Origin: Escherichia coli
GTDB lineage: Bacteria > Pseudomonadota > Gammaproteobacteria > Enterobacterales > Enterobacteriaceae
Reading direction: 5' to 3' (one strand)
DNA: 64,000 bases
Assembly (NCBI RefSeq): GCF_030013595.1
Contig: NZ_CP122771.1
Shown: positions 1 to 64,000 of the stretch, in pieces
Position numbering within the stretch: position 1 is the first letter of the stretch
How the letters are laid out: each line of letters opens with the position of its first letter
The notes under the pieces: generated by a model
What the model saw: only the letters and a program-made list of their open reading frames with translations
The model's database searches: none
What the model was told of the DNA's origin: nothing
Position numbers and translations under genes: made by a program

Positions 1-88
1 GGAAGCCCGGCGGAAAATATTTCCCGGTGTGATGTTATGTGTTGAATGTCAGGCGTATCAGGAAAGACAGAGAAAACATTATGCATAA
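1..88 (+). CDS. traR: TraR, 3' end only (frame starts at nt 2; C-terminus ...CVECQAYQERQRKHYA)
   Basis: Translation of nt 2-88 gives the C4 zinc-finger tail characteristic of F TraR; lies directly upstream of traC as in F. Confidence 0.6.
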   Translation, partial: EARRKIFPGVMLCVECQAYQERQRKHYA

Positions 89-247
89 GTCAGTCGCAGA
101 ACATAGTGATTTAATTCCGGATGAACATGAGTGGATATTCAGAAAACAGAAATCTTTGTATATGCGCCGGGAAATGGCGCGTTAATTACAGGTATTCCCT
201 TCATGGCTACCGCATTTCTCGCTTTATTTTTCAACTAAGGAATTCAT

Positions 248-2875
248 GTGAATAACCCACTTGAGGCCGTCACTCAGGCGGTTAACTCCCTCGTCACAGC
301 ACTGAAACTGCCTGACGAATCCGCAAAGGCCAATGAAGTTCTGGGCGAAATGAGCTTCCCGCAGTTCAGCCGTCTGCTGCCGTACCGTGATTATAACCAG
401 GAATCCGGTCTGTTCATGAATGACACCACGATGGGCTTTATGCTGGAAGCCATTCCCATCAATGGGGCGAATGAGTCTATTGTGGAGGCGCTCGACCACA
501 TGCTGCGCACCAAACTGCCGCGCGGAGTGCCGTTCTGCATCCATCTGATGTCCAGTCAGCTTGTTGGTGACAGAATTGAATACGGGCTGCGTGAGTTCTC
601 CTGGTCCGGTGAACAGGCTGAACGGTTTAACGCCATTACCCGTGCCTATTATATGAACGCGGCAGCGACACAGTTTCCGCTGCCGGAGGGGATGAATCTG
701 CCCCTGACCCTGCGCCATTACCGGGTATTCTTCTCGTACTGTTCTCCCTCGAAGAAAAAAAGCCGGGCTGACATTCTGGAAATGGAAAACCTGGTGAAAA
801 TCATCCGGGCGTCGTTACAGGGGGCCAGTATCACCACACAGGCGGTGGATGCACAGGCCTTTATCGATATTGTCGGGGAGATGATTAACCATAACCCGGA
901 CTCCCTGTATCCGAAAAGACGTCAGCTGGACCCGTATTCTGATCTGAATTATCAGTGTGTGGAGGACAGTTTTGACCTGAAAGTCCGGGCGGATTACCTG
1001 ACGCTGGGCCTGCGTGAGAACGGCAGGAACAGCACGGCCCGCATCCTGAATTTCCATCTGGCCCGTAACCCGGAAATCGCCTTTCTGTGGAACATGGCCG
1101 ACAACTACAGCAACCTGCTGAACCCGGAACTGTCCATCTCCTGTCCGTTCATCCTGACGCTGACTCTGGTGGTGGAAGACCAGGTGAAAACTCACAGCGA
1201 AGCCAACCTGAAGTACATGGACCTGGAGAAAAAGTCGAAGACCTCCTATGCCAAATGGTTTCCGTCCGTGGAGAAAGAGGCGAAGGAGTGGGGGGAACTG
1301 CGTCAGCGGCTGGGCTCCGGTCAGTCCTCTGTCGTGTCCTACTTCCTCAACATCACAGCATTCTGCAAGGACAATAATGAAACGGCGCTGGAAGTGGAGC
1401 AGGACATCCTGAACAGCTTCCGTAAAAACGGTTTTGAGCTGATTTCACCGCGCTTTAACCACATGCGCAATTTCCTGACCTGTCTGCCCTTTATGGCCGG
1501 GAAAGGGTTGTTTAAACAGCTGAAAGAGGCCGGAGTGGTACAGCGCGCAGAGAGCTTTAATGTGGCCAACCTGATGCCGTTAGTGGCGGATAACCCCCTG
1601 ACACCGGCAGGTCTGCTGGCACCCACCTACCGTAACCAGCTGGCGTTTATCGATATTTTCTTCCGGGGGATGAATAACACCAACTACAACATGGCGGTCT
1701 GTGGCACCTCCGGGGCCGGTAAAACCGGGCTGATACAGCCACTTATCCGCAGCGTGCTGGACTCCGGGGGCTTTGCCGTGGTGTTCGACATGGGGGATGG
1801 CTACAAGTCCCTGTGTGAGAACATGGGCGGGGTGTATCTGGACGGTGAAACCCTGCGTTTTAACCCGTTTGCGAACATCACCGATATTGACCAGTCAGCG
1901 GAGCGTGTCCGCGACCAGTTGTCGGTGATGGCCAGCCCCAACGGTAACCTGGATGAAGTGCATGAAGGTCTGCTGCTGCAGGCGGTCAGGGCCTCCTGGC
2001 TGGCTAAAAAGAATAAGGCGCGCATCGATGATGTGGTGGATTTCCTGAAAAACGCCCGTGATAACGACCAGTATGTAGAGTCACCGACTATCCGCAGCCG
2101 TCTGGACGAAATGATTGTGCTGCTTGACCAGTACACTGCTAACGGCACTTATGGCCAGTATTTCAACTCCGATGAGCCGTCCCTGCGGGATGATGCGAAA
2201 ATGGTGGTGCTGGAGCTGGGCGGACTGGAAGACCGTCCGTCCCTGCTGGTTGCGGTGATGTTCAGCCTTATCATTTACATTGAGAACCGGATGTACCGCA
2301 CGCCGCGTAACCTCAAGAAACTGAACGTTATTGATGAAGGCTGGCGTCTGCTGGACTTCAAAAATCACAAGGTCGGTGAATTTATTGAGAAAGGCTACCG
2401 TACGGCCCGCCGTCATACCGGTGCCTATATCACCATCACACAGAACATCGTCGACTTTGACTCTGATAAGGCCTCCAGTGCTGCCCGCGCGGCATGGGGT
2501 AACTCCTCCTACAAAATTATCCTCAAACAGAGTGCGAAGGAGTTCGCGAAATACAACCAGCTGTATCCGGACCAGTTCCTGCCACTGCAGCGCGACATGA
2601 TTGGTAAGTTTGGTGCAGCCAAAGACCAGTGGTTCAGTTCCTTCCTGCTGCAGGTGGAAAACCATTCCTCCTGGCACCGTCTGTTTGTGGACCCGTTAAG
2701 CCGCGCCATGTACAGCTCTGACGGCCCGGATTTTGAGTTTGTGCAGCAGAAGCGTAAAGAGGGGCTGAGTATTCATGAGGCAGTGTGGCAGCTGGCGTGG
2801 AAGAAGTCAGGGCCGGAGATGGCTTCGCTGGAAGCCTGGCTGGAAGAACATGAGAAATACAGGAGTGTGGCATGA
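248..2875 (+). CDS. traC: TraC, VirB4-like conjugative ATPase (GTG start)
   Basis: 875-aa ORF with N-terminus MNNPLEAVTQAVNSLV and Walker A GTSGAGKT; matches recalled F TraC in sequence and size. Confidence 0.95.
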   Translation: MNNPLEAVTQAVNSLVTALKLPDESAKANEVLGEMSFPQFSRLLPYRDYNQESGLFMNDTTMGFMLEAIPINGANESIVEALDHMLRTKLPRGVPFCIHLMSSQLVGDRIEYGLREFSWSGEQAERFNAITRAYYMNAAATQFPLPEGMNLPLTLRHYRVFFSYCSPSKKKSRADILEMENLVKIIRASLQGASITTQAVDAQAFIDIVGEMINHNPDSLYPKRRQLDPYSDLNYQCVEDSFDLKVRADYLTLGLRENGRNSTARILNFHLARNPEIAFLWNMADNYSNLLNPELSISCPFILTLTLVVEDQVKTHSEANLKYMDLEKKSKTSYAKWFPSVEKEAKEWGELRQRLGSGQSSVVSYFLNITAFCKDNNETALEVEQDILNSFRKNGFELISPRFNHMRNFLTCLPFMAGKGLFKQLKEAGVVQRAESFNVANLMPLVADNPLTPAGLLAPTYRNQLAFIDIFFRGMNNTNYNMAVCGTSGAGKTGLIQPLIRSVLDSGGFAVVFDMGDGYKSLCENMGGVYLDGETLRFNPFANITDIDQSAERVRDQLSVMASPNGNLDEVHEGLLLQAVRASWLAKKNKARIDDVVDFLKNARDNDQYVESPTIRSRLDEMIVLLDQYTANGTYGQYFNSDEPSLRDDAKMVVLELGGLEDRPSLLVAVMFSLIIYIENRMYRTPRNLKKLNVIDEGWRLLDFKNHKVGEFIEKGYRTARRHTGAYITITQNIVDFDSDKASSAARAAWGNSSYKIILKQSAKEFAKYNQLYPDQFLPLQRDMIGKFGAAKDQWFSSFLLQVENHSSWHRLFVDPLSRAMYSSDGPDFEFVQQKRKEGLSIHEAVWQLAWKKSGPEMASLEAWLEEHEKYRSVA

Positions 2876-3258
2876 GTTCAACGCAGAAACCCGCCGACGT
2901 CACGGCAGAACGACGCAGCCACTGGTGGTGGACGGTGCCGGGATGCCTGGCAATGGTGTTACTGAACGCAGCCGTCAGTTACGGCATTGTCAGACTGAAT
3001 GCACCGGTGACTGTCGCCTTCAACATGAAACAGACCGTGGATGCGTTTTTTGACAGCGCCAGTCAGAAACAACTGTCAGAAGCGCAGTCAAAAGCCCTTT
3101 CAGCGCGTTTTAACACGGCACTGGAAGCCAGCCTGCAGGCGTGGCAGCAGAAACACCACGCGGTCATTCTGGTGTCGCCTGCTGTGGTACAGGGGGCACC
3201 GGATATCACCCGGGAAATCCAGCAGGATATTGCCCGGCGAATGAGGGCGGAACCATGA
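2872..3258 (+). CDS. trbI: TrbI
   Basis: 128-aa ORF overlapping the traC stop; position and size match F TrbI. Confidence 0.85.
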   Translation: MSSTQKPADVTAERRSHWWWTVPGCLAMVLLNAAVSYGIVRLNAPVTVAFNMKQTVDAFFDSASQKQLSEAQSKALSARFNTALEASLQAWQQKHHAVILVSPAVVQGAPDITREIQQDIARRMRAEP

Positions 3259-3887
3259 GATGCCGGGGGCTGATTGCCCTGCTGATATGGGGGCAGAGTG
3301 TGGCCGCCGCCGATCTTGGTACCTGGGGCGATCTGTGGCCGGTAAAGGAGCCGGACATGCTGACGGTGATCATGCAGCGCCTGACGGCACTGGAGCTGTC
3401 CGGTGAGATGGGCCGGAAAATGGATGTCTTTAAGGAGCGGGTGATCCGCAACAGTCTGCGGCCCCCTGCCGTGCCCGGTATCGGACGCACGGAGAAATAC
3501 GGTAGCCGGTTGTTTGACCCGTCCGTCAGACTGGCTGCGGATATCCGGGATAACGAAGGGCGGGTGTTTGCCCGTCAGGGTGAAGTGATGAATCCGCTGC
3601 AGTATGTTCCTTTTAACCAGACGCTGTATTTCATCAATGGCGATGATCCGGCGCAGGTGGCCTGGATGAAACGCCAGACGCCGCCCACACTGGAGAGCAA
3701 AATCATCCTCGTGCAGGGCAGTATCCCGGAGATGCAGAAGTCTCTGGACAGCCGTGTTTACTTTGACCAGAACGGTGTGCTCTGCCAGCGCCTCGGCATT
3801 GATCAGGTCCCGGCACGGGTGAGCGCCGTTCCCGGCGATCGCTTCCTGAAGGTGGAATTTATTCCGGCAGAGGAGGGCAGAAAATGA
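3255..3887 (+). CDS. traW: TraW pilus assembly protein
   Basis: ATG at 3255 overlaps the trbI stop; signal peptide MRCRGLIALLIWGQSVAAADLG; 210 aa as in F TraW. Confidence 0.9.
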   Translation: MRCRGLIALLIWGQSVAAADLGTWGDLWPVKEPDMLTVIMQRLTALELSGEMGRKMDVFKERVIRNSLRPPAVPGIGRTEKYGSRLFDPSVRLAADIRDNEGRVFARQGEVMNPLQYVPFNQTLYFINGDDPAQVAWMKRQTPPTLESKIILVQGSIPEMQKSLDSRVYFDQNGVLCQRLGIDQVPARVSAVPGDRFLKVEFIPAEEGRK

Positions 3888-4876
3888 AGCGAAGCCTGTG
3901 GCTGCTGATGTTATTCCTTCTCGCCGGTCATGTCCCTGCAGCGTCTGCGGATTCTGCCTGTGAGGGGCGTTTTGTAAACCCGATCACGGATATCTGCTGG
4001 AGCTGTATTTTCCCGCTCTCGCTGGGCAGTATCAAAGTCAGTCAGGGTAAGGTCCCCGACACGGCGAACCCGTCGATGCCCATTCAGATTTGTCCGGCAC
4101 CGCCGCCGCTGTTCAGGCGTATCGGGCTGGCCATTGGTTACTGGGAGCCGATGGCGCTGACGGACGTCACCCGGTCACCGGGATGCATGGTGAACCTGGG
4201 CTTCAGCCTGCCGGCTTTTGGTAAAACGGCACAGGGAACGGCGAAAAAAGATGAGAAGCAGGTGAACGGGGCGTTCTATCACGTTCACTGGTACAAATAC
4301 CCGCTGACGTACTGGCTTAACATCATCACATCGCTGGGCTGTCTGGAAGGTGGTGACCTGGATATCGCTTATCTTTCTGAAATTGACCCCACCTGGACGG
4401 ACAGCAGCCTGACCACCATTCTCAATCCGGAAGCTGTCATCTTTGCCAATCCGATAGCACAGGGAGCCTGCGCAGCAGATGCGATTGCCAGCGCCTTTAA
4501 TATGCCTCTCGATGTTCTGTTCTGGTGTGCCGGTTCGCAGGGAAGTATGTACCCGTTCAATGGCTGGGTGAGTAATGAGTCCAGTCCGTTGCAGTCCTCC
4601 CTGCTGGTCAGTGAACGCATGGCGTTCAAGCTGCACCGTCAGGGCATGATTATGGAAACCATCGGGAAAAATAACGCCGTCTGTAATGAATATCCGTCCC
4701 CAATCCTGCCCAAAGAACGCTGGCGTTACCAGATGGTGAATATGTATCCGGACAGCGGGCAGTGCCACCCGTTCGGGCGCAGCGTGACCCGCTGGGAAAC
4801 CGGGAAAAATCCGCCCAACACAAAGAAAAACTTCGGCTACCTGATGTGGCGTAAACGTAACTGTGTTTTCCTGTAA
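3884..4876 (+). CDS. traU: TraU
   Basis: 330-aa ORF, signal peptide, cysteine-rich; same size and position as F TraU. Confidence 0.95.
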   Translation: MKRSLWLLMLFLLAGHVPAASADSACEGRFVNPITDICWSCIFPLSLGSIKVSQGKVPDTANPSMPIQICPAPPPLFRRIGLAIGYWEPMALTDVTRSPGCMVNLGFSLPAFGKTAQGTAKKDEKQVNGAFYHVHWYKYPLTYWLNIITSLGCLEGGDLDIAYLSEIDPTWTDSSLTTILNPEAVIFANPIAQGACAADAIASAFNMPLDVLFWCAGSQGSMYPFNGWVSNESSPLQSSLLVSERMAFKLHRQGMIMETIGKNNAVCNEYPSPILPKERWRYQMVNMYPDSGQCHPFGRSVTRWETGKNPPNTKKNFGYLMWRKRNCVFL

Positions 4877-4901
4877 AACTACTAATTCTGAAGGATTTTT
4901 T

Positions 4902-5363
4902 ATGTATAAACAGGCAACAGAATTAATGCTGAACTTTAAAGACCGCATTCTGATTAAGGGGGAAGAAGATACCGGCAAGTCAACTCTCCTGACTGAAATA
5001 AGAATCAGTGATAGTGATTCCCGGTATTACAACTTTAAAACTCTTAACTCTGCGGGGTATAACCAGCTTTGTGATGAAAATATTGATGATTTTGATTTTC
5101 TGAATACACCTGAAAAGACGTTAATCCTTGATGGAGTCAGGCTGTGTGAAAAGAAAATGACATCAAAAGTTATCAGGTTAATTAAACAGGCCAGAAAATA
5201 TCATAAACGCCTGGTTGTGGTTGCAGACTCATGTGAGTCTGAGTTTATCGAACTGTTGTTTGATGGTGTTATTGCATTGTCCTTCAATTCTGACAGAGAA
5301 AGGAGCTGCAATGTTTATACGCCATCAAGGTGTCGTAATACAGATAATATTTATGCCAGGTAA
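4902..5363 (+). CDS. Hypothetical small P-loop NTPase-like protein
   Basis: AT-rich ORF with RBS aagga before ATG 4902; canonical Walker A GEEDTGKST after a hydrophobic strand and Walker B-like RLVVVADS; no tra-gene counterpart recalled at this position in F. Confidence 0.5.
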   Translation: MYKQATELMLNFKDRILIKGEEDTGKSTLLTEIRISDSDSRYYNFKTLNSAGYNQLCDENIDDFDFLNTPEKTLILDGVRLCEKKMTSKVIRLIKQARKYHKRLVVVADSCESEFIELLFDGVIALSFNSDRERSCNVYTPSRCRNTDNIYAR

Positions 5364-5392
5364 ATGTGTAAACAAAAACAGAGGAGGGTGTA

Positions 5393-5845
5393 ATGAGTAA
5401 TAATATAAAATATGGCTCCAGAATACTTGATATGGGTGTTCTGCTGGAGATGAAAGCGCTTGTGAATGCAAATGGTGGTGTGTCACGGTGCATTATGGAG
5501 TGCCGGCAGCTTGCCTGTGAGGTCCGTCATTCGCAACAATTACTGGATAAGCTGTCATGTATTGACGACTGGCTGTGCCGGTTTTCCTCAATAATGTATC
5601 ACCGTTTTGATAAAGAACAGATTCAGTGGCGGGAGGATGTGGACAGGAATTATCCCAGAGAAAAAGTTTATATTTTCAGTCCCGATGATGTCTCCGTCCA
5701 TAATAATGATATTAAAGACTCTGCCAATAACACATCAGGAATAACCGTGTCGGTTACAGCCAGTAAAATATTTGCAGGTCAGAAAGAGTTTGATGCTTTT
5801 TTAAAACTGGCAGAAAAACTGAGAGAAAACCCTACGGGTAATTAA
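5393..5845 (+). CDS. Hypothetical protein, likely co-operonic partner of the P-loop protein
   Basis: 150-aa AT-rich ORF 30 bp downstream of the previous gene with strong RBS gaggaggg; no recognisable motif. Confidence 0.5.
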   Translation: MSNNIKYGSRILDMGVLLEMKALVNANGGVSRCIMECRQLACEVRHSQQLLDKLSCIDDWLCRFSSIMYHRFDKEQIQWREDVDRNYPREKVYIFSPDDVSVHNNDIKDSANNTSGITVSVTASKIFAGQKEFDAFLKLAEKLRENPTGN

Positions 5846-5872
5846 ATTGTAATAATGCCATCAGGATATATC

Positions 5873-6511
5873 ATGAACTGGAAAATATTTGCACTTTTTG
5901 CCCTGACTGCAGGAATGCATATCACTGTTCATGCCTCAGACAATGTGAACACTCCTGAAAACCGCCAGTTCCTGAAGCAGCAGGAAAATTTAAGCAGACA
6001 ACTGCGTGAAAAACCTGACCATCAGCTGAAGGCCTGGGCGGAGAAACAGGTGCTGGAGAACCCCCTTCAGCGTTCAGATAACCATTTCCTGGATGAGCTG
6101 GTTCGTAAACAGCAGGCTTCGCAGGACGGGAAACCCCGGCAGGGGGCCCTGTATTTTGTGTCGTTTTCCATTCCCGAAGAGGGGCTGAAACGGATGCTGG
6201 GCGAAACCCGGCACTACGGTATACCCGCCACACTGCGGGGCATGGTGAACAATGACCTGAAGACCACCGCTGAAGCCGTGCTGTCCCTGGTGAAAGACGG
6301 CGCGACTGATGGTGTTCAGATCGACCCGACGCTGTTTTCACAGTACGGCATTCGCAGCGTACCGACACTGGTGGTGTTCTGCAGTCAGGGATACGACATC
6401 ATCCGGGGAAACCTGCGGGTCGGCCAGGCGCTGGAGAAAGTGGCCGCCACGGGTGACTGCCGGCAGGTGGCTCATGATTTACTGGCAGGGAAAGGAGATT
6501 CCGGGAAATGA
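5873..6511 (+). CDS. trbC: TrbC (periplasmic pilus assembly protein) with a divergent N-terminus
   Basis: From ...ASDNVNTPENRQFLKQQENLSRQLREKPDHQLKAW the protein matches recalled F TrbC; signal peptide MNWKIFALFALTAGMHITVHA differs from F; upstream ATG at 5855 is an alternative start. Confidence 0.85.
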   Translation: MNWKIFALFALTAGMHITVHASDNVNTPENRQFLKQQENLSRQLREKPDHQLKAWAEKQVLENPLQRSDNHFLDELVRKQQASQDGKPRQGALYFVSFSIPEEGLKRMLGETRHYGIPATLRGMVNNDLKTTAEAVLSLVKDGATDGVQIDPTLFSQYGIRSVPTLVVFCSQGYDIIRGNLRVGQALEKVAATGDCRQVAHDLLAGKGDSGK

Positions 6512-8358
6512 AACGTATGTTACCTCTGATACTGGCTCTGGTTGCCGGCATGGCACAGGCTGACAGCAACAGTGATTACCGGGCCGGTTCTGATTTTGCT
6601 CACCAGATCAAAGGACAGGGAAGCAGCAGTATTCAGGGCTTTAAGCCACAGGAGAGTATCCCCGGCTATAACGCGCATCCGGACGAGACAAAATATTACG
6701 GTGGCGTGACTGCCGGCGGGGATGGCGGCCTGAAAAATGACGGCACCACGGAATGGGCGACCGGTGAAACCGGAAAAACCATCACAGAGTCCTTCATGAA
6801 CAAGCCGAAAGACATTCTTTCACCGGATGCACCGTTCATTCAGACCGGCAGGGATGTGGTGAACCGGGCTGACAGCATTGTGGGAAACACAGGCCAGCAG
6901 TGTAGTGCACAGCAGATAAACCGCAGTGAATTCACAAACTATACCTGTGAACGGGACACGATGGTGGAGGAGTATTGCACACGGACTGCCAGGATCACCG
7001 GAGACTGGAAATACACAGATGAATATCGTGAGGTGACGATACCGCACTCACAGTTCCGGTTCAGTATGAACGGGCTGAAACTGGTGTTCAGTGTCACGGC
7101 TCCGGTAACCGGTACAGTGGAAAGTGCATCATTGTCTGTATACGCCGCTTTTTTCTTCCTGAACTCTCGTTATACCTTCATGAATTCAACGTTCAATGTT
7201 GGCCTGGTAAACGGGCAGTCGGGTACTTTCCCCCTGTCCGGGGCGACAGGTTTGCAGGTGACACAAGGGCAGGTTCTGACCGGCAGTGGCTGTACTGCTA
7301 ACGGTAACTGTCTTTCTGGCGGGAACGGTGACCGACAGGTTTATGAGAAACTGGCCAGCGGCGCGTCCACCTTTACACTGAAACTCAGGATGAAGGTCCG
7401 TGATAAAGAATGGGTTCCACGGGTGGAGTGGGTGGAGAGTTGTCCGTTTAATAAAGCGGATGGCGTGCTGAAAGGCACTGAGTGTTCAGAGCCGGGTGGT
7501 ACGAAAACTGGTGTGATGGAAGGTAAACCCTGGAGCATCACACAGGCGTGCTGGGCATACCGGGATAAATATGTCACACAGTCCGCAGATAATGGTACCT
7601 GTCAGAAATATGTCGATAATCCGGCCTGTACGCTGGCCTCACGTCAGTGCGCGTTTTATTCCGATGAGGGAACCTGTCTGCATGAGTATGCCACGTACTC
7701 CTGCGAGTCAAAAACATCAGGAAAAGTGATGGTCTGTGGTGGTGATGTCTTCTGCCTTGACGGTGAATGCGATAAGGCGCAGAGCGGAAAAAACAGTGAT
7801 TTTGGTGCAGCCGTATCACAGCTGGCTGCGCTTGCCGCTGCTGGTAAGGATGTTGCCGCCCTGAATGGTGTGGATGTCAGGGCTTTCACCGGCGAGGCGA
7901 AATTCTGCCGTAAGGCCGCAGCCGGCTTCAGTAACTGCTGTAAGGATGGTGGCTGGGGTCAGGATGTGGGTCTGGCGAAGTGTAACAGTGAAGAAAAGGC
8001 GCTGGGAAAGGCAAAGGACAACAAACTGACGGTGAGTGTTGGCGAGTTCTGTTCGAAAAAGGTACTCGGTGTCTGCCTGCAGAAAAAGCGCAGCTACTGC
8101 CAGTTTGATTCGAAACTGGCGCAGATAGTCCAGCAGCAGGGGCGTAACGGGCAGCTGCGTATCGGGTTTGGCAGCGCCAAAAGTCCTGACTGTCGTGGAA
8201 TAACCGTGGATGAACTGCAGCGTATTAAGTTCGACCAGCTGGACTTCACTAACTTCTACGAAGACCTGATGAATAACCAGAAAATCCCGGACAGTGGTGT
8301 TCTGACGCAGAAAGTGAAAGAACAGATTGCTGACCAGCTGAAACAGGCAGGACAGTAA
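6508..8358 (+). CDS. traN: TraN, outer-membrane mating-pair stabilisation protein
   Basis: 616 aa, signal peptide MKRMLPLILALVAGMAQA, cysteine-rich C-terminal half; matches F TraN. Confidence 0.95.
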   Translation: MKRMLPLILALVAGMAQADSNSDYRAGSDFAHQIKGQGSSSIQGFKPQESIPGYNAHPDETKYYGGVTAGGDGGLKNDGTTEWATGETGKTITESFMNKPKDILSPDAPFIQTGRDVVNRADSIVGNTGQQCSAQQINRSEFTNYTCERDTMVEEYCTRTARITGDWKYTDEYREVTIPHSQFRFSMNGLKLVFSVTAPVTGTVESASLSVYAAFFFLNSRYTFMNSTFNVGLVNGQSGTFPLSGATGLQVTQGQVLTGSGCTANGNCLSGGNGDRQVYEKLASGASTFTLKLRMKVRDKEWVPRVEWVESCPFNKADGVLKGTECSEPGGTKTGVMEGKPWSITQACWAYRDKYVTQSADNGTCQKYVDNPACTLASRQCAFYSDEGTCLHEYATYSCESKTSGKVMVCGGDVFCLDGECDKAQSGKNSDFGAAVSQLAALAAAGKDVAALNGVDVRAFTGEAKFCRKAAAGFSNCCKDGGWGQDVGLAKCNSEEKALGKAKDNKLTVSVGEFCSKKVLGVCLQKKRSYCQFDSKLAQIVQQQGRNGQLRIGFGSAKSPDCRGITVDELQRIKFDQLDFTNFYEDLMNNQKIPDSGVLTQKVKEQIADQLKQAGQ

Positions 8359-8381
8359 AGCAGGGAAAATAACCGGGGAAA

Positions 8382-8642
8382 ATGATGAAGGTCATATTCA
8401 CTTCTAATCGTATTGTTGATTTTATTATCCGGCTTTTGATTACAGCGATTGTCATTTCTCCGGTAATTATCTGGTCGTGGGATACGGTAAAAGAAACCAC
8501 GGCAGACGGGATGCTTGCCGCTGCTTTCGTTATCCTTTACTCCGGTGTGCTCCTGTTTATTCTGTATTTTTGTTTTTCTGCCCTGACTGACCTGCAGAAA
8601 CCTGATGAAAGAAAAAGTGATGAAAGGAATGAAGATGAATAA
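8382..8642 (+). CDS. trbE: TrbE
   Basis: 86-aa small membrane protein between traN and traF as in F. Confidence 0.75.
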   Translation: MMKVIFTSNRIVDFIIRLLITAIVISPVIIWSWDTVKETTADGMLAAAFVILYSGVLLFILYFCFSALTDLQKPDERKSDERNEDE

Positions 8643-9378
8643 AGCATTACTGCCACTGTTACTCTGCTGCTTTATTTTTCCGGCGTCAGGAAAAGATGCA
8701 GGCTGGCAGTGGTATAACGAGAAAATAAATCCGAAGGAAAAAGAAAATAAACCTGTACCTGCAGCCCCCCGTCAGGAACCGGATATTATGCAGAAACTGG
8801 CCGCACTGCAGACGGCAACAAAGCGGGCGCTGTACGAAGCCATTCTGTATCCCGGCGTGGATAATTTTGTGAAATATTTCCGGCTGCAAAATTACTGGAC
8901 TCAGCAGGCCGGGCTTTTCACCATGAGCGCCAGAAAGGCCATGCTGGCGCATCCCGAACTGGACTATAACCTGCAGTACAGCCATTACAACGGCACGGTC
9001 CGGAACCAGCTGGCGGCAGACCAGGCGCAGCAGCGACAGGCCATTGCGAAACTGGCTGAACACTACGGCATCATGTTTTTTTACCGGGGGCAGGACCCCA
9101 TCGACGGGCAACTGGCGCAGGTCATTAATGGCTTCCGGGATACGTATGGTCTGAGTGTTATTCCCGTTTCCGTGGATGGCGTGATTAATCCGCTGTTGCC
9201 GGATTCCCGGACTGACCAGGGGCAGGCGCAGCGCCTCGGCGTGAAATATTTCCCGGCCATGATGCTGGTTGACCCGAAACAGGGCAGTGTTCGCCCGTTA
9301 TCATACGGCTTTATTTCGCAGGACGACCTGGCAAAACAGTTCCTGAACGTTTCTGAAGATTTTAAACCCAATTTTTAA
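8635..9378 (+). CDS. traF: TraF, thioredoxin-fold pilus assembly protein
   Basis: ATG 8635 gives MNKALLPLLLCCFIFPASGKDAGWQWYNEK..., 247 aa as in F TraF. Confidence 0.9.
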   Translation: MNKALLPLLLCCFIFPASGKDAGWQWYNEKINPKEKENKPVPAAPRQEPDIMQKLAALQTATKRALYEAILYPGVDNFVKYFRLQNYWTQQAGLFTMSARKAMLAHPELDYNLQYSHYNGTVRNQLAADQAQQRQAIAKLAEHYGIMFFYRGQDPIDGQLAQVINGFRDTYGLSVIPVSVDGVINPLLPDSRTDQGQAQRLGVKYFPAMMLVDPKQGSVRPLSYGFISQDDLAKQFLNVSEDFKPNF

Positions 9379-9393
9379 TCGCGGATTTGATTT

Positions 9394-9741
9394 ATGAGTG
9401 AAGATTATTTGAAAATGTTTACAGGTGTTGTTCTGTTAATATTTGTCATTATTGCCGGTTATTTCTTTTCTGAGCGTAATGACAGGAAAATGTTTCTCCT
9501 GAGCTCACTGGTTTTCCTTGTTATTAATATCGCGTGTTTATATGTGCTTACCGCCAGTCTCTGGTTTCTGTGTGGTGCAATTATGAGTCAGGGCGCAGCA
9601 CTGGTTGTTTCAATAGTTGCGGCCGCATTACCGGACGTTACGAGCTTCGACAGGTTCAGAAGAATATTTATCTGTATTATGTTGTCATCGGTATGGTCCG
9701 GAGTGATGTGGTTTTTTATAAGGGGGCTTATGACAGGCTAA
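9394..9741 (+). CDS. trbA: TrbA
   Basis: 115-aa hydrophobic protein following traF; same size and position as F TrbA. Confidence 0.8.
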   Translation: MSEDYLKMFTGVVLLIFVIIAGYFFSERNDRKMFLLSSLVFLVINIACLYVLTASLWFLCGAIMSQGAALVVSIVAAALPDVTSFDRFRRIFICIMLSSVWSGVMWFFIRGLMTG

Positions 9742-9796
9742 GTCATATAAAACGGTCATAAAAACCATACAAAATAATGAGGTTGATTACTGAAGA

Positions 9797-10057
9797 TCAT
9801 ATGATAAACCATACCGCAATCCAGTGGCTTCTGAATAGCTCGCAAAAATAAATATAGATAATTGAAAATAACCATAATACAACGATGCCTGCTGCGATAC
9901 TTAATAAACTTATTACAAGATAGTCAGGGAAGGCATTGACCGGTAATGAATGTGATGCTGCATATATCAGCGCAATAATTGCCGCATTTCCCAGTAACGA
10001 CTCTCTTATTATGTTTCTGATTATTTCCAGTTTTTCTTTAAAAGATCGCTTTTCCAT
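9797..10057 (-). CDS. artA: ArtA-like membrane protein on the anti-tra strand
   Basis: Only convincing minus-strand ORF in the tra operon; AT-rich and hydrophobic; position between trbA and traQ matches F artA. Confidence 0.55.
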   Translation of the reverse strand: MEKRSFKEKLEIIRNIIRESLLGNAAIIALIYAASHSLPVNAFPDYLVISLLSIAAGIVVLWLFSIIYIYFCELFRSHWIAVWFII

Positions 10058-10137
10058 TTGTACCTCTGATTAATATCACACAAACGCGAATATTACAGAC
10101 ATGAATACTCTCATGTAAATAATAACCGGAGTTTAAC

Positions 10138-10422
10138 ATGATAAGTAAACGCAGATTCTCTTTACCCCGGCTTGATATTACGGGAATGTGGGTATTTTCC
10201 CTGGGTGTCTGGTTTCATATCGTCGCCCGTCTTGTTTACAGCAAACCCTGGATGGCTTTTTTTCTGGCGGAGCTGATTGCGGCCATCCTTGTGCTGTTCG
10301 GCGCATACCAGGTGCTGGATGCATGGATTGCCCGTGTCAGCCGGGAAGAGCGTGAGGCACTGGAAGCCAGGCAACAGGCCATGATGGCAGAGCAGCAGGA
10401 GGGCGGACATGTCTCTCACTAA
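10138..10422 (+). CDS. traQ: TraQ, pilin chaperone
   Basis: 94 aa with N-terminus MISKRRFSLPRLDITGMWVF as recalled for F TraQ. Confidence 0.85.
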   Translation: MISKRRFSLPRLDITGMWVFSLGVWFHIVARLVYSKPWMAFFLAELIAAILVLFGAYQVLDAWIARVSREEREALEARQQAMMAEQQEGGHVSH

Positions 10423-10954
10423 ATTACTGCCGGTCATTTTGTTGATGATGGCCACAGGTGTGCAGGCCTCCACCCGGGATGAAATTGAACGACTCTGGAA
10501 TCCGCAGGGTATGGCCGCGCAGCCTGCACAACCGGCAGCAGACACATCAGCCAGGACAGAAAAGCCGGCTCCCCGCTGGTTCCGCCTCAGCAACGGCAGG
10601 CAGGTTAACCTGGCCGACTGGAAGGTGGTGCTGTTTATGCAGGGGCATTGCCCTTACTGCCACCAGTTTGACCCGGTACTGAAGCAGTTGGCACAGCAGT
10701 ACGGCTTTTCCGTTTTTCCCTACACCCTGGATGGTCAGGGGGATACCGCCTTTCCGGAAGCATTACCGGTGCCACCGGAGGTGATGCAGACCTTCTTCCC
10801 GAATATCCCGGTGGCCACACCGACCACCTTCCTGGTCAACGTCAACACGCTTGAGGCATTACCGCTTTTACAGGGGGCAACGGATGCCGCCGGTTTTATG
10901 GCGCGGATGGATACCGTTCTGCAGATGTACGGAGGAAAAAAAGGTGCGAAATAA
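10409..10954 (+). CDS. trbB: TrbB, periplasmic thioredoxin-like disulfide isomerase
   Basis: 181 aa, signal peptide, CPYC active-site motif; size as F TrbB. Confidence 0.9.
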   Translation: MSLTKLLPVILLMMATGVQASTRDEIERLWNPQGMAAQPAQPAADTSARTEKPAPRWFRLSNGRQVNLADWKVVLFMQGHCPYCHQFDPVLKQLAQQYGFSVFPYTLDGQGDTAFPEALPVPPEVMQTFFPNIPVATPTTFLVNVNTLEALPLLQGATDAAGFMARMDTVLQMYGGKKGAK

Positions 10955-11225
10955 GCAGGTGGTGTTACTCATTGCCGGAATATCCGGCATCGCGACGGGA
11001 ATAATCGTCAGCCTGAATATCCCCTTTATCCGTCAGGGGCTTTTTTATCCCGCCAGCCCTGTAGAAATTGTCGTTTCGCTGTGCCTTACCTTTTCTGTTT
11101 CTGTTGTGTTTTTTGTGGGGGCAATTGTGGGATGGATTTTGGTGTCTGAAATATATTACAGCTGCATGACCAGTCTGAATAAATTATCAGAAATATCAGA
11201 GGGAACTTATAATGAAAGAAAATAA
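10944..11225 (+). CDS. trbJ: TrbJ (GTG start overlapping the trbB stop)
   Basis: 93-aa hydrophobic protein in frame from GTG 10944; position and size as F TrbJ. Confidence 0.65.
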   Translation: MRNKQVVLLIAGISGIATGIIVSLNIPFIRQGLFYPASPVEIVVSLCLTFSVSVVFFVGAIVGWILVSEIYYSCMTSLNKLSEISEGTYNERK

Positions 11226-11604
11226 AAATAATCCTGAACTCAAAATCAGAAGTACAGAACGAGATTATAAATACATTTCCAGAATTACTGACAGGTATGC
11301 TGTATTGTCTCTGGTATTCCTGACTGCCGGAATTGTTTTATGGATAGTTATGAATATTATTTTTGATGCCTGTATTGATTCGTGGAAAGCGGACCCGGAA
11401 TTAAATAACGTACGTTATATGTGGAACATCCTGATGTATGCCATTCCGTGTACGTTATGGGCGCTTGCATCCGGCTTTTTTGTTGCGGGTTATCTGCTGC
11501 CTTTATGTGCGTTACCAGTCAGAAATATCAGGATATTCCTGTTGAAACGCCGTATGCGCCGGGAGAACACATTAAGGGAGGGCAGCAATAATGCTTCGCA
11601 TTAA
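11212..11604 (+). CDS. trbF: TrbF
   Basis: 130-aa membrane protein between trbJ and traH as in F. Confidence 0.7.
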   Translation: MKENKNNPELKIRSTERDYKYISRITDRYAVLSLVFLTAGIVLWIVMNIIFDACIDSWKADPELNNVRYMWNILMYAIPCTLWALASGFFVAGYLLPLCALPVRNIRIFLLKRRMRRENTLREGSNNASH

Positions 11605-12964
11605 GCCTCTTTTTATTCTTTGTGCCGCCTTACTGACGGTGACGCCTGCAGCGTCAGCGGATGTGAACAGCGACATGAATCAGTTCTTTAACAAGCTGGG
11701 CTTCGCCTCCAATACCACACAGTCGGGCGTCTGGCAGGGGCAGGCTGCCGGCTATGCTTACGGCGGCTCCCTGTATGCCCGTACTCAGGTCAAAAATGTT
11801 CAGCTGATTTCCATGACGCTGCCGGATATCAATGCCGGATGTGGCGGCATCGATGCCTACCTCGGTTCGTTCAGTTTTATTAATGGCGAGCAGCTGCAGC
11901 GTTTTGTTAAGCAGATTATGAGCAATGCTGCCGGTTACTTCTTTGACCTTGCCCTGCAGACAACGGTGCCGGAAATTAAAACCGCAAAAGACTTCCTGCA
12001 GAAAATGGCAAGCGACATTAACAGTATGAACCTCAGTTCCTGCCAGGCGGCGCAGGGGATTATCGGCGGGCTTTTCCCCCGGACGCAGGTGTCCCAGCAA
12101 AAAGTCTGTCAGGACATTGCCGGTGAGAGCAATATTTTTGCTGACTGGGCGGCTTCCCGGCAGGGATGTACCGTTGGCGGTAAATCTGACAGCGTCAGGG
12201 ATAAAGCCAGCGACAAGGATAAGGAGCGGGTGACCAAAAACATTAACATCATGTGGAATGCGCTTTCCAAAAACAGAATGTTTGACGGCAACAAAGAGCT
12301 GAAAGAGTTTGTGATGACGCTGACCGGCTCACTGGTGTTTGGTCCCAACGGCGAAATCACACCGCTGTCGGCCAGAACCTCTGACCGCTCAATTATCCGG
12401 GCCATGATGGAAGGCGGCACAGCAAAAATTTATCACTGCAACGATTCTGATAAATGCCTGAAAGTGGTGGCTGACACACCGGTGACCATCAGCCGGGATA
12501 ATGCACTGAAGTCTCAGATTACTAAACTTCTGGCCAGCATTCAGAACAAAGCGGTCAGTGACACGCCTCTGGATGACAAGGAAAAAGGTTTTATTTCCAG
12601 TACCACCATCCCCGTCTTCAAATACCTGGTTGACCCGCAGATGCTCGGTGTTTCCAACAGTATGATTTACCAGCTGACGGACTATATCGGTTACGACATC
12701 CTGCTGCAGTACATTCAGGAGCTGATACAGCAGGCCCGGGCGATGGTGGCCACGGGAAATTATGACGAAGCAGTTATCGAACATATTAACGACAATATGA
12801 ATGATGCCACCCGGCAGATTGCGGCGTTTCAGTCACAGGTGCAGGTACAGCAGGATGCGCTGCTGGTTGTCGATCGTCAGATGAGCTACATGCGTCAGCA
12901 GCTTTCCGCCCGCATGCTCAGTCGTTACCAGAACAACTATCACTTCGGAGGGAGCACACTGTGA
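11591..12964 (+). CDS. traH: TraH
   Basis: 457 aa with signal peptide MLRIKPLFILCAALLTVTPAASA; matches F TraH. Confidence 0.95.
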   Translation: MLRIKPLFILCAALLTVTPAASADVNSDMNQFFNKLGFASNTTQSGVWQGQAAGYAYGGSLYARTQVKNVQLISMTLPDINAGCGGIDAYLGSFSFINGEQLQRFVKQIMSNAAGYFFDLALQTTVPEIKTAKDFLQKMASDINSMNLSSCQAAQGIIGGLFPRTQVSQQKVCQDIAGESNIFADWAASRQGCTVGGKSDSVRDKASDKDKERVTKNINIMWNALSKNRMFDGNKELKEFVMTLTGSLVFGPNGEITPLSARTSDRSIIRAMMEGGTAKIYHCNDSDKCLKVVADTPVTISRDNALKSQITKLLASIQNKAVSDTPLDDKEKGFISSTTIPVFKYLVDPQMLGVSNSMIYQLTDYIGYDILLQYIQELIQQARAMVATGNYDEAVIEHINDNMNDATRQIAAFQSQVQVQQDALLVVDRQMSYMRQQLSARMLSRYQNNYHFGGSTL

Positions 12965-15783
12965 ATGAAGTTTATGTGATTGCCGGTGGTGAGTGGTTGC
13001 GGAATAACCTGAATGCCATTGCCGCCTTTATGGGGACCCGGACGTGGGATTCCATTGAAAAAATTGCGCTCACATTGTCTGTTCTCGCGGTGGCCGTAAT
13101 GTGGGTACAGCGGCACAACGTGATGGATTTGCTGGGCTGGGTGGCCGTGTTTGTGCTTATCAGCCTACTGGTTAATGTCCGCACATCGGTGCAGATTATT
13201 GATAACAGTGACCTGGTCAAAGTTCACCGGGTGGATAATGTGCCGGTCGGACTGGCGATGCCACTTTCACTGACGACCCGTATCGGGCATGCAATGGTGG
13301 CCAGTTACGAGATGATCTTCACGCAACCGGACAGTGTCACCTACAGCAAAACGGGGATGCTGTTTGGCGCAGAACTGGTATCAAAAAGCACCGACTTTTT
13401 GTCCCGTAATCCGGAGATCGCCAATCTTTTCCAGGATTATGTGCAGAACTGCGTGATGGGGGATATTTACCTGAACCACAAATACACGCTGGAGGAACTG
13501 ATGGCCTCCGCTGATCCTTACACGCTGATTTTTTCCCGCCCCAGTCCGCTGCGGGGCGTTTATGACAGCAATAATAATTTCGTGACCTGTAAGGACGCGT
13601 CGGTTTCGCTGAAAGACAAGCTGAATCTGGACACACAGAGTGGCGGAAAAACATGGCATTATTATGCCCAGCAGCTATTTGGTGGACGCCCTGATCCGAA
13701 CCTGTTGTTCAGTACGCTGATTGGCGACAGTTACAGTTACTTCTATGGCTCAAGTAAATCAGCCAGCCAGATCATCCGCCAGAATGTCACCATCAATGCG
13801 CTGAAGGAGGGGATCACCAGTTATGCCGCACGTAATGGTGATTCGGCCAGCCTGGTGAATCTGGCCACCACATCATCGATGGAGAAGCAACGTCTGGCAC
13901 ATGTCTCCATCGGTCATGTGGCGATGCGGACACTGCCCATGACGCAGACCATCCTGACGGGGATCGCCATCGGTATTTTCCCGCTCCTGGTACTGGCGGC
14001 TGTCTTCAACAAACTGACGCTGTCCGTCCTGAAAGGCTATGTGTTTGCCCTGATGTGGTTGCAGTCATGGCCAATGTTGTACGCCATTCTGAACAGCGCC
14101 ATGACATTTTATGCGAAGCAGAATGGTGCACCGGTGGTGCTCTCGGAAATTTCACAGATACAGCTGAAATACTCCGATCTGGCTTCCACTGCCGGGTATC
14201 TTTCCATGATGATCCCGCCATTATCCTGGATGATGGTCAGGGGGCTCGGGGCAGGATTTTCCAGTGTGTACAGCCATTTCGCTTCCTCTGCTATCAGCCC
14301 GACCGCCAGTGCAGCAGGCAGTGTGGTTGACGGTAATTACTCCTACGGCAACATGCAGACGGAGAACGTGAACGGCTTCAGCTGGAGCACCAACAGCACC
14401 ACGTCGTTTGGTCAGATGATGTACCAGACCGGCAGTGGCGCAACCGCCACACAGACCCGTGACGGTAATATGGTGATGGATGCAAGCGGAGCTATGTCCC
14501 GGTTACCGGTCGGCATCAATGCAACGCGTCAGATTGCGGCAGCACAACAGGAAATGGCCCGGGAAGCATCGAACAGAGCAGAAAGTGCCCTGCATGGTTT
14601 CAGCAGCAGTATTGCCAGTGCCTGGAACACGCTCAGTCAGTTTGGTTCTAACCGGGGGAGCAGTGACTCTGTCACCGGTGGTGCTGACAGTACGATGAGT
14701 GCACAGGACTCCATGATGGCCAGCCGTATGCGCAGTGCAGTGGAAAGCTATGCGAAGGCGCATAATATCAGTAATGAGCAGGCGACTCAGGAACTGGCAT
14801 CCAGAAGTACGAGAGCTTCTGCCGGGATGTATGGAGATGCTCATGCTGAATGGGGGGTTAAACCTAAAATTCTTGGTGTTGGTGGCGGCTTAGGTGTTAA
14901 AGGTGGTGGTCGCGCTGGTATTGATTGGGAAGATAATGATGCGCATACGGCAAGTAGTAATACTCAGTCGAGCCATAATGCTCGTCATGATATCGATGCC
15001 AGAGCTACACAAGACTTTAAAGAGGCCAGCGATTACTTTACCAGTCGCAAGGTCAGTGAGTCCGGCAGCCATACTGACAATAATGCTGATTCCCGTGTGG
15101 ATCAGTTGTCTGCAGCCCTGAATTCAGCGAAGCAGAGTTACGACCAGTTCACGACGAATATGACCCGCAGCCATGAATATGCTGAAATGGCATCCCGTAC
15201 TGAAAGCATGAGTGGGCAGATGAGTGAAGACTTGTCGCAACAGTTTGCACAGTATGTAATGAAACACGCGCCACAGGATGCAGAAGCTATTCTGACAAAC
15301 ACCAGTTCACCGGAGATTGCAGAACGTCGTCGGGCGATGGCCTGGTCTTTTGTGCAGGAACAGGTACAGCCTGGTGTTGATAATGCCTGGCGGGAATCCC
15401 GTGGCGATATTGGTAAAGGAATGGAGAGCGTACCTTCGGGTGGTGGCAGTCAGGATATTATTGCTGACCATCAGGGACATCAGGCCATTATTGAGCAAAG
15501 AACGCAGGACAGTAATATCCGTAATGATGTAAAACATCAGGTTGATAATATGGTCACAGAATATAAAGGGAATATAGGTGATACTCAGAACAGCATACGT
15601 GGCGAGGAAAATATTGTAAGAGGACAGTATTCTGAGCTGCAGAATCACCATAAAACAGAGGCATTATCTCAGGATAATAAATATAATGAAGAAAAGTCGG
15701 CTCAGGAAAGAATGCCCGGGGCTGACAGTCCACAGGAACTTATGAAAAGGGCAAAGGAATATCAGGATAAGTATAAGCAATAA
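12961..15783 (+). CDS. traG: TraG (mating-pair stabilisation / entry exclusion target)
   Basis: 940 aa with N-terminal membrane domain and large periplasmic C-terminal domain; size as F TraG. Confidence 0.95.
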   Translation: MNEVYVIAGGEWLRNNLNAIAAFMGTRTWDSIEKIALTLSVLAVAVMWVQRHNVMDLLGWVAVFVLISLLVNVRTSVQIIDNSDLVKVHRVDNVPVGLAMPLSLTTRIGHAMVASYEMIFTQPDSVTYSKTGMLFGAELVSKSTDFLSRNPEIANLFQDYVQNCVMGDIYLNHKYTLEELMASADPYTLIFSRPSPLRGVYDSNNNFVTCKDASVSLKDKLNLDTQSGGKTWHYYAQQLFGGRPDPNLLFSTLIGDSYSYFYGSSKSASQIIRQNVTINALKEGITSYAARNGDSASLVNLATTSSMEKQRLAHVSIGHVAMRTLPMTQTILTGIAIGIFPLLVLAAVFNKLTLSVLKGYVFALMWLQSWPMLYAILNSAMTFYAKQNGAPVVLSEISQIQLKYSDLASTAGYLSMMIPPLSWMMVRGLGAGFSSVYSHFASSAISPTASAAGSVVDGNYSYGNMQTENVNGFSWSTNSTTSFGQMMYQTGSGATATQTRDGNMVMDASGAMSRLPVGINATRQIAAAQQEMAREASNRAESALHGFSSSIASAWNTLSQFGSNRGSSDSVTGGADSTMSAQDSMMASRMRSAVESYAKAHNISNEQATQELASRSTRASAGMYGDAHAEWGVKPKILGVGGGLGVKGGGRAGIDWEDNDAHTASSNTQSSHNARHDIDARATQDFKEASDYFTSRKVSESGSHTDNNADSRVDQLSAALNSAKQSYDQFTTNMTRSHEYAEMASRTESMSGQMSEDLSQQFAQYVMKHAPQDAEAILTNTSSPEIAERRRAMAWSFVQEQVQPGVDNAWRESRGDIGKGMESVPSGGGSQDIIADHQGHQAIIEQRTQDSNIRNDVKHQVDNMVTEYKGNIGDTQNSIRGEENIVRGQYSELQNHHKTEALSQDNKYNEEKSAQERMPGADSPQELMKRAKEYQDKYKQ

Positions 15784-15804
15784 TGCTGTTTTTGGGAGAT
15801 GATA

Positions 15805-16284
15805 ATGAGATGTTTAACCCATATTGCTCTGGTAGCGGTGATACAGTTTATCGCCTGTTATCTGGCTGGTTGGGAGAATGCCGAAACAATTTTTATGCTG
15901 TTCTTCATAGTACTATGGCAGGGACTGTTTATATGGTTGTTCTCTCAAATACGAAAAAAACGGAATGTGTCGGATGAGTTTAAGTTTAGTAAAGGCGTTT
16001 GGTATATAACGATGCCAGTATCTTCCTTACTCTCTCCATTATTAAGCCTGATGGTTTTTATCATTGGTACACTATACGAATTAAGGCGAGTTAGTGGTTG
16101 TGTAAGTGTAAGAGAATGGATGCAATCTCAGGTAAATGAACAAACTAATGAAGATTTGCATCTGGATTTTGATAATATGGATTTTCATCGTACTAATCCT
16201 GCAACAGGATTACCTATGTCAGGTATTGGTGTGGATATCGGTGGTAATTCATATGGTTATTGTTCAAAACGATATGATGAGTGA
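15805..16284 (+). CDS. traS: TraS, entry-exclusion inner-membrane protein
   Basis: AT-rich hydrophobic ORF between traG and traT; RBS gggag 6 nt before ATG 15805; TraS is position-conserved but sequence-variable. Confidence 0.65.
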   Translation: MRCLTHIALVAVIQFIACYLAGWENAETIFMLFFIVLWQGLFIWLFSQIRKKRNVSDEFKFSKGVWYITMPVSSLLSPLLSLMVFIIGTLYELRRVSGCVSVREWMQSQVNEQTNEDLHLDFDNMDFHRTNPATGLPMSGIGVDIGGNSYGYCSKRYDE

Positions 16285-16332
16285 ATCTTAATTTGTATAT
16301 TATGACGTTTTATTCAATATGAAGGAACATTG

Positions 16333-17064
16333 ATGAAAATGAAAAAATTGATGATGGTTGCACTGGTCAGTTCCACTCTGGCCCTTTCAGGGTGTGGTGC
16401 GATGAGCACAGCAATCAAGAAGCGTAACCTTGAGGTGAAGACTCAGATGAGTGAGACCATCTGGCTTGAACCCGCCAGCGAACGCACGGTATTTCTGCAG
16501 ATCAAAAACACGTCTGATAAAGACATGAGTGGGCTGCAGGGCAAAATTGCTGATGCTGTGAAAGCAAAAGGATATCAGGTGGTGACTTCTCCGGATAAAG
16601 CCTACTACTGGATTCAGGCGAATGTGCTGAAGGCCGATAAGATGGATCTGCGGGAATCTCAGGGATGGCTGAACCGTGGTTATGAAGGCGCAGCAGTTGG
16701 TGCAGCGTTAGGTGCCGGTATCACCGGATATAATTCCAGTTCTGCCGGTGCCACACTCGGTGTGGGCCTTGCTGCCGGTCTGGTGGGTATGGCTGCAGAT
16801 GCGATGGTGGAAGATGTGAACTATACCATGATCACGGATGTGCAGATTGCAGAGCGTACTAAGGCAACGGTGACAACGGATAATGTTGCCGCCCTGCGTC
16901 AGGGCACATCAGGTGCGAAAATTCAGACCAGTACTGAAACAGGTAACCAGCATAAATACCAGACCCGTGTGGTCTCAAATGCGAACAAGGTTAACCTGAA
17001 ATTTGAAGAGGCGAAGCCTGTTCTCGAAGACCAGCTGGCCAAATCAATCGCAAATATTCTCTGA
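16333..17064 (+). CDS. traT: TraT, surface-exclusion and serum-resistance lipoprotein
   Basis: Lipobox LALSGC; near-identity to recalled F TraT (…[49 protein letters not shown]…). Confidence 0.9.
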
Positions 17065-17072
17065 ACCTCGTC

Positions 17073-17097
17073 AGGAGGCTGGTCTGACCGGCCTCCT
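17073..17097 (+). terminator. Hairpin immediately after traT
   Basis: Inverted repeat AGGAGGCTGGTC / GACCGGCCTCCT directly downstream of the traT stop. Confidence 0.45.
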
Positions 17098-17266
17098 TGC
17101 TGACGCCTCGCGTTGCTCGTTGTCCAACCCCGGGACGTAACAAAATAAATTTTGTCACTTCCCGGCGTTTCCGAAATAAATATGAAAACACTGAGCGGTT
17201 GTGCAAATTCTTTGTGCGACCGTGAAGTGTTGCCGGCGAAGCCGGGATCTTCCGGAGAAAGTCATT

Positions 17267-18004
17267 ATGACATCAGACAATATCGCTGAATATGTTGGTG
17301 AGAATAATCAATTTACTGAGAAGCCTGTAACTGAATACCCCCCGGTGATACAGGATAATACAGTGACCACTAAAGACTATCTGTACAGCAATAATATTGA
17401 TACTGACCTTTTAGTGGTTATCGGAGGGCTTATTGTTATATTGTTTCTCATGATGCTTATCATGTACTTTATTAATTCTCTCAGGCATAAGGAATTAACT
17501 GAAATACTGACAAAAATATCTTTTCCTGAAAAATCCGGGAGCAATTCGCTTAAACCGGAAGCGGTCAGCTGTAATTTGTTGTCCCTGTGTGTGCTGGCAC
17601 CGGTATTCTTTACACCCAGAAAGCTGGCTGAAGTTTCCAGGGAGATCATCGTGGCGAGTGCGCAGGAAATTGCATGGACGCCGGGGAGCAGTCGTATTGA
17701 TGGCCACCAGGCGGAGAATATCACCTGGGCGATTTCATCGCAGTCTCCTGCCGATAAGTATGATCTCATCAATAAAACCTCCCGTGTTTCTCCTGACAGT
17801 GGCCGTTTTTATGAACCGGACACAGTTCTGGATCACCGTGAACGGGTACGCCTTTTTATTCAGATCCAGTTTCCGCATGGGAGTGACTGGTCTGAAGTAT
17901 TGCGCCTGACTGACATTGTTACAGAGAAGGTCTCTTCCGGCAGGGCTGCAGGCGGGTATCACCACCGACATACAGGGTACACCTGGTCTGTTTCTGTGAA
18001 TTAA
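17267..18004 (+). CDS. Hypothetical membrane protein between traT and traD
   Basis: RBS ggaga then ATG 17267; one predicted TM segment [22 protein letters not shown]; 246 aa. Confidence 0.5.
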
Positions 18005-18054
18005 CCCCACATCATCCTTTTCTGCCCTGTTCCAGATTTTCCCGGAGTTTCATC

Positions 18055-20280
18055 ATGAGTTTTAACGCAAAGGATATGACCCAGGGCGGTCAGATTGCGT
18101 CCATGCGTATCCGCATGTTCAGCCAGATCGCCAATATCATGCTTTACTGCCTGTTTATTTTTTTCTGGATACTCGTTGGTCTGATTTTATGGGTAAAAAT
18201 AAGCTGGCAGACGTTTGTGAACGGCTGTATTTACTGGTGGTGTACCACGCTGGAAGGCATGCGGGATTTAATCAAGTCCCAGCCAGTATATGAGATCCAG
18301 TATTACGGCAAAACCTTCCGGATGAACGCGGCTCAGGTACTGCATGATAAATACATGATCTGGTGCGGTGAGCAGCTATGGTCCGCATTCGTTCTGGCGT
18401 CTGTCGTGGCCCTGGTTATTTGCCTGATTACCTTCTTTGTTGTTTCCTGGATTCTGGGGCGTCAGGGTAAACAACAGAGCGAAAATGAAGTCACAGGTGG
18501 TCGTCAGCTGACAGACAATCCGAAAGATGTTGCCCGGATGCTGAAAAAAGACGGCAAGGACTCCGATATCCGGATTGGCGACCTGCCGATTATCCGAGAT
18601 TCCGAAATCCAGAACTTCTGTCTGCACGGCACAGTCGGGGCCGGTAAGTCGGAGGTTATCCGTCGTCTGGCCAACTACGCCCGTAAGCGTGGTGATATGG
18701 TGGTGATTTATGACCGTTCAGGGGAATTTGTTAAAAGTTACTATGATCCCTCCATCGATAAAATCCTGAATCCGCTGGATGCCCGCTGTGCCGCATGGGA
18801 TTTGTGGAAGGAGTGCCTGACACAGCCGGATTTTGATAATACCGCGAACACGCTGATCCCTATGGGTACAAAAGAGGACCCGTTCTGGCAGGGGTCAGGA
18901 CGTACCATTTTTGCGGAAGCGGCGTACCTGATGCGTAATGACCCCAACCGCAGCTACAGCAAACTGGTGGACACACTGCTTTCCATCAAAATCGAAAAAC
19001 TGCGTACCTTCCTGCGTAATTCACCGGCAGCCAACCTGGTGGAAGAGAAAATTGAGAAAACGGCGATTTCCATCCGTGCTGTGCTGACCAACTACGTGAA
19101 AGCCATCCGTTACCTGCAGGGGATTGAGCATAACGGTGAGTCTTTTACCATCCGTGACTGGATGCGTGGTGTCCGGGAAGATCAGAAAAACGGCTGGCTG
19201 TTTATCTCGTCGAATGCCGACACCCATGCCTCCCTGAAGCCGGTGATCTCCATGTGGCTGTCCATTGCCATTCGTGGTCTGCTGGCAATGGGAGAAAACC
19301 GTAATCGTCGTGTGTGGTTTTTCTGTGACGAGTTACCCACGTTACACAAACTGCCGGACCTGGTGGAGATCCTGCCGGAAGCCCGTAAGTTCGGTGGCTG
19401 TTATGTGTTTGGTATCCAGTCCTATGCCCAGCTGGAAGATATCTACGGTGAGAAAGCGGCGGCCACGCTGTTTGACGTCATGAACACCCGTGCCTTTTTC
19501 CGTTCTCCCAGCCATAAGATTGCAGAGTTCGCTGCCGGTGAAATTGGTGAGAAAGAGCACCTGAAAGCCAGCGAGCAGTATTCCTACGGTGCTGACCCGG
19601 TACGTGACGGGGTATCGACCGGTAAGGATATGGAGCGTCAGACGCTGGTCAGTTATTCCGACATTCAGTCTCTGCCGGATCTGACCTGTTATGTCACTCT
19701 GCCCGGACCGTATCCGGCAGTCAAACTCTCTCTGAAATATCAGGCACGTCCGAAGGTTGCCCCGGAGTTTATTCCGCGTGACATCAACCCGGAAATGGAG
19801 AACCGTCTGAGTGCCGTACTTGCCGCAAGGGAAGCAGAAGGTCGCCAGATGGCCAGCCTCTTCGAACCGGAGGTTGCCTCCGGAGAAGGCGTGACTCAGG
19901 CTGAACAGCCACAACAGCCACAACAGCCACAACAGCCACAACAGCCACAACAGCCACAACAGCCACAACAGCCACAACAGCCACAACAGCCACAACAGCC
20001 AGTGTCTTCTGTCATCAATGATAAGAAGTCAGATGCAGGTGTGAGTGTTCCGGCAGGGGGGATCGAGCAGGAGCTGAAAATGAAACCGGAAGAAGAGATG
20101 GAACAGCAACTGCCACCCGGGATCAGTGAATCCGGTGAAGTGGTGGATATGGCCGCTTATGAGGCATGGCAACAGGAAAATCATCCGGACATCCAGCAGC
20201 ATATGCAGCGTCGTGAAGAGGTGAACATTAATGTACACCGGGAGCGCGGGGAGGATGTTGAGCCGGGAGATGATTTCTGA
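18055..20280 (+). CDS. traD: TraD, type IV coupling protein
   Basis: 741 aa, N-terminal TM segments, Walker [10 protein letters not shown]-terminal QQP repeat tract and acidic tail as in F/R100 TraD. Confidence 0.95.
19906..19995 (+). repeat. Tandem 9-bp repeat (cagccacaa) x10 encoding the (QQP)n tract of TraD
   Basis: Ten perfect 9-bp units read directly in the sequence. Confidence 0.9.
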
Positions 20281-23200
20281 TGTTGAGTTTCAGCGTTGTT
20301 AAATCGGCAGGCAGTGCCGGAAACTATTACACCGACAAGGATAATTACTATGTGCTGGGCAGCATGGGAGAACGCTGGGCTGGTCAGGGGGCTGAACAGC
20401 TTGGGCTGCAGGGCAGCGTCGATAAGGATGTTTTTACCCGTCTTCTGGAGGGCAGGCTGCCGGACGGAGCGGATTTAAGCCGCATGCAGGATGGCAGTAA
20501 TAAGCATCGTCCCGGCTACGACCTGACCTTCTCCGCCCCCAAAAGTGTCTCCATGATGGCCATGCTCGGGGGGGATAAACGTCTTATTGATGCACATAAC
20601 CAGGCCGTGGATTTTGCTGTCCGTCAGGTGGAGGCGCTGGCTTCCACACGGGTGATGACGGACGGACAGTCAGAAACGGTGCTGACCGGTAATCTGGTGA
20701 TGGCACTGTTTAACCATGACACCAGTCGCGATCAGGACCCACAGTTACACACGCATGTGGTGGTGGCTAATGTCACGCAGCATAATGGCGAGTGGAAGAC
20801 ACTGAGCAGTGACAAAGTGGGGAAAACCGGATTTTCCGAGAACGTGCTCGCGAACCGGATTGCGTTCGGGAAAATATATCAGAGTGAGTTACGTCAGCGC
20901 GTTGAGGCGCTGGGTTATGAAACCGAAGTGGTCGGTAAGCACGGTATGTGGGAGATGCCGGGCGTACCGGTGGAGGCCTTTTCCAGTCGTTCACAGGCTA
21001 TCAGGGAGGCCGTCGGTGAAGACGCCTCGCTGAAATCCCGGGATGTGGCGGCGCTGGATACGCGTAAATCCAAACAGCACGTCGATCCGGAAATCAGAAT
21101 GGCTGAATGGATGCAGACGCTGAAGGAAACCGGGTTCGACATCCGGGCATATCGTGACGCGGCGGATCAGCGTGCGGAGATCCGCACGCTGACGCCCGGG
21201 CCTGCTTCACAGGACGGGCCGGATGTGCAGCAGGCGGTGACACAGGCGATTGCCGGATTAAGTGAACGAAAAGTGCAGTTCACGTACACGGACGTGCTGG
21301 CCAGAACGGTCGGCATACTGCCGCCGGAAAATGGTGTGATTGAACGGGCACGCGCCGGTATCGATGAGGCCATCAGCCGTGAGCAGCTTATCCCCCTCGA
21401 CCGTGAGAAGGGGCTGTTCACGTCCGGGATTCATGTGCTCGATGAGCTGTCAGTCCGGGCACTCAGTCGTGACATCATGAAACAGAACCGGGTGACCGTA
21501 CATCCGGAGAAAAGTGTTCCCCGGACGGCCGGTTACAGCGATGCCGTCAGCGTGCTGGCACAGGATCGCCCGTCGCTGGCCATTGTGTCCGGGCAGGGCG
21601 GTGCAGCCGGGCAGCGTGAGCGGGTGGCTGAACTGGTCATGATGGCCCGGGAGCAGGGGCGGGAGGTGCAGATTATCGCTGCTGACCGTCGCTCGCAGAT
21701 GAACATGAAGCAGGATGAGCGTCTGTCCGGTGAGCTGATAACCGGGCGGCGTCAGCTGCTGGAGGGCATGACCTTCACGCCGGGCAGTACCGTTATCGTC
21801 GACCAGGGCGAAAAACTCTCCCTGAAAGAGACGTTAACTCTGCTGGACGGTGCCGCACGGCATAACGTACAGGTCCTGATAATCGACAGCGGGCAGCGGA
21901 CCGGTACCGGCAGTGCGCTGATGGCCATGAAGGATGCCGGAGTGAACACATATCGCTGGCAGGGGGGAGAACAGCGACCGGCAACCATCATCAGTGAACC
22001 GGACCGTAATGTCCGCTATGCCCGGCTGGCCGGAGATTTTGCGGTCAGCGTGAAAGCCGGAGAAGAGAGCGTGGCGCAGGTCAGTGGAGTACGGGAACAG
22101 GCCATGCTGACTCAGACCATTCGCAGTGAGCTGAAAACACAGGGCGTACTCGGACATCCGGAGGTGACCATGACCGCGCTGTCACCGGTCTGGCTGGACA
22201 GCCGGAGTCGTTATCTGCGGGATATGTACCGCCCGGGGATGGTGATGGAGCAGTGGAACCCGGAGACACGCAGTCATGACCGCTATGTGATAGACCGGGT
22301 GACGGCGCAGAGTCACAGCCTGACCCTGCGGGATGCGCAGGGCGAAACGCAGGTGGTGCGTATTTCCTCCCTGGACAGCAGCTGGTCGCTGTTCCGGCCG
22401 GAAAAAATGCCGGTGGCAGACGGCGAGCGACTGAGGGTGACCGGGAAAATTCCCGGACTCCGAGTCTCCGGCGGTGACCGCCTGCAGGTGGCATCCGTCA
22501 GTGAAGATGTGATGACGGTTGTTGTGCCGGGGCGGGCTGAACCGGCCTCCCTGCCTGTGAGCGATTCACCGTTCACGGCACTGAAGCTGGAGAATGGCTG
22601 GGTGGAAACGCCCGGGCATTCCGTCAGCGACAGTGCGAAGGTTTTTGCCTCCGTCACACAGATGGCAATGGACAAGGCCACCCTGAACGGTCTGGCCCGC
22701 AGTGGTCGTGATGTCCGGCTGTATTCCTCACTGGATGAAACCCGTACTGCGGAAAAACTTGCCCGCCATCCGTCCTTTACGGTGGTTTCTGAGCAGATAA
22801 AGGCGCGGGCCGGTGAGACATCGCTGGAAACGGCTATCAGTCATCAGAAGTCCGCACTTAACACACCGGCACAGCAGGCCATTCATCTTGCCCTTCCGGT
22901 GGTGGAAAGTAAAAACCTGGCCTTCAGCCATGTGGACCTGCTGACAGAGGCAAAGTCGTTTGCTGCAGAAGGAACCAGTTTTGCTGACCTGGGGCGGGAA
23001 ATCAATGCGCAGATAAAACGCGGTGACTTACTGTATGTGGATGTGGCAAAAGGCTATGGCACAGGCCTGCTGGTTTCCCGTGCGTCGTATGAGGCAGAAA
23101 AGAGCATTCTTCGCCATATTCTCGAAGGTAAGGAGGCGGTCACGCCGCTGATGGAGAGAGTACCTGGCGAACTCATGGAGAAACTGACATCAGGACAGCG

Positions 23201-25550
23201 TGCCGCCACCCGCATGATACTGGAAACGTCCGACCGTTTCACGGTGGTGCAGGGCTATGCCGGTGTGGGTAAGACCACACAGTTCCGGGCGGTGATGTCA
23301 GCCGTGAACATGCTGCCGGAGAGTGAGCGTCCCCGTGTCGTTGGGCTGGGCCCCACGCACCGTGCGGTCGGGGAGATGCGCAGCGCCGGCGTGGATGCAC
23401 AGACACTGGCGTCCTTTCTGCATGACACGCAGCTGCAGCAGCGCAGCGGAGAAACGCCGGATTTCAGCAACACGCTGTTTCTGCTCGATGAGAGCTCAAT
23501 GGTGGGCAATACCGACATGGCACGGGCATACGCCCTGATTGCGGCCGGTGGTGGTCGTGCCGTGGCCAGCGGTGACACGGACCAGCTGCAGGCCATCGCG
23601 CCCGGTCAGCCTTTCCGTCTCCAGCAGACGCGCAGTGCTGCCGATGTGGTCATCATGAAGGAGATTGTGCGCCAGACGCCGGAGCTGCGGGAGGCGGTAT
23701 ACAGCCTGATTAACCGGGATGTGGAAAGGGCACTGTCCGGGCTTGAGAGTGTGAAACCGTCTCAGGTGCCACGTCAGGAGGGCGCATGGGTACCGGAGCA
23801 CTCCGTGACGGAGTTCAGTCACAGCCAGGAAGCGAAACTGGCAGAAGCGCAGCAGAAGGCGATGCTGAAAGGTGAGGCTTTTCCGGATATTCCCATGACA
23901 CTGTATGAAGCCATTGTCCGCGATTATACCGGCAGGACGCCGGAAGCACGGGAGCAGACGCTGATTGTCACGCATCTGAATGAGGACCGGCGCGTACTGA
24001 ACAGCATGATTCATGATGCACGGGAAAAGGCCGGTGAGCTGGGAAAAGAGCAGGTCATGGTGCCTGTCCTGAACACAGCGAATATACGCGACGGGGAGTT
24101 GCGTCGTCTCTCCACCTGGGAGACACATCGGGACGCACTTGCCCTGGTGGATAATGTGTATCACCGGATTGCCGGTATCAGCAAGGATGACGGGCTGATA
24201 ACTCTGCAGGATGCGGAAGGTAACACGCGGCTGATTTCGCCCCGGGAGGCGGTGGCTGAAGGCGTCACACTGTACACTCCGGACACCATCCGGGTGGGAA
24301 CCGGTGACCGGATGCGCTTCACGAAGAGTGACCGGGAGCGCGGTTATGTGGCCAACAGCGTCTGGACGGTGACAGCGGTTTCCGGTGACAGTGTCACGCT
24401 GTCGGACGGACAGCAGACCCGGGTGATTCGCCCCGCCCAGGAGCAGGCAGAGCAACATATTGACCTGGCCTATGCCATCACCGCCCACGGTGCGCAGGGG
24501 GCGAGTGAAACCTTTGCCATTGCGCTTGAAGGCACGGAAGGTAACCGGAAACTGATGGCCGGCTTTGAGTCAGCCTACGTGGCCCTGTCGCGTATGAAGC
24601 AGCATGTGCAGGTGTACACCGATAATCGTCAGGGCTGGACGGATGCCATTAACAATGCCGTACAGAAAGGAACTGCCCACGATGTGCTGGAGCCGAAACC
24701 GGACCGGGAGGTCATGAATGCAGAGCGGCTGTTCAGTACGGCGCGGGAGCTGCGGGACGTGGCGGCAGGGCGTGCCGTTCTTCGTCAGGCGGGGCTTGCC
24801 GGGGGAGACAGTCCTGCACGGTTTATTGCACCGGGACGTAAATATCCACAGCCGTATGTGGCACTGCCGGCGTTTGACCGTAACGGCAAATCAGCCGGTA
24901 TCTGGCTGAACCCGCTGACCTCGGATGACGGAAACGGGCTGCGGGGATTCAGCGGTGAAGGCCGTGTGAAAGGCAGCGGGGATGCGCAGTTCGTGGCCCT
25001 GCAGGGCAGCCGTAACGGAGAAAGCCTGCTGGCTGATAATATGCAGGAGGGTGTCCGGATTGCCCGTGATAATCCTGACAGCGGTGTGGTGGTAAGAATC
25101 GCCGGTGAAGGCCGTCCGTGGAATCCCGGTGCCATCACCGGTGGCCGCGTGTGGGGGGATATCCCGGACAACAGCGTCCAGCCGGGAGCCGGAAATGGCG
25201 AGCCGGTCACGGCAGAGGTACTGGCACAGCGGCAGGCTGAAGAGGCCATCCGCCGTGAAACGGAACGCCGTGCGGATGAAATTGTCCGTAAAATGGCAGA
25301 GAACAAACCTGACCTGCCGGATGGCAAAACAGAGCAGGCTGTCAGGGAGATTGCCGGGCAGGAGCGTGACCGGGCTGCCATAACTGAACGGGAAGCCGCG
25401 CTGCCGGAGAGTGTGCTGCGTGAATCACAACGGGAGCGGGAAGCGGTCCGGGAGGTTGCCCGGGAAAATCTGCTGCAGGAGCGTCTGCAGCAGATGGAGC
25501 GGGATATGGTTCGTGACCTGCAGAAAGAGAAAACCCTGGGCGGAGACTGA
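20280..25550 (+). CDS. traI: TraI, relaxase/helicase
   Basis: 1756 aa, N-terminus [24 protein letters not shown]; ATGA overlap with the traD stop; size identical to F TraI. Confidence 0.95.
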   Translation: MLSFSVVKSAGSAGNYYTDKDNYYVLGSMGERWAGQGAEQLGLQGSVDKDVFTRLLEGRLPDGADLSRMQDGSNKHRPGYDLTFSAPKSVSMMAMLGGDKRLIDAHNQAVDFAVRQVEALASTRVMTDGQSETVLTGNLVMALFNHDTSRDQDPQLHTHVVVANVTQHNGEWKTLSSDKVGKTGFSENVLANRIAFGKIYQSELRQRVEALGYETEVVGKHGMWEMPGVPVEAFSSRSQAIREAVGEDASLKSRDVAALDTRKSKQHVDPEIRMAEWMQTLKETGFDIRAYRDAADQRAEIRTLTPGPASQDGPDVQQAVTQAIAGLSERKVQFTYTDVLARTVGILPPENGVIERARAGIDEAISREQLIPLDREKGLFTSGIHVLDELSVRALSRDIMKQNRVTVHPEKSVPRTAGYSDAVSVLAQDRPSLAIVSGQGGAAGQRERVAELVMMAREQGREVQIIAADRRSQMNMKQDERLSGELITGRRQLLEGMTFTPGSTVIVDQGEKLSLKETLTLLDGAARHNVQVLIIDSGQRTGTGSALMAMKDAGVNTYRWQGGEQRPATIISEPDRNVRYARLAGDFAVSVKAGEESVAQVSGVREQAMLTQTIRSELKTQGVLGHPEVTMTALSPVWLDSRSRYLRDMYRPGMVMEQWNPETRSHDRYVIDRVTAQSHSLTLRDAQGETQVVRISSLDSSWSLFRPEKMPVADGERLRVTGKIPGLRVSGGDRLQVASVSEDVMTVVVPGRAEPASLPVSDSPFTALKLENGWVETPGHSVSDSAKVFASVTQMAMDKATLNGLARSGRDVRLYSSLDETRTAEKLARHPSFTVVSEQIKARAGETSLETAISHQKSALNTPAQQAIHLALPVVESKNLAFSHVDLLTEAKSFAAEGTSFADLGREINAQIKRGDLLYVDVAKGYGTGLLVSRASYEAEKSILRHILEGKEAVTPLMERVPGELMEKLTSGQRAATRMILETSDRFTVVQGYAGVGKTTQFRAVMSAVNMLPESERPRVVGLGPTHRAVGEMRSAGVDAQTLASFLHDTQLQQRSGETPDFSNTLFLLDESSMVGNTDMARAYALIAAGGGRAVASGDTDQLQAIAPGQPFRLQQTRSAADVVIMKEIVRQTPELREAVYSLINRDVERALSGLESVKPSQVPRQEGAWVPEHSVTEFSHSQEAKLAEAQQKAMLKGEAFPDIPMTLYEAIVRDYTGRTPEAREQTLIVTHLNEDRRVLNSMIHDAREKAGELGKEQVMVPVLNTANIRDGELRRLSTWETHRDALALVDNVYHRIAGISKDDGLITLQDAEGNTRLISPREAVAEGVTLYTPDTIRVGTGDRMRFTKSDRERGYVANSVWTVTAVSGDSVTLSDGQQTRVIRPAQEQAEQHIDLAYAITAHGAQGASETFAIALEGTEGNRKLMAGFESAYVALSRMKQHVQVYTDNRQGWTDAINNAVQKGTAHDVLEPKPDREVMNAERLFSTARELRDVAAGRAVLRQAGLAGGDSPARFIAPGRKYPQPYVALPAFDRNGKSAGIWLNPLTSDDGNGLRGFSGEGRVKGSGDAQFVALQGSRNGESLLADNMQEGVRIARDNPDSGVVVRIAGEGRPWNPGAITGGRVWGDIPDNSVQPGAGNGEPVTAEVLAQRQAEEAIRRETERRADEIVRKMAENKPDLPDGKTEQAVREIAGQERDRAAITEREAALPESVLRESQREREAVREVARENLLQERLQQMERDMVRDLQKEKTLGGD

Positions 25551-25569
25551 TACAGGAAGACAAACACTG

Positions 25570-26316
25570 ATGACAACGGATAACACGAACACGACACGTA
25601 ACGATTCACTGGCTGCCCGGACCGATACCTGGTTGCAGTCGTTTCTGGTCTGGTCACCCGGACAGCGGGATATCATCAAAACGGTGGCACTGGTGCTGAT
25701 GGTACTGGACCACATCAATCTGATATTCCAGCTGAAGCAGGAATGGATGTTTCTGGCCGGGCGTGGAGCCTTTCCGCTGTTTGCCCTGGTGTGGGGGCTG
25801 AATCTGTCCCGTCATGCGCATATCCGGCAACCGGCCATTAACCGGCTGTGGGGATGGGGGATTATTGCCCAGTTCGCATATTATCTGGCAGGCTTTCCCT
25901 GGTATGAGGGGAATATCCTGTTTGCCTTTGCAGTGGCGGCACAGGTGCTGACGTGGTGTGAAACGCGCAGTGGGTGGCGTACAGCAGCGGCCATTCTTCT
26001 GATGGCGCTGTGGGGGCCTTTGTCCGGCACCAGTTACGGCATTGCCGGGCTGCTGATGCTGGCAGTCAGCCACCGGCTGTACCGGGCGGAAGACAGAGCG
26101 GAACGTCTGGCGCTGGTCGCCTGCCTGCTGGCTGTTATTCCGGCGCTTAACCTTGCCACCAGTGATGCAGCGGCGGTGGCCGGTCTTGTGATGACGGTGC
26201 TGACCGTTGGTCTGGTGTCGTGTGCAGGAAAATCATTACCCCGTTTCTGGCCCGGGGATTTTTTCCCGGTATTCTACGCCTGTCATCTGGCTGTGCTGGG
26301 CGTTCTGGCGCTGTGA
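25570..26316 (+). CDS. traX: TraX, pilin N-acetylase
   Basis: ATG 25570 gives MTTDNTNTTRNDSLAARTDTWLQSFLV...; polytopic membrane protein, 248 aa as in F. Confidence 0.9.
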   Translation: MTTDNTNTTRNDSLAARTDTWLQSFLVWSPGQRDIIKTVALVLMVLDHINLIFQLKQEWMFLAGRGAFPLFALVWGLNLSRHAHIRQPAINRLWGWGIIAQFAYYLAGFPWYEGNILFAFAVAAQVLTWCETRSGWRTAAAILLMALWGPLSGTSYGIAGLLMLAVSHRLYRAEDRAERLALVACLLAVIPALNLATSDAAAVAGLVMTVLTVGLVSCAGKSLPRFWPGDFFPVFYACHLAVLGVLAL

Positions 26317-26370
26317 CGGGTGTGGTATCTTTGACCGCAAGAGGATGATTCGTCAGAGGCAGAACACAGC

Positions 26371-26931
26371 ATGACAGAGCAGAAGCGACCGGTACTGACA
26401 CTGAAGCGGAAAACGGAAGGGGAGACGCCTGTCCGCAGGCGGAAAACCATCATCAATGTCACCACGCCACCAAAGTGGAAGGTGAAAAAGCAGAAGCTGG
26501 CCGAGAAAGCAGCCCGGGAAGCAGAGCTGGCGGCAAAAAAAGCGCAGGCCAGACAGGCACTGTCCATTTATCTGAATCTGCCCACGCTGGATGAGGCCGT
26601 GAATACCCTGAAACCCTGGTGGCCGGGATTGTTTGACGGTGACACGCCCCGGCTTCTGGCCTGCGGTATCCGGGACGTGTTACTGGAAGACGTGGCGCAG
26701 CGGAATATCCCGCTCTCGCATAAAAAACTGCGCAGGGCGCTGAAGGCCATCACCCGTTCAGAAAGCTATCTGTGTGCCATGAAAGCCGGTGCCTGCCGGT
26801 ATGACACGGAAGGGTATGTGACGGAGCATATTTCTCAGGAGGAGGAAGCGTATGCGGCAGCGCGTCTGGATAAAATCCGCCGCCAGAACCGGATAAAGGC
26901 AGAACTTCAGGCCGTGCTTGATGAGAAATAA
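26371..26931 (+). CDS. finO: FinO, RNA chaperone of fertility inhibition (intact)
   Basis: 186 aa with N-terminus [25 protein letters not shown]; full length, not IS-interrupted as in F. Confidence 0.95.
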
Positions 26932-27062
26932 AAAAAAGCCTCCATCAGAGAGGAGGCAGGGAAATAAGGCTTAAAAGGAAATAACTTCCGTACCCGAAAG
27001 GAAGCCAATTCAGTAGATTATTTAACACCATAATACTGACGGGTTAAAGAGGAGTGATAAAG

Positions 27063-27275
27063 ATGAATGGATTCAGAAACAGTTCACGGAACGGTCAGGT
27101 CTGGTGCTGGCAGCGTGCCGGAAGCCGGGCCGTTATTCTGGAAGTCAGTGGTCGCTGGATGGAAGCGGCAGAAGCATGGCGACGGGCTGCCAGTGTTGCA
27201 CCCCGGACAGACTGGCAGCAGTTTGCCCGAAAAAGGGCTGAACACTGCCACCGGCGCTGCCGGGGAAGGGTGTAA
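27063..27275 (+). CDS. Small hypothetical Arg/Trp-rich protein (70 aa)
   Basis: Strong RBS aaagaggag upstream of ATG 27063; basic protein MNGFRNSSRNGQVWCWQRAGSR...; coding status uncertain. Confidence 0.3.
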   Translation: MNGFRNSSRNGQVWCWQRAGSRAVILEVSGRWMEAAEAWRRAASVAPRTDWQQFARKRAEHCHRRCRGRV

Positions 27276-27561
27276 CGAAAAAAGCAGCCTTCATTACTCC
27301 AGGTATTCAGAAGGCTGAATAATGCATGAGATTTTTCTTTTTTATATCTGGCCTGGCAGTATGACCAGTCAGCAGTCATTATCACAGGATTATTGCTGTA
27401 TTAAGTAATAGCGTGCTGTTTTGTGATTGATTTCATAAAACAAGACGTCGTTTAATATGCGCCTGAATATTCACGAGGGAAGTCTTTCTTTTTATATGGT
27501 GCTCCCGGAAATAAAATATTTTTTGTTATTGCTCACCCTGTTATGAATAAAAGGTAAAAAC

Positions 27562-28239
27562 ATGGAAGAAAATAATACGAGTACAGATAAAAACACCCTG
27601 ACAGCCCTTATTGATTATGAAAACTGTGGCAGCCTGAAAAATATTTCCCTTGAGCAGTATGGGGAACTGATTATTTTTGTCGGGCCACAGCAGAACGTCG
27701 TTGTTCTTCCTGCAGACTCTTTTCCTGAAGGTGCGAGAATCACTATCAGGCAGGTGAGTGGTGTGTCCAGGAATAATGTCGATTTTCATCTTGTTCTGGA
27801 GCTGGGGCGGATAAGCTGTTGTGCAGCAGGGAAAGATAAAACATACCACATCATTTCATCGGATAAGGGATATGACGGTGTTATCAGGACGCTGAAAGAA
27901 GCCGGTATTACCTGCATTCGTCGTGATGTACCGGAAAGTATTGCTGCTGCCGGTGAGTCTGGTGCAGACAAAAGTAACTGCCTGAAACAACCTTCTGTTC
28001 CTGAAAGTGATATCGTCAGCCGTTGGGCAGGAAAGCTGCAGCAGATAGCCGGCAGCGGAGCCGGTAATATGCCTGTGTCCGTCGAAACATTTAATAATTA
28101 TTTAAAGTCACACATGCGTGACGAATGGAACAAAACCCGGGCAGTGGCGATAAGGAATGAACTGGTTCGTCGGGGAGTCACAGAAGTCAGGGAGAAAAAG
28201 ATAATCTGGAAAAAGGCGAAAAAGGAGAATAAAGCATGA
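27562..28239 (+). CDS. Hypothetical protein (225 aa)
   Basis: ATG with AT-rich promoter-like upstream region; basic C-terminal tail; no family recognised with confidence. Confidence 0.5.
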   Translation: MEENNTSTDKNTLTALIDYENCGSLKNISLEQYGELIIFVGPQQNVVVLPADSFPEGARITIRQVSGVSRNNVDFHLVLELGRISCCAAGKDKTYHIISSDKGYDGVIRTLKEAGITCIRRDVPESIAAAGESGADKSNCLKQPSVPESDIVSRWAGKLQQIAGSGAGNMPVSVETFNNYLKSHMRDEWNKTRAVAIRNELVRRGVTEVREKKIIWKKAKKENKA

Positions 28240-28267
28240 GGTATCGCAGCTGTGCTCAGATAAAAAC

Positions 28268-28302
28268 AGCCCCCGTTGCGGTTGCGGAGCGAAGGGGGCT
28301 GA
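28268..28302 (+). terminator. Hairpin after the 225-aa gene
   Basis: CAGCCCCC ... GGGGGCTG stem 30 bp after the stop codon. Confidence 0.45.
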
Positions 28303-28555
28303 AAAGGGGAATTAAGGATGATTGTTATTATGGTGAACCAGAAGGTTATCCCTGTCTGTAAGCTGAATCGGACTAAACGACATAATACCTGTAACATCAC
28401 TGAAACATCAGCGGTATATGTGGTGTGTATGAATATCCCGGCAGCATTAATTCTTCTGTGAGGAAATGCATTGATAAGAAACAGAATAAGTCGGTGGTAA
28501 GGAAAATGAATTTATTAATTCAGTATCCGTTTATCAGATAAAAAAGGGAAAGAGT

Positions 28556-29149
28556 ATGGTGAAACTGATTATTTTTATTCTCATTGTTCTGATTATTGCA
28601 GCGTTACTTATCCGGATTATCCTCAGAAGTGTAAATCAGCATTCTCCTTTGCTGATGCAATTGCATGCGGCAGGTATACGGACCGGTGATGCAGAGCGAA
28701 TACTGTCCAGCGGTGAATACTGGCAACGTCAGAAGACGCTGCTGACAGAAAGGGAAGTCAGTTTTATGAAAGGACTGTTCAGAATTGTGGATATGAAGCG
28801 GTGGTATCTGTGTCCGCAGGTACGGGTCGCGGATATCGTCCAGCTGAACGAGAATATCCGGCCACGATCACGCCAGTGGTGGCAGTTATTCAGAATGGTG
28901 TCTCAGTGGCATGTTGATGTGGTTATCGTTGAGCGGCGTTCGTTCAGTATTGTTGCAGCAGTAGAGCTGGATGATGCCAGCCATTTACGACCGGAACGCA
29001 GACGCCGGGATATTCTTCTGGAAGAGGTTCTGAGGCAGGCTGGTATTCCGTTGCTCAGAAGCCACGATGCCAGAAAACTGCTGCAGATGACCGGAGAATG
29101 GCTGAATACAACAGGGGCTGATCAGCAGTCCCCGGAACATCGTAGCTGA
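28556..29149 (+). CDS. Membrane-anchored protein with a PD-(D/E)xK-like motif, DUF2726-like
   Basis: N-terminal TM helix MVKLIIFILIVLIIAALLIRII; motif HVDVVIVERRSFSIVAAVELDDASH suggests a restriction-endonuclease-like fold; assignment from recall only. Confidence 0.5.
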   Translation: MVKLIIFILIVLIIAALLIRIILRSVNQHSPLLMQLHAAGIRTGDAERILSSGEYWQRQKTLLTEREVSFMKGLFRIVDMKRWYLCPQVRVADIVQLNENIRPRSRQWWQLFRMVSQWHVDVVIVERRSFSIVAAVELDDASHLRPERRRRDILLEEVLRQAGIPLLRSHDARKLLQMTGEWLNTTGADQQSPEHRS

Positions 29150-29303
29150 CGCCTTCGCGTTGCTCAGTTGTCCAACCCCGGGAGCGGGAAAAAGCAAGTT
29201 TTCCCCGCTCCCGGCGTTTCTGTAATAAAAAACGGGAAATGGTGGTCACAGAGTAAATGCCGGAACCACCTGTACCCAAACTTTATATAATAATGGTGAA
29301 TAT

Positions 29304-29768
29304 ATGAAATATGATGATGTATCAGAATTGATGATTAAGCGTGAACACAATATTCTTATTATGGGGAATTCTGCCTCCCACATTGATAAATTTTTTAAGG
29401 GATATTCTATACCAGGTTCTAAATATTATGATTTCACTCAGATTAACAGTGATTCAGATGTAGAGAGAAATGAGCATGCTGTCTCATTTATCAGGGATGC
29501 AATGAATAGTGAAGAGCACACAATCATTTTTAATTGTGTTGGGTGGCATGATTTAGGTGGTGGATCAGCAGTATCACAGTTTGCAATGATGGTCAGAAAA
29601 TTTGGTAAACAACTTATTGTCGCTGTAAGTGAAAAGGATGCCATCAAATTAAAAGATAACTTTAATATTATTGGAACGTTGTCATATGGTAAAGAAAATT
29701 TTATTGCCATGAGTCATACGAAAAGCGAGTTAACTGGAGGGAAATGTCGGTACCGGATTAAAAATTGA
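29304..29768 (+). CDS. Hypothetical AT-rich orphan protein (154 aa)
   Basis: ATG preceded by AT-rich region and a strong upstream hairpin; no recognisable family. Confidence 0.45.
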   Translation: MKYDDVSELMIKREHNILIMGNSASHIDKFFKGYSIPGSKYYDFTQINSDSDVERNEHAVSFIRDAMNSEEHTIIFNCVGWHDLGGGSAVSQFAMMVRKFGKQLIVAVSEKDAIKLKDNFNIIGTLSYGKENFIAMSHTKSELTGGKCRYRIKN

Positions 29769-29967
29769 TGTAAATAAAAAGCATACTTATTGGCTGGAGT
29801 GACGCCTTCGTGCTTCTGTAGTAAAAAGCGGGAAAGGCAGGTAATAGTCAGCAACAGGGAATGTGGTATTATCGCGGCGGGTGTCTGAGCCTTTCTGGTT
29901 CAGGCAAGACGCAGGTACCAGAAATGCGAAGACCCCACTCGTTAATCCATTAACTCGTGAGGCCTGC

Positions 29968-30174
29968 ATGAAGTACCTTAACACTACTGATTGTAGCCTC
30001 TTCCTTGCAGAGAGGTCAAAGTTTATGACGAAATATGCCCTTATCGGGTTGCTCGCCGTGTGCGCCACGGTGTTGTGTTTTTCACTGATATTCAGGGAAC
30101 GGTTATGTGAGCTGAATATTTACAGGGGAAATACAGTGGTGCAGGTAACTCTGGCCTACGAAGCACGGAAGTAA
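29968..30174 (+). CDS. SrnB' overlapping leader ORF (mok-like) of the srnB locus
   Basis: ATG 29968 in frame with the toxin; MKYLNTTDCSLFLAERSKF... precedes the toxin Met. Confidence 0.5.
   Translation: MKYLNTTDCSLFLAERSKFMTKYALIGLLAVCATVLCFSLIFRERLCELNIYRGNTVVQVTLAYEARK
30025..30174 (+). CDS. srnB: SrnB, Hok/Gef-family membrane toxin
   Basis: 49-aa peptide MTKYALIGLLAVCATVLCFSLIFRERLCELNIYRGNTVVQVTLAYEARK matches recalled F SrnB/Hok family. Confidence 0.8.
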   Translation: MTKYALIGLLAVCATVLCFSLIFRERLCELNIYRGNTVVQVTLAYEARK

Positions 30175-30457
30175 GCTGCCGGGCGGGGACGGAAGTCCCC
30201 GCTTTCCGGAAGTGTGAGGTATTTCAGGGGCAGACACCCGACATGCCAGAAACAGCCGGTCCCGCCCGGGGCCGGCATCCTGGTTAAGGCATTTCCTGCT
30301 TTTCAGTCATTTCATTATCAAAATCACATTAAACGGTCGTAATCAGACATGATTTGTGCGCCAACACAGATCTTCGTCACAATTCTCAAGTCGCTGATTT
30401 CAAAAAACTGTAGTATCCTCTGCGAAACGATCCCTGTTTGAGTATTGAGGAGGCGAG

Positions 30458-30706
30458 ATGTCGCAGACAGAAAATGCAGTGACTTCCTCATCAGGTACAA
30501 AGCGAGCATACAGAAAAGGTAATCCTCTGACGCTTGCAGAACGTCAGCAGGCATCCCTGGCAAGAAAACGAGCTACACATAAAGAACTCAGAGTGTTCAT
30601 TCCTGCTGCGTTAAAAGCGCAATTGCAGGTGATGTGTGAAGCTGAGGGCGTTACCCAGGCTGAGATGATTGCCGAACTGATAAAGCAGAAGAGTGCTTTT
30701 AGCTAA
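30458..30706 (+). CDS. repA2: CopB (RepA2), transcriptional repressor of repA
   Basis: 82 aa with N-terminus [24 protein letters not shown] as recalled for IncFII CopB. Confidence 0.85.
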
Positions 30707-30949
30707 CTAAAATGTAGCGACATCACATTCTTGCCTGTTTCTGGTGTGCGTGATAGATTGCTGATCGTTTAAGGAATTTTGTGGCTGGCCACGCCGTAAG
30801 GTGGCAGGGAACTGGTTCTGATGTGGATTTACAGGAGCCAGAAAAGCGAAAACCCCGATAATCTTTCTATGTTTGGCGACGAAGAAGATTACCGGGGCCA
30901 TCTAAAAACCGTATAGCCAACAATTCAGCTATGCGGGGAGTATAGTTAT

Positions 30950-31024
30950 ATGCCCGGAAAAGTTCAAGACTTCTTTCTGTGCTCACTCCTTCTGCGCATT
31001 GTAAGTGCAGGATGGTGTGACTGA
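30950..31024 (+). CDS. tap: Tap leader peptide (RepA6) translationally coupled to repA1
   Basis: 24-codon [27 protein letters not shown] whose stop overlaps the repA1 GTG start, as in R1/R100. Confidence 0.55.
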
Positions 31025-31874
31025 TCTTCAACAAACGTATTACCGCCAGGTAAAGAACCCGAATCCGGTGTTCACACCCCGTGAAGGTGCCGGAACACTG
31101 AAGTTCTGCGAAAAACTGATGGAAAAGGCGGTGGGCTTCACCTCCCGTTTTGATTTCGCTATTCATGTGGCGCATGCCCGTTCGAAGGGACTGCGTCGGC
31201 GCATGCCACCGGTGCTGCGTCGACGGGCTATTGATGCACTGCTGCAGGGGCTGTGTTTCCACTATGACCCGCTGGCCAACCGTGTCCAGTGCTCCATCAC
31301 CACGCTGGCCATTGAGTGCGGGCTGGCGACGGAGTCTGCTGCCGGAAAACTCTCTATCACCCGAGCCACCCGCGCCCTGACGTTCCTCGCAGAGCTGGGC
31401 CTGATTACCTACCAGACGGAATATGACCCGCTTATCGGGTGCTACATTCCGACCGACATCACGTTCACACCGGCACTGTTTGCCGCTCTCGATGTGTCTG
31501 AGGTGGCGGTGGCAGCTGCGCGCCGCAGTCGTGTGGAATGGGAAAACAGACAGCGCAAGAAGCAGGGACTGGATGCACTGGGTATGGATGAACTGATAGC
31601 GAAAGCCTGGCGTTTTGTGCGTGAGCGTTTCCGCAGTTACCAGACAGAGCTTAAGTCCCGGGGAATAAAGCGTGCCCGTGCGCGTCGTGATGCGGACAGG
31701 GAACGTCAGGATATTGTCACCCTGGTGAAACGGCAGCTGACGCGCGAAATCGCGGAAGGGCGCTTCACTGCTAATCGTGAGGCAGTAAAACGCGAAGTGG
31801 AGCGTCGTGTGAAGGAGCGCATGATTCTGTCACGTAACCGTAATTACAGCCGGCTGGCCACAGCTTCCCCCTGA
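31017..31874 (+). CDS. repA1: RepA1, IncFII replication initiator (GTG start)
   Basis: 285 aa starting [30 protein letters not shown]; matches recalled R100 RepA1. Confidence 0.9.
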
Positions 31875-32049
31875 AAGTGACTTCTCCTGAATAATCCGGC
31901 CCGCGCCGGAGGCATTCGCACGCCTGAAGCCTGTCAGCGAACAAAAAAGCAGCACTGCATACAAAAAACAATCTCATCATCCACCTTCAGGTGCATCCGG
32001 TTCCCCCTGTTTTTGATGCAAAACACCTCCCACAGACGGGTAATTTTGC

Positions 32050-32058
32050 TTATCCACA
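32050..32058 (+). promoter_or_regulatory. DnaA box (TTATCCACA) in the probable oriR downstream of repA1
   Basis: Perfect consensus 9-mer about 175 bp after the repA1 stop, where the IncFII origin lies. Confidence 0.4.
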
Positions 32059-32786
32059 TTTAACTGCAAGGGACTTCCCCATAAGGTTACAACCGTTCAT
32101 GTCATAAAGCGCCAGCCGTCAGCGTTACAGGGTGCAATGTATCTTTTAAACACCTGTTTATATCTCCTTTAAACTACTTAATTACATTCATTTAAAAAGA
32201 AAACCTATTCACTGCCTGTCCTGTGGACAGACAGATATGCACCTCCCACCGCAAGCGGCGGGCCCCGACCAGAAACTATTTAGTTACAACACTCAAATAC
32301 AACCACCGGAAGAACCCCGGTCCCGCGCAGAACTGAAACCACAAAGCCCCTCCTCATAACTGAAAAGCGAGGCCGCCCCCGCCCAAAGGGCGGGAACAAC
32401 ATCGCTTTTAATTATGAATGTTGTAACTACATTATCATCGCTGCCAGTTCTCTGGCTGGAAGTCCTCAGTACACGCTCGTAAGCGGCCCTCACGGCCCGC
32501 TAACGCGGAGATACGCCCCGACTTCGGGTAAACCCTTGTCGGGACCACTCCGACCGCGCACAGAAGCTCTCTCATGGCTGAAAGCGGGTATGGTCTGGCA
32601 GGGCCGGGGATGGGTAAGGTGAAATCTATCAATCAGTACCGGCTTACGCCGGGCTTCGGCGGTTTTACTCCTGTATCATATGAAACAACAGAGTGCCGCC
32701 TTCCATGCCGCTGATGCGGCATATCCTGGTGACGATATCTGAATCGTTATATACTGTGTATATACGTAGTAATGACGAGGTGATAA

Positions 32787-33056
32787 ATGGCACAGGTTAA
32801 TATGAGTTTAAGAATCGACGCTGAACTGAAGGATGCTTTTATGGCCGCTGCAAAAAGCATGGACCGTAATGGCTCTCAGTTAATCCGGGATTTTATGCGC
32901 CAGACCGTTGAACGGCAGCATAATACCTGGTTCCGTGACCAGGTTGCGGCAGGACGTCAGCAACTCGAGCACGGCGATGTGCTTCCCCATGACATGGTCG
33001 AATCTTCTGCTGCTGCATGGCGGGATGAGATGAGCAGGAAGATTGCCGGTAAATGA
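32787..33056 (+). CDS. Ribbon-helix-helix antitoxin (RelB/ParD-like)
   Basis: 89 aa, MAQVNMSLRIDAELKDAFMAAAKSMDRNGSQLIRDFMRQ is a typical RHH; stop overlaps the downstream start (ATGATG). Confidence 0.7.
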   Translation: MAQVNMSLRIDAELKDAFMAAAKSMDRNGSQLIRDFMRQTVERQHNTWFRDQVAAGRQQLEHGDVLPHDMVESSAAAWRDEMSRKIAGK

Positions 33057-33217
33057 TGGAGATATTTTGGACCATGCTGGCCAGCCAGGACAGGAAGCGC
33101 ATTCGTGAGTACATTGCGGAGCAGAACCTGATGGTCGCCATTGAACTGGACGAACGGATTGGTTATTTCGGACGAACGCACCGGCTTACGCCGGTTTTAC
33201 ATCTGTACTACATGTAA
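33056..33217 (+). pseudogene. Truncated RelE/ParE-like toxin (53 codons)
   Basis: Reading frame MEIFWTMLASQDRKRIREYIAEQNLMVAIELDERIGYFGRTHRLTPVLHLYYM runs into the repeat motif accggcttacgccgg and stops; too short for a functional toxin. Confidence 0.45.
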
Positions 33218-33264
33218 CCTCATACACACATAAATGAGTAACATACTGATTAATATGGTAAATC

Positions 33265-34188
33265 ATGACGATTGAAAGCTTTTTTATTGGCACCCGCCGC
33301 TCTGATAAACGTTACGGGCCTCAGAGCAAGGATATGCAGGTTTCTGAATTCATTTCTCTGATTTCTCCCCAAAATGCCCCTCATAAGGTTGTGTTACCTG
33401 ATTTTACTGGTCTGGCAATTCAGCTTGATGCACAAATCAGGAACCAGTTTCATCAACTGAAAGAGGATGAGCACTTCCTTCGATATCGGCAGTTGTCGGA
33501 AAGGTGGTATCAGGCGGACTCTATTAGTGACAGAAACAACCGCAGTAAGCGTTTTGAGAAGATCATGGATGACTCACTTGATTTTTTGCTTTACAGCCAA
33601 GACGTCATGCCTAACATCAATCCAGATGATCTCCAATGGCATGATTACGAAAAGGCTAGCAGTAAGGGTAAAATGTACTGTGTAGCGCTTCTGTTCCATG
33701 TCATTGCACGGGCTGCATATGAACCCGAATCTGTGGGTAAAGATCCGACACTTCCAGAATATTGCCGGTGGATGAAAAATTGGATAGAGAAAACATTAGG
33801 TCATGATTTTTTAGATAGAATGATGATCTATTGTGCGCTGTTTGCCCCAGCGTATTTTCCCGCGTTACAACGTCTGAGCGGAGAGAAAGAAACGCGTGAT
33901 GTCCATGAATTCCTGGCTGAGCATGTTCGCACTTTAGCTCAAAAAAATTCTTCAGAGGTAAATTATAGAGATCAACGGCAATTCACGTTTGGCTACACCA
34001 TGTTCACGAAGCAACAATTTGAATTTCTGGGCATGATGCGCGATGTCCATTACCGGATTGATTGTATTGAACAGCTCCTTCTGGACCTTATAGAACGTAA
34101 GGTTGTGGATTTCACTGATGCATCTGTTGCAGGCACGTGGATTGAGAAGCAAATTCAGCGGCTTGAATCAAACGACGTAAAGCAGTAA
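33265..34188 (+). CDS. Hypothetical protein (307 aa), orphan
   Basis: Long ORF with ATG start immediately after the truncated toxin; no recognisable family. Confidence 0.5.
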   Translation: MTIESFFIGTRRSDKRYGPQSKDMQVSEFISLISPQNAPHKVVLPDFTGLAIQLDAQIRNQFHQLKEDEHFLRYRQLSERWYQADSISDRNNRSKRFEKIMDDSLDFLLYSQDVMPNINPDDLQWHDYEKASSKGKMYCVALLFHVIARAAYEPESVGKDPTLPEYCRWMKNWIEKTLGHDFLDRMMIYCALFAPAYFPALQRLSGEKETRDVHEFLAEHVRTLAQKNSSEVNYRDQRQFTFGYTMFTKQQFEFLGMMRDVHYRIDCIEQLLLDLIERKVVDFTDASVAGTWIEKQIQRLESNDVKQ

Positions 34189-34807
34189 CCCTCTGAACTG
34201 TAAATTGGGTAGTCAGATTTAATTATTGGCACCTGTTCATAGGTGCCACCTTTCTGAAAGAATGTATCCTAATTTTTCGATATCCAAACTGACCCCTATT
34301 TTAGATGTTTCATTTATCACACCCTAAAGCTGAATATTTATCACAAGCCATTTTTACCGATAAATAACTAAGGCGATCAATGCCAATGGACTTACAATAA
34401 TAAACAGATTCTTTTTTGCTATTCAGGTTCGTAACACGGGGTCTGAAGTCCAATGGAACGAAAACGTACGTTAGTGAAGTAACTGTATGATATATCAAGA
34501 CATAATGGACATAGAAAAACGCCATCAAAACGGTGTCTTTTTAATCGAAAATTGGCACTTAACGGACGGCATTGTCTACTAATCGATTTTTAGACGATAA
34601 TTTTCCTCTTACCGTACATTTTCGTACGGTTGGCCCTCAAACCCCGATTTGAACTCAATCGGATAACCTGAATGCAATACCGCAATGGCGATAATTTAAA
34701 AGCGATAGCCGTTGACGCAAAATCAATCCGTTACGCATCTCTATTGGTTAAATAATGCGCTTAACGTACAAAATTTTCCCATATCCAAACTGACCCCTTA
34801 AAGGACA

Positions 34808-35155
34808 TCAACACGCATTCGGCGTTTTTTCTTGTCCAATTGTGATTTTCGTGAGCTCCGTATCAGTGAAATTTCCCTTTCCTGATTCTGTGTCAAAGTC
34901 ACCAGGTTTGAACCGGTGTACATCCTGCCATATAGAGAAACAGGTGTGGCAGGTGACAGGCAGTTCTCCATCAGCCACCTTTTCGCAGTTTTCAATCAGT
35001 ACCCGTTCCTTATTGTATTGTAAGTTATAACCACTTGTGCAAAGCGTTTCATACCCGTGAGCGCCTGTCACGATATGTGTGGCAATCCGTTCCCTGACTT
35101 TTCCGTTCACTAATAACTGTTCACGTGTGGTGATCGTTCGCATTCTCTTCCTCAT
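34808..35155 (-). CDS. Hypothetical protein (115 aa) with Cys/His pattern
   Basis: Minus-strand ORF convergent with the 307-aa gene; RBS-like ggaaa before ATG; cysteines and histidines suggest possible metal binding. Confidence 0.4.
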   Translation of the reverse strand: MRKRMRTITTREQLLVNGKVRERIATHIVTGAHGYETLCTSGYNLQYNKERVLIENCEKVADGELPVTCHTCFSIWQDVHRFKPGDFDTESGKGNFTDTELTKITIGQEKTPNAC

Positions 35156-35480
35156 CAGCTTTCCTGTAGAAGCCTCCTGACTATAAGGCTCCGGATATCT
35201 TACCCGCTCATTTTGGCTGGAGGTAGTGGTGGCGTCAGAGGATGAATTACTGACATTGTATATGAAGCTTTGAGTTTTTTCTGGATTTCATCAGTGTTTA
35301 TCTTTATTTGTTCTTGTTTGTTCTCTTTTGTGCTGTTGGAGTCGGTTTTTGTCTGTGTTTTTCTTTATTTTTCCATTTGTGGCCGATATCAGGTCTTTAC
35401 CGATACGTTGTTTTAGGTGATAATCGTTTTTGATCTCGTATTTTTCTAAAAAAATCCATTTTATTTATGTGAGGTTCTAG

Positions 35481-36461
35481 ATGCGTATCTTTGTAGACGA
35501 CGGCTCTACCAACATCAAACTGGCCTGGGTTGAAGACGGTGCAGTGAAAACGTTAATTAGTCCGAATAGTTTTAAGCCGGAATGGTCTATGACGCTGCAG
35601 GGACTGACTGATGCCACTGTACCCGCTTCCGCAAACTATGAGATTGATGGAGAAAAATACAGCTTTGATCAATTGAGTCCGGATGCAGTGCGCACCACAG
35701 AAACGCGTTATCAGTACAGCGACGTTAATGTGGTTGCTATTCATCATGCGTTGATGCAGTCAGGTATTGCTCCACAACCTGTTGATATTGTTGTGACTTT
35801 ACCTTTAGGTGAGTATCTGGATGAGAACGATCAGCCAAATCTGGCTAATATCGAACGTAAGAAAAATAATGTCCGGCGAACTGTAACAGTTCAGGGGCGT
35901 GAAAACTTTACCATTCGTAAAGTCAGTGTCTTGCCTGAGTCCGTGCCTGCCGGTTTTGACGTGCTGAAAGATCTGAATGATCTGGAGTCGCTGTTGATTG
36001 TTGATATCGGTGGAACGACCCTTGATATTGCACATGTCCGCAGCAAAATGTCAGGTTTCACAAAAACCTATTGTGACCCCAAGACTGGCGTCTCCATCAT
36101 TACTGAAGCAGTTAAGCATGCGATGGATGTGAATGTGAGTACACGAACCAGTTCTTATTTTGCAGATCGTCTAATCCAGGGCCGGGATGACAATGAATTC
36201 CTGACCCGTTATATCCCGAATGCAGAACAGCGTGAGCGGATCCTGACAGTATTACGTGACCGGGAAAAAAAACTGCAGCATCGTGTGGCGGATTCAGTAG
36301 GACGCTTTGCTGGTTTTACTCATGTTATGGTTGTTGGCGGTGGTGCCAGCCTTGTGGCTGGGGCAGTAAAAAAAGCGACAGGAGTGGGTGATAACCGTTT
36401 CTTTGTCAGTGACAATCCTCAGTTCGATCTGGTGTTGGGAATGATGGCAATGAAGGGATGA
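35481..36461 (+). CDS. stbA: StbA/ParM actin-like partition ATPase
   Basis: 326 aa; MRIFVDDGSTNIKLAW... and DIGGTTLDI motifs match recalled R1 ParM / R100 StbA. Confidence 0.85.
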   Translation: MRIFVDDGSTNIKLAWVEDGAVKTLISPNSFKPEWSMTLQGLTDATVPASANYEIDGEKYSFDQLSPDAVRTTETRYQYSDVNVVAIHHALMQSGIAPQPVDIVVTLPLGEYLDENDQPNLANIERKKNNVRRTVTVQGRENFTIRKVSVLPESVPAGFDVLKDLNDLESLLIVDIGGTTLDIAHVRSKMSGFTKTYCDPKTGVSIITEAVKHAMDVNVSTRTSSYFADRLIQGRDDNEFLTRYIPNAEQRERILTVLRDREKKLQHRVADSVGRFAGFTHVMVVGGGASLVAGAVKKATGVGDNRFFVSDNPQFDLVLGMMAMKG

Positions 36462-36886
36462 GTATGGCTGATAATCGTAAGTGCTCTTTTTATATTTATC
36501 CGGAACGAAATGCAGCTGATCGGGTGGCTGACAGGTTTCTTGAAAAATTGCCTCAGAAAGAACGTGGTCGGGCAATGCGGGCCATGATGTTGTGTGGTGC
36601 TGCATTGATGAAGCAGGATGAACGATTGCCGTTCCTGATAGCTGAATTCCTGACAGACAGCACGTCTATGCAGGATATTCAACGAATTATCAGTAGTACG
36701 CTACCACAACAGGAAAATGGTGAAGTCGTTCGTTTGCTGGAGGCATTTCTGCAGTCTGCTGGTAATAATGCAAAAGCGATCCTGCCTGCGGTTGATTCTG
36801 CTACGCAAGAAATATCTGCTCCAGTCGATCAGAATCTCCTGGAAACAAGAAACAACATTAAGAACTTGTTTCCGGATGATGAATAA
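36458..36886 (+). CDS. stbB: StbB/ParR partition adaptor
   Basis: 142-aa ORF overlapping the stbA stop; position as ParR/StbB. Confidence 0.65.
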   Translation: MSMADNRKCSFYIYPERNAADRVADRFLEKLPQKERGRAMRAMMLCGAALMKQDERLPFLIAEFLTDSTSMQDIQRIISSTLPQQENGEVVRLLEAFLQSAGNNAKAILPAVDSATQEISAPVDQNLLETRNNIKNLFPDDE

Positions 36887-36904
36887 GAACTGAACTCTGT
36901 TAAA

Positions 36905-36928
36905 GGACGCTGTTGCGTCCTTTTTTCT
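36905..36928 (+). terminator. Rho-independent terminator after stbB
   Basis: GGACGC-tgtt-GCGTCC followed by a T-run. Confidence 0.6.
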
Positions 36929-37258
36929 TTTCCGACAAAGGATGTCGCCGGGCTCCTCTTTTTACTGCGCCGGCTGACGCGGCGCGGCAGGAACGCTGCC
37001 TGTGGTCAGTATCCCGCGTCCGGCCGGGCACGGGACGGGCGCTTTTACCGCTCCCGGCTGGCGTCGGTGGCAGTGTACGCCAGCCCGTCGCCCTTTTCTG
37101 ATGAACGCCCTTCAAGCCGCTTTCGCGGCATATCCTCGCCGTCAAACAGACGACGGCTGCGGTATTCCACGGTCGGCCTGACCCGTTATCGGACGCGGTG
37201 AACAGCCCACAGGCCGCGGGGAACGGGCGCCACAGGGGCGCCCTCCCGGTGCTCTCTG
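36924..37258 (+). repeat. Leading-region repeat type A, copy 1 (Frpo/ssi-like)
   Basis: About 335 bp nearly identical to 38244-38567; GC-rich with multiple hairpins, upstream of a leading-region gene. Confidence 0.7.
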
Positions 37259-37286
37259 CTGAAGCAGAAGTGAGAGGAGAATTCCC

Positions 37287-38213
37287 ATGCCAAACTGGTG
37301 CTCAAATCGTATGCATTTTTCTGGTGAACCGGCACAGATTGCTGAGATTAAACGACTGGCCAGCGGTGCAGTCACACCGTTTTATCGCCGCGCCACAAAT
37401 GAAGGTATTCAGCTGTTTCTGGCCGGAAGTGCCGGACTTCTGCAGACCACTGAAGATGTGCAGTTTGAACCGTGCCCCGGAGTGACGGCTGCCGGACGTG
37501 GTGTTGTATCGCCGGAGAATATCGCGTTCACCTGCTGGCTGACACACCTGCAGAACGGTGTGCTACTGGATGAACAAAACTGCCTGATGCTGCATGAACT
37601 CTGGCTGCAGAGTGGTACTGGCCAGCGTCGCTGGGAAGGATTACCGGATGAGGTCAGGGAAACCATCACCGTGCATTTCACCGCCAAAAGAGGTGACTGG
37701 TGTGGCTTCTGGAGTAACGAGGATGTATCGGTGTGGTGGAACCGTCTGTGTGACAATGTACTGCCGGAAAAAACCATGCCGTTTGACCTGCTGACGGTTC
37801 TGCCCACCCGCCTGGATGTTGAAGTGAATGGCTTTAACGGTGGTGTTCTGAATGGTGTTCCTTCTGCGTATCACTGGTATACGGAACAGTATGGCGTGAA
37901 GTGGCCTGTGGGGTATGAGGTGAATATCAGCCGTCAGGGAGAAAACTTCATTCAGGTGGATTTCGACACGCCGTGGTGTCAGCCGGAAAGCAACGTTGTT
38001 GCAGAATTAAGCCGCCGTTTCGGCTGCACGCTGGAGCACTGGTACGCCGAACAGGGCTGCAATTTCTGTGGCTGGCAGTTGTATGAGCGCGGAGAGCTCG
38101 TTGATGTGCTGTGGGGGGAACTGGAATGGTCTTCCCCGACAGATGACGATGAGCTGCCGGAAGTCACCGGACCTGCGTGGATAGTCGACAAGGTGGCGCA
38201 TTATGGCGGATGA
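37287..38213 (+). CDS. Conserved leading-region protein (308 aa, Trp/Cys-rich)
   Basis: RBS gagagga before ATG 37287; first gene after repeat type A copy 1. Confidence 0.6.
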   Translation: MPNWCSNRMHFSGEPAQIAEIKRLASGAVTPFYRRATNEGIQLFLAGSAGLLQTTEDVQFEPCPGVTAAGRGVVSPENIAFTCWLTHLQNGVLLDEQNCLMLHELWLQSGTGQRRWEGLPDEVRETITVHFTAKRGDWCGFWSNEDVSVWWNRLCDNVLPEKTMPFDLLTVLPTRLDVEVNGFNGGVLNGVPSAYHWYTEQYGVKWPVGYEVNISRQGENFIQVDFDTPWCQPESNVVAELSRRFGCTLEHWYAEQGCNFCGWQLYERGELVDVLWGELEWSSPTDDDELPEVTGPAWIVDKVAHYGG

Positions 38214-38227
38214 AGTATGACGGAGAC

Positions 38228-38250
38228 GGGCGGGCAACCGCCCGTTTCTT
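38228..38250 (+). terminator. Terminator-like hairpin after the 308-aa gene
   Basis: GGGCGG-gcaa-CCGCCC followed by a T-run. Confidence 0.5.
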
Positions 38251-38567
38251 TTCCGGTAAAGGATGTCGCCGTGCTCCTCTTTTTACTGCGCCGGCTGACG
38301 CGGCGCGGCATAAACGCTGCCTGTGGTCAGTGTCCCGCGTCCGGCGGGCACGGGACGGACGCTTTTACCGCTCCCGGCTGGCGTCAGTGACAGTGTACGC
38401 CAGCCCGTCGCCCTTTCTGATGAACGCCCTTCAAGCCGCTTTCGCGGCATAGCCTTGCCGTCAAACAGACGACGGCTGCGGTATTCCACGGTCGGCCTGA
38501 CCCGTTACCGGACGCGGTGAACAGCCCACAGGCCGCGGGGAACGGGCACCACAGGGGTGCCCTCCCG
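38244..38567 (+). repeat. Leading-region repeat type A, copy 2 (Frpo/ssi-like)
   Basis: Near-identical to 36924-37258. Confidence 0.7.
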
Positions 38568-38595
38568 GTGCCCTCTGTAAGAGAAGGAGGCTTTT

Positions 38596-39279
38596 ATGTC
38601 CCGTTTTATCCTGGGTGACTGCGTGCGAGTTATGGCCACGTTTCCGGACAATGCTGTCGATTTCATCCTCACCGACCCGCCGTATCTCGTCGGTTTCCGT
38701 GACCGTTCCGGGCGCACCATTGCCGGTGACGTTAACGATGACTGGCTGCAACCTGCCAGTAATGAGATGTACCGCGTACTCAAAAAAGACGCGTTAATGG
38801 TGAGCTTCTATGGCTGGAACCGCGTCGATCGCTTTATGGCCGCCTGGAAAAATGCGGGATTCAGCGTGGTTGGCCACCTGGTGTTTACCAAAACCTACAC
38901 ATCGAAGGCCGCATATGTGGGCTATCGCCACGAATGCGCCTACATCCTGGCAAAAGGACGTCCGGCGCTGCCTCAGAAGCCATTGCCCGACGTGCTGGGC
39001 TGGAAATATTCAGGCAACCGCCATCACCCGACGGAAAAGCCTGTTACCAGCCTGCAACCGCTCATTGAGAGCTTCACACATCCGAACGCGATTGTGCTGG
39101 ACCCGTTTGCAGGCAGCGGCTCAACATGCGTCGCCGCCCTCCAGTCCGGACGCCGGTATATCGGTATCGAGCTGCTTGAACAGTATCACCGTGCCGGACA
39201 GCAACGACTGGCCGCCGTGCAACGGGCCATGCAGCAGGGGGCCGCGAATGATAACTGGTTTGAACCGGAGGCGGCGTAA
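38596..39279 (+). CDS. Orphan DNA methyltransferase (DPPY motif IV, then FAGSGST motif I)
   Basis: 227 aa with ILTDPPYLVGF and LDPFAGSGSTCVAA; no adjacent restriction endonuclease. Confidence 0.8.
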   Translation: MSRFILGDCVRVMATFPDNAVDFILTDPPYLVGFRDRSGRTIAGDVNDDWLQPASNEMYRVLKKDALMVSFYGWNRVDRFMAAWKNAGFSVVGHLVFTKTYTSKAAYVGYRHECAYILAKGRPALPQKPLPDVLGWKYSGNRHHPTEKPVTSLQPLIESFTHPNAIVLDPFAGSGSTCVAALQSGRRYIGIELLEQYHRAGQQRLAAVQRAMQQGAANDNWFEPEAA

Positions 39280-39501
39280 ATGAACTATGCCGGACACGAA
39301 AAACTTCGCGCCGAAGTGGCGGAGGTGGCCAACACCATGTGTGACCTTCGGGCCAGGCTGAACGATATGGAGCATCGCTGTCGCTTTGATTCCGATGTGC
39401 TTGTTGAACGCCTGACACGCCAGACGCTGTATCGCGCCAATCGCCTGTTCATGGAGGCATATACCGAAATTCTGGAACTGGATTCCTGCTTCAAAGATTG
39501 A
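39280..39501 (+). CDS. Hypothetical small leading-region protein (73 aa)
   Basis: ATG immediately after the methyltransferase stop (TAAATG). Confidence 0.45.
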   Translation: MNYAGHEKLRAEVAEVANTMCDLRARLNDMEHRCRFDSDVLVERLTRQTLYRANRLFMEAYTEILELDSCFKD

Positions 39502-39512
39502 GGAGAGAGAGT

Positions 39513-39947
39513 ATGTACGGAACATGCGAAACGCTGTGCCGGGAGCTGGCAGCAAAGTATCCGGGAGACACGCCACTGATGCTGGTTATCTGGTCTCCGG
39601 AAGATATTCAGGCACTGGCTGACGGTATGGAAATTTCTCTGACCGATCATGAAATCAGGACCGTCCTGGCGCGCATGGAGGACATCCCGGAAGACCAGCG
39701 GACTGAATCCGGTATTTCTTCCGCCGCGGTGATGGAGATTATCAGCAACGTGAGCGAAAACCGCCAGGTGACCGTCCCTGCTGAACTGCTGGCGTCCCTG
39801 ATTCAGACCGCTGAACAGGCACTGTGGAAACGTGAGTGGGCCGCCCGTGATAACGGCCTCGCCGTCCCGGAATGCGTTACCCGCCGTCAGGCGGTGGTTA
39901 ATCAGGCCCGCACCCTGCTGAAAAACAACACACACGAAAACAACTGA
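39513..39947 (+). CDS. Hypothetical leading-region protein, paralog of 41662-42084
   Basis: RBS gaggagagaga before ATG 39513; shares MYxT... N-terminus and RQVTVPA motif with the paralog. Confidence 0.55.
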
Positions 39948-39997
39948 TGTTATCGCCGCCTGCCCTGCGGGCGGCGATACAGGGAGAACGCTTAATC

Positions 39998-40777
39998 ATG
40001 AACGAAAACAGCACGCTGAACGCACTGATTTGTCGTCACGCCCGTAACCTGCTGCTGGCGCAGGGCTGGCCGGAGGAGACGGATGTTGATCAGCGAGATC
40101 CACAGAACTATCCGGGCTGGATCAGCATTTACGTGCGGCTGGATGCGCCCCGGCTGGCGACGTTACTTATCAACCGTCACGGCGGCGTACTGCCGCCGCT
40201 CCTGGCCTCCGCCATTCAGAGACTGACCGGAACCGGGGCGGAACTGGTACTGTCCGGCAGTCAGTGGCAGTCGCTGCCGGTACTTCCGGCAGACGGAACG
40301 CAGGTGTCTTTCCCGTATGCCGGAGAATGGCTGACCGAAGACGAAATCAGGGCTGTTCTTGATGCGGTGCACGATGCGGTACGAAGCATCTGTTACCAGG
40401 TGGCAGAAGATGCGCGGCGTATCCGTGCGGCGCTGACCACCACCGGTCAGACGTTGCTGACCCGCCAGACGCGCCGCTTTCGCCTGGTCGTGAAGGAAAG
40501 CGATCACCCCTGCTGGCTCGATGAAGATGACGAAAACCTGCCCGTGGTGCTCGATGCCATCGTGAACCGGGGAGCACGTTTTTCGTCGGTGGAAATGTAT
40601 CTGGTCAGTGAGTGTATTGAGCATATCCTGTCCAGTGGGCTGGCCTGCGATGTGCTGCGTATACCGGATGAACCGCCCCGCCGCTGGTTTGACCGTGGTG
40701 TTCTGCGGGAAGTTGTCCGGGAAGCCCGGGCCGAAATCCGCAGCATGGCGGATGCCCTGACAAAAATCAGGGGCTGA
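39998..40777 (+). CDS. Hypothetical leading-region protein (259 aa)
   Basis: ATG 39998 preceded by agggaga; uninterrupted ORF. Confidence 0.55.
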
Positions 40778-41189
40778 TGATGGCGGGGAAAATCCCCGCC
40801 TTTTTCCTGCCGGTCCCCGGACAGAGCACAAAGGAAGTCGCCGCCGGCTCCGCTTTACCCGGCCATGCAGGCATGGCCTTGTGGGTTTTCAGTTATGTGG
40901 CCACAGTGTCGTGTGCGGGCTGTGCCGTGCCTCCATCTTAGCCGGGCTGGCGTTGATGCAAGGGTACGCTTCGCCGCTGCGGTCACCCGGTCCCTCCTTC
41001 CCGTCTGCCGTGATTTTCCGGTCGTTCACCCGCTCAGATTTCGCGGTCTCACCCTCCAACTCCCGCCAGCCGTGTGCGTCAGGCTGCGGCTTCCCTTGCG
41101 CCCTGTGCATCCCCGCCTTATCGCCCGGCTTTTATGGAGGCACGGCACCGCCCGGTGTCGCGGAATATGTGAACAACGGAGGAAATCCC

Positions 41190-41615
41190 ATGCAGTATGC
41201 AAAATCTGTCATTCTGAACGTTGAAGAGTGCGACCGTCTGTCTTTTCTGCCTTACCTGTTTGGCAACGATTTTCTGTATGCCGAGGCATCTGTGTACGCG
41301 CTGGCGAAAAAAATGATGCCGGAATATGAAGGCGGATTCTGGCACTTCATCCGCCTGCCGGACGGTGGCGGTTACATGATGCCGGATGGCGACCGTTTTC
41401 ATCTGGTCAACGGTGAAAACTGGTTTGACCGTACGGTCAGCGCCGATGCCGCAGGCATCATTCTGACCTCCCTTGTGATTAACCGCCAGTTGTGGCTGTA
41501 CCACGACAGCGGGGATGCGGGACTGACACACCTGTACCGGATGCGCGATGCGCAGTTGTGGAGCCACATCGAATTTCACCCCGAATGTAACGCGATTTAC
41601 GCGGCACTGGACTGA
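41190..41615 (+). CDS. ArdB/KlcA-family antirestriction protein
   Basis: 141 aa; motifs [20 protein letters not shown] and [10 protein letters not shown] resemble recalled KlcA/ArdB. Confidence 0.75.
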
Positions 41616-41661
41616 TTAACGGACGGGGCGGCAATGCCGTCCCTGTAAAGGCGACGAGAAC

Positions 41662-42084
41662 ATGTACTGTACTGTTAAAGAAATTATCCGCGAAGTGCTG
41701 GATACAGACGTGCCGGACAGTGAATGCGTTTTTGCCGTGGTGCTGACCCGTGGGGATGTGCGTCACATAGCCCAGGACTGGAACCTGTCAGACGATGAGC
41801 TGGAAACCGTCATGCAGCGGCTGGACGATGCCTTTGAGCATGGTGCGGATGTCAGCGTTGTTCACGACGTTGTTCGTGAACTGATGGAAGAAAAGCGCGC
41901 CAGCCGTCAGGTGACAGTCCCGGCGGTGATGCTGGAAAAAGTGATGGCGCTGGCAGGCAGTGAAATGAAGCGCCTGTATGCCGTCGGGAGTGAGAACGGG
42001 GGCGACGGTGACGCATTCGTCAGGGAAGAACGCGAAGCAATGGACGTTGTGTTACAGGCGCTGGACGGGGAGCACATGTCATGA
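41662..42084 (+). CDS. Hypothetical leading-region protein, paralog of 39513-39947
   Basis: 140 aa; shares N-terminal MYCT and RQVTVPA motif with the paralog. Confidence 0.55.
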   Translation: MYCTVKEIIREVLDTDVPDSECVFAVVLTRGDVRHIAQDWNLSDDELETVMQRLDDAFEHGADVSVVHDVVRELMEEKRASRQVTVPAVMLEKVMALAGSEMKRLYAVGSENGGDGDAFVREEREAMDVVLQALDGEHMS

Positions 42085-42272
42085 ATATCAGCACAGAAAC
42101 CCGCGAAATTCTGCGTAATTACAGGGCCGTGATTAATGCACGACGTCGTGAGATGGGGCAGAAACCGCTCACCACCGCGCAGGTTGTTGATGAAATCTGC
42201 GATTTTGTGGCGAATCAGCAGGCGGTTTTCCTCGGTGGTCACTACATCCTGCAGGGTAACAGAAACAGATGA
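42081..42272 (+). CDS. Hypothetical small protein (63 aa)
   Basis: ATGA overlap with the preceding gene. Confidence 0.4.
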   Translation: MNISTETREILRNYRAVINARRREMGQKPLTTAQVVDEICDFVANQQAVFLGGHYILQGNRNR

Positions 42273-42458
42273 TACAGAGGCAGGCGGTGGAGGCCGCCTG
42301 TCAGCCCGCGCGAAAACCCCTGGCAGGCTGGCGCCTGCCGGAAGGGAAGCGGGCCACGCTGGCGCGTCGCCCGTTACCCTTCCCGTTTGTGATGTGTCCG
42401 GAATGTTTTTTTCTGATGGTATGACCCTGTTCCTGTTGTTGTTGTTGTTCTTTTCTCT

Positions 42459-43072
42459 GCTGCCCTGATTCTGACTACTGCAGTGTTGTCCTGTCTGCCT
42501 GCGCACCTTCGGCTCCCGGCTGCCTGGCGGCATCCGGTCGTCAGGCCCGACTCCGACAGGCAGCTGCTGGCGCACCCGCCAGTCTCCGCCGAACCCGCTG
42601 GCGCGGTTTCGGGCTGTCGCTACGGTCCGATGCGTGAAAACCCCGGGCTTGCAGCGACCGTTCCGGTCGCGCCACCCTTGTCGCGCCGTGGCCTGCGCTC
42701 CCGGCATCCCGGCAAAAGGCCGCCGGGATGTAAGGCGCAACGCCGTTTCGCGCACGCGCTCTCCGTCGTTGCGGCGGGTCCCTGCTCATTGCCTGCCGGG
42801 TGCCACACACCCGTATGAGTCCCTGTCGCCGGGGGCTGATACAGCCACAACCTGCCGCACTGACTGTCCAGGGTAAATGAACAGCCCACAAAATTTTTTA
42901 CCCAAAACCCGGTAAAAAATTTTGCGTTCTGCCCGGGACAGGTGCGTCAGGCCGTGGCAGTGATGCCCCTTGCGGCGAAGGTTCTCAAACGGGTGAAGTT
43001 CATACCACAGGGAATACAGCAGCAGGTTCCCGCGAAACGTCAAAACCGCGGCTCCCGAAACTCAACGGGTGA
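42459..43072 (+). repeat. Leading-region repeat type B, copy 1 (Frpo-like; contains a 14-bp perfect hairpin at 42888-42926)
   Basis: About 600 bp shared with 45926-46373 and 56247-56835; conserved hairpin CAAAATTTTTTACC/GGTAAAAAATTTTG. Confidence 0.7.
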
Positions 43073-43303
43073 TGTTCTTTAAAAATCAGGATTTATTTCA
43101 GGCTCCGGCAATATGCATTTATTTGTTCTGTCAGTCATCCGGCTGGCAGGTAATGAGAACGCAGGAACAGAAGGAGGAAAACACCGGAGAACGTCAGACG
43201 CAGATATGAAAAAAGCAGGTCAGGGACCTGCTTAATCCACACCGCAGAGACTGCACGAACAGTCTTTACGGTTTCATTAATTAACGTCATAAGAGGCTAA
43301 ATT

Positions 43304-43534
43304 ATGACAGTAAGTATTGTTTCACCTTCCGCAGCGGCTGTAAAGCCCCGCCGTCATCCCCGTTTCAGACGCGAAGACATCCCCGCGCCGGAAATTGACC
43401 CCGTGCTGAAAGCCTTCGGGCGACACATTGCCCGGAGTTTTCACCGGGGGCGTGGTGTACACATCCCCGCCATGAAAAACACGACCTTCGGGCAGGTGCT
43501 CCGCACACTCGAACTGAAACGCGCTTTTAACTGA
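43304..43534 (+). CDS. Hypothetical small basic protein (76 aa)
   Basis: ATG with upstream gaggc; first ORF after repeat B copy 1. Confidence 0.4.
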   Translation: MTVSIVSPSAAAVKPRRHPRFRREDIPAPEIDPVLKAFGRHIARSFHRGRGVHIPAMKNTTFGQVLRTLELKRAFN

Positions 43535-43585
43535 TGAGGTGAGCCGCCCCGCGAGGGGCGGCAACAGACGGAAGGAGAACATTTT

Positions 43586-44947
43586 ATGACATTAGCAGCA
43601 ATCACCATGACCGCCCCGGAAGCCGCCAGCCCTGTGCAGATGTACCGCGCGACCTACTCACCGGATGACAACAAACTGCGCCTGTATGCCGTGTCACGTC
43701 TTGACCCGGAGACGTATAAAAAAGTGCATGATGCCGGTTTCCGCTGGGCACCAAAACAGGAGCTGTTTGTCGCGCTAGCCTGGACACCGGGCCGGGAAGA
43801 CGTGCTCCTCTCACTTGCCGGAGAGATTGAGGATGAAGACAGCACGCTCGCTGAACGTCAGGAAGCACGGGCGGAGCGGTTTACCGGATACAGCGGAAAG
43901 CGGGCCAGTGAATCCGCACAGGCACTTGATGAAGTGGAAAGACTGGCCGCGATGATCCCGCCCGGTCAGCCCATTCTTGTGGGGCATCACAGCGAACGCC
44001 GCACCCGTCGTGATGCGCAGCGTATTGAAAACGGCATGAAACGAGCAGTGATGCTCTTTGAACGTGCGGAATACTGGGAAGAGCGGGCGCGGTCGGCACG
44101 GCTTCACGCGAAGTATAAAGAACGTCCGGACGTTCGCTGGCGTCGCATCAAAAAAATCGAAGCTGATTTGCGCAAGGCTGAAAAGACCATCGCACAGTCG
44201 CAGAAATATCTGACGATGTGGCGGGCTGAATCGCTGGATCTGAATATGGCAAAATTCATCAGCAGTTATGACCGTATCAGTGCCTGTTTCCCGCTGGATA
44301 CGTATCCGCGCCCGGCAGAAAAAAGCCAGTATGAAGGGAGCCGGTCGTTATGGTCGGCCCTGGATGATGACATCATCACCACGGAGCAGGCCCGCGAAAT
44401 TGCGATCCGCTGTCATGAACGGCAGATTCAGCATCAACAACGCTGGGTTAACCACTATCAGAACCGCCTGATCTATGAGCGTACCATGCTGGACGAAAGC
44501 GGCGGCGTGGTTACCCGGACACAGGATTTTGAGCCGGGCGGACAGGTTTTCAGCCGGGGCGAGTGGCTGACCATCATCCGTGTGAACAAAAGCAACGGGG
44601 CGGTGAGTTCAGTCACAACGCCGAATTACAGTTTCCTCGGGTACAGCGGCACGATGAAAGTGACGCCCGATCGCATCACGGACTACAAAGCACCATCGGC
44701 AGAAGAGGCTGCCGTCGCCAGCCAGGCCGCGAAGCGTCCGCCGGTAGTCAACTATCCGGGGGAAGGTTTCCGGGAAATGACAAAGGCACAGTGGGCCGCC
44801 CTGCCCCGGGACTGTAAGGCCGTGCGCAGTGTGGCAGAAGCAGAAGACCACGGGGCATACCGCTACCGCCGCACAATGGACAATAATTTCCGTCTGGTGA
44901 ATGTGTATATCACCGACATGAAAATTACGGAAATCCCACAGAAATAA
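43586..44947 (+). CDS. Conserved leading-region protein (453 aa)
   Basis: RBS aaggaga before ATG 43586; long uninterrupted ORF. Confidence 0.6.
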   Translation: MTLAAITMTAPEAASPVQMYRATYSPDDNKLRLYAVSRLDPETYKKVHDAGFRWAPKQELFVALAWTPGREDVLLSLAGEIEDEDSTLAERQEARAERFTGYSGKRASESAQALDEVERLAAMIPPGQPILVGHHSERRTRRDAQRIENGMKRAVMLFERAEYWEERARSARLHAKYKERPDVRWRRIKKIEADLRKAEKTIAQSQKYLTMWRAESLDLNMAKFISSYDRISACFPLDTYPRPAEKSQYEGSRSLWSALDDDIITTEQAREIAIRCHERQIQHQQRWVNHYQNRLIYERTMLDESGGVVTRTQDFEPGGQVFSRGEWLTIIRVNKSNGAVSSVTTPNYSFLGYSGTMKVTPDRITDYKAPSAEEAAVASQAAKRPPVVNYPGEGFREMTKAQWAALPRDCKAVRSVAEAEDHGAYRYRRTMDNNFRLVNVYITDMKITEIPQK

Positions 44948-44993
44948 GGTATATCCCCCCGGGAAATCCCCGGGGGATGACGGAGATAATGAC

Positions 44994-45557
44994 ATGCACA
45001 GTCAGTTAAGAGAACGTATCCGGCTGATGCGCGCAAGGCTGGATAACGCCGCGCCGGTTGCTGAAATCCGGGCTGAATCTCAGCTTTTTGTGACTCCTGC
45101 CCCGGTCTGTGATCGCCTGGTGACGCTGGCGGAGATCAGCAACCGTGATCACATTCTGGAACCCTCTGCCGGCACCGGGGCCATACTGCGGGCGATTCGG
45201 GATACCGCGCCGGGGGCCATGTGTGATGCGGTGGAAATCAACAGCGGGCTGGTCCGGTATCTGCGGGAAAATTTTAACGGTGTCAGGGTTCAGTGTGGCG
45301 ACTTCATGGAATGGCAGCCGGTGCAGTATTACAGCCGGGTTATCATGAATCCGCCGTTCAGCCACGGGCAGGATATCCGGCATATCCTGCGGGCCTTTTC
45401 CCTGTTGCGTCCGGGTGGCGTGCTGGTCGCCGTCTGTCTCAACGGACCACGCCAGCAGGAGAAGCTGTTGCCGTTTTCTGACGTCCGCGAGGAGCTGCCG
45501 CGCGGCACGTTTGCTTATACCCGTGTTCCGACGATGATTATTCGTCTGCGGGCCTGA
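44994..45557 (+). CDS. Orphan SAM-dependent DNA methyltransferase (EPSAGTGA motif I, then NPPF motif IV)
   Basis: 187 aa with ILEPSAGTGAIL and VIMNPPFSHG; no partner endonuclease. Confidence 0.7.
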   Translation: MHSQLRERIRLMRARLDNAAPVAEIRAESQLFVTPAPVCDRLVTLAEISNRDHILEPSAGTGAILRAIRDTAPGAMCDAVEINSGLVRYLRENFNGVRVQCGDFMEWQPVQYYSRVIMNPPFSHGQDIRHILRAFSLLRPGGVLVAVCLNGPRQQEKLLPFSDVREELPRGTFAYTRVPTMIIRLRA

Positions 45558-45721
45558 AGACGCCGGGCAGGCGGGAGGATAAATGCCTGTCTGTCCGCGC
45601 CGGGAAAAGACCGCGCGCCGGTGGCGCTGAAAGGGGCCGCGCTGACGCGCCGCCCCTTTCATTACGCGGACGTTCTGACGGGGGCTTCTGTCTTTTCAGA
45701 CCTGTCATTTGCCTGTTACTG

Positions 45722-45775
45722 ATGATGTTGTTGTTCCTGCTACTGCTACTGCTACTGCTACTGCTACTGCTACTG
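45722..45775 (+). repeat. Microsatellite (GTT)n followed by (CTGCTA)6 upstream of repeat B copy 2
   Basis: Six perfect tandem CTGCTA units read directly; the equivalent position in copy 1 (42432-42450) carries (GTT)5. Confidence 0.85.
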
Positions 45776-45925
45776 TTCTTCTTTTTTCTGATGCTCTCAT
45801 TACTGTCTGTTTTGTTGTTCTCCTGCTTATGCCTTTTCCGGGCGTCCCCCTGGCGGGGCGGGCTGTCGTGAACGGAGCCAGCGAAGCTGTCTCCGCCCTG
45901 GCGGGCTTCCATCCCTGACGCCAAA

Positions 45926-46373
45926 CCCCCTGGCTTGCAGCGACCGTTCCGGTCGCGCCGCCTCTGTCGCGCCGTGACCTGCGCTCCCGGCATCCCGGCA
46001 AAAGGCCGCCGGGATGTGAGGGGCAACGCCGTTTCGCGCACGCGCTCTTCGTCGTTGCGGCGGGTGCCTGCCCGTTGTTGTATCCGGTGCCCTGCACCCG
46101 TTTAAGCCCCTGTCGCCGGGGGCAAAGACAGCCACAACCGTCTCCGCCAGTCCAGGGGTGAAATGCACATCCCACAAAAGTTTTTGCCCAAAAGCCGGCA
46201 AAAACTTTTGTGGTCTGCCCCCGGACAGTCGTTTCCGGCCGTGGCAGTGATGCCCCTTGCGGCGAAGGTTCTCAAACGGGTGATGGTTAATACCGGAGGG
46301 AACAAACGGCAGGTCCCCGCAAAACGTCAAAACCGCGGCTCCCGAAACTCAACGGGTGATGGGGGCTGAAAAC
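45926..46373 (+). repeat. Leading-region repeat type B, copy 2 (5'-truncated; hairpin at 46174-46212)
   Basis: Aligns with copy 1 from ...ggcttgcagcgaccgttcc onward; hairpin arms carry compensatory changes. Confidence 0.7.
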
Positions 46374-46394
46374 ATCAACAGAAGGAGACACATC

Positions 46395-46925
46395 ATGGCA
46401 GTTCGTGGAATTAACAAGGTCATTCTTGTCGGTCGCCTGGGAAAAGATCCGGAAGTCCGTTACATCCCCAACGGGGGCGCAGTGGCAAACCTGCAGGTGG
46501 CCACGTCAGAAAGCTGGCGTGACAAACAGACGGGGGAGATGCGGGAGCAGACGGAATGGCATCGCGTGGTGTTGTTCGGCAAGCTCGCGGAAGTGGCTGG
46601 TGAATATTTGCGTAAGGGTGCGCAGGTCTACATCGAGGGGCAACTCCGTACCCGTAGCTGGGACGACAACAACGGCGTCACCCGTTACATCACTGAAATC
46701 CTTGTTAAAAACACGGGCACCATGCAGATGCTGGGACGTGCCGCAGGTACTCAGACTCAGCCGGAAGAGGCGCAACAGTTCAGCGGTCAGCCTCAGCCGG
46801 AATCACAGCCGGAACCGAAAAAAGGTGGCGCGAAAACGAAAGGCCGTGGACGTAAGGCCGCGCAGCCGGAGCCTCAGCAGCCGTCTGAACCCGCGTATGA
46901 CTTCGATGACGACATTCCGTTCTAA
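46395..46925 (+). CDS. ssb: Plasmid single-stranded DNA-binding protein
   Basis: [48 protein letters not shown]... OB-fold and acidic C-terminal tail DFDDDIPF. Confidence 0.9.
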
Positions 46926-46953
46926 CGAAAGACAGTGACAACCGCCCCGTCCA

Positions 46954-47214
46954 GTGCGGGGCATCACCGGAGATATGAGGATGAGCGAATATTTCAGAAT
47001 ATTTCAGGGGCTGCCTGACGGCTCCTTTACCCGCGAACAGGCTGAAGCCGTTGCCGCACAGTACCGGAATGTCTTTATCGAGGATGATCAGGGAACGCAT
47101 TTTCGCCTGGTTGTCCGCAATAACAGTGGCCTGGTCTGGCGTACCTGGAATTTTGAGGACGGTGCCGGGTACTGGATGAACCATGTCATCCGGAATTTCG
47201 GCATTCTTAAGTAA
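46954..47214 (+). CDS. Hypothetical small leading-region protein (86 aa)
   Basis: ORF immediately after ssb; internal ATG at 46981 is an alternative start. Confidence 0.45.
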
Positions 47215-47277
47215 GAGAGGTGCCGGACGGGAACGCGTCCGGCAGACATACAACCATCCCGGTCAAAGGAGAAATAT

Positions 47278-49236
47278 ATGTCAGTTACAGAGTCTAAGAC
47301 AAAAACGGAGCGTAAATCCAGCCGTAAACCTGCAAAAACGCAGGAAACAGTCCTGTCTGCCCTGCTGGCGCAGACGGAGGAAGTGAGCGTGCCGCTGGCC
47401 TCACTGATTAAATCACCGCTGAATGTGCGCACGGTGCCGTATTCTGCGGAGTCCGTCAGCGAACTGGCGGACTCCATTAAAGGTGTCGGCCTGTTACAGA
47501 ATCTGGTTGTTCATGCCCTGCCAGGTGACCGTTACGGTGTCGCCGCAGGCGGTCGCCGACTGGCAGCACTCAACATGCTGGCAGAGCGCAACATCCTTCC
47601 GGCTGACTGGCCTGTACGCGTGAAGGTCATTCCGCAGGAGCTGGCGACTGCCGCATCGATGACCGAGAACGGTCAGCGTCGGGATATGCACCCTGCCGAA
47701 CAGATTGCCGGATTCCGCGCAATGGCGCAGGAAGGCAAAACACCTGCACAAATCGGTGATTTGCTGGGCTATTCACCCCGCCACGTTCAGCGAATGCTGA
47801 AACTGGCTGACCTTGCGCCTGTCATCCTCGATGCGCTGGCAGAAGACCGCATCACCACCGAACACTGTCAGGCGCTGGCGCTGGAGAACGACACCGCGCG
47901 TCAGGTGCAGGTGTTTGAAGCCGCCTGTCAGTCGGGATGGGGCGGTAAACCGGAAGTACAGACCATTCGTCGTCTGGTGACCGAAAGTGAAGTGGCGGTG
48001 GCGGGGAACAGTAAATTCCGCTTCGTGGGGGCTGATGCCTTCTCGCCAGACGAACTGCGCACCGATTTGTTCAGCGACGACGAAGGTGGCTATGTGGACT
48101 GCGTGGCGCTCGATGCCGCCCTGCTGGAAAAACTCCAGGCTGTCGCAGAGTTCCTTCGGGAAGCCGAAGGCTGGGAATGGTGCGCCGGACGCATGGAGCC
48201 TGTCGGTGAGTGCCGTGAGGATGCCGGAACATACCGCTGTCTGCCGGAGCCGGAAGCGGTGCTGACGGAGGCGGAAGAAGAACGTCTGAACGAACTGATG
48301 ACGCGTTACGACGCGCCGGAAAACCAGTGTGAGGAATCTGACCTGCTGGAAGCAGAAATGAAGCTGATGCGCTGCATGGCGAAGGTCAGGGCGTGGACGC
48401 CGGAGATGCGTGCCGGAGGTGGAGTGGTGGTGTCCTGGCGTTATGGCAACGTGTGTGTCCAGCGTGGTGTGCAGTTGCGCAGTGAGGATGACGTGGCTGA
48501 CGACGCTGACCGTACGGAACAGGTGCAGGAGAAAGCGTCAGTGGAGGAAATCAGTCTGCCACTGCTGACGAAAATGTCTTCCGAACGCACGCTGGCAGTC
48601 CAGGCAGCACTGATGCAGCAACCGGACAAATCTCTGGCACTGCTGGCATGGACGCTCTGCCTGAATGTGTTTGGCAGCGGAGCGTACAGTAAACCAGCAC
48701 AAATCAGCCTGGAATGTAAACATTATTCGCTGACCAGCGATGCGCCATCGGGGAAGGAAGGTGCCGCATTCATGGCGCTGATGGCAGAAAAAGCCCGTCT
48801 TGCTGCCCTGTTACCGGAGGGATGGTCACGGGACATGACGACATTCCTGTCACTCAGTCAGGAGGTGCTGTTATCCCTGCTCAGTTTCTGCACCGCATGC
48901 AGCCTTAACGGTGTCCAGACCCGTGAGTGTGGTCACACGTCACGCAGTCCGCTTGACACGCTGGAAACCGCCATCGGCTTTCACATGCGAGACTGGTGGC
49001 AGCCGACAAAAGCAAACTTCTTCGGACACCTGAAAAAGCCGCAGATTATCGCAGCCCTGAATGATGCCGGACTGTCCGGTGCCGCACGGGATGCAGAGAA
49101 GATGAAGAAAGGTGATGCGGCTGAACATGCAGAGCACCATATGAAAGACAACCGCTGGGTGCCTGGCTGGATGTGTGCACCACGTCCACAGACGGATACC
49201 ACTGAACGCACCGATAACCTGGCTGATGCCGCCTGA
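47278..49236 (+). CDS. ParB-like nuclease-domain protein (652 aa)
   Basis: RBS aaaggaga before ATG; N-terminal ParB/Srx-like region (LQNLVVHALPGDRYGVAAGGRRLAAL). Confidence 0.75.
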   Translation: MSVTESKTKTERKSSRKPAKTQETVLSALLAQTEEVSVPLASLIKSPLNVRTVPYSAESVSELADSIKGVGLLQNLVVHALPGDRYGVAAGGRRLAALNMLAERNILPADWPVRVKVIPQELATAASMTENGQRRDMHPAEQIAGFRAMAQEGKTPAQIGDLLGYSPRHVQRMLKLADLAPVILDALAEDRITTEHCQALALENDTARQVQVFEAACQSGWGGKPEVQTIRRLVTESEVAVAGNSKFRFVGADAFSPDELRTDLFSDDEGGYVDCVALDAALLEKLQAVAEFLREAEGWEWCAGRMEPVGECREDAGTYRCLPEPEAVLTEAEEERLNELMTRYDAPENQCEESDLLEAEMKLMRCMAKVRAWTPEMRAGGGVVVSWRYGNVCVQRGVQLRSEDDVADDADRTEQVQEKASVEEISLPLLTKMSSERTLAVQAALMQQPDKSLALLAWTLCLNVFGSGAYSKPAQISLECKHYSLTSDAPSGKEGAAFMALMAEKARLAALLPEGWSRDMTTFLSLSQEVLLSLLSFCTACSLNGVQTRECGHTSRSPLDTLETAIGFHMRDWWQPTKANFFGHLKKPQIIAALNDAGLSGAARDAEKMKKGDAAEHAEHHMKDNRWVPGWMCAPRPQTDTTERTDNLADAA

Positions 49237-49290
49237 TGAACAACCACACCGCCCCGCCGGAGACGGGGCGGCAGCAAGGGAGATACCGTG

Positions 49291-49725
49291 ATGAAAACTG
49301 AACTGACCCTGAATGTATTACAGACCATGAGTGCACAGGAATATGAAGATATCCGGGCAGCCGGAAGTGATGAACGTCGTGAGCTGACACACGCCGTGAT
49401 GCGGGAACTGGATGCGCCGGACAACTGGACGATGAACGGCGAGTACGGCAGCGAGTTCGGCGGCTTTTTCCCCGTCCAGGTCCGCTTCACGCCTGCCCAC
49501 GAACGTTTTCACCTGGCGTTATGTTCACCGGGCGATGTCTCTCAGGTCTGGGTGCTGGTTCTGGTGAATGCCGGTGGTGAGCCGTTTGCGGTGGTTCAGG
49601 TGCAGCGGCGGTTTGTACCGGAAGCTGTCAGCCATTCACTGGCACTGGCGGCGTCACTGGATGGGCAGGGGTACAGCGTTAACGACATCATCCATATCCT
49701 GATGGCGGAAGGAGGTCAGGCATGA
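49291..49725 (+). CDS. psiB: PsiB, plasmid SOS-inhibition protein B
   Basis: [36 protein letters not shown]... matches recalled F PsiB (144 aa). Confidence 0.9.
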
Positions 49726-50441
49726 GCGCACGTTCACAGGCACTGGTTCCCCTCAGCGCAGAGCAACAGGCCGCATGGCGGGCGGTGGCGGAGACGGAAA
49801 AACGCCGCCATCAGGGAAACTCGCTGGCGGAATATCCGTATGCGGGGGCGTTTTTCCGCTGTCTGAACGGAAGCCGCAGGATATCGCTGTCTGACCTGCG
49901 ATTTTTCATGCCGTCCCTGACCGCAGAAGAACTGCACGGCAACCGTCTTCAGTGGCTGTATGCCATCGATGTGCTGATTGAAACACAGGGCGAGGTCTGC
50001 CTCCTTCCCCTTCCCGGTGATGCAGCAGAGCGGCTGTTCCCGTCGGTGCGGTTCCGTGTCAGGGAACGCAGTCGCCATAAATCCGCGCTGGTCATGCAGA
50101 AGTACAGCCGCCAGCAGGCACGGGAGGCAGAGCAGAAAGCCCGTGCGTACCAGGCGCTGGTTGCTCAGGCTGAAATCGAACTGGCATTCCATTCGCCGGA
50201 GACGGTCGGAAGCTGGCATGCCCGCTGGAGTGACCGGGTGGCGGAGCATGACCTGGAAACGCTGTTCTGGCAGTGGGGTGAGCGTTTTCCGTCACTGGCC
50301 GGAATGGAACGCTGGCAGTGGCAGGATATGCCGTTCTGGCAGGTCATCGCAGAGGCTGGTATGGCGGCAAGGGTGGTCGGTCATGCTGTTCGTGAGATGG
50401 AGCGGTGGATGGTGCCGAACAAACTCCGGGAGGCAGCGTGA
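49722..50441 (+). CDS. psiA: PsiA
   Basis: 239-aa ORF overlapping the psiB stop; size and position as F PsiA. Confidence 0.9.
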
Positions 50442-50474
50442 TGCGTAAGCGGCTCGCCAGAACCGTATTGATAT

Positions 50475-52046
50475 TTACTGAGAGGTCAGATCAACTTTCC
50501 AGGGCAACAGATCGCGTACCCGGTTTGCCGGCCAATCCTGGATATGCTCAATGACGTAACGCAGCCATTTTTCTGGTTCCACATTGTTCAGACGGCATGT
50601 GCCGATCAGCGAGTACAACACCGCCGCATGTTCGCCACCGCTGTCGGAACCCGCGAAGAGCCAGTTTTTCCGGCCTACGGCCACTCCCCGTAAGGCGTTC
50701 TCTGCGATGTTGTTGTCGATTTCCACCCAGCCATTACTGCAGTACACGTTCAGGGCCTCCCACTGTTTCAGCAGGTATGCGAACGCTTTTGCCGTATCCG
50801 AGTGACGCGACAGTGTTTTCATCTGTTCCTGTATCCAGTCATACAGTGACTGCATCAGTGGAGCCGCTCTGGCTTTTCTTGCTGCCAGACGCTGTTCTGC
50901 TGAACATCCCCGGACTTCTGCCTCGATGACATACAGTTCACCGATACGCTGCAGGGCTTCCGTGGTGATGTCGGTTGGCACTCTTGCATGCACATCGTGG
51001 ATTTTTCTCCGGGCATGGGCCATACACGCGGCTTCCGTTATTCTGCCGGATTCGTATAACGCCCGGTAACCACCGTAAGCATCTGCCTGAAGCACACCGC
51101 TGTAACCGGCCAGGTGATTCTGTGGATGGATACCTTTCCGGTCCGGGCTGTACGCGAACCAGACCGCCGGGGGCATCTGTGAACCGGCGTTACGGTCATC
51201 ACGGACATAGACCCACAGCCGGGCAGTTCTTGTTTTACCACTGCCCGGCTCCTGGACCGGAACGGGGATATCATCCGCATGGACTTTACCGGGCATCAGC
51301 ACATACTGGCGCAGCACGTCATACAGCGGCTCCAGCAGTTCAGCAACGGCACCGGTCCAGCGCCCCAGCGTGGCGCGGCTCAGTTCCACGCCCTGACGAA
51401 GGTATATTTCTGACTGGCGGTATAACGGCAGATGGTCTGCATACTTCCCGGTGACGATATGAGCCAGAAGCCCCGCTCCGGCATAACTGCGTGCAATGGG
51501 TTTTGAAGGTACTGGTGCCTGCACGATATGGTCGCACCGGCAACAGGCCAGTTTCGGACGTTGTGTTTCGATAACCTTAAAAGCGCTGCTGATAAGCTCC
51601 AGTTGCTCTGACACATCACACCCCAGAGGACTGAGGTCACCACCACAGGCCGGGCAGCATTCCTCTTCCGGCCGGATGACCCGGGTTTCACGGGGAAGTG
51701 AGGCCGGTAACGGCTTACGGGCTGAAGACTGGCGCAGGGCGGATGGCAGTACCGGGTCATATTGCTCATCCAGCGTTTCCGCCATTTCTTCCTGAAGTGC
51801 GCTGATTCGCTCCTGGGCTTCCTGTATCTGCCGTTCGGTTTTAGCGCGAAGTTTTTCTGAGCTTTTACCGAACTGCATGCGCTGCAGTTTCGCAACCAGC
51901 GCCTTCAGCCGGTTGATTTCGGAAGCATAAGCCGCCACCCGCTGTGAGAGCAGGCGGTTGTATTTCGCCATCTGGCGGATGGTGTCCTGTTGCGTCTGCA
52001 ACAGTGCCCGCAGGCGGGCATTCTCATGAGCAAGTGAGGTGTCCAT
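50475..52046 (-). CDS. IS66-family transposase (TnpC)
   Basis: 523 aa with N-terminal coiled coil, CxxC...CC zinc-finger region and DDE-type core typical of IS66 TnpC. Confidence 0.9.
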
Positions 52047-52065
52047 ATCCTCACTTTACAACGGG

Positions 52066-52413
52066 TTATATGCGGATGCCAGCGCGTTCCGTTCGTTTCG
52101 GGTGCTTCCAGTCGATGCCTTCGAGAAGCATGGACAACTGAGCCGGAGTAAGGTGAACCTTTCCATCGCGGGTGACCGGCCAGACGAAGCGGCCCCGCTC
52201 CAGGCGTTTGGTGAAGAGGCACAGTCCGTCACTGTCAGCCCACAGCACTTTTATCTGGTCACCCCGGCGTCCGCGGAAGATGAACAGATGCCCGGAGAAC
52301 GGGTCATCCTTCAGGACGTTCTGAACTTTTGAGGCCAGGCCGTTAAAGCCATTTCGCATATCGGTGATACCGGCAACCAGCCAGATACGCGAACCGGCAG
52401 GGAGAGATATCAT
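52066..52413 (-). CDS. IS66-family accessory protein TnpB (Orf2)
   Basis: 115 aa, MISLPAGSRIWLVAGITDMRNGFNGLA... typical IS66 Orf2. Confidence 0.85.
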   Translation of the reverse strand: MISLPAGSRIWLVAGITDMRNGFNGLASKVQNVLKDDPFSGHLFIFRGRRGDQIKVLWADSDGLCLFTKRLERGRFVWPVTRDGKVHLTPAQLSMLLEGIDWKHPKRTERAGIRI

Positions 52414-53063
52414 CAGTGGCTGCTCCCTTTCATTTCGCGGATAAGTGTCTGTAATAACGCCGGTGTCAGTTCACCTTTCAGCCTGAGAGTTCCGGCCGGC
52501 AGAACCAGCTCGCAGCACAGACTGTCTGGCAGTGTATTTATCTGTTCAGGTATCTGCACTGGTGCCGGGATTTTATTATCCGGCTCCGGAGTTAACGTCA
52601 CGGGAAGTAGCGATGTTTCATGTTCGCCGGGCGGTTGCAGGCCACCGTTACGCCAGAGATGCCGCCAGTTAAAGAGCAGGTTATCGTTAATTCCATTCTC
52701 TCGAGCTATTTGTGCGACACAAGCACCGGGTAAAAGAGTTTGCTGAACCAGTCTCCATTTAAACTCCGGTGAAAATCGGTTCCGGCGGGGTTTCTCTGCT
52801 TTCACAGGCTGAGTCACGGTCGGGGCTGAAGGGTATCGCCCCGGGAAAAGAGCCCGGGCCAGTTGCCCGCAGGAATATTCACCGGAAAGAGGCCAGTCAG
52901 TGAATACCTGGTGAAATCGCCTCACCAGAGAAAAAATGGCGGTTTTGCTGACACCGGTCTGCGCAGAAATGCGCGGGTACGACAGTGACTCGTCAAATCT
53001 CAGCTGTAGCACACGCAGGATCAATTCCGGATTGTCTGCCAGTACCGCTTTTCGTGCATTCAT
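52413..53063 (-). CDS. IS66-family accessory protein TnpA (Orf1, HTH)
   Basis: 216-aa ORF overlapping the tnpB start; first gene of the IS66 operon. Confidence 0.75.
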   Translation of the reverse strand: MNARKAVLADNPELILRVLQLRFDESLSYPRISAQTGVSKTAIFSLVRRFHQVFTDWPLSGEYSCGQLARALFPGRYPSAPTVTQPVKAEKPRRNRFSPEFKWRLVQQTLLPGACVAQIARENGINDNLLFNWRHLWRNGGLQPPGEHETSLLPVTLTPEPDNKIPAPVQIPEQINTLPDSLCCELVLPAGTLRLKGELTPALLQTLIREMKGSSH

Positions 53064-53374
53064 CTTAAATGTCCCTTTACTGCGAAAATGGACATTAGTA
53101 TCGGAAACAGGAAAGGGAGGCGAAAGACGGTTTAAATGAGACGGTTACCGTGATGCGGCAACAATCACATGGATTTCCCGTGAACGGTCTGAATGAGCGG
53201 ATTATTTTCAGGGAAAGTGAGTGTGGTCAGCGTGCAGGTATATGGGCTATGATGTGCCCGGCGCTTGAGGCTTTCTGCCTCATGACGTGAAGGTGGTTTG
53301 TTGCCGTGTTGTGTGGCAGAAAGAAGATAGCCCCGTAGTAAGTTAATTTTCATTAACCACCACGAGGCATCCCT

Positions 53375-53587
53375 ATGTCTAGTCCACATCAGGATAGCCT
53401 CTTACCGCGCTTTGCGCAAGGAGAAGAAGGCCATGAAACTACCACGAAGTTCCCTTGTCTGGTGTGTGTTGATCGTGTGTCTCACACTGTTGATATTCAC
53501 TTATCTGACACGAAAATCGCTGTGCGAGATTCGTTACAGAGACGGACACAGGGAGGTGGCGGCTTTCATGGCTTACGAATCCGGTAA
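53375..53587 (+). CDS. mok: Mok (FlmC) leader ORF overlapping hok
   Basis: 70-codon ORF overlapping hok in a different frame, as in hok/sok loci. Confidence 0.5.
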
Positions 53588-53591
53588 GTAG
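53433..53591 (+). CDS. hok: Hok (FlmA) post-segregational killing toxin
   Basis: 52 aa [52 protein letters not shown] matches recalled Hok. Confidence 0.9.
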
Positions 53592-53902
53592 CAACCTGGA
53601 GGCGGGCGCAGGCCCGCCTTTTCAGGACTGATGCTGGTCTGACTACTGAAGCGCCTTTATAAAGGGGCTGCTGGTTCGCCGGTAGCCCCTTTCTCCTTGC
53701 TGATGTTGTACGGGCATGAACAACCTGACTTCAGGAAGGTCGTTTCCCTTCAGGAACGGGGATGAACGCGCGCCTGCGGCGCCCGTTCTTTTCCCCCGCC
53801 TTCTCTGGTTATGGCCTGTCAGAAATCACATCACCTTCCCTGTGATTATTCTCTTTTTCTTCCTGCTCTGATTCTGACTACTGCAGTGTTGTCCTGTCTG
53901 CC

Positions 53903-56246
53903 GGGTCGGGTAGCAGCGGCACATTGCTGCGCCGCCGCCCCCTAAGAACGGAGCGTGCGAGTTTTCCCGCACTCCGCTCAAGCCTTTATAAGTGCTTTCG
54001 GTGAGCACCGGCTTCCCTGCTGTGTAACTGTCGGTGGCAGTTCGGATGTAACAACTCGAGATTGGTCAGTTCGTCACTGCCGCCCATAACTTTCCTGATC
54101 CGGTGATGTATATTCCATCCGGTCTGGTTGGTTATGAGTTGTCCGCACTGCGGACAGTGTTTCCCCTGCCTCTTCCAGAGTTGAACTACTGTCTTCATCT
54201 TCTTTGATTTGCCTTTCCAGATTAGATCCAGACGACGTTCAAAGTAGATTTCCATTCCGGGGGTGTATGGTGTTGCTTCGCCTTTGATTTTTATATGGCG
54301 CTTTATCGGTGTTTCCATTGCCCGGAAGAGTGTCAGAATTTTCCCTTCCGGGGTTATGGCTTTAAAGATCCAGCGCCTGCCTTCAAAGGAGAAGTATCGT
54401 CCGGCGATCCACCGCAATCCTTTCCGGGGATGCCGTCTTACACACCATCGCCATATAGCTCGCCAGATTTGGGTGTCGACATAATTAAATGTTTCTTTCG
54501 CCACGACGTGTCGGTGATAGGTAGCCCATCCCCGGATCACCGGGTTTAGCTGGCCTATCAGTTTCCATGCCGGGAGCGTCGGATTGCGTTTAATTATTTC
54601 TCTGACTTTACAGAGGAAGTTCTTCAGGTTTTTCTTCGACGGTTTAATCAGCATTTTACCGTTGTACTTCCTGACGTTCTGCCCTAAAAAGTCGAAGCCT
54701 TTATCTATATGTGTGATCGCTGTTTTTTCTTCCGACAGTTCCAGCCCTCGTTCGCGCATGAAAGCTGCAATCAGTGGTCTGACCTCATTTTCCAGCAATT
54801 CACGGGAGCTGCCTGAACAGATGAAATCATCAGCATATCTCACATAATTCACCTGGTGCTTTGCACTGTGATAACCACTTTTCCTGAACGTTTGCATCAG
54901 TTCCTTCTCCAGTCCGTCCAGAGCCATGTTGGCGAGAACAGGGGATATGATGCCTCCCTGCGGTGTCCCGCTGTTCGTATGGTTAAACACGCCTCTTTCC
55001 ATGTAACCTGCTTTCAACCATTTTTTAAGCAGTCTCCTGTCCATCGGAATATGGGAAAGCAGCCAGTCATGGCTGATGTTATCGAAACACCCTTTAATAT
55101 CGCCCTCCAGTATCCATTTGGGCGATACTTTCTGGCTCATCCGCAGAAAAATGGACTCAATGGCGTCATGCGTGCTGCGCATTGGTCTGAAACCATAGCT
55201 GTTATGGTCAGCAGTGGTCTCGGATACGGGTTCCAGAGCCAGCAGCCACAGTGCCTGCATGGCCCGGTCCCTCATTGTGGGTATGCCCAGCGGTCGCGTT
55301 TTGCCGTTTGATTTTGGGATATGTATTCGCCGTAGTGGCTGTGGCCTGTAACCACACAGATTCAGGCTGCATATTCCTTCCCATTTCTCCTTCGGTGTGT
55401 GCCATATTTTTCCGTCAATACCGGGTGTCCTTTTACCGGTATTTTCAGTTACACGCCTGACAGCCACGGCTTTGCCGGAGAATGAGCGGGTGAGGATGCG
55501 CTGTAGTTCTCTGACCTGCCGCCATTGTTGCTGTCGGGTTGCCTTTGCAATCCGTAACTGTAGCTTTCGCACCCGGGCATGGCATGCTTTCCAGTTTATG
55601 GTGTGCCAGCCTGTCGGGTGGGGTATCGTGGACACACTGATGTGTGTATTCATCTCGCTGATATCCTTTTGACTGCTTTACAGCTTTTCATGCAATTAAA
55701 GACCAGACGGAAGTCTGCCCGCTTTCGCGTCGGGGAACCTGCCCCGTATCCCGGTTATTACGGCCGGGCATTCGCTTTTTCCGTCCTCCTATGCCCGCAC
55801 CGCTAACAGTGTTCCTTGCGGTTCACCTGCCTGTGAGGCAGCGATACGGGTTTACCAGGTTCCGCTTAACATACAGAGGGTCAGGGCGGGTTCTGTCTCT
55901 TCACCGGGGGTCTCTGCGCCCATGTGCTCCCTGTGCGCGAGGTAGCAACCGGACCCCGTACCTTTTGGTTCAGGCCTGTCAGCATCTTTGGCCTGTTGCC
56001 GATAACGGTGTTTATCAACAGTTCACATGTGTTAACCCTTCTGACCAGCCTTGCTCTCCTGCCGCATGATGCTTGCAGCAAGGTAAAGCCCCTCACGGGG
56101 CTTTACCCGGGCTGACGCCCGGCTCTCGTTGTCCCGGGAGCTTCAGACCCCGCCGTTGCCGGCAACGCCTGTCCCGGTAGGCTACAGCTAATGGGATAGC
56201 TGGTTTTATCAATGTAAAACAATACGTTAAGCGACTTCCTGTCGCA
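53903..56246 (-). mobile_element. Group II intron (about 2.34 kb) inserted in a type B leading-region repeat; low-coordinate boundary uncertain by about 10 bp
   Basis: Minus-strand 5' end GTGCGAC at 56246; domain V GAGCGGAGTGCGGGAAAACTCGCACGCTCCGTTC at 53946-53979; flanks rejoin to match uninterrupted copy 1 at 42459-42510. Confidence 0.8.
53986..55653 (-). CDS. Group II intron-encoded protein (reverse transcriptase / maturase / HNH endonuclease)
   Basis: 555 aa with RT motifs (YADD), maturase X region and C-terminal HNH-like Cys/His cluster. Confidence 0.9.
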   Translation of the reverse strand: MNTHISVSTIPHPTGWHTINWKACHARVRKLQLRIAKATRQQQWRQVRELQRILTRSFSGKAVAVRRVTENTGKRTPGIDGKIWHTPKEKWEGICSLNLCGYRPQPLRRIHIPKSNGKTRPLGIPTMRDRAMQALWLLALEPVSETTADHNSYGFRPMRSTHDAIESIFLRMSQKVSPKWILEGDIKGCFDNISHDWLLSHIPMDRRLLKKWLKAGYMERGVFNHTNSGTPQGGIISPVLANMALDGLEKELMQTFRKSGYHSAKHQVNYVRYADDFICSGSSRELLENEVRPLIAAFMRERGLELSEEKTAITHIDKGFDFLGQNVRKYNGKMLIKPSKKNLKNFLCKVREIIKRNPTLPAWKLIGQLNPVIRGWATYHRHVVAKETFNYVDTQIWRAIWRWCVRRHPRKGLRWIAGRYFSFEGRRWIFKAITPEGKILTLFRAMETPIKRHIKIKGEATPYTPGMEIYFERRLDLIWKGKSKKMKTVVQLWKRQGKHCPQCGQLITNQTGWNIHHRIRKVMGGSDELTNLELLHPNCHRQLHSREAGAHRKHL

Positions 56247-56835
56247 CGCGCACCTTCGGCTCCCGGCTGCCTGGCGGCATCCGGTCGTCAGGCCCGACTC
56301 CGACAGGCAGCTGCTGGCGCACCTGCCAGTCTCCGCCGAACCCGCTGGCGCGGTTTCGGGCTGTCGCTACGGTCCGATGCGTGAAAACCCCGGGCTTGCA
56401 GCGACCGTTCCGGTCGCGCCGCCTCTGTCGCGCCGTGGCCTGCGCTCCCGGCATCCCGGCAAAAGGCCGCCGGGATGTAAGGCGCAACGCCGTTTCGCAA
56501 ACCGCGCTTCACGTCGTTGCGGCGGGTCCCTGCCCGTTGTTGTGTCCGGTGCCATTCACCTGTTTAAGCCCCTGTCGCCGGGGGCATAGACAGCCACAAC
56601 CGTCTCCGCCAGTCCAGGGGTGAAATGCACATCCCGCAAAACTTTTTGCCCAGAAGCAGGCAAAAACTTTTGCGGTCTGCCCCCGGACAGTCGTTTCCGG
56701 CCGTGGCAGTGATGCCCCATGCGGCGAAGGTTCTCAAACAGGTGATGGTGAATACCGGAGGGAACAAAAGGCAGGTCCCCGCAAAACGTCAAAACCGCGG
56801 CTCCCGAAACTCAACAGATGATGGGGGCTGAAAAC
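56247..56835 (+). repeat. Leading-region repeat type B, copy 3 (its 5' portion at 53862-53902 is separated by the intron; hairpin at 56635-56674)
   Basis: Aligns with copy 1 from gcgcaccttcggctcccggctgcctggcgg onward. Confidence 0.7.
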
Positions 56836-56855
56836 CAGAGAGAGGAGAAAGCAGG

Positions 56856-57143
56856 ATGAGTACCCGAAATATCCACGTTAACACCGCGTCGTACACGCTT
56901 CTTGTTGCCGGGAAGAAAAAAAACACCGGGGAAGAGTGGGACGTCCTGGAATTCAGCAGCCTGACTGAGCTGAAAAAATATCGCAAAAGCCACCCGGAAA
57001 AGATGGCCTTCAGTTATAGCTACGCGCTCAGTCAGGGTGTGGATAAGCAGTTCCGCCATATCAACATTGCGGAAGCCGATCACTTCAAACAGTTCCTGCG
57101 TCAGATTAAGCGTGCCGGCCTCGATATCCGGGCGATCTGCTGA
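56856..57143 (+). CDS. Hypothetical leading-region protein (95 aa)
   Basis: RBS gagaggaga before ATG 56856; first ORF after repeat B copy 3. Confidence 0.5.
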   Translation: MSTRNIHVNTASYTLLVAGKKKNTGEEWDVLEFSSLTELKKYRKSHPEKMAFSYSYALSQGVDKQFRHINIAEADHFKQFLRQIKRAGLDIRAIC

Positions 57144-57260
57144 CCGGATGTGATGAATACCCCTCCTGATTGTTGCAATCTTGTTAATGGAGATCGGGGG
57201 GATGATATTAAGCGGAAAAATTTTTTATTAAATTTATTCTTTCATAAAGGAGTAGCTGTT

Positions 57261-58082
57261 ATGCGATTAGCTTCCCGTTTTGGTCGGTATAATTCCATCC
57301 GCCGTGAACGTCCTTTAACGGATGATGAATTAATGCAGTTCGTGCCTTCGGTATTTTCCGGTGATAAACATGAGTCCCGGAGTGAACGTTATACGTATAT
57401 TCCAACAATCAATATCATCAATAAGTTACGTGATGAAGGTTTCCAGCCATTCTTTGCCTGTCAGAGTCGGGTTCGTGATTTGGGACGTCGCGAATACAGT
57501 AAACATATGTTACGTCTTCGCAGGGAAGGGCATATTAACGGACAGGAAGTTCCTGAAATTATCCTGCTTAATTCACATGATGGTTCATCCAGTTATCAGA
57601 TGATCCCCGGAATTTTTCGTTTTGTCTGCACAAATGGCCTGGTGTGCGGAAATAATTTTGGCGAAATCCGCGTTCCACATAAAGGTGATATTGTCGGGCA
57701 GGTTATCGAGGGAGCGTATGAAGTGCTCGGTGTCTTTGATAAGGTCACTGATAATATGGAGGCGATGAAAGAAATTCATCTTAACAGTGACGAGCAACAT
57801 TTATTTGGCAGAGCTGCACTGATGGTCAGGTATGAAGATGAAAATAAAACGCCAGTGACACCTGAACAGATAATTACTCCCCGTCGTCGGGAAGACAAAC
57901 AGAACGATCTCTGGACAACCTGGCAGCGGGTTCAGGAGAATATGATAAAAGGTGGATTATCGGGGCGAAGTGCCTCCGGGAAAAATACCAGGACAAGAGC
58001 CATTACAGGTATTGATGGTGATATAAGAATCAACAAGGCGTTATGGGTGATTGCCGAACAGTTCAGAAAGTGGAAGTCATGA
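57261..58082 (+). CDS. Conserved leading-region protein (273 aa)
   Basis: RBS aagga then ATG 57261; uninterrupted ORF. Confidence 0.55.
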   Translation: MRLASRFGRYNSIRRERPLTDDELMQFVPSVFSGDKHESRSERYTYIPTINIINKLRDEGFQPFFACQSRVRDLGRREYSKHMLRLRREGHINGQEVPEIILLNSHDGSSSYQMIPGIFRFVCTNGLVCGNNFGEIRVPHKGDIVGQVIEGAYEVLGVFDKVTDNMEAMKEIHLNSDEQHLFGRAALMVRYEDENKTPVTPEQIITPRRREDKQNDLWTTWQRVQENMIKGGLSGRSASGKNTRTRAITGIDGDIRINKALWVIAEQFRKWKS

Positions 58083-58091
58083 TAATATAAG

Positions 58092-58120
58092 TAAAGCCCC
58101 GAAAAAATTTTCGGGGTTTT
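58092..58120 (+). terminator. Rho-independent terminator
   Basis: AAAGCCCCGAAAAAATTTTCGGGGTTTT perfect hairpin with T-run, 10 bp after the stop. Confidence 0.7.
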
Positions 58121-58378
58121 ACTTATATTATCATTTTTCGGCATTGCTGTGTCGTCTGATATACCTCAATTTCATCGACCGGCTTTCCGGTTGTCTGTAA
58201 ATATTGTGCCCGCGAAAAATGGTCTGGCAGGAGGCTGCGCAGTTACCGGGTATATATAAGATGGGTTCCCGCTTCGCGGGGCTTCGGCCAGTCAGTATTG
58301 TCACTCATATGATATTTTTGTGTGTGGCCTTCCATGCCGCTTTTGCGGCATAACCGGTATCTGACAATGTCTGTAAGA

Positions 58379-58888
58379 TTAATTGTTCTGCACGCTGTTA
58401 ATTTCCGGAAGTGATTTCTTCGTGGCCGGAAGCCGGATACCTTTACTGCTTTTTATCCCGGTATAAATCCGGTAAACCTCTGATGCGTAGGCAAGACGTC
58501 TCTGGTTCTGGCGTTCGGATTTCCTGAATCCTGCATTGTATGCACCAACGGCCTCCCAGGTGACGCCCCATTTTTTAAATGCTATTGCCAGATAATAAGC
58601 ACCGGTATAAATGTTCATGCAGGGATCTGTTGTCAGATGTTCCGGCTTAATTCCATAGCGGGCCAGTTCGTTAAAATGCTGGGAATCTACCTGCATCAGT
58701 CCGCTGCCATATCCCGTTACCGGATTAATACCGATGGCATTAACCCGGTAACGGGATTCTTTCCATGATATTGCTCTCAGTAAATCAGGATCTATTTTGT
58801 AATCCCGGCCTGCAAGATCAAAGCAATCAGTGGCATGGCAGATCTCATTTATAAACATCAGGCAGATGGCTAACATCCATTTTTTCAT
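58379..58888 (-). CDS. Lytic transglycosylase (SLT domain; F orf169 / gene X equivalent)
   Basis: 169 aa from ATG 58888; signal peptide; SLT motifs [10 protein letters not shown] and GLMQV; adjacent to oriT. Confidence 0.85.
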
Positions 58889-58934
58889 TTTTCCACCTCT
58901 GGTGACTTTATCCGTAAATAATTTAACCCACTCC

Positions 58935-59200
58935 ACAAAAAGGCTCAACAGGTTGGTGGTTCTCACCACCAAAAGCACCACACACTACGCAAAAACAAGT
59001 TTTTGCTGATTTGCCTTTTAAATCATGTAATTAACAAATGCTATTTATATTTAATAATTCTGAATTATTAAATAGAGAGTCGTTGGCGATCCTGTTACGA
59101 CCCTATAGCGACCCTTATTAGGATCAGTACTGACAATTTTCATGAAAAACATTGATATATATTAGGGGCGCCACTAGCGCCGGATCGCATTTTTTTATAG
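58935..59200 (+). other. oriT region with R100-type nic sequence (nic near 58979/58980 on the minus strand)
   Basis: Minus-strand TTTGCGTAGTGTGT^GGTGCTTTTGGTGGTGAGAACCACC matches recalled F-family oriT with R100-type nic core; followed by AT-rich region and inverted repeats before traM. Confidence 0.7.
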
Positions 59201-59303
59201 GATGATCCTAGAGGCGCTGCTAGGAGTGTCTTTCTTACTTGTAAACACTATATGCATATTTATAGTGAAAAGTTCATTGCTTAATTATGAAAGGTTTTAT
59301 CTT

Positions 59304-59687
59304 ATGGCCAGAGTAATTTTGTATATCAGTAATGATGTCTATGACAAAGTAAATGCGATAGTTGAACAGCGTCGTCAGGAGGGGGCAAGAGATAAAGATA
59401 TAAGTGTTTCGGGAACAGCTTCAATGCTTCTTGAACTGGGGCTTCGCGTACATCAGGCTCAGATGGAGCGTAAAGAGTCTGCATTTAATCAGACTGAGTT
59501 TAATAAATTACTTCTTGAATGTGTTGTAAAAACACAGTCATCAGTAGCGAAAATTTTGGGTATTGAGTCTCTAAGTCCCCATGTCTCCGGGAATCCAAAG
59601 TTTGAATATGCCAATATGGTTGAAGATATTCGTGAGAAGGTGTCATCTGAGATGGAACGATTTTTTCCAAAAAATGATGAGGAATAA
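59304..59687 (+). CDS. traM: TraM, oriT-binding relaxosome protein
   Basis: 127 aa MARVILYISNDVYDKVNAIVEQRRQEGARDKDISVSGTASMLLELGLRV... Confidence 0.9.
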   Translation: MARVILYISNDVYDKVNAIVEQRRQEGARDKDISVSGTASMLLELGLRVHQAQMERKESAFNQTEFNKLLLECVVKTQSSVAKILGIESLSPHVSGNPKFEYANMVEDIREKVSSEMERFFPKNDEE

Positions 59688-59794
59688 AAAAGAATTAAAA
59701 GTTGATTTACTTCAAATAACAGGATTTTGATCTGGTTCAATTTGATGACAATTAACCACATAAAGGGTATATTAATTATGTGGTTAATGCCACG

Positions 59795-59875
59795 TTAAAA
59801 ATTTAGTTTAAATCGCCGATGCAGGGAGAGCGACCTCCCTGCATCGACTGTCCATAGAATCCTTTGAGAGGAGGT
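59795..59875 (-). ncRNA. finP: FinP antisense RNA (approximate position)
   Basis: Region upstream of the traJ start contains hairpin TGCAGGGAG...CTCCCTGCA (59819-59845) where the traJ leader/finP stem-loops are expected; coordinates inferred. Confidence 0.35.
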
Positions 59876-59879
59876 TCCT

Positions 59880-60551
59880 ATGTATCCGACGGATCGTAGA
59901 CAACTTAATACTGAACGTCAAATATATTTGGATAAACAGTCTTTTGTAGATGTTTTTTCAATCCCTGCTTGCGTTCGAAATACTAATGGAGATTTTATCG
60001 GCTACAATGAAAAATTCTCTAAAGAATTTATAGGTAGTCTTGATATCAAAGAGTGGTTTTACTCCCTTCCTGTACAAGTAGCTACATCGTTTTTAAGAGA
60101 AGAACTGGATGCTATGTCTTTGCCTTCGTCCATGAATAAAATACAGAGCGTGGCTATAGGTGATAAACTCTGGCTGGTACAATTTATACCATTAATATAT
60201 GGGGAGGTGGTTAATGTTTTATGGCTTTTTTTCTGCAAAAATTCTAATGTGATAGTGGATTATTGTAGAGGATTACGTTCAAATATAACAAATGACAGAA
60301 TGCTTGAATTTAAAAACAAATCAACGGAAATCCAATGGAAAGTTTTTATTCTTTATTCATTTGGTTTTTGTCATGAATCGATAGCATCTCTTTTGTCTAT
60401 TACTAATGGTTCTTCCCGGAATGCAATTTCAGAAGTGTATAAGTTTTTCGGTATACATTCAAAACATGATTTGTTAATGATTTTTCATACAAGTAGGATG
60501 CATAGTTTATTTTTTGATGAATTGTTTTTTATTTTAAAATGTGCTGAATAG
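59880..60551 (+). CDS. traJ: TraJ, positive regulator of the tra operon
   Basis: 223-aa AT-rich ORF between traM and traY; RBS gagagg before ATG. Confidence 0.85.
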
Positions 60552-60687
60552 TTGATGTTTTGTTTTTGTTAAAAACAAGGTGACATTATGTCACCTTGTT
60601 TTGTTAATGTAATTTACTCTATTTTTGTTTCTATTTTTATGGATTCGTATAATTATATTTAATTATCTAAGTGGCTGAGGAGGAGAC

Positions 60688-60915
60688 TTGAGCAGAAATA
60701 TAATAAGGCCTGCTCCGGGCAATAAAGTTTTACTGGTATTGGACGATGCTACTAATCACAAGCTCTTAGGTGCCCGGGAGCGCAGCGGGAGAACAAAAAC
60801 TAATGAGGTGCTAGTCAGGTTACGTGATCATCTGAGCCGTTTTCCTGACTTTTATAATCTGGATGCAATAAAGGAGGGAACAGGGGAAACTGATTCGATA
60901 ATTAAAGATCTTTAA
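60688..60915 (+). CDS. traY: TraY, RHH relaxosome accessory protein (TTG start, 75 aa)
   Basis: RBS gaggaggag before TTG 60688; 75 aa as in R100-type TraY. Confidence 0.8.
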   Translation: MSRNIIRPAPGNKVLLVLDDATNHKLLGARERSGRTKTNEVLVRLRDHLSRFPDFYNLDAIKEGTGETDSIIKDL

Positions 60916-60972
60916 GTTTATTAATCTATCCACAATAGAGGTAACTTATGAATGCTATTTTGAGTGTTCAGG

Positions 60973-62029
60973 GGCTTTGTTGAATAAATCGAACTTTTGC
61001 TGAGTTGAAGGATCAGATCACGCATCCTCCCGACAACACAGACCATTCCGTGGCAAAGCAAAAGTTCAGAATCACCAACTGGTCCACCTACAACAAAGCT
61101 CTCATCAACCGTGGCTCCCTCACTTTCTGGCTGGATGATGAAGCGATTCAGGCCTGGTATGAGTCGGCAACGCCTTCATCACGAGGAAGGCCCCAGCGCT
61201 ATTCTGATCTCGCCATCACCACCGTTCTGGTGATTAAACGCGTATTCCGGCTGACCCTGCGGGCTGCGCAGGGCTTTATTGATTCCATTTTTTCTCTGAT
61301 GAACGTTCCGCTACGCTGCCCGGATTACAGCTGTGTCAGCAGGCGGGCAAAGTCGGTTAATGTCAGTTTCAAAACGCCCACCCGGGGTGAAATCGCACAC
61401 CTGGTAATTGATTCCACCGGGCTGAAGGTCTTCGGTGAAGGCGAGTGGAAAGTCAAAAAGCATGGCCAGGAACGCCGCCGTATCTGGCGTAAGCTGCATC
61501 TCGCCGTTGACAGTAAAACACATGAAATCATCTGCGCTGACCTGTCGCTGAACAACGTTACGGACTCAGAGGCCTTCCCCGGGTTAATCCGGCAAACCCA
61601 CCGGAAAATCAGGTCAGCCGCCGCCGATGGCGCTTACGATACCCGGCTATGTCACGATGAACTGCGGCGTAAGAAAATCAGCGCGCTTATCCCTCCCCGA
61701 AAAGGTGCGGGTTACTGGCCCGGTGAATATGCAGACCGTAACCGTGCAGTGGCTAATCAGCGAATGACCGGGAGTAATGCGCGGTGGAAATGGACAACAG
61801 ATTACAACCGTCGCTCGATAGCGGAAACGGCGATGTACCGGGTAAAACAGCTGTTCGGGGGTTCACTGACGCTGCGTGACTACGATGGTCAGGTTGCGGA
61901 GGCTATGGCCCTGGTACGAGCGCTGAACAAAATGACGAAAGCAGGTATGCCTGAAAGCGTGCGTATTGCCTGAAAACACAACCCGCTACGGGGGAGACTT
62001 ACCCAAAATCTGATTTATTCAACAAAGCC
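60973..62029 (+). mobile_element. IS903 (IS5 family, 1057 bp) with 9-bp target duplication GTGTTCAGG
   Basis: Terminal inverted repeats GGCTTTGTTGAATAAATCG at both ends; GTGTTCAGG at 60964-60972 and 62030-62038. Confidence 0.9.
61005..61973 (+). CDS. IS903 transposase
   Basis: 322-aa ORF filling the element; DDE-type IS5-family transposase. Confidence 0.9.
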   Translation: MKDQITHPPDNTDHSVAKQKFRITNWSTYNKALINRGSLTFWLDDEAIQAWYESATPSSRGRPQRYSDLAITTVLVIKRVFRLTLRAAQGFIDSIFSLMNVPLRCPDYSCVSRRAKSVNVSFKTPTRGEIAHLVIDSTGLKVFGEGEWKVKKHGQERRRIWRKLHLAVDSKTHEIICADLSLNNVTDSEAFPGLIRQTHRKIRSAAADGAYDTRLCHDELRRKKISALIPPRKGAGYWPGEYADRNRAVANQRMTGSNARWKWTTDYNRRSIAETAMYRVKQLFGGSLTLRDYDGQVAEAMALVRALNKMTKAGMPESVRIA

Positions 62030-62386
62030 GTGTTCAGGGTGCTTCTGCGCCCGTCAAAAAGAAGTCGTTTTTTTCTAAATTCACTCGTCTGAATATGCTT
62101 CGCCTGGCTCGCGCTGTGATCCCGGCTGCTGTTCTGATGATGTTCTTCCCGCAGCTGGCGATGGCCGCCGGCAGTAGTGGTCAGGACCTGATGGCAAGCG
62201 GTAACACCACGGTTAAGGCGACCTTCGGTAAGGACTCCAGTGTTGTTAAATGGGTTGTTCTGGCTGAAGTTCTGGTCGGTGCTGTCATGTACATGATGAC
62301 CAAAAACGTCAAGTTCCTGGCCGGTTTTGCCATCATCTCTGTATTTATTGCTGTGGGTATGGCCGTCGTTGGCCTGAAATAAAACG

Positions 62387-62698
62387 ATGTCGGGAGACGA
62401 GAATAAACTTAAGAAATATCGTTTCCCGGAAACACTGACCAACCAGAGCCGCTGGTTTGGCCTGCCACTGGATGAGCTGATCCCCGCAGCAATCTGTATT
62501 GGCTGGGGTATCACAACATCGAAATATCTGTTCGGTATTGGTGCAGCGGTTCTGGTTTATTTCGGGATTAAAAAACTGAAAAAAGGGCGGGGCAGTTCCT
62601 GGTTACGTGACCTGATTTACTGGTATATGCCAACAGCCCTGCTGCGCGGTATTTTTCATAATGTTCCCGATTCGTGTTTCCGGCAGTGGATTAAATAG
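62387..62698 (+). CDS. traL: TraL
   Basis: ...[59 protein letters not shown]... matches recalled F TraL. Confidence 0.9.
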
Positions 62699-62719
62699 AA
62701 CTGATACCAGGATTGTTAT

Positions 62720-63286
62720 ATGGAACACGGTGCCCGTTTAAGTACCAGTCGTGTAATGGCCATCGCCTTTATATTTATGTCAGTGCTTATTGTTCTCAGC
62801 CTCTCTGTTAACGTCATTCAGGGGGTGAATAACTACCGTCTTCAGAATGAGCAACGCACTGCGGTGACGCCAATGGCATTTAATGCCCCCTTTGCCGTGT
62901 CACAGAATAGTGCCGATGCCTCTTATTTACAGCAGATGGCGCTGTCATTTATTGCCCTCCGTCTGAATGTTTCATCAGAAACTGTCGATGCCTCACATCA
63001 GGCGCTTCTGCAATATATTCGTCCGGGGGCACAGAACCAGATGAAAGTTATTCTGGCCGAAGAAGCCCAGCGTATTAAAAACGATAACGTGAATTCTGCT
63101 TTTTTCCAGACCAGTGTCCGTGTCTGGCCTCAGTATGGCCGTGTGGAAATTCGTGGAGTGCTTAAAACCTGGATTGGTGATTCAAAACCTTTCACTGATA
63201 TCAAACATTACATCCTTATTCTGAAGCGGGAAAACGGGGTGACCTGGCTGGATAATTTCGGGGAAACAGACGATGAGAAAAAATAA
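62720..63286 (+). CDS. traE: TraE
   Basis: 188 aa with N-terminal TM segment; size and position as F TraE. Confidence 0.9.
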
Positions 63287-64000
63287 TACAGCAATAATAT
63301 TCGGCGGCCTGTTTTTTTCCTGCAGCGTGATGGCCGGAGCCGGTACGCTGGCCCCCACAGTGGTGCCAATGGTGAACGGTGGTCAGGCCAGTATTGCCAT
63401 CAGTAATACCAGCCCGAATCTGTTTACCGTTCCCGGTGACCGGATTATCGCCGTGAACAGTCTGGATGGTGCCCTGACCAATAATGAGCAGACCGCCTCC
63501 GGCGGTGTGGTGGTTGCCACCGTCAACAAAAAGCCCTTTACGTTCATTCTGGAAACAGAACGTGGTCTGAATCTTTCCATTCAGGCCGTTCCCCGTGAAG
63601 GCGCGGGGCGTACCATTCAGCTGGTCAGTGACCTGCGCGGAACCGGAGAAGAAGCCGGTGCGTGGGAAACGTCCACGCCTTACGAATCCCTGCTTGTGAC
63701 CATCAGCCAGGCCGTCCGTGGCGGAAAATTACCCGCAGGCTGGTATCAGGTCCCAGTGACAAAGGAAACCCTGCAGGCCCCGGCGGGGCTGTCTTCAGTG
63801 GCAGATGCCGTATGGACGGGGAATCACCTGAAGATGGTCCGCTTTGCCGTGGAAAATAAAACGCTGTCTGCTCTGAGTATCCGGGAAAGTGACTTCTGGC
63901 AGCCGGGAACCCGTGCCGTGATGTTCAGCCAGCCTGCCAGCCAGTTACTGGCTGGTGCGCGCATGGATGTGTATGTCATCCGTGACGGGGAGGGCAACTG
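63273..64000 (+). CDS. traK: TraK, 5' part (runs off the window)
   Basis: ATG 63273 overlaps the traE end; signal peptide [21 protein letters not shown]; secretin-like N-domain. Confidence 0.85.

What the first reader, a model, noticed from the sequence alone, without database searches (positions are those of the whole stretch)
81..185. Possible 34-codon ORF overlapping the traR stop
An ATG at 81 opens a short frame (MHKSVAEHSDLIPDEHEWIFRKQKSLYMRREMAR) in the traR-traC spacer. It could be a small tra-operon peptide or noise.
Basis: seen in the sequence. Interest (0 to 1): 0.15.

Follow-up and report, generated by a model that had tools for sequence, protein, structure and literature searches.

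The report
Decayed yfhA gene remnant after traR
The 34-codon frame is real, but it is the frameshifted, truncated leftover of a 155-158-codon accessory gene (yfhA of R100) that other F-like plasmids keep intact after traR, and it evolves as neutral DNA, so it is ordinary.

Summary
ATG 81-83 opens a 34-codon frame that ends at TAA 183-185, and it overlaps the traR stop (TAA 86-88) as ATGCATAA. traC starts at GTG 248.

The frame is neither noise nor a conserved small gene. In R100-, pSLT- and related F-like plasmids the same ATGCATAA start opens a 155-158-aa membrane protein of unknown function. It is called yfhA in R100 and is also annotated yfiA or YafA.

Window 81 to about 216-226 is homologous to the first ~46 codons of that gene. 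About 1.1 kb is then missing, up to the traC ribosome-binding site.

A rare lineage (NZ_CP078136.1) has the same deletion but keeps the frame, giving a 52-codon mini-ORF. F itself and about 2,200 PLSDB plasmids have also lost one G at 164/165, and that loss creates the 34-codon frame.

Across 15 F-type sequences the changes are 13 nonsynonymous to 3 synonymous, which is the neutral expectation. Intact yfhA shows dN/dS 0.3-0.8, and 0.26-0.31 in its C-terminal domain.

PGAP annotates nothing here. Other gene callers list the frame as 'hypothetical protein'.

Verdict: a pseudogene relic. It may still be translated through coupling to traR, but the peptide is not under selection. Low interest.

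The parts
2..88 (+). 3' end of traR (DksA/TraR-type C4 zinc-finger protein), cut by the window's left edge. The stop is TAA 86-88.
   Evidence: Direct reading. Annotated traR in records that are 99-100% identical.
81..185 (+). The 34-codon ORF of the finding. The ATG overlaps the traR stop (ATGCATAA). Codons 1-28 are the yfhA N-terminus. Codons 29-34 (RREMAR) are out-of-frame read-through that follows a 1-nt deletion.
81..226 (+). Remnant of the yfhA gene: about 46 codons covering the polar N-terminus and part of the first transmembrane helix. It is homologous to L001:1581-1717, L002 and L003. The right end of the homology is uncertain and lies between about 216 and 226.
   Evidence: DNA alignments. 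tblastn E=5e-6 against 7.3 Gb. BLASTP 23/39 identical, E=4e-12.
164..165 (+). Site of the 1-nt deletion. One G of an ancestral ATG-GCG is lost (L001 has ATGGCA, L013 has ATGACG), which moves the relic from frame 3 to frame 2.
   Evidence: Alignments. tblastn places the restored 52-aa query as 2 pieces over 155 nt in about 2,240 plasmids, against 1 piece over 156 nt in NZ_CP078136.1.
164..238 (+). Frame-2 continuation of the relic (APGNGALITGIPFMATAFLALFFN*), which is the leftover of YfhA transmembrane helix 1. The ORF listing reports it as ORF 131..238. Its stop is TAA 236-238.
237..250 (+). traC ribosome-binding site (AAGGA 237-241) and GTG start (248-250). The right edge of the ~1.1-kb deletion lies just upstream.
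   Evidence: The right-hand alignment to L001 and L002 begins at window ~227. Similarity upstream of the Shine-Dalgarno sequence is not significant.
248..2875 (+). traC (875 aa, type IV secretion ATPase). It is the downstream neighbour, not part of the relic.

Best explanation
The 34-codon frame is the decayed 5' end of yfhA. This accessory gene of the F-like tra operon encodes a 155-158-aa protein with a polar N-terminus, two transmembrane helices and a conserved charged C-terminal domain. Its function is unknown.

In plasmids that keep the gene, its ATG overlaps the traR stop (ATGCATAA). That arrangement suggests it is translated by termination-reinitiation coupling to traR. The coupling is inferred, not shown.

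Two events are shown by comparison in the lineage leading to F:
1. A ~1.1-kb deletion removed codons from about 47 onwards, plus the small ORFs that follow, up to the traC Shine-Dalgarno sequence. This left a 52-codon mini-ORF.
2. Loss of one G at 164/165 shifted the frame, so the reading frame from the ATG now stops at TAA 183-185 after 34 codons.

The ATG survives because its bases are the last traR codons (TAT GCA TAA). Ribosomes finishing traR may still reinitiate there and make a 34-aa soluble peptide (inferred). The peptide sequence is not under selection and most likely has no function.
For: 1. The start is the same. In L001, L002, L003 and L005 an annotated CDS of 156-159 codons begins 8 nt before the end of traR, exactly as in the window.
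2. Homology is clear. The window matches these plasmids over 1-197 at 81-84% DNA identity. In the alignments, window 89-216 matches yfhA codons 3-46 with a single 1-nt gap. The frame-restored 52-aa peptide gives 23/39 identities with YfhA, E=4e-12, and tblastn E=5e-6. M1, S4, E7, I12, H16 and R21 are invariant even in IncI YafA homologues.
3. An intermediate exists. NZ_CP078136.1 (L013) has the same junction before traC but an unbroken 52-codon frame. That exact protein occurs on 35 further contigs.
4. Counts. About 2,240 PLSDB plasmids, including F itself (NC_002483, L014), carry the frameshifted form, and only 1-2 carry the 52-codon form. At least 1,270 plasmids hold a yfhA of 60% identity or more.
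5. Evolution is neutral. 15 F-type haplotypes show 13 nonsynonymous and 3 synonymous distinct changes in 89-185, at a site ratio of ~4.2:1. For L007, pN 0.108 against pS 0.106. Fifteen cluster members read show scattered amino-acid replacements. Intact yfhA has dN/dS 0.32-0.76 overall and 0.26-0.31 in the C-terminal domain.
6. Annotation. PGAP annotates nothing in the spacer in 40 of 40 sampled RefSeq genomes.
7. Literature. YfhA is listed after traR in R100-type backbones and is said to be absent from F (PMC2762410; PMC5052281).
Against: - The frame is open in all 15 F-type haplotypes and none has a premature stop. With so few substitutions this is expected by chance.
- The relic keeps the most conserved N-terminal motif of the family and its coupled start, so a residual activity of the N-terminal peptide cannot be excluded from sequence alone.
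- The dN/dS estimate rests on only 16 distinct substitutions.
- No expression data were available.
- The right-hand deletion junction could not be resolved to the nucleotide.
Confidence: 0.85

Rival explanations
1. It is a genuine small protein gene of the F tra operon. A 34-aa soluble peptide is made by coupling to traR, keeps the conserved YfhA N-terminal motif and has a function of its own.
For: The coupled start ATGCATAA is retained. The frame is open in every F-type sequence examined. The family-invariant residues M1, S4, E7, I12, H16 and R21 are present. Several gene callers call it, and the cluster has 135 members found on more than 1,000 contigs.
Against: Substitutions are neutral, 13 nonsynonymous to 3 synonymous, and amino-acid variants are scattered along the whole peptide. 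The C-terminal 6 residues come from a frameshift. The ATG is fixed by traR's own codons, so its retention says nothing about this frame. The sister form with 52 codons differs at 12 of 52 residues, with dN/dS 0.8-1.1. PGAP never annotates it.
Confidence: 0.06
2. The act of translating the relic matters, not the peptide. Ribosomes reinitiating at ATG 81 would cover part of the 159-nt traR-traC spacer. This could protect the long tra mRNA from Rho-dependent polarity or decay, or tune traC initiation.
For: The start overlaps the traR stop. In the 52-codon form the stop TAA lies inside the traC Shine-Dalgarno sequence, an arrangement typical of coupling. The spacer has no promoter-like or terminator-like site of its own.
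Against: In the F-type form the frame ends 62 nt before the traC GTG, so direct coupling to traC is lost, yet this is the form found in ~2,200 plasmids. traC has its own good Shine-Dalgarno sequence (AAGGA, 6-nt spacing). There are no data on polarity here. The spacer RNA has no unusual structure (z = -0.06).
Confidence: 0.06
3. A programmed -1 ribosomal frameshift rejoins the two frames, so that F still makes the 52-aa membrane mini-protein.
For: Frame 2 is open from 89 to 238 and encodes the homologous hydrophobic continuation.
Against: There is no X XXY YYZ slippery heptamer in the ORF's frame anywhere in 89-185. The only nearby hairpin (164-180) is not conserved in L013. The hydrophobic part also evolves neutrally.
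Confidence: 0.01
4. It is a pure chance ORF with no evolutionary history.
For: ORFs of this length are common: 360 in the window against ~328 in shuffles.
Against: There is specific homology in sequence, start position and frame to yfhA in three divergent plasmid lineages.
Confidence: 0.02

Closest known systems
yfhA of plasmid R100 (annotated elsewhere as yfiA, YafA or 'hypothetical protein'): a 155-158-aa ORF immediately after traR in R100-, R1- and pSLT-type F-like plasmids
   Same: It has the same start codon overlapping the traR stop (ATGCATAA), the same position in the operon, and a homologous first ~46 codons. Against L001 the first 39 residues are 59% identical. The N-terminal motif MHKS.AE..D.I.DEH..I.R is shared.
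   Different: The window copy lacks everything from about codon 47 onwards: most of the two transmembrane helices and the whole conserved C-terminal domain. It also carries a 1-nt frameshift after codon 28. The literature states that F has no YfhA-like ORF (PMC2762410), whereas this analysis shows that F keeps the 5' stump.
52-codon mini-ORF of NZ_CP078136.1 (L013:401-559)
   Same: It has the same deletion junction before traC and the same start. DNA identity across the spacer is about 91%.
   Different: Its frame is unbroken, so the ORF runs into the traC Shine-Dalgarno sequence and encodes an N-terminus plus one hydrophobic segment. It is very rare: 1-2 PLSDB records and 37 contigs in the protein collection.
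yafA of IncI-type plasmids (downstream of the FinO-family gene yafB)
   Same: It is a distant full-length homologue of yfhA, 36-39% identical, with the same N-terminal and C-terminal motifs.
   Different: Its genomic context differs and it is not coupled to traR. It is relevant only as an outgroup, showing that the long form is ancestral.

Membership tests
yfhA / YafA family (uncharacterised plasmid membrane protein) | The start codon overlaps the traR stop and the gene sits directly after traR in the tra operon | tested here: met
   ATGCATAA at 81-88. The arrangement is identical in L001, L002, L003 and L005.
yfhA / YafA family (uncharacterised plasmid membrane protein) | N-terminal polar motif (M.KS.AE..D.I...H..I.R) | tested here: met
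   M1, S4, E7, I12, H16 and R21 are invariant in the 8-sequence alignment. BLASTP E=4e-12.
yfhA / YafA family (uncharacterised plasmid membrane protein) | Two transmembrane helices (residues ~28-75) | tested here: not met
   The 34-aa product has no hydrophobic segment (maximum Kyte-Doolittle hydropathy over 15 residues is -0.56). Only part of helix 1 survives, and it is out of frame.
yfhA / YafA family (uncharacterised plasmid membrane protein) | Conserved charged C-terminal domain (LSRQ.LL...ELL.RLLSGK.LTGRDE.DI...) | tested here: not met
   It is absent. About 1.1 kb is deleted relative to L001.
yfhA / YafA family (uncharacterised plasmid membrane protein) | Purifying selection on the coding frame | tested here: not met
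   The relic shows 13 nonsynonymous to 3 synonymous changes, about neutral. Intact genes have dN/dS 0.26-0.76. The window copy is therefore a pseudogene remnant of the family, not a functional member.
Functional small proteins (50 aa or fewer) of conjugative operons | Sequence conservation beyond neutral expectation across diverged relatives | tested here: not met
   In diverged relatives the homologous frame is 155-158 codons, not 34.
Functional small proteins (50 aa or fewer) of conjugative operons | Evidence of translation (Ribo-seq or mass spectrometry) | not testable with these tools
   No expression data were available, and literature searches found none.
Known structured RNA or regulatory element in the spacer | Match to an Rfam family, or unusually stable or conserved structure | tested here: not met
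   Rfam gave only a chance hit at E=0.32, below the gathering score. Fold z-score is -0.06. No promoter-like or terminator-like sites were found.

The most novel reading that the evidence does not exclude
The stump is still translated through coupling to traR. Either the 34-aa peptide keeps an activity through the conserved N-terminal motif of the YfhA/YafA family, or its translation tunes expression of the downstream traC ATPase. On this reading the 'intergenic' traR-traC spacer of the classical F plasmid would hide a functional micro-ORF.
Probability: 0.06. Interest if true: 0.35.

Novelty: new member of a known kind. Interest (0 to 1): 0.1.

Why it matters
It matters little for biology and mainly helps annotation. 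The traR-traC 'spacer' of F and of about 2,200 related plasmids is not primary intergenic DNA. It is the scar of a deleted accessory block (yfhA plus the small ORFs that follow it in R100-type plasmids).

This explains why some gene callers keep emitting two 'hypothetical proteins' here, of 34/47/48 aa and of 35 aa. These calls should be treated as pseudogene fragments.

It also shows that yfhA is dispensable for F-type conjugation, since F itself lacks a working copy. And it gives a dated order of events (deletion first, then frameshift) that can serve as a lineage marker for F-like tra regions.

Tried and rejected
- **Rfam scan of window 1-500.** It found only a sub-threshold snoRNA hit at E=0.32.
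- **RNA folding of 60-270.** It was no more stable than shuffles, z = -0.06. The local GC hairpin at 164-180 is not conserved in L013.
- **Promoter and terminator scan of 1-600.** None was found.
- **Function of the ancestral YfhA.** Searches of Pfam, NCBIfam, PADLOC, PHROGs and PDB sequences gave nothing above the curated cut-offs, only weak chance hits. The ancestral function stays unknown.
- **Programmed -1 frameshift.** There is no slippery heptamer in frame.
- **Nucleotide-level mapping of the right-hand deletion junction** against the L001 and L003 sequences upstream of traC. Similarity upstream of the Shine-Dalgarno sequence is no better than shuffles.
- **Klebsiella F-like plasmid (L021) as an outgroup.** It has no yfhA homologue, only a homologue of the following 72-aa ORF.
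- **Literature.** Searches for 'yfiA traR traC' and 'between traR and traC' found nothing. The 'Five shades of F' paper does not treat this spacer.
- **Not run.** I judged the 5.8-billion-protein homologue search, the structure prediction and the fold search unnecessary for the verdict.

Full report
**Observation**

The window begins inside traR. Frame 2 reads ...EARRKIFPGVMLCVECQAYQERQRKHYA and stops at TAA 86-88. An ATG at 81-83 in frame 3 overlaps that stop as ATGCATAA. It opens 34 sense codons, MHKSVAEHSDLIPDEHEWIFRKQKSLYMRREMAR, ending at TAA 183-185.

traC (875 aa) starts at GTG 248 behind an AAGGA Shine-Dalgarno sequence at 237-241. Records 99-100% identical to window 1-330 annotate the flanking genes as traR and traC.

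Length alone is unremarkable. The window contains 360 ATG-ORFs of 34 codons or more over six frames, against about 328 after shuffling.

**What it is**

A sensitive BLASTN search of window 1-330 against 72,556 plasmids sorted the hits into two main groups.
- About 2,240 records match the whole query at 93-100% identity.
- A large second group matches only 1-197 at 81-84%, or 1-128 to 1-149 at 74-89%. In these records a 'hypothetical protein' or 'yfiA' is annotated right after traR.

I fetched four representatives of the second group: pMyNCGM369 (L001), pA17EC0016-1 (L002), the pSLT-like pUGA14_2 (L003) and pSTEC17_183-a (L005). In every one a CDS of 156-159 codons starts 8 nt before the end of traR. 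That is the same ATGCATAA as in the window.

The encoded proteins begin MHKSENEKIDFILDEHERISRKQGSLCMALGKGFLV... and close variants. They have two hydrophobic helices at about residues 28-75 and a conserved charged C-terminal domain.

The literature calls this gene yfhA in R100. It states that YfhA is found in R100 and that no similar ORF exists in F (PMC2762410; see also PMC5052281).

**Anatomy of the relic**

DNA alignments show that window 81 to about 216 is colinear with the first ~46 codons of yfhA, apart from a single 1-nt gap at 164/165. The window has TATATG-CGCCGGG where L001 has TGTATGGCACTGGG.

After about position 226 the window joins sequence that in L001 and L002 lies directly upstream of traC (TTTTTAAACGCACTAAGGAATAC...). 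About 1.1 kb is therefore missing relative to L001. The missing stretch covers the rest of yfhA plus a 72-aa and a 124-aa ORF.

The exact right-hand junction cannot be placed. Similarity upstream of the Shine-Dalgarno sequence is no better than shuffles.

After the 1-nt gap the homologous reading continues in frame 2 as APGNGALITGIPFMATAFLALFFN*. This is the tail of the ORF that the ORF listing reports at 131..238. It corresponds to YfhA ALGKGFLVIAILCGVATFCVSGLYLK, the first transmembrane helix.

Restoring the lost base gives a 52-aa peptide. It aligns to YfhA with 23 of 39 identities, E=4e-12 pairwise and E=5e-6 by tblastn against 7.3 Gb.

**An intermediate form and the order of events**

I ran tblastn with the restored 52-aa peptide.
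- About 2,240 plasmids match as two pieces spanning 155 nt, which is the frameshifted form.
- One record, NZ_CP078136.1, matches as one piece spanning 156 nt.

The locus from that record (L013) has the same junction before traC but an unbroken 52-codon ORF: MHKSDAEYIDLIPGKHKRIFRKQKSLYMTPGNGLLMTGIPFMVTAFLVLFFN*. Its TAA lies inside the traC Shine-Dalgarno sequence.

This is not a sequencing slip. L013 differs from the F type at about 9% of spacer positions. The exact protein is on 35 other contigs, and two further variants exist. A megablast with the L013 spacer found only two records at 99% identity or above, and about 2,200 at 80-95% that are one base shorter.

So the deletion came first, and the 1-nt loss came later in the lineage that includes F itself. 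The F plasmid (NC_002483, L014) carries the identical 34-codon frame.

Three observations point to the long form as ancestral.
- The long form occurs in three divergent F-like lineages that are 47-70% identical to one another.
- It also occurs as yafA in IncI-type plasmids, at 36-39% identity.
- The short forms are a single near-identical clade.

**Selection**

I compared 15 F-type haplotypes over 89-185 in the frame of the ORF. They carry 16 distinct substitutions: 13 nonsynonymous and 3 synonymous. The ratio of nonsynonymous to synonymous sites is about 4.2:1, so this is the neutral expectation.

The most divergent sequence (L007) has pN 0.108 and pS 0.106. The spacer also diverges faster than the flanking coding DNA. 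Between L007 and the window it has about 15 differences in 159 nt, against 1 in the first 83 nt of traC.

The protein collection holds the exact 34-aa sequence in a 90%-identity cluster of 135 members. The 15 members I read show replacements scattered along the peptide: S4L, V5A, S9I, D14G, W18L, I19T/M, K22N, Q23P, S25Y/F, R29C and A33V.

The 52-codon and frame-restored forms compared with each other give dN/dS of 0.8-1.1. Intact yfhA genes give 0.32-0.76 overall and 0.26-0.31 in the C-terminal domain.

The ATG itself is held in place by the last traR codons (TAT GCA TAA), so its retention says nothing about the small frame.

**Other readings checked**

- No Rfam family matches the spacer.
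- The spacer RNA folds no better than shuffles, z = -0.06.
- There are no promoter-like or terminator-like sites.
- There is no -1 slippery heptamer in frame, which argues against a programmed frameshift that would rejoin the two pieces.
- YfhA has no significant match in Pfam, NCBIfam, PADLOC, PHROGs or PDB sequences. What the ancestral gene did is unknown.

**Annotation status**

RefSeq/PGAP annotates neither a CDS nor a pseudogene in the spacer in 40 of 40 sampled complete E. coli genomes. The segment is present in 1,825 of 5,426 genomes.

Other pipelines do call the frame as 'hypothetical protein', from the ATG or from upstream TTG/GTG starts. One example is CP024975.1. The frame-2 piece is likewise called as a 35-aa hypothetical protein.

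**Mechanism and verdict**

- Shown: the frame is the frameshifted, truncated 5' stump of yfhA, and it evolves neutrally.
- Inferred: in intact genes the overlapping stop and start serves translational coupling to traR, so in F some ribosomes probably still reinitiate at ATG 81 and make a short, soluble, non-functional peptide.

The main alternatives are a functional micro-protein, or a cis role for its translation in traC expression or mRNA protection. Neither is excluded, but neither has positive support. In the F type the frame ends 62 nt before the traC start, so direct coupling to traC is lost.

The clean experiment is T82C, which is silent in traR and kills the ATG, combined with Ribo-seq or mass spectrometry and mating assays.

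Interest is low. The result is a tidy explanation of an ordinary pseudogene scar, of some use for annotation and as a lineage marker for F-like tra regions.

Noticed in passing
L022:3001-3495 and L023:3001-3510 (IncF and IncI-gamma/K1 plasmids): Full-length distant homologues of yfhA (36-39% identical, annotated yafA) sit directly downstream of a FinO/ProQ-family gene (yafB), next to yagA and outside any tra operon. The N-terminal and C-terminal motifs are shared with the traR-coupled yfhA. The family has no Pfam, NCBIfam, PADLOC, PHROG or PDB assignment.
   Followed up: partly
L001:2137-2355 and L021:712-930: The 72-aa ORF that follows yfhA in R100-type plasmids (MHTFIFLVLIKNINGGGSWNITPMPNTDVC...) has a clear homologue upstream of traC in Klebsiella F-like plasmids, which lack yfhA. 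It is also part of the block deleted in F.
   Followed up: no
window 131..238 (+): This 35-aa hydrophobic ORF (GTG start) is the out-of-frame continuation of the same yfhA relic. Its TAA (236-238) lies in the traC Shine-Dalgarno sequence. It is also deposited in databases as 'hypothetical protein'.
   Followed up: yes
window 33, 37, 40 (traR): The window's traR differs at three bases from the traR of F and of all 14 other F-type sequences compared. One change gives Thr->Met two residues before a zinc-finger cysteine (GVMLCVEC against GVTLCVEC).
   Followed up: no
L006:1589-3145 (NZ_CP148484.1) and PMC5052281: yfhA is a repeated target of IS insertion. ISVsa5 follows traR in L006. IS903D is reported with the target duplication GCATAAATC, which is exactly the yfhA start, in p2246-CTXM. 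ISEc8 truncates the gene in pEntH10407. All three cases are consistent with the gene being dispensable.
   Followed up: partly

Follow-up and report, generated by a model that had tools for sequence, protein, structure and literature searches.

A repeated hairpin module on an F-like plasmid backbone

The analysed window (64,000 nucleotides of contig NZ_CP122771.1 from the Escherichia coli assembly GCF_030013595.1) represents an F-like (IncF) plasmid, in which the tra genes, the RepFII replicon and a short hairpin-bearing module are carried on one backbone. The module follows traT and recurs before the replicon (Table 1). A repeat shared around a long hairpin at 17101-17180 and 29150-29225 had been described in the initial annotation. 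This was borne out by alignment of the two copies, from which the refined limits in Table 1 were derived. The similarity was strongest in the flanks and was not confined to the hairpin, as it would have had to be to refute the initial annotation. The 5' parts, GCTGACGCC(T)TCGCGTTGCTC(A)GTTGTCCAACCCCGGGA, were the same except for two single-nucleotide indels, and the 3' part TCCCGGCGTTTC was identical in both copies, with weaker similarity continuing beyond it (.G.AATAAA); the central hairpins had different sequences.

Table 1 Module copies, neighbouring genes and other features in the window.
Feature	Coordinates	Strand	Remarks
AS-traG	13680-13765	-	Rfam antisense RNA
traG, traS, traT	traT at 16330-17064	+	Gene order
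Hairpin 1, traT-proximal, terminator-type	17073-17097	+	Outside the module; internal control
Module copy A	17100-17171		Flanked by hairpin 1 and the conserved block upstream of traD; alignment with copy B; covariance model 77 bits, minus strand
Long hairpin (P2) of copy A	17126-17169	-	AT-rich interior; folds at -24.1 kcal/mol (plus) vs -31.2 kcal/mol (minus)
Conserved traD-upstream block (AAAACACTGAGCGGTTGTGCAAATTCTTTGTGCG...GCCGGCGAAGCCGG)	17176-17247		Right of copy A; also in a module-free Klebsiella variicola plasmid
245-aa ORF	17267-18004	+	Followed by traD, traI, traX, finO, a small ANR-type gene and a PIN7-domain ORF
AS-traI	23129-23205	-	Rfam antisense RNA
AS-pc02	27172-27355	-	Rfam antisense RNA
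225-aa ORF	27562-28239		Between the ANR-type gene and the DUF2726 gene; PIN7 domain (E = 4e-18)
DUF2726 gene	28556-29149	+	Stop codon is the TGA of module copy B
Module copy B	29146-29220		TGA at 29147-29149 ends the DUF2726 gene; alignment; covariance model 97 bits
Long hairpin (P2) of copy B	29174-29218	-	16-bp GC-rich stem, AAC/GTT closure, conserved G.G mismatch
154-aa ORF	29304-29768	+	Insert bracketed by module copy B and the hairpin-less remnant
Hairpin-less remnant of a third module	29799-29838		GTGACGCCTTCGTGC joined to TTCTGTAGTAAAAAGCGGGAAAGG; recurs in metagenome loci L163 and L219
hok/sok-type locus	29879-30035		Rfam sok; adjoins RepFII
hok/sok and RepFII replicon	CopA at 30844-30932		Downstream of the 154-aa ORF
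Ter core	32281-32290	-	Inverted pair with 32420-32429
Structure between the Ter cores	32311-32410	-	18.6 kcal/mol more stable on the minus strand
Ter core	32420-32429	+	Inverted pair with 32281-32290
Leading-region segment	43151-49270	-	In several 100-nt windows the minus (T) strand is favoured by 14-20 kcal/mol in folding
AS-pc01	43210-43309	-	Rfam antisense RNA
hok/sok-type locus	53259-53435		Rfam sok; leading region
Group II intron	53905-56203	-	Rfam Intron_gpII and group-II-D1D4-7; leading region
R100-type nic sequence	~58985	-	Reads GCGTAGTGTGT/GGTGCT
traJ, FinP, oriT	~59-59.9 kb		

The stem of copy B comprised 16 bp with one mismatch or bulge. The exact 17-mer GTTGTCCAACCCCGGGA occurred at two places in the window, in copies A and B only (0.14 expected by chance), and a covariance-model scan of the window recovered exactly these two full copies and no further, more divergent ones. 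A third, partial copy was located after the 154-aa ORF. This remnant consisted of the module head TGACGCCTTCG and the tail TTCTGTAGTAAAAAGCGGGAAAGG, with the spacer and hairpin missing. The 10-mer CGTTGCTCAG was also found twice, in the DUF2726 gene (29050-29059) and in copy B (29157-29166), and a metagenome contig (locus L171) carried a deletion exactly between two such 10-mers.

Several further features accompany the module on this plasmid. No Pfam domain was detected in either the 245-aa or the 154-aa ORF. A PIN7 domain was found in the 225-aa ORF, and the finO-repA2 interval resembles a small island of nuclease-type accessory genes. Two separate hok/sok-type loci were present, and the leading region additionally contained a group II intron. 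The minus-strand folding excess in the leading region would be in keeping with single-stranded promoters of the Frpo type. Just past repA1 and oriR lay two Tus Ter cores (GTTGTAACTA) in inverted orientation, and the structure between them could be an R1-type primase G-site region.

Conservation and distribution of the module

In total, 44 distinct full-length copies were collected from plasmid records, genomes and a metagenome scan. The module was 72-80 bp long, with invariant ends (CTGACGCC ... GGCGTTTC) and an invariant spacer (GTTGTCCAAC). All 44 copies started with CTGACGCC, with one exception (TTGACGCC), and finished with GGCGTTTC, an invariance that is partly by construction because most variants were gathered with a fixed-flank search pattern. 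The spacer was also the same in BLAST-derived copies outside the fixed pattern (L004 and L006) and in two divergent copies found with the model (L139b and L197b). The module ends were sharp, with more than 10 unrelated sequences on each side. Its stem had a constant length of 16 bp, an AAC/GTT closure and a conserved G.G mismatch, and ranged from AT-rich to GC-rich; the stem sequence turned over freely with pairing maintained. At one locus (L250, NZ_AP042571.1 59142-59207), the module was interrupted in the hairpin loop by an IS66-family element (ISEc8), and an 86-aa ORF, different from the 245-aa ORF, lay between traT and the module on that plasmid.

Of the 5426 complete E. coli genomes, 3035 carried the module, with 5160 plasmid-borne and 31 chromosomal occurrences; in approximately 2700 genomes it followed traT. 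A search for the 75-bp unit in other plasmids, as suggested by the initial annotation, returned more than 5000 PLSDB plasmids for copy A and more than 5000 for copy B. Beyond E. coli, module-bearing plasmids occurred in Klebsiella, Salmonella, Shigella, Enterobacter, Citrobacter, Pantoea, Kluyvera and relatives. A 15-mer scan of genome contigs (298 Gb) yielded mostly chance hits, as expected, together with about eight real loci. The phage record collection contained no match, RefSeq had no annotation under the module, no Rfam family matched at the gathering score (chance-level hits only, up to E = 10), and a search of a literature library retrieved no paper mentioning the sequence. The module is a discrete, unannotated and very widespread backbone element of F-like (IncF) plasmids.

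The module shares short length, palindromic structure, intergenic location and repetition with REP/BIME, ERIC and MITE-type repeats, but differs from them in being almost restricted to F-like plasmids (31 of 5191 places chromosomal) and in occurring in one orientation and in one or two copies. An origin as a MITE or IS-derived repeat was rejected, with no target-site duplication in the flanks and a terminal inverted match of only 5 bp (ACGCC/GGCGT). A Tus-Ter site was likewise rejected: the module has GTTGTCCAAC and not the core GTTGTAACTA, of which the true instances start at 32281 and 32420. For a DnaA box, TTGTCCAAC fitted only six of the nine strict-consensus positions and lay outside the stem. 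The resemblance to Tn3 inverted repeats (CTGACGC..TCAGT) needs an 11-nt gap and is presumably a coincidence.

Pairing is maintained on the strand antisense to the tra genes

Comparison of the variants revealed a pronounced strand asymmetry of the hairpin. The minus-strand fold was more stable in 29 of 31 distinct stems with RNA parameters (mean difference 6 kcal/mol) and in all 30 variants with DNA parameters. Over the 31 stems, 53 G.U pairs were counted on the minus strand versus a single one on the plus strand, where the corresponding positions were A.C mismatches. In a minus-strand alignment of 30 sequences, 96.6% of the cells were standard pairs and changes on both sides were observed at six pairs. 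Wobble accounted for 71 cells (14%) versus 17 non-standard cells, and was found at 8 of 17 pair positions, which varied among lineages. The covariation score was 0.318 compared with 0.176 in shuffles, none of which reached 0.318 (0 of 500), and it dropped sharply when the partners were slid. A sense-strand hairpin was weaker yet present in all variants (-10 to -27 kcal/mol), and one variant (L004), which had lost its 3' end, showed the reverse strand bias. By compensatory change, the module hairpin retains its pairing on the antisense strand of the tra genes. This asymmetry is a comparative result across variants that is not visible from the two copies alone, which were not outliers in a single-sequence asymmetry scan of the window (z = -1.6 and -0.9).

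Two other sources of the pattern were considered and rejected. Transitions in the flanking traT, traD and DUF2726 genes were strand-symmetric (G>A 84, C>T 88, A>G 40 and T>C 51), so a biased mutation process does not explain the pattern in the module. Transversion-type, non-wobble mismatches were rare, whereas they should be common if a sense terminator were merely being weakened on purpose, and this source was rejected too. Separately, coding on the minus strand was rejected, as stem indel lengths were not multiples of three.

The terminator-type hairpin directly after traT served as an internal control outside the module and showed the opposite strand bias. Its plus strand was the more stable in all 12 variants, and its G.U pairs numbered 17 on the plus versus 6 on the minus strand. 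It was conserved with compensatory change. In K. variicola pJF-787, the spacer between traT and traD is without the module but keeps this hairpin, there with a proper T-run, indicating that it is this hairpin, and not the module, that is the terminator of traT. From its sequence, it behaves like a real sense-strand terminator, as would be expected for that role.

Module ends coincide with synteny breaks

The module was always oriented as the tra genes and occupied two sites. At the first, it followed traT and preceded traD or the 245-aa ORF. At the second, it was the last element before the RepFII replicon, with a DUF2726, PIN/hypothetical, ANR or 154-aa-type ORF upstream and repA2 (at 169 nt), hok, a PLD gene (at 33 nt) or the 154-aa ORF downstream. 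Homology between plasmids often started or stopped exactly at the module ends, and the homology blocks of copy B started at 29146. Furthermore, two modules 1.1-2.5 kb apart enclosed gene blocks in some Klebsiella-/Enterobacter-type contigs.

The initial annotation had raised the possibility that the repeat is a footprint of recombination that delivered the adjacent genes, which it took for orphans. For the 154-aa gene this held. In the usual arrangement (L002), the module lies directly before hok/sok. In the window this junction was split: copy B and about 30 nt of the usual right flank were followed by the 154-aa ORF, the remnant and then the right flank again. Full modules flanked 154-aa homologues on both sides in contigs L156, L168 and L170, and a homologue of only 55% identity had a module immediately 3' of it. 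The footprint interpretation is supported for the 154-aa gene, situated between copy B and the hairpin-less remnant. The gene is not an orphan, however, since tblastn recovered relatives in 796 PLSDB plasmids down to ~53% identity. For the 245-aa gene the proposed delivery at the repeat did not hold. Plasmids free of this ORF stay homologous to ~17248, which is ~77 nt past the module, and by this comparison the 245-aa ORF is an insertion with its left breakpoint at ~17248 and not at the module.

The module was also connected to the genes preceding it. A long ORF ended exactly at the TGA of CTGACGCC in 23 of the 50 distinct left flanks, and no long ORF entered the module in another frame (0 of 50). 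The ORFs sharing this TGA came from at least eight unrelated families (337, 220, 204, 196, 132, 119, 115 and 102 aa). The module is thereby linked to the frame in which the sense strand is read, although its structure is selected on the opposite strand. As the only conserved island amid swapped accessory genes, the module provides a joint for gene exchange between plasmids. Exchange at the module is a secondary role, and it explains the position of the 154-aa gene.

Possible functions of the module

The initial annotation had also suggested that the repeat could be a duplicated terminator module. The duplication was confirmed, whereas the terminator part was not: neither copy was called in a terminator scan, the tail GCGTTTC(C/T)G contains no T-run or U-rich tract 3' of the stem, and pairing is kept on the antisense strand. 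The case for a terminator is weak. In a broader form, the module could be a sense-strand terminator, an attenuator or a shared 3'-UTR element, in which an mRNA hairpin after the stop codon would partially stop transcription between traT and traD and before RepFII, or would protect 3' ends. Both positions suit useful sense termination, many upstream genes have their stop codon right where the module starts, and in all variants the sense hairpin is followed by GCGUUUCUGU. Judging by the title of their 1987 study, Jalajakumari et al. reportedly found terminator activity downstream of traT in F. The module resembles that terminator as an intergenic hairpin after traT and after other genes, and copy B similarly has a GC-rich stem followed by a short TTTC, but the module lacks a T-run and keeps its pairing on the antisense strand. 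The wobble pairs lie on the wrong strand for a sense hairpin (53 vs 1), transversion-type mismatches are rare, and traT is already served by a separate hairpin of terminator type that shows the sense bias expected of one. In Klebsiella-type plasmids, moreover, the PLD gene begins 33 nt past the module with no promoter in the gap, so transcription must read through the module. A sense-strand role of this kind is considered unlikely.

The minus-strand G.U wobble, a classic signature of RNA structure, could instead reflect a hairpin in a minus-strand transcript, arising, for example, from Sok or CopA read-through or from spurious promoters in the AT-rich accessory genes, that stabilises, processes or stops the transcript and thereby shields the tra genes. 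Rfam AS-traG, AS-traI and AS-pc02 occur on the minus strand of this plasmid family, and Sok and the intron, both known minus-strand RNAs, had a similar strand bias in the window scan. AS-traG, AS-traI, AS-pc02 and AS-pc01 were first described on plasmid pHK01, and their presence here documents antisense transcription of the backbone elsewhere, but not at the module. Indeed, the antisense RNAs of IncFII plasmids (AS-traG, AS-traI, AS-pc01, AS-pc02, FinP, CopA and Sok) share the backbone and the minus strand with the module, but none of them overlaps it, and the module had no Rfam match even at E = 10. On the minus strand, neither copy has a promoter-like site to its right, and the sequences there are unrelated from one context to the next; an antisense transcript dedicated to the module and driven from a common promoter is therefore unlikely. 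The hairpin is not followed by a U-tract on the minus strand (GGGGUUGGACAAC), and its variable loop sequence makes loop-kissing unlikely. Overall, an antisense RNA element does not seem a probable explanation.

The orientation of transfer offers another explanation for the strand on which pairing is kept. The R100-type nic sequence (GTGTGT/GGTGCT) lies on the minus strand, flanked by the leading region on the left and by traM and traJ on the right, which identifies the minus strand as the one nicked at oriT and transferred, the T-strand. The same strand serves as template for the tra operon. Conversion of the incoming T-strand from single- to double-stranded DNA is already considered to be driven by hairpins on it (PMC10085688; PMC7690428). 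On the basis of the sequence comparisons, we tentatively propose, as the preferred reading, that the module is a cis-acting signal that works when the strand of T-strand polarity is single-stranded, a possibility that falls short of an even chance. With no promoter-like site and with unrelated right flanks, action on single-stranded DNA ranks above an antisense RNA. Most likely, the signal would act in T-strand DNA during or just after transfer, while this is single-stranded, and its clamp-like hairpin would be recognised by a protein along with the invariant unpaired bases that flank it. One candidate role is to initiate synthesis of the complementary strand immediately behind RepFII and behind traD-traI; another is a strand-specific recombination step. 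Several observations count against this proposal. Frequent G.U-type wobble is more typical of RNA than of DNA structure, the CTG start and three-hairpin layout of G4-type priming signals and the promoter boxes of Frpo are missing, a weaker sense-strand hairpin still forms, variant L004 has the reverse bias, and the two copies of the window are not outliers by themselves. The TGA coupling to the sense frame, moreover, is suggestive of sense-strand or cassette logic.

Known single-strand signals provide partial parallels to a module acting on the T-strand. Like ssi, Frpo and G4-type signals, it is a hairpin whose structure matters on the transferred-strand polarity, and its position just behind the replicon would, as for ssi-type signals, permit early double-stranding of the replicon. 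Unlike ssi and leading-region signals, it lies outside the leading region. Compared with Frpo it is far smaller and has no -35 or -10 box in the stem; a Frpo-type single-stranded DNA promoter was rejected, the 16-bp stem being too short and, from AT-rich to GC-rich, too variable for such boxes. A G4-type priming signal was also rejected, as the module lacked both a layout of three hairpins and a conserved CTG start for primase on the 3' side of the hairpin, CTG being found in E. coli B-type copies only. Similarity to the phage G4 oric did not exceed that of shuffled controls, a weak test in which the presumed R1-type G-site, used as a positive control, also failed by scoring at background. A secondary TraI nic site was rejected because the minus strand of the module is unlike the R100-type nic region of the window.

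The cassette logic hinted at by the TGA could be that of an attC-like recombination site, in which the folded bottom strand would be the substrate of a site-specific recombinase and promoterless units of an ORF plus a module would move in and out, creating the finO-repA2 variable region and the traT-side insertions. The parallels with integron attC sites (59-base elements) are considerable. Both lie at ORF 3' ends, often with the stop codon inside (here in at least eight unrelated gene families), and mark the borders of swapped units; in both, conserved ends enclose a variable imperfect palindrome of comparable size, the fold is specific to the bottom strand and AAC/GTT stands at the stem base. 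In addition, GTCCAAC fits the consensus RYYYAAC, some loci have module-flanked gene blocks or tandem arrangements, and synteny breakpoints coincide with the module on both sides. The 3' box, however, is GTTTCTG and not GTTRRRY, and paired, complementary 7-nt R''/R' boxes are missing, leaving only the AAC/GTT pair. No L boxes are clearly evident, and of the L box and extrahelical-base features only the conserved G.G mismatch beside AAC/GTT and a variable bulge were seen. Plasmids carry one to three copies and not arrays, and the breakpoints are accounted for just as well by ordinary homologous recombination across a conserved island. The classical F backbone is not known to carry an integrase, which weighs against such a site. 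The resemblance is treated here as an analogy and not as family membership, and a recombination site of this kind is judged quite improbable. By the same analogy, F-like plasmids might own an attC-like T-strand hairpin site that starts at the stop codon of promoterless accessory genes and is used in conjugation to swap units (in the finO-repA2 interval and by traT) or to prime the complementary strand. This combined scheme is speculative and rather doubtful.

The module might also be a functionless relic, a palindromic fragment duplicated once and hitch-hiking with the F backbone. Copies are few, one variant (L004) is decaying and one remnant has lost its hairpin. Nevertheless, compensatory evolution, a constant stem length and invariant flanks persist across lineages with unrelated neighbouring DNA, and the strand bias is inexplicable by mutation. 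A relic is therefore very improbable.

Significance of the module

The module is more interesting than a duplicated terminator, and is probably no ordinary gene terminator. Its hairpin evolves by compensatory change on the strand of T-strand polarity, and it marks the joints of accessory-gene exchange. In E. coli and Klebsiella, resistance and virulence genes are carried mainly by IncF plasmids. In these plasmids, the module would offer a concrete and easily mutated handle on the double-stranding of the entering strand outside the leading region, as well as on the shuffling of accessory genes near the replicon. Even if it is merely an island of homology, the module explains recurrent synteny breaks in thousands of sequenced plasmids and merits annotation.

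Follow-up and report, generated by a model that had tools for sequence, protein, structure and literature searches.

Introduction

In Escherichia coli, Klebsiella, Salmonella, and Shigella, F-like plasmids play a major part in carrying genes for resistance and virulence. The transfer operon of these plasmids often passes for fully catalogued; the catalogue was built on plasmid F, a fully proficient conjugative plasmid that carries no yhfA gene.

The open reading frame (ORF) in question appears by name in a 2009 paper, in which a truncated ORF located 50 nt upstream of traD in pEntH10407 is described as "conserved hypothetical protein YhfA", homologous to YhfA of plasmid R100 and with no counterpart in F (PMC2762410). 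The queries in the main comparative study of F-like tra regions were the F proteins together with TraM, TraY, and FinO of R100 (PMC5102898), a set that leaves the yhfA ORF out. The literature search yielded only the 2009 paper and one RNA-seq table; no functional study of the yhfA ORF was found in the literature searched.

The open reading frame between traT and traD

The analysed sequence (the window) is a 64,000-nucleotide stretch of E. coli DNA. It includes the distal part of an F-like transfer operon: traG (12961–15783), traS (15799–16284), traT (16330–17064, plus strand), the ORF considered here (17267–18004, plus strand), the coupling protein gene traD (18055–20280, plus strand), and, directly after it, traI (20280–25550). 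The ORF starts with an ATG at 17267 and ends with a TAA stop at 18004, leaving 50 nt to traD. The Shine-Dalgarno sequence GGAG (17254–17257, plus strand) was read off the sequence 9 nt upstream of the ATG. The initial annotation had reported an extra ORF with a good ribosome-binding site at this place, and both were found; its coordinates were kept, and the size was corrected from 246 aa to 245 codons plus stop (738 nt). The consensus scan for a promoter or terminator belonging to the ORF scored no better than shuffled sequence. PGAP calls the identical CDS in a 100% identical plasmid, NZ_CP122686.1 ("hypothetical protein", WP_069199865.1), as well as a CDS at this slot in R100.

In plasmid F (NC_002483), the traT-traD spacer is 252 bp long with no gene inside, and the spacers of two further F-type plasmids are likewise without a gene, so the initial statement that this spacer is non-coding in F was correct. 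The corresponding spacer of pSLT is 376 bp. R100 (NC_002134; locus L008, 15463–16200) has a 738-bp CDS between traT and traD, equal in length to the window ORF and differing from it at 8 nucleotides over 738 bp (3 synonymous and 5 non-synonymous differences). The proteins share 98% amino-acid identity (R100 protein WP_000199905.1). Taking identity and architecture together, the window ORF is almost certainly R100-type yhfA. The novelty that had been implied for the ORF was not upheld: since R100 has the same CDS, called YhfA in its old annotation, and a 2009 paper used this name and stated that F has no counterpart (PMC2762410), the finding is a re-discovery of a long-annotated ORF. Its homologues carry the label "hypothetical protein" throughout, with no known function assigned.

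The region 3' of traT (17065–17248, plus strand) is structured and conserved, matching 4,029 plasmids at 88–98% identity with or without an ORF following. Folding of 17058–17270 gave three strong hairpins (RNA fold z = −6.55 against shuffles), and the spacer region had no Rfam match. The region probably serves as an attenuator or as the 3' end of the traT mRNA, ahead of the ORF. An RNA element in place of a gene was considered for the spacer and rejected, as the coding signal is clear and Rfam gave no match.

In the single RNA-seq data set found, that of the IncFII(K) plasmid pBIC1a (PMC6286996), the RPKM values were 231 for traS, 282 for traT, 8 for the traT-traD ORF, 7 for traD, and 10 for traI, the ORF being taken as a yhfA homologue from its position. 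Position, together with the prevalence of the Klebsiella branch described below, makes this ORF a likely member of the yhfA family. Because its RPKM resembles those of traD and traI, not those of traS and traT, yhfA would fall in the low-level traD-traI part of the transcript and, by this one Klebsiella plasmid, is probably transcribed at a low level with these genes. In pBIC1a, the RNA level falls about 30-fold between traT and the gene that follows, which would fit an attenuator at 17065–17248.

A perfect 9-bp tandem repeat, AACAGCCAC, was observed inside traD (window 19904–20001), where it encodes the QQP run of the TraD C-terminal region. It is present in 10.9 copies in the window vs 22.9 copies in a plasmid with a 100% identical traT-traD spacer (locus L001, 6840–7045); given these copy numbers, the length of the TraD tail varies by repeat slippage.

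Distribution and synteny

Alignment, megablast coverage classes, and a repeat search delimited the segment that separates R100-type from F-type plasmids (17249–18027, plus strand). About 780 bp in the window stand here in place of about 60 bp in F; the sequence common to both stops at about 17248 and resumes at about 18028. The repeat search found no direct or inverted repeats flanking the segment, and a mobile cassette was rejected on this ground.

When the 990-bp spacer was searched against PLSDB by megablast, 4,029 plasmids were matched. The whole spacer was present in 1,770 of them, and most other matches covered only its first ~184 bases. The tblastn search of PLSDB with the protein gave 1,935 plasmids, 1,795 of them with near-full-length matches; by genus, 1,393 matches were in Escherichia, 365 in Klebsiella, 97 in Shigella, and 58 in Salmonella. 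The Klebsiella branch of the family adds 2,304 PLSDB plasmids (1,652 near full length). The gene is thus spread among F-like plasmids, with about 1,800 R100-type carriers and about 2,300 Klebsiella plasmids, and roughly 3,400 near-full-length copies in all among the 72,556 plasmids of PLSDB. The backbones with the gene include R100-type IncFII and Klebsiella IncFII(K).

More distant relatives were found in the same operon position. The divergent E. coli F-like plasmid pRHB35-C14_2, whose TraD and TraT are 48% and 81% identical to those of the window, carries a family member at 29% identity (pairwise E 3e-27) directly after traT. Exhaustive profile searching with HMMER across 1.84 billion representative proteins gave only 62 matches, and all those inspected were family members or fragments. 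The most distant full-length matches, P0141 and P0144, showed 21–22% identity: P0141 lies immediately upstream of the TraD gene, and P0144 is flanked by the C-terminus of TraT and the N-terminus of TraD. When both were used to seed a second search, the large Klebsiella branch came to light. P0141 and P0156, a Klebsiella sequence, lie 126–128 nt before traD.

Three contexts were seen in Klebsiella. The first is canonical, traG-traS-traT-X-traD-traI, with the yhfA-like gene as X; the second, in the P0205 lineage, is traG-traS-yhfA-like-traD with no traT; the third comprises IS-disrupted tra regions in which the yhfA-like gene still stands beside traD (e.g., locus L017). In the window, R100, and the further loci, the gene is placed after traS/traT and before traD. 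Since homologues down to about 20% identity share this slot in E. coli and Klebsiella lineages, yhfA is read from the sequences as ancestral to enterobacterial F-like plasmids and as lost in F and pSLT, not gained by R100.

The idea that the F or pSLT spacer is a recognisable remnant of yhfA was not upheld. The 376-bp spacer of pSLT has, at 2716–2810 of locus L003, a small ORF-like stretch, MTNGNPFS-TGA-LFAVLVVCAAVLYFLKKRK, which resembles a tiny transmembrane (TM) peptide with an in-frame stop and could be a remnant, although no link to yhfA was found. In pRHB35-C14_2 (locus L005, 4436–5581), a DUF2726 gene and vapBC, a toxin-antitoxin pair, stand between the yhfA-like gene and traD, and in F (locus L023, 6967–7592) vapBC follows traD, ahead of traI. 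Genes of the addiction or defence type appear to use the two sides of traD as a landing zone.

Protein architecture and predicted fold

Hydropathy analysis of the window protein gave one strong hydrophobic stretch, aa 48–66 (17408–17464, plus strand; Kyte-Doolittle mean 3.22), in agreement with the single TM segment reported initially. The second-best segment scored 1.74 and forms a beta-strand in the model; in the full-length AlphaFold2 (AF2) model, the helix spans residues 46–85. The TM helix is preceded by an acidic tail, aa 1–47 (17267–17407, plus strand; 2 K/R vs 9 D/E), that varies between alleles and is predicted to be periplasmic. The conserved C-terminal alpha/beta domain, aa 97–245 (17555–18001, plus strand), is predicted to be cytoplasmic.

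The same layout was found in every lineage: an acidic N-tail of 37–52 aa, one TM helix, a variable linker, and a conserved domain of about 150 aa. Twelve residues do not vary among five lineages that share about 20% identity (L105, L120, G140, R143, D145, W154, G179, L214, G229, G230, G237, and Y238). The family motifs PG..R.D, W154, GG, and GY(T) are present in the window protein, as judged by alignments, hydropathy, and charge counts. The C-terminal part has 2–8 cysteines. In eight sequences from five lineages, the 15 residues past the TM helix contain 2–5 K/R vs 0–1 in the 15 before it, and the whole N-tail across lineages has 1–2 K/R vs 6–9 D/E. By the positive-inside rule, the K/R cluster after the helix and the acidic N-tail predict an N-out/C-in topology with the conserved domain in the cytoplasm.

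The AF2 model of the full-length protein reached pLDDT 56.6, too low for use. The C-domain was modelled with AlphaFold2 on a deeper alignment of 18 sequences, which gave pLDDT 83.4 and pTM 0.81, with the order b1-a1-b2-b3-long loop-b4-a2-b5-b6. The long loop was modelled with low confidence, yet R173, P176, G179, and P184 are conserved in it, for which reason it may be a binding loop. The predicted fold itself gives no functional clue.

Selection, mosaic structure, and disrupted alleles

Pairwise Nei-Gojobori estimates were made across eight loci. The dN/dS was 0.2–0.6 for the whole gene, 0.12–0.26 for the C-terminal domain (aa 97–245; dS up to about 1.7), and 0.3–0.9 for aa 1–96. Judged by these substitution patterns, the ORF is a genuine gene under purifying selection, and this, together with the PGAP call and the syntenic homologues at 20–30% identity, shows that it is no chance reading frame.

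The P0029 allele is a recombinant mosaic, since its dS was 1.4 in the N-part vs 0.2 in the C-part. In the window, the coding part for aa 1–96 (17267–17554; N-tail, TM helix, and linker) has a GC content of 35%, with 37% in traS, and the part for the conserved domain (17555–18004) has 52%, resembling traT and traD. This sharp break in composition inside the ORF, at 17554/17555, agrees with the mosaic dS pattern. On the contig with the P0029 allele, no plus-strand traS is present between traG and traT; a 107-aa minus-strand ORF is found there (locus L012, 1661–1984).

Disrupted alleles are common (clusters P0017, P0006, and P0026; locus L007; Klebsiella H159–H165). The P0017 allele, with 921 member sequences, is N-truncated, starts at M69, and is without the TM helix. 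Frameshifted forms of 213 aa exist among the database copies, and IS insertions were seen, including an IS66 just upstream. Many Klebsiella plasmids keep only a remnant matching aa 1–38 of the Klebsiella query P0156.

Comparison with known protein families

The window protein, a distant homologue, and the 26 members of the family alignment were searched against Pfam, NCBIfam, PADLOC, and PHROGs with nothing significant. The window protein itself had no match in PADLOC-DB or PHROGs; the distant homologue had a marginal PADLOC match (E 0.007) confined to the TM region. No relative of solved structure was obtained by a PDB sequence-profile search or by fold comparison of the predicted model. The yhfA family is an orphan family, without a Pfam or NCBIfam model.

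The exclusion proteins encoded upstream were compared separately. NCBIfam gave no match of the window protein to the TraS profile NF010304 at E up to 1, and the genuine TraS neighbours match this profile at 1e-23 to 1e-38. Pfam gave no match of the window protein to TraT (PF05818). The N-terminus was read as acidic and without a signal peptide or lipobox.

Possible functions

In the explanation that we favour, yhfA would be an ancestral, dispensable member of the enterobacterial F-like transfer operon. Its product would be a bitopic inner-membrane protein with a short acidic periplasmic N-tail, a TM helix, a flexible linker, and a cytoplasmic alpha/beta domain. The gene, placed past the structured region 3' of traT, would be transcribed at a low level together with traD and traI. 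The protein would act on the cytoplasmic side of the inner membrane, beside TraD and the relaxosome docking site, as a non-essential modulator of transfer and not as an outer-envelope exclusion factor. As a whole, weighted towards the mechanism, this explanation is given a probability of roughly 0.4.

Its central element, a dispensable accessory that is expressed with traD and acts on the cytoplasmic side near TraD or the relaxosome docking site, is put forward tentatively. A role near TraD is argued for by the fixed slot before traD, kept even without traT, by the traD-like expression, and by the predicted cytoplasmic domain; for the proximity to TraD as such, the pointer is gene position only. 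TraD does not need the YhfA protein, since aa 1–470 of TraD are 99% identical in plasmids with and without yhfA. Co-variation of TraD with yhfA was rejected on the same figure. A tight partnership with TraD is weighed against by this identity, by the transfer of F, by the common truncated alleles, and by the separation of the two genes in pRHB35.

A bolder version would make YhfA an unrecognised component of F-like conjugation whose fold has no solved relative, either a membrane-tethered partner or regulator of TraD or a third inner-membrane (anti-)exclusion determinant with a variable periplasmic tail that gives it specificity. We regard it as doubtful; if true, the absence of the gene from F would explain how fifty years of F genetics missed it.

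YhfA could instead be cargo unrelated to conjugation, carried in a permissive slot and serving defence, abortive infection against pilus-specific phages, addiction, or host interaction. The traT-traD slot does take foreign genes (DUF2726 and vapBC in pRHB35, a 261-bp ORF in pUTAK-4-3, and IS elements), yhfA is often lost with TraD unchanged, and abortive-infection effectors are commonly built from a membrane anchor and a small cytoplasmic domain. However, at all loci examined, down to 20% identity, the gene precedes traD, in one case with inserted genes in between, and so fixed a position is unusual for mobile cargo. Flanking repeats and mobility signatures were also absent, no match in the exhaustive search looked like another family, and the defence and phage databases gave nothing beyond the marginal TM-region match in PADLOC. 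Overall, a cargo role is considered unlikely.

The initial annotation had proposed an exclusion or envelope function from the position after the exclusion genes. The factor would act in the recipient or donor envelope with TraS and TraT, its N-tail recognising an incoming T4SS component. An extra single-pass membrane gene is indeed present directly after traS-traT, and TraS is an inner-membrane protein. Moreover, the N-terminal third is hypervariable and mosaic (dN/dS up to 0.9; an allele swap with dS 1.4 vs 0.2 in the C-domain), it resembles the specificity gene traS in its low GC content, the variable short tail is predicted to be periplasmic, and different N-tail alleles accompany different traS alleles in the few loci examined. 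The role itself is weakened by the predicted cytoplasmic location of the conserved domain, by the persistence of the gene in the traS-bearing Klebsiella lineage that has no traT, and by expression resembling traD and not traS/traT, the homology of the pBIC1a ORF being assumed from position. In addition, the protein resembles neither the TraS nor the TraT models, and plasmids with near-identical TraT and 82% identical TraS are without yhfA. An exclusion role is therefore less likely than an accessory role near TraD, and we hold it to be quite improbable.

That yhfA is a decaying, non-functional relic that merely remains open is very hard to reconcile with a C-domain dN/dS of 0.12–0.26 at dS up to 1.7, the twelve invariant residues, the confident compact fold of the conserved domain, and the 1,795 near-full-length copies among 1,935 in PLSDB, even though truncated and frameshifted database copies are many and the gene is dispensable in F.

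As a finding, the ORF is ordinary; as a target, it is reasonable and cheap for a conjugation laboratory. If yhfA modulates transfer or exclusion, it would account for some of the ways in which clinical F-like plasmids and F differ in behaviour; if it has no effect on transfer, its product is no more than an orphan membrane protein with a wide distribution.

Comparison with described systems

TraS, the F-like entry exclusion protein, is likewise a small inner-membrane protein of the traG-traS-traT-traD block, and both it and YhfA have hypervariable, AT-rich coding sequence. TraS is polytopic and belongs to NF010304, whereas YhfA crosses the membrane once, carries a conserved soluble domain, and gave no match to TraS models. 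TraJ of the IncHI1 plasmid R27 and DotM of Legionella are membrane partners of T4SS coupling proteins and are important for function. They offer an analogy in being membrane-anchored, with a cytoplasm-facing part and a gene beside the coupling protein gene, although no sequence or fold similarity to YhfA was detected and yhfA, unlike those partners, is dispensable. The closest system is yhfA of R100 (NR1), whose position, 738-bp length, and 50-nt gap to traD all equal those in the window; there is no difference of substance, and the window copy is an allele of the R100 gene.

Follow-up and report, generated by a model that had tools for sequence, protein, structure and literature searches.

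A variable QQP repeat in an F-like traD gene is most probably a slippage-prone minisatellite encoding a tolerated spacer

Why does a plasmid coupling protein carry ten identical tripeptides in a row, and does that number set the allele apart from those of its relatives? The question is raised by a 64,000-nucleotide stretch of Escherichia coli DNA (contig NZ_CP122771.1 of assembly GCF_030013595.1), referred to here as the window, in which an initial annotation made from the sequence alone described an expanded Gln-Gln-Pro (QQP) tract in the C-terminal region of TraD. The explanation that we favor, and consider quite probable as a whole, is that the tract is a known QQP motif encoded by a minisatellite whose length varies by slippage and that it is tolerated as a flexible spacer in the protein.

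The gene that contains the repeat was identified from its ORF, Pfam matches, TrwB structures, and the annotation of relatives:

18055 to 20280, + strand: traD, gene for an F-type type IV coupling protein of 741 aa, plus stop codon

Pfam places TraD_N (PF12615) at aa 32 to 128 (E = 2.6e-35) and TrwB_AAD_bind (PF10412) at aa 172 to 561 (E = 5e-117), so that the product has both regions that define the family, a TraD_N membrane region and a TrwB-type NTP-binding/all-alpha domain. The TrwB structures 1e9r/1gl6, which are the only solved relatives, align to aa 161 to 573 (E = 3e-47). This gene is annotated as traD in plasmids that are 99 to 100% identical. It also occupies the position expected in an F-like tra operon, between a TraT-like ORF (16330 to 17064) and the traI ORF (20280 to 25550), and the annotation of relatives gives the same traT-traD-traI order. 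On domain content and gene order, we identify the product of 18055 to 20280 as the F-type TraD coupling protein of the VirD4/TrwB superfamily. A 267-aa ORF lies between traT and traD (17201 to 18004, + strand) and has no Pfam match; at the equivalent position, relatives are annotated with a 738-nt hypothetical protein gene (WP_069199865.1).

The repeat was delimited at the DNA level with Tandem Repeats Finder and a direct scan and at the protein level by reading codons in the traD frame:

19904 to 20001, + strand: perfect 9-bp tandem array, AACAGCCAC x 10.9, a slippage-prone DNA element
19906 to 20001, + strand: QP(QQP)10 coding sequence, TraD aa 618 to 649

Tandem Repeats Finder reported a single array between 17 and 22 kb of the window, with a period of 9, 10.9 copies, 100% matches, 0 indels, and a score of 196. 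In the direct scan of the 64-kb window, these 98 nt were the longest perfect period-9 run, and the array is far beyond what chance would produce because perfect runs at the other periods scanned (3 to 39, multiples of 9 excluded) never exceeded 48 nt. The codons CAG CCA at 19906 to 19911 are followed by ten CAA CAG CCA units at 19912 to 20001. The ten perfect 9-bp repeats initially placed at 19906 to 19995 are confirmed as ten units in the register CAGCCACAA, and the array extends a further 2 nt at its 5' end and 6 nt at its 3' end. Because the unit is a multiple of three, every change in unit number keeps the reading frame and alters only the length of the tract. A second perfect microsatellite, (CTGCTA)x6.5, occupies 39 nt at 45737 to 45775 in the leading region, where the only ORFs are implausible ones on the - strand.

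Lang et al. (2011, Mol Microbiol 82:1071; PMC3245843) described a variable "QQP motif" in F-like TraD that is 5 residues long in F and 23 residues long in R1, and their Fig. 8 places it upstream of the TraM interaction domain. Direct sequence comparison found AE-QPQQP-VS at the homologous position in the F plasmid of strain EMG2. F thus has QPQQP only, as Lang et al. state, and the initial claim that the window tract is longer than that of F is correct. The window tract and the published motif share the protein, the repeat unit, length heterogeneity among related plasmids, and a site between the NTPase and TraM interaction domains; the sole difference is the length of the window allele, 32 residues (QP plus 10 QQP) versus 5 in F and 23 in R1. 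We identify the window array as this published motif. In the searchable literature, Lang et al. (2011) alone treat the tract, and no functional study of it was found. New here are the range of about 1 to 22 units and the change in copy number on backgrounds without flank substitutions. Early papers on R100 traD reportedly also noted the repeat.

More than 5,000 PLSDB plasmids match a traD query. Among the best 40 of these matches (at least 99.1% identity), gene lengths differ from 2,226 nt solely by multiples of 9. The corresponding unit numbers take 13 distinct values (5, 6, 7, 9, 10, 11, 13, 14, 15, 19, 20, 21, and 22), and the 10 units of the window are shared by 6 of the 40. The possibility that repeat number is invariant in close relatives was checked, and the number instead ranges from 5 to 22 units among these best 40. 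A second sample was drawn with a 331-nt query across the array at even steps down the ranking, which left 59 usable rows for PLSDB and the same number for complete E. coli genomes. The span equaled 331 modulo 9 in 112 of the 118 sampled rows, corresponding to about 1 to 22 units. F-type flanks contain an additional PDV triplet (9 nt), so that the unit counts for them are one lower than their spans suggest. About one in five of the 118 rows belongs to a minimal, F-like class, and there is a broad spread around 5 to 13 units. Ten units is an ordinary, mid-range allele, with F at the lower end. The word "expanded" is accurate relative to F, but because F is the low extreme, it does not mark the 10-unit allele as unusual. 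In annotated intact traD genes, tract length ranges from 5 to at least 68 residues, and these natural alleles suggest that tract length is at most weakly constrained.

The tempo of change was assessed on the closest backgrounds. The backbones closest to the window are those of two pig ETEC plasmids from Belgium, CP122741.1 and NZ_CP122686.1. The first is 99.4% identical over 25 kb and has 9 units. The second has 22 units versus 10 in the window, yet there are 0 mismatches in 5,079 nt of flanks (4,800 upstream and 279 downstream), and its identity to the window runs for 4,947 nt up to and into the array and resumes for the 279 nt of traD that follow it. Korean chicken isolates supplied three further plasmids, CP148448, CP148509, and CP148468, which have 11, 9, and 8 units, respectively, and about 7,979 nt of flanks free of mismatches. 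All units of the compared window-lineage arrays are the identical 9-mer CAACAGCCA, with the exception of one interrupting CAACAGCTA unit in CP178636. In the F-type lineage, p1OXA77 carries nine equally pure units, CAGCCGCAA, built on CCG instead of CCA. Pure units that differ in spelling between the two lineages fit turnover within arrays better than ancient conservation. Array purity, lineage-specific spelling, and change on substitution-free backgrounds all speak for whole units being gained and lost frequently. The initial suggestion of recent slippage is supported by plasmids with identical flanks that differ by 1 to 12 units.

At the DNA level, the array would be a perfectly homogeneous 9-bp coding minisatellite that gains and loses whole units. 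Strand slippage during replication is the simplest mechanism and the most likely one; a contribution from unequal recombination among arrays is possible and, with sequence data alone, inseparable from slippage. In-frame coding tandem repeats, including VNTR and contingency-type loci, are a known class in bacterial genes. The traD array resembles these loci in its perfect short tandem units and in copy-number polymorphism between otherwise identical sequences. It differs from them in that its 9-nt unit permits no frameshift switching, that it lies in a plasmid ATPase of the cytoplasmic face rather than in a surface antigen, and that no phenotype is tied to its length in the literature searched. 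On/off switches have a unit that is not a multiple of three or lie in a promoter, while the traD unit is 9 nt long and in frame, and all compared alleles with 1 to 22 units keep the TraD frame and tail. The traD array is a case of length variation, not phase variation.

The position of the tract in the protein was defined relative to the C-terminal extension (delimited by domain ends, composition, and PMC3245843), the TraM-binding tail (alignment with F TraD; role from Beranek 2004 and Lu 2008, PMC7555446), and the partner protein TraM (translation; colinear with traM of CP122741.1):

19774 to 20277, + strand: TraD C-terminal extension, aa 574 to 741, which contains the QQP tract
20164 to 20277, + strand: last 38 aa of TraD, the TraM-binding tail
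59304 to 59687, + strand: traM, relaxosome partner, 127 aa from an internal Met of ORF 59202 to 59687

The QQP tract begins 45 aa past the end of the TrwB-like ATPase domain and ends 92 aa short of the C terminus. TrwB of plasmid R388, the structural prototype of type IV coupling proteins, has an NTPase and all-alpha domain homologous to TraD aa 161 to 573. The alignment stops at residue 432 to 433 of TrwB chains that are 436 to 437 residues long, and because it reaches the chain end, nothing in TrwB corresponds to the 168-aa extension of TraD, its QQP tract, or its TraM-binding tail. No Pfam domain above threshold was found in the extension. An Amelogenin match at aa 615 to 656 scored 20.6 bits, below the cutoff of 27, and was rejected as a reflection of Q/P composition. 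By composition, both the extension and the tract fall on the side of the charge-hydropathy boundary that is typical of disorder; on the TOP-IDP scale, no segment is more disorder-prone than the tract. The C-terminal extension of F-like TraD has been described as unstructured (PMC3245843), and composition and literature together indicate that the extension and the QQP tract are probably disordered.

The initial annotation had also linked the TraD C terminus to TraM binding and to the specificity and efficiency of transfer. This agrees with work that later papers cite (Sastre 1998, Beranek 2004, and Lu 2008). In PMC7555446, the last two are given as the sources for the last 38 aa of TraD being necessary and sufficient for TraM binding and for the last 8 aa occupying a pocket of the TraM tetramer. 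The repeat itself is not part of the TraM contact, because it lies 92 aa upstream of the C terminus and outside the sufficient last 38 aa. F-type TraD proteins are described as having an extension of 150 to 200 aa that ends in an acidic, TraM-binding tail with a Gly and a terminal aromatic residue (PMC7555446 and PMC3245843); the window TraD has a 168-aa extension and an acidic end, ...EDVEPGDDF, that is identical to that of F TraD in the alignment. The last 60 aa contain one difference from F TraD, H at position 709 versus Q in F, which falls within the last 38 aa. When the window TraD, F TraD, and two other alleles were aligned, the residues flanking the tract and the last 60 aa were almost invariant, and the tract differed.

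At the protein level, the array would encode a low-complexity, proline-punctuated, and probably disordered spacer in the C-terminal extension, with the hexameric TrwB-like ATPase domain on one side and, on the other, the acidic tail through which TraD docks on the TraM tetramer of the relaxosome. The tract most likely serves as a flexible linker with which each TraD protomer can bring its acidic tail to oriT-bound TraM tetramers. Tolerance of length changes ahead of the TraM-binding tail fits a flexible-tether model of relaxosome docking. The array also separates IncF backbones that are identical over kilobases (8, 9, and 11 units in one set; 10 and 22 units in another) and is a possible marker for fine-scale plasmid epidemiology. 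Conversely, it gives traD-based typing spurious "different alleles" and leads to assembly errors.

The same variation might be read as adaptive, with copy number either setting how far the TraD tail reaches, or how avidly it binds, toward the TraM-relaxosome or altering the uptake of pilus-specific RNA phages, in the manner of a contingency-like tuning locus whose many lengths are maintained by diversifying selection. We regard this as unlikely, although it fares best among the alternatives. The very wide spread of lengths on near-identical backgrounds speaks for it, and Lang et al. (2011; PMC3245843) proposed that phage resistance diversifies F-like TraD and put forward the differing QQP lengths of F and R1 as a candidate, which they described as "under investigation." In the avidity model of Wong et al. 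(2011), flexibility of the TraD tail matters. However, wide and roughly continuous lengths made of perfectly pure units are what neutral slippage predicts, on/off switching is ruled out by the unit length of 9, and no phenotype tied to QQP copy number was found in the literature searched. Lang et al. (2011) had asked whether QQP length lies behind plasmid-specific TraD behavior, and no answer was found in the searchable literature. A specific form of the idea, in which copy number is a fast-mutating rheostat of the TraD tether, is slightly more doubtful. If it were true, tract length would set how efficiently the ATPase ring captures TraM-bound relaxosomes, foreign mobilizable plasmids, or the R17 RNA-protein A complex, and many lengths would be kept by selection that fluctuates between transfer efficiency and RNA-phage pressure.

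The state of the tra operon in the window plasmid also weighs against a tuned allele. A 1,056-bp insertion sequence of the IS5 family (60974 to 62029; transposase ORF at 61005 to 61973, + strand) lies at about codon 7 to 9 of traA, the pilin gene. It has 18-bp inverted ends, GGCTTTGTTGAATAAATC, and a 9- to 10-bp target duplication, GTGTTCAGGG, and is absent from CP122741.1. From its 18-bp ends, we take it to be IS903-like. The element probably disrupts pilin synthesis, with a polar effect on the tra operon. Because the operon is probably interrupted upstream of traD in this way, the functional relevance of the window TraD allele is doubtful, and the allele may lack a working system in which to be expressed.

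Artifacts of sequencing or assembly are a very improbable source of the copy number or of its differences among records. The window array is 98 nt long, shorter than ordinary short reads, which makes the window count credible; arrays near 200 nt exceed short-read length, those of 150 to 200 nt can collapse with short reads, and the counts in public records vary in reliability with the quality of the assembly. The 112 conforming spans of the 118 sampled differ by exact multiples of 9, while the other six do not fit 331 modulo 9, five by a non-multiple of 3 and one by a multiple of 3 but not of 9. Several of these off-span records lack a traD annotation, suggesting errors in some assemblies. The rows concerned are H77, H83, H84, H87, H104, and H202; H77 is annotated with a hypothetical protein only, and H83, H87, and H104 have no feature. 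Off-span records may represent frameshifted TraD tails or sequencing errors. An allele from Klebsiella variicola with a +1/-1 indel pair inside the array can likewise be cited in favor of artifact, whereas in every compared allele of the window lineage the array is perfect or nearly so. Sanger-era sequences already differed in length (F, 5 residues; R1, 23 residues), and groups of records share one value, such as 2,226 nt in the CP0577xx pig-fecal records and 2,199 nt in three Shigella records. We conclude that the copy-number polymorphism is real, despite some public records that look erroneous.

The K. variicola record, NZ_CP114364.1, contains a degenerate traD array at 411 to 660 that reads QP(QQP)8, diverged units, seven +1-frame (TAT)n units, and (QQP)3. 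The seven wrong-frame units are flanked by a 1-nt insertion and a 1-nt deletion, and the CDS is annotated as intact, with 788 aa. This array is either a real double frameshift or a long-read error.

The chance that an opposite-strand gene accounts for the repeat is negligible: a 217-aa (WLL)n ORF does exist there (19342 to 19995, - strand), but it is a mechanical by-product of the repeat, lying wholly inside the strongly supported traD, with a repeat part that is the reverse complement of the QQP codons, in a region where related records list only traD and traI features.

The window as a whole is colinear with CP122741.1, a 66-kb IncF plasmid, save for a few insertions and deletions. A group II intron on the - strand at 53905 to 56203 lies in a segment absent from CP122741.1. 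Rfam matches group-II-D1D4-7 at 56054 to 56203 and Intron_gpII (domains V/VI) at 53905 to 53981, and the intron ORF (53986 to 55653) has RT, maturase, and HNH domains. Adjoining the intron, at 53259 to 53435 on the + strand, is the sok antisense RNA of a hok/sok-type toxin-antitoxin locus (Rfam, 88.9 bits). Compared with NZ_CP122686.1, the window is 100% identical from 15055 to the end of traD and then about 98.4% identical in traI (51 mismatches in 3.4 kb), a pattern that suggests a recombination breakpoint near the traD/traI junction.

Follow-up and report, generated by a model that had tools for sequence, protein, structure and literature searches.

The four reading frames that lie downstream of finO on this Escherichia coli plasmid raise the question of whether they belong to one system or are separate genes that share a position, and of what each might contribute. 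We analysed a 64,000-nt stretch of DNA (NZ_CP122771.1), hereafter the window, and concentrated on the interval 27,063–29,768. The frames follow finO (26371–26931), all on the + strand, at 27063–27275 (ORF1), 27562–28239 (ORF2), 28556–29149 (ORF3) and 29304–29768 (ORF4), where an earlier note on this DNA had placed them. Public records identical to this part of the window include plasmid pO26_2 (NC_013362), and in such identical plasmids all four are annotated coding sequences; public records describe them as hypothetical, as PIN-domain or DUF2726 proteins, or as members of the ANR family. In pairwise comparisons dN/dS is below 1 for each gene (0.21–0.56 for ORF1, 0.20 for ORF2, 0.17–0.31 for ORF3 and 0.30–0.45 for ORF4), indicating purifying selection. 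Given these values and the annotation in identical plasmids, we conclude that the four are genuine genes rather than chance frames.

The earlier note had described a block of orphan genes with no assigned plasmid function. The last point holds for the literature and public records searched: no experimentally supported role on a plasmid turned up for any of them, and one plasmid paper tabulates the gene run without assigning functions (PMC2762410). ‘Orphan’, on the other hand, was too strong. Domain searches and structure prediction identified three members of defined families, ANR (NF033650), PIN7/NYN (PF18475) and DUF2726 (PF10881), and a degenerate P-loop protein, ORF4, which remains an orphan in that it matches no curated family but can nevertheless be placed. 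The four proteins gave no family match at E ≤ 0.1 in PADLOC-DB v2 (2023 library); a PHROGs search returned just two families, both function-unknown, matching ORF1 and ORF3; and a PDB sequence search gave nothing useful for ORF2, ORF3 and ORF4. The functions proposed below are predictions from family membership.

We think it probable that the interval is a variable accessory segment of F-like plasmids, situated between finO and the hok/sok–repA replication region, and that it strings together four genes, each an autonomous unit, rather than forming an operon or a multigene system. Each unit would be self-contained, with its own putative ribosome-binding site (RBS), 131–316 bp between it and its neighbours and, for ORF1, ORF2 and ORF3, a predicted hairpin on the 3′ side. 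A promoter scan showed no enrichment of sigma-70-like sites (5 found, 6.1 expected in shuffled sequence). ORF1 is found in 4874 PLSDB records (tblastn) and ORF3 in 3366, while ORF4 occurs in 636–797 plasmids and this allele of ORF2 in 254, or 3146 when all PIN7 alleles are counted; of the matching plasmids, at least 5,000 in number, just 33 have the whole four-gene arrangement. The wide differences in these counts, together with so few complete records, demonstrate that the four genes are distributed independently, and to call them a block is therefore misleading.

Comparison of the same slot in other plasmids gives a similar picture of its contents. R1 and R100 carry ANR, SNase (thermonuclease), Hha and DUF2726 genes. 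The corresponding positions hold ANR, PIN7 and hok in locus L005; ANR, NYN, DUF2726, ORF4 and hok in L011 and L024; and an ANR-like gene, SNase, ORF4 and hok in L023. In the Klebsiella plasmid pG12-KPC-2 the order is PIN, hypothetical, DUF2726, hypothetical and PLD nuclease, and in Klebsiella plasmids PIN7 comes straight after finO, with no ANR gene. The window has the position and two backbone genes, ORF1 and ORF3, in common with R1 and R100, but differs from them in having an NYN gene, ORF2, where they have the thermonuclease–Hha pair, and an extra ORF4 cassette ahead of hok/sok. The analysis reveals no new kind of system; the four are ordinary, poorly understood backbone and cassette genes of IncF plasmids.

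ORF1 encodes 70 amino acids from an ATG that has an AGGAG sequence 8 nt upstream (a GTG at 27054 would give a 73-residue version). Its product, of 8.2 kDa with a pI of 11.75 and 15 Lys + Arg against 5 Asp + Glu, is the basic protein with a strong RBS that had been described. By sequence comparison it is a predicted small anti-regulator of the ANR family (Aar-like), and an IncF backbone gene. It matches the NCBIfam model ANR_neg_reg (NF033650) over positions 3–51 of 54 with 30.3 bits (E = 2.8e-7), 1.7 bits short of the curated cut-off (32); orthologues in the same position reach 40.1 (R1), 37.8 (L005), 29.0 (L023) and 24.7 (L011), the first two passing the cut-off, and the R1/R100 orthologue is named ‘ANR family transcriptional regulator’ by PGAP. 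Its size is within the limit of < 10 kDa given for the family (PMC4983702), and the core motif AAEAW...AP is retained in alleles of only 45% identity. The family is characterized by three conserved predicted alpha-helices; for ORF1, the PDB sequence search showed a resemblance only to TPR-like designed repeat proteins, which are helical. Like other family members, ORF1 is small and has no DNA-binding domain. It departs from them in belonging to a conjugative plasmid backbone, in being overlapped by a cis-antisense RNA and in the unusual divergence of its alleles (45–72% amino acid identity) beside a finO that is 91–99% identical.

By analogy with Aar, a protein without a DNA-binding domain would act by binding other regulators. 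ANR proteins act through protein–protein binding to AraC-type activators and H-NS (PMC4983702, PMC5570504), and the partner of ORF1 may be H-NS or an AraC-type regulator, the latter host-encoded. We favour host H-NS as the likely partner because, as a further difference from Aar, the annotation of the identical plasmid shows no gene of the AraC family within the regions examined, pO26_2 positions 1–33000 and the tra-distal segment. Binding of ORF1 to H-NS would then adjust how strongly H-NS silences AT-rich plasmid genes, as the Hha homologue does in R1 and R100, where its gene is the second after that of ANR.

On the opposite strand to ORF1 lies an RNA gene that the earlier note had missed. 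AS-pc02 (‘Antisense to pHK01_099’; Rfam RF02876), a cis-antisense small RNA, occupies 27172–27355 on the − strand, with 104 nt over the 3′ end of ORF1 and 80 nt beyond it. The covariance match is full length (190.6 bits against a gathering threshold of 40, E = 4e-50, model positions 1–185 of 185, not truncated) with the structure preserved, and shows no notable difference from AS-pc02 of the IncFII plasmid pHK01, lying as it does opposite a pHK01_099 homologue. The R1 orthologue of ORF1 has a match of 229.5 bits at the same place, whereas the ANR-bearing loci L005, L011 and L024 have none at the gathering threshold. AS-pc02 would probably restrain ORF1 expression; its detection in vesicles is the sole mention that we found in the literature searched. 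A hairpin 3′ of the ORF1 stop codon (27285–27317, + strand) falls within AS-pc02 and is a possible terminator, although the fold of 27272–27350 (−15.4 kcal/mol, z = −1.6) is weak taken alone. ORF1 of the window is recombinant: its 5′ half resembles L011 and L005 (85% and 78% nucleotide identity), while its 3′ half and AS-pc02 resemble R1 (91% and 90%). We considered whether the antisense RNA might be the cause of the conserved 3′ half, and rejected this because ORF1 is recombinant and AS-pc02 is missing from L005, L011 and L024.

ORF2 encodes 225 amino acids, a predicted metal-dependent nuclease of the PIN-like NYN type that most probably cuts RNA and would be guided by the winged helix at its C-terminus. 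The nuclease domain (residues 13–122, nt 27598–27927) matches the whole of Pfam PIN7 (PF18475; model positions 1–103 of 103, E = 6.7e-18) and has the three-layer fold of PIN/NYN domains; 22 sequences, with identities down to 25%, all keep the acidic residues D18, E20, D74, D101 and D105. A disordered linker separates it from the winged helix (residues 148–216, nt 28003–28209), which no Pfam model matches. This C-terminal partner distinguishes ORF2 from known NYN RNases (the MARF1 NYN domain, LabA-like VPA0982) and from PIN7 proteins, as does its being plasmid-borne and solitary. Our literature search for PIN7/PF18475 returned only papers on the plant auxin carrier. PIN7 alleles with only 34–57% identity occupy the same slot of other F-like plasmids. 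Past the stop codon of ORF2, at a distance of 28 nt, a GC-rich hairpin (28267–28301, + strand; inverted repeat I23) marks the end of the ORF2 unit; the fold of 28240–28320 has −26.3 kcal/mol and z = −1.75.

ORF3, of 197 amino acids (196 from the GTG at 28559 chosen by PGAP), is predicted from its sequence to be an inner-membrane-anchored, Vsr-like PD-(D/E)xK DNase, and is likewise an IncF backbone gene, present in R1 and R100. The earlier recognition of a membrane-anchored, DUF2726-like protein with a PD-(D/E)xK motif proved correct in each part. An N-terminal transmembrane helix (residues 5–23, nt 28568–28624) has a Kyte–Doolittle 19-residue mean of 3.45, and residues 60–171 (nt 28733–29068) form a Vsr-like PD-(D/E)xK domain that matches Pfam DUF2726 (PF10881) with E = 1.3e-21, besides a weak match to REase_MTES_1575. 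E67, D79, D121, E137, D139, D140, H143, R150, R151 and D152 are invariant in 15 sequences with identities down to 53%, and among them D121, E137, D139 and H143 form a catalytic-type constellation of the pattern D...(D/E)-x-(K/D). ORF3 thereby shares with the Vsr/DUF559/DUF2726 branch both the DUF2726 match and an invariant D...E-x-D...H, but differs from it in carrying the anchor. The N-terminus is hydrophobic in 15 of 15 homologues despite its varying sequence, and the anchor typifies this plasmid clade rather than the Pfam family.

DUF2726 has been grouped with Vsr and DUF559 (PMC3424549). The names given to ORF3-type proteins have been less helpful: one plasmid paper has ‘Superfamily I DNA/RNA helicase’ (PMC2762410), and ‘yihA’ is probably another name for the same protein in plasmid papers, one of which treats the plasmid yihA merely as a candidate gene (PMC4794485). 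The present assignment corrects both the helicase label and the taking of the plasmid ‘yihA’ for the chromosomal GTPase.

Between ORF3 and ORF4, 25 nt past the ORF3 stop codon, is the strong hairpin (29174–29218, + strand) that ORF4 had been said to follow. Its 20-nt arms are 90% complementary and its minimum free energy is −36.3 kcal/mol (z = −4.08; none of 200 shuffled sequences was as stable). We assign it to the 3′ flank of ORF3 and not to ORF4, because the homology of the window to R1 (which reaches 29210, the end of the record) and to L004 (which reaches 29233) covers the hairpin although both lack ORF4.

ORF4, of 154 amino acids, is AT-rich, as had been noted (34.0% GC, against 52.2% for the window). 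Profile searches and structure prediction place it, as a degenerate form, in a rare family of mini P-loop proteins with an AAA+-like core. Its homology to mini P-loop ‘ATP-binding proteins’ is detectable with profiles (E = 1e-14 to 1e-4), and the predicted structure has a P-loop alpha/beta fold whose best match is RdrA of RADAR. With these proteins of plasmid transfer regions, for which there is no Pfam or NCBIfam model, it shares its length, the motifs SKYYDF and ARKxGKRLIV and the predicted core. Both nucleotide-binding motifs have been lost. The Walker A position (residues 21–28, nt 29364–29387) reads GNSASHID where relatives have G-x-TG[SA]GK[ST], with Ile for Lys and Asp for Ser/Thr, and so departs from the consensus GxxxxGK[ST]; the Walker B position (residues 74–77, nt 29523–29534) reads IIFN where relatives have LILD (consensus hhhhD), and the Asn that replaces Asp is invariant in the IncF clade. 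ORF4 probably descends from a family of mini P-loop ATPases of conjugative plasmids and is itself catalytically dead, able to act solely by binding something.

The setting of ORF4 is different, too. Motif-intact relatives sit within plasmid transfer regions, often directly 5′ of topoisomerase III; the genes that flank them on either side include VirB2 and VirB3, a pilQ-like ATPase gene and a pilR-like gene, and traF and traE/topoIII, while ORF4 lies beside hok/sok, neither within a transfer operon nor beside topoisomerase III. The kinds of accessory gene seen in the finO-distal slot turn up again close to mini P-loop genes of unrelated plasmid transfer regions, as SNase and Hha (L015–L017), H-NS (L020 and L021) and Hha (L027). 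Two other views of ORF4 were discarded. A resemblance of ‘LGGGSAVSQF...LIVAVS’ to the T4 loop suggested a mini FtsZ/tubulin, but the GGG is not conserved in the family and the structural and profile matches are to P-loop/AAA+ proteins; and one obligate module of ORF4 and hok/sok is unsupported, since L005 carries hok without ORF4.

Might the genes nevertheless act in concert, or for a purpose other than the one proposed? The finO–repA gap could be a hotspot of defence and counter-defence, in which ORF2, ORF3 and ORF4 are stand-alone effectors against phages or plasmids, or inhibitors of host defences, diversifying in an arms race, with ANR and AS-pc02 as a neighbouring regulator. The slot is nuclease-rich across F-like plasmids (NYN, DUF2726, SNase, PLD), fusions of DUF2726 to AbiJ N-terminal domains occur among presumed defence proteins (PMC3710099), ORF4 is structurally closest to RdrA and is AT-rich like many recently acquired cassettes, and the presence of PIN7 alleles 43–66% different beside finO and repA1 that are 91–99% identical resembles hotspot turnover. 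We consider this reading rather unlikely, because the four proteins match nothing in PADLOC-DB at the threshold given above, ORF3 is a stable backbone gene conserved at 90–98%, ORF4 has lost its NTPase motifs, and the dN/dS of ORF2 gives no sign of positive selection. Still less probable is that the genes belong to the distal part of the tra operon, expressed by read-through past finO and serving conjugation through nucleic-acid processing at the mating pore, action in the recipient or H-NS-based tuning of tra. They do lie directly 3′ of traI–traX–finO on the same strand, ORF3 is membrane-anchored, relatives of ORF4 with intact motifs are transfer-operon genes, and in R100 the Hha homologue that fills this slot, RmoA, reportedly affects conjugation. 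Against this, a terminator-like hairpin in a U-run context follows finO (26938–26957; z = −3.2), further hairpins follow ORF1–ORF3, and the spacers are long and AT-rich; moreover, ORF2 and ORF4 are missing from most conjugative IncF plasmids, R1 and R100 included, and are therefore not required for transfer.

Among type II toxins PIN domains are the most frequent, and with a small basic frame and an antisense RNA upstream and hok/sok nearby, ORF2 might be taken for the toxin of an addiction module whose antitoxin is ORF1 or AS-pc02. We find this scarcely credible and rejected the ORF1–ORF2 pair on spacing, distribution and NYN type: ORF2 is of the NYN type with a winged helix, not VapC-type; 286 bp and a hairpin separate the two genes, whereas a VapBC-type antitoxin usually overlaps its toxin or lies a few bases away; ORF1 is in many more plasmids than the ORF2 allele, and the Klebsiella plasmids have PIN7 without ANR; and AS-pc02 is complementary to ORF1, not ORF2. 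That ORF1 and ORF4 are decaying or spurious frames without protein function is also very improbable. The loss of catalytic motifs in ORF4, the many truncated database entries, the unannotated or frameshifted copies in some plasmids (L024) and the shortness of ORF1, with an RNA gene overlapping it, would fit such a reading, but the dN/dS values of both genes do not; ORF4 is full length, with 34 invariant positions, across alleles 58–95% identical, and ORF1 has a strong RBS and a core motif that persists in its most divergent alleles.

The preferred reading is thus of four separate genes, for which we would guess a shared purpose in regulation at the interface with the host and in competition at the level of nucleic acids during or after transfer. 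A bolder version, which we hold to be doubtful, is that the gap between finO and the replication region of F-like plasmids is an uncharacterized, dedicated conflict locus, swapping diversified nucleases (NYN/PIN7–winged helix, membrane DUF2726, SNase and PLD-Nuc) and a pseudo-ATPase against phages, rival plasmids or host defences, with expression of the AT-rich cassettes set by plasmid-encoded H-NS modulators (ANR plus antisense RNA, or Hha); separately, ORF4 would hint at mini P-loop ATPases that form a family not yet described and are coupled to plasmid topoisomerase III, the IncF form being a dead derivative that acts only by binding.

In E. coli and Klebsiella, genes for antibiotic resistance and virulence travel mainly on IncF plasmids, and the genes of this interval, present in thousands of sequenced plasmids, are without a function in the literature searched. 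The predicted identities are testable: ORF1 as an H-NS/AraC-type binder with an antisense RNA, ORF2 as an RNase, ORF3 as a membrane DNase and ORF4 as a pseudo-ATPase. That nucleases and H-NS modulators regularly occupy the finO-distal slot across F-like plasmids offers a reasonable starting point for work on how plasmids establish themselves, compete and are silenced by their hosts.

An 18-nt direct repeat (TGACGCCTTCG...; family D9, 83% identity, no strand assigned) flanks the ORF3 hairpin and the ORF4 cassette, with its left copy at 29147–29164 and its right copy at 29800–29817. Short repeats in two copies can arise by chance, and this pair may be the scar of a recombination event.

The four ORFs, ORF1 (27063–27275), ORF2 (27562–28239), ORF3 (28556–29149) and ORF4 (29304–29768), lie 3' of finO in an F-type conjugative plasmid, on the same strand as traI (20280–25550) and finO (26371–26931, preceded by traX). 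ORF4 is followed by hok/sok (about 29879–30174), beyond which lie repA2/copB (30458–30706), the CopA RNA and then repA1. The spacers between the ORFs are 131–316 bp, and there is a hairpin 3' of each of ORF1–3. Several public plasmids match the stretch 26900–30200 at 99.9–100% identity; one of them is pO26_2 (NC_013362, E. coli O26:H11), in which ORF1–4 are annotated, in order, as hypothetical, PIN domain-containing, DUF2726 domain-containing and hypothetical. On the 5' side, finO directly follows traX in the window (26317–26370), whereas R1 and R100 have an extra alpha/beta hydrolase gene between the two. On the 3' side, the region of the CopA antisense RNA (30844–30932) is overlapped by a minus-strand ORF of 64 aa (30707–30901). 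It is labelled a 'hypothetical protein' in pO26_2 (WP_024262531.1), but is probably an artefact of annotation. The Rfam sok model (RF01794) matches 29879–30035 on the plus strand, that is, on the hok ORF's own strand and not antisense; what it covers seems to be the leader of the hok mRNA.

An earlier note had described the four genes as an accessory block of orphans. They are not one unit, as their distributions across the 72,556 plasmids of PLSDB are very different. DNA searches found ORF1 in 4673 records and ORF4 in 636, and protein searches found them in 4874 and 797; ORF3 is present in 3366 records and the window's ORF2 allele in 254, every one at least 99% identical. The entire interval (coverage at least 80%) is present in only 33 among the 5000 best-scoring records. 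In the classical F-like plasmids R1 and R100, the order is finO, ANR, thermonuclease, Hha, DUF2726 and then repA2. ORF1 and ORF3 are the two backbone genes common to these plasmids and the window. The NYN gene of the window stands in the place of the thermonuclease–Hha pair, and the ORF4 cassette 5' of hok/sok is additional. Comparison loci from other plasmids carry ANR, PIN7 and hok (L005), ANR, NYN, DUF2726, ORF4 and hok in highly divergent alleles (L011 and L024), or an ANR-like gene, SNase, ORF4 and hok (L023). In the Klebsiella IncFII_K plasmid pG12-KPC-2 (3998–6960), PIN7, a 214-aa hypothetical, DUF2726, a 102-aa hypothetical and a PLD-family nuclease precede repA2, and the finO-distal region contains no ANR gene. 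Locus L004 (NZ_LR130554, 1833–6154) has the ANR region twice, together with a PIN7 gene and thermonuclease (SNase)–Hha–DUF2726, and has the look of an intermediate in recombination between an arrangement of the R1 type and that of the window.

Pairwise dN/dS against allelic plasmids indicates purifying selection on all four frames (ORF1, 0.21–0.56; ORF2, 0.20; ORF3, 0.17–0.31; ORF4, 0.30–0.45), with values of 0.05–0.17 for finO in the same comparisons. We conclude that the interval is mosaic, built from IncF backbone and cassette genes that are ordinary, widely sequenced and of putative function. The anatomy given in the earlier note was borne out and its interpretation only in part: three ORFs belong to known families, ORF4 is a degenerate P-loop protein, and there is no sign of a categorically new system.

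Nucleases of four folds are found in the finO-distal slot of F-like plasmids: NYN, Vsr-like DUF2726, SNase and, in pG12-KPC-2, PLD-type. In E. coli lineages the slot also contains the small H-NS-interacting proteins ANR and Hha. These contents support the idea that the slot may serve at the host interface or in nucleic-acid conflict. A PADLOC search of ORF1–4 gave no match, and in the plasmid papers examined these genes appear solely as conserved hypotheticals or under wrong names.

ORF1 encodes, as had been noted, a basic protein of 70 aa (pI 11.75) with a strong RBS (AGGAG, 8 nt 5' of the ATG). It scores 30.3 bits (E 2.8e-7) against the NCBIfam ANR model, slightly below the 32-bit cut-off; its orthologues at the same position reach 40.1 bits in R1 and 37.8 bits in L005, and PGAP names the R1/R100 orthologue 'ANR family transcriptional regulator'. 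ANR proteins such as Aar are smaller than 10 kDa, lack DNA-binding domains and act by binding AraC/XylS activators and H-NS (PMC4983702, PMC5570504). Because no AraC-family gene is annotated in the examined parts of the identical plasmid pO26_2, H-NS or a host regulator would be the more likely partner of ORF1.

The final 104 nt of ORF1 are covered by an antisense RNA overlooked in the earlier note, AS-pc02 ('Antisense to pHK01_099'; 27172–27355, minus strand), which matches its Rfam model over the full length with 190.6 bits. ORF1 alleles share 45–72% aa identity beside finO of 91–99% identity, and the window ORF1 is itself the product of recombination within the gene. The 5' half shares 85% identity with the L011 allele and 78% with that of L005. 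The 3' half matches R1 at 91%, and AS-pc02 is R1-like too; the crossover lies near 27172, the end of AS-pc02. AS-pc02 is present in R1 and was not detected at the three other ANR-bearing loci examined (L005, L011 and L024), so the RNA is tied to one allelic lineage and not to the ANR gene generally. The ANR/AS-pc02 pair is of chief interest, as it may be a modulator of H-NS in F-like plasmids.

ORF2, of 225 aa as claimed, matches Pfam PIN7 (E 6.7e-18), and its IDYEN, NNVDFH and DKGYD motifs are invariant across 22 homologues with identity down to 25%. In an AF2 model (pLDDT 81), a disordered linker joins an alpha/beta domain at the N-terminus to a C-terminal domain made up of three helices and a beta-hairpin. 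The family is represented in 3146 plasmids, of which 2331 are from Klebsiella. Alleles of just 57%, 53% and about 40% identity occupy the same site, directly 3' of finO or ANR; a 34% homologue lies elsewhere, beside DUF4165/Big-domain proteins. Two database proteins of 198 aa (P0069 and P0070) join the N-terminal 45% of ORF2 (100% identical) to a DUF2726 C-terminus, and are most likely deletion fusions of the two neighbouring genes.

The description of ORF3 as a TM-anchored, DUF2726-like protein holds: of its 197 aa, residues 5–23 are very hydrophobic, and the DUF2726 match has an E of 1.3e-21. Hydrophobicity of the TM helix is kept while its sequence varies; the DUF2726 domain is very conserved, with invariant E67, D79, D121, E137, D139, D140, H143 and R150-D152. 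The plasmid gene yihA is presumably this DUF2726 gene, judging from R100 gene names. Cited alongside hha, yihA has been read as the chromosomal checkpoint GTPase (PMC4794485), and the 196-aa DUF2726 protein of pEntH10407 has been tabulated as a 'Superfamily I DNA/RNA helicase' (PMC2762410); both are problems of naming or annotation. DUF2726 is grouped with Vsr and DUF559 in the PD-(D/E)xK superfamily, and fusions to AbiJ N-terminal domains have been reported (PMC3424549, PMC3710099).

ORF4 is AT-rich, as stated earlier (154 aa; 34% GC against 52% for the window). The strong hairpin that it was said to follow exists (29174–29218; MFE −36.3 kcal/mol, z = −4.1) but is part of the ORF3 3' flank, because R1 and L004, which lack ORF4, are homologous to the window through it (R1 up to 29210, the end of that record; L004 up to 29233). 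An 18-nt direct repeat (copies at 29147 and 29800) flanks this hairpin and ORF4; it may be a scar of recombination, but short repeats present in two copies can also be due to chance.

ORF4 had no match in Pfam, NCBIfam, PADLOC, PHROG or PDB sequences, and its close homologues (58–95% identity) come solely from E. coli and Shigella, all labelled hypothetical. When 1.84 billion representatives were searched exhaustively with a profile, only 46 proteins were recovered. The distant relatives (140–165 aa; Salmonella, E. coli, Yersinia, Providencia, Citrobacter and Klebsiella) are labelled 'ATP-binding protein' or hypothetical, and most have a canonical Walker A (G-x-TG[SA]GK[ST]) and Walker B (LILD). 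ORF4 has GNSASHID and IIFN at the aligned positions, with other residues in place of the Lys and Ser/Thr of Walker A and of the Asp of Walker B; the substitutions are fixed throughout the IncF clade, and two aligned relatives (P0139 and P0149) are likewise degenerate. ORF4 is thereby newly placed as a degenerate P-loop protein, a conserved pseudo-NTPase that branches from a family specific to plasmids and probably acts by binding only.

All relatives with intact motifs map to transfer regions of conjugative plasmids: one in a thin-pilus operon between pilQ-like ATPase and pilR-like genes, one between VirB2 and VirB3–VirB4, and others, in three unrelated backbones (L015–L017, L018–L019 and L027–L028), immediately 5' of the plasmid topoisomerase III gene, the two genes overlapping by 4 nt, abutting or lying 22 nt apart. 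In a fourth backbone (L020/L021), the gene is two genes 5' of topoisomerase III. The close spacing in the first three backbones suggests that the mini P-loop gene and topoisomerase III form an undescribed functional pair, and the link makes this family the other chief interest of the interval. Near the motif-intact genes are SNase and Hha (L015–L017), H-NS (L020/L021) or Hha (L027), the same kit that is found 3' of finO in IncF plasmids.
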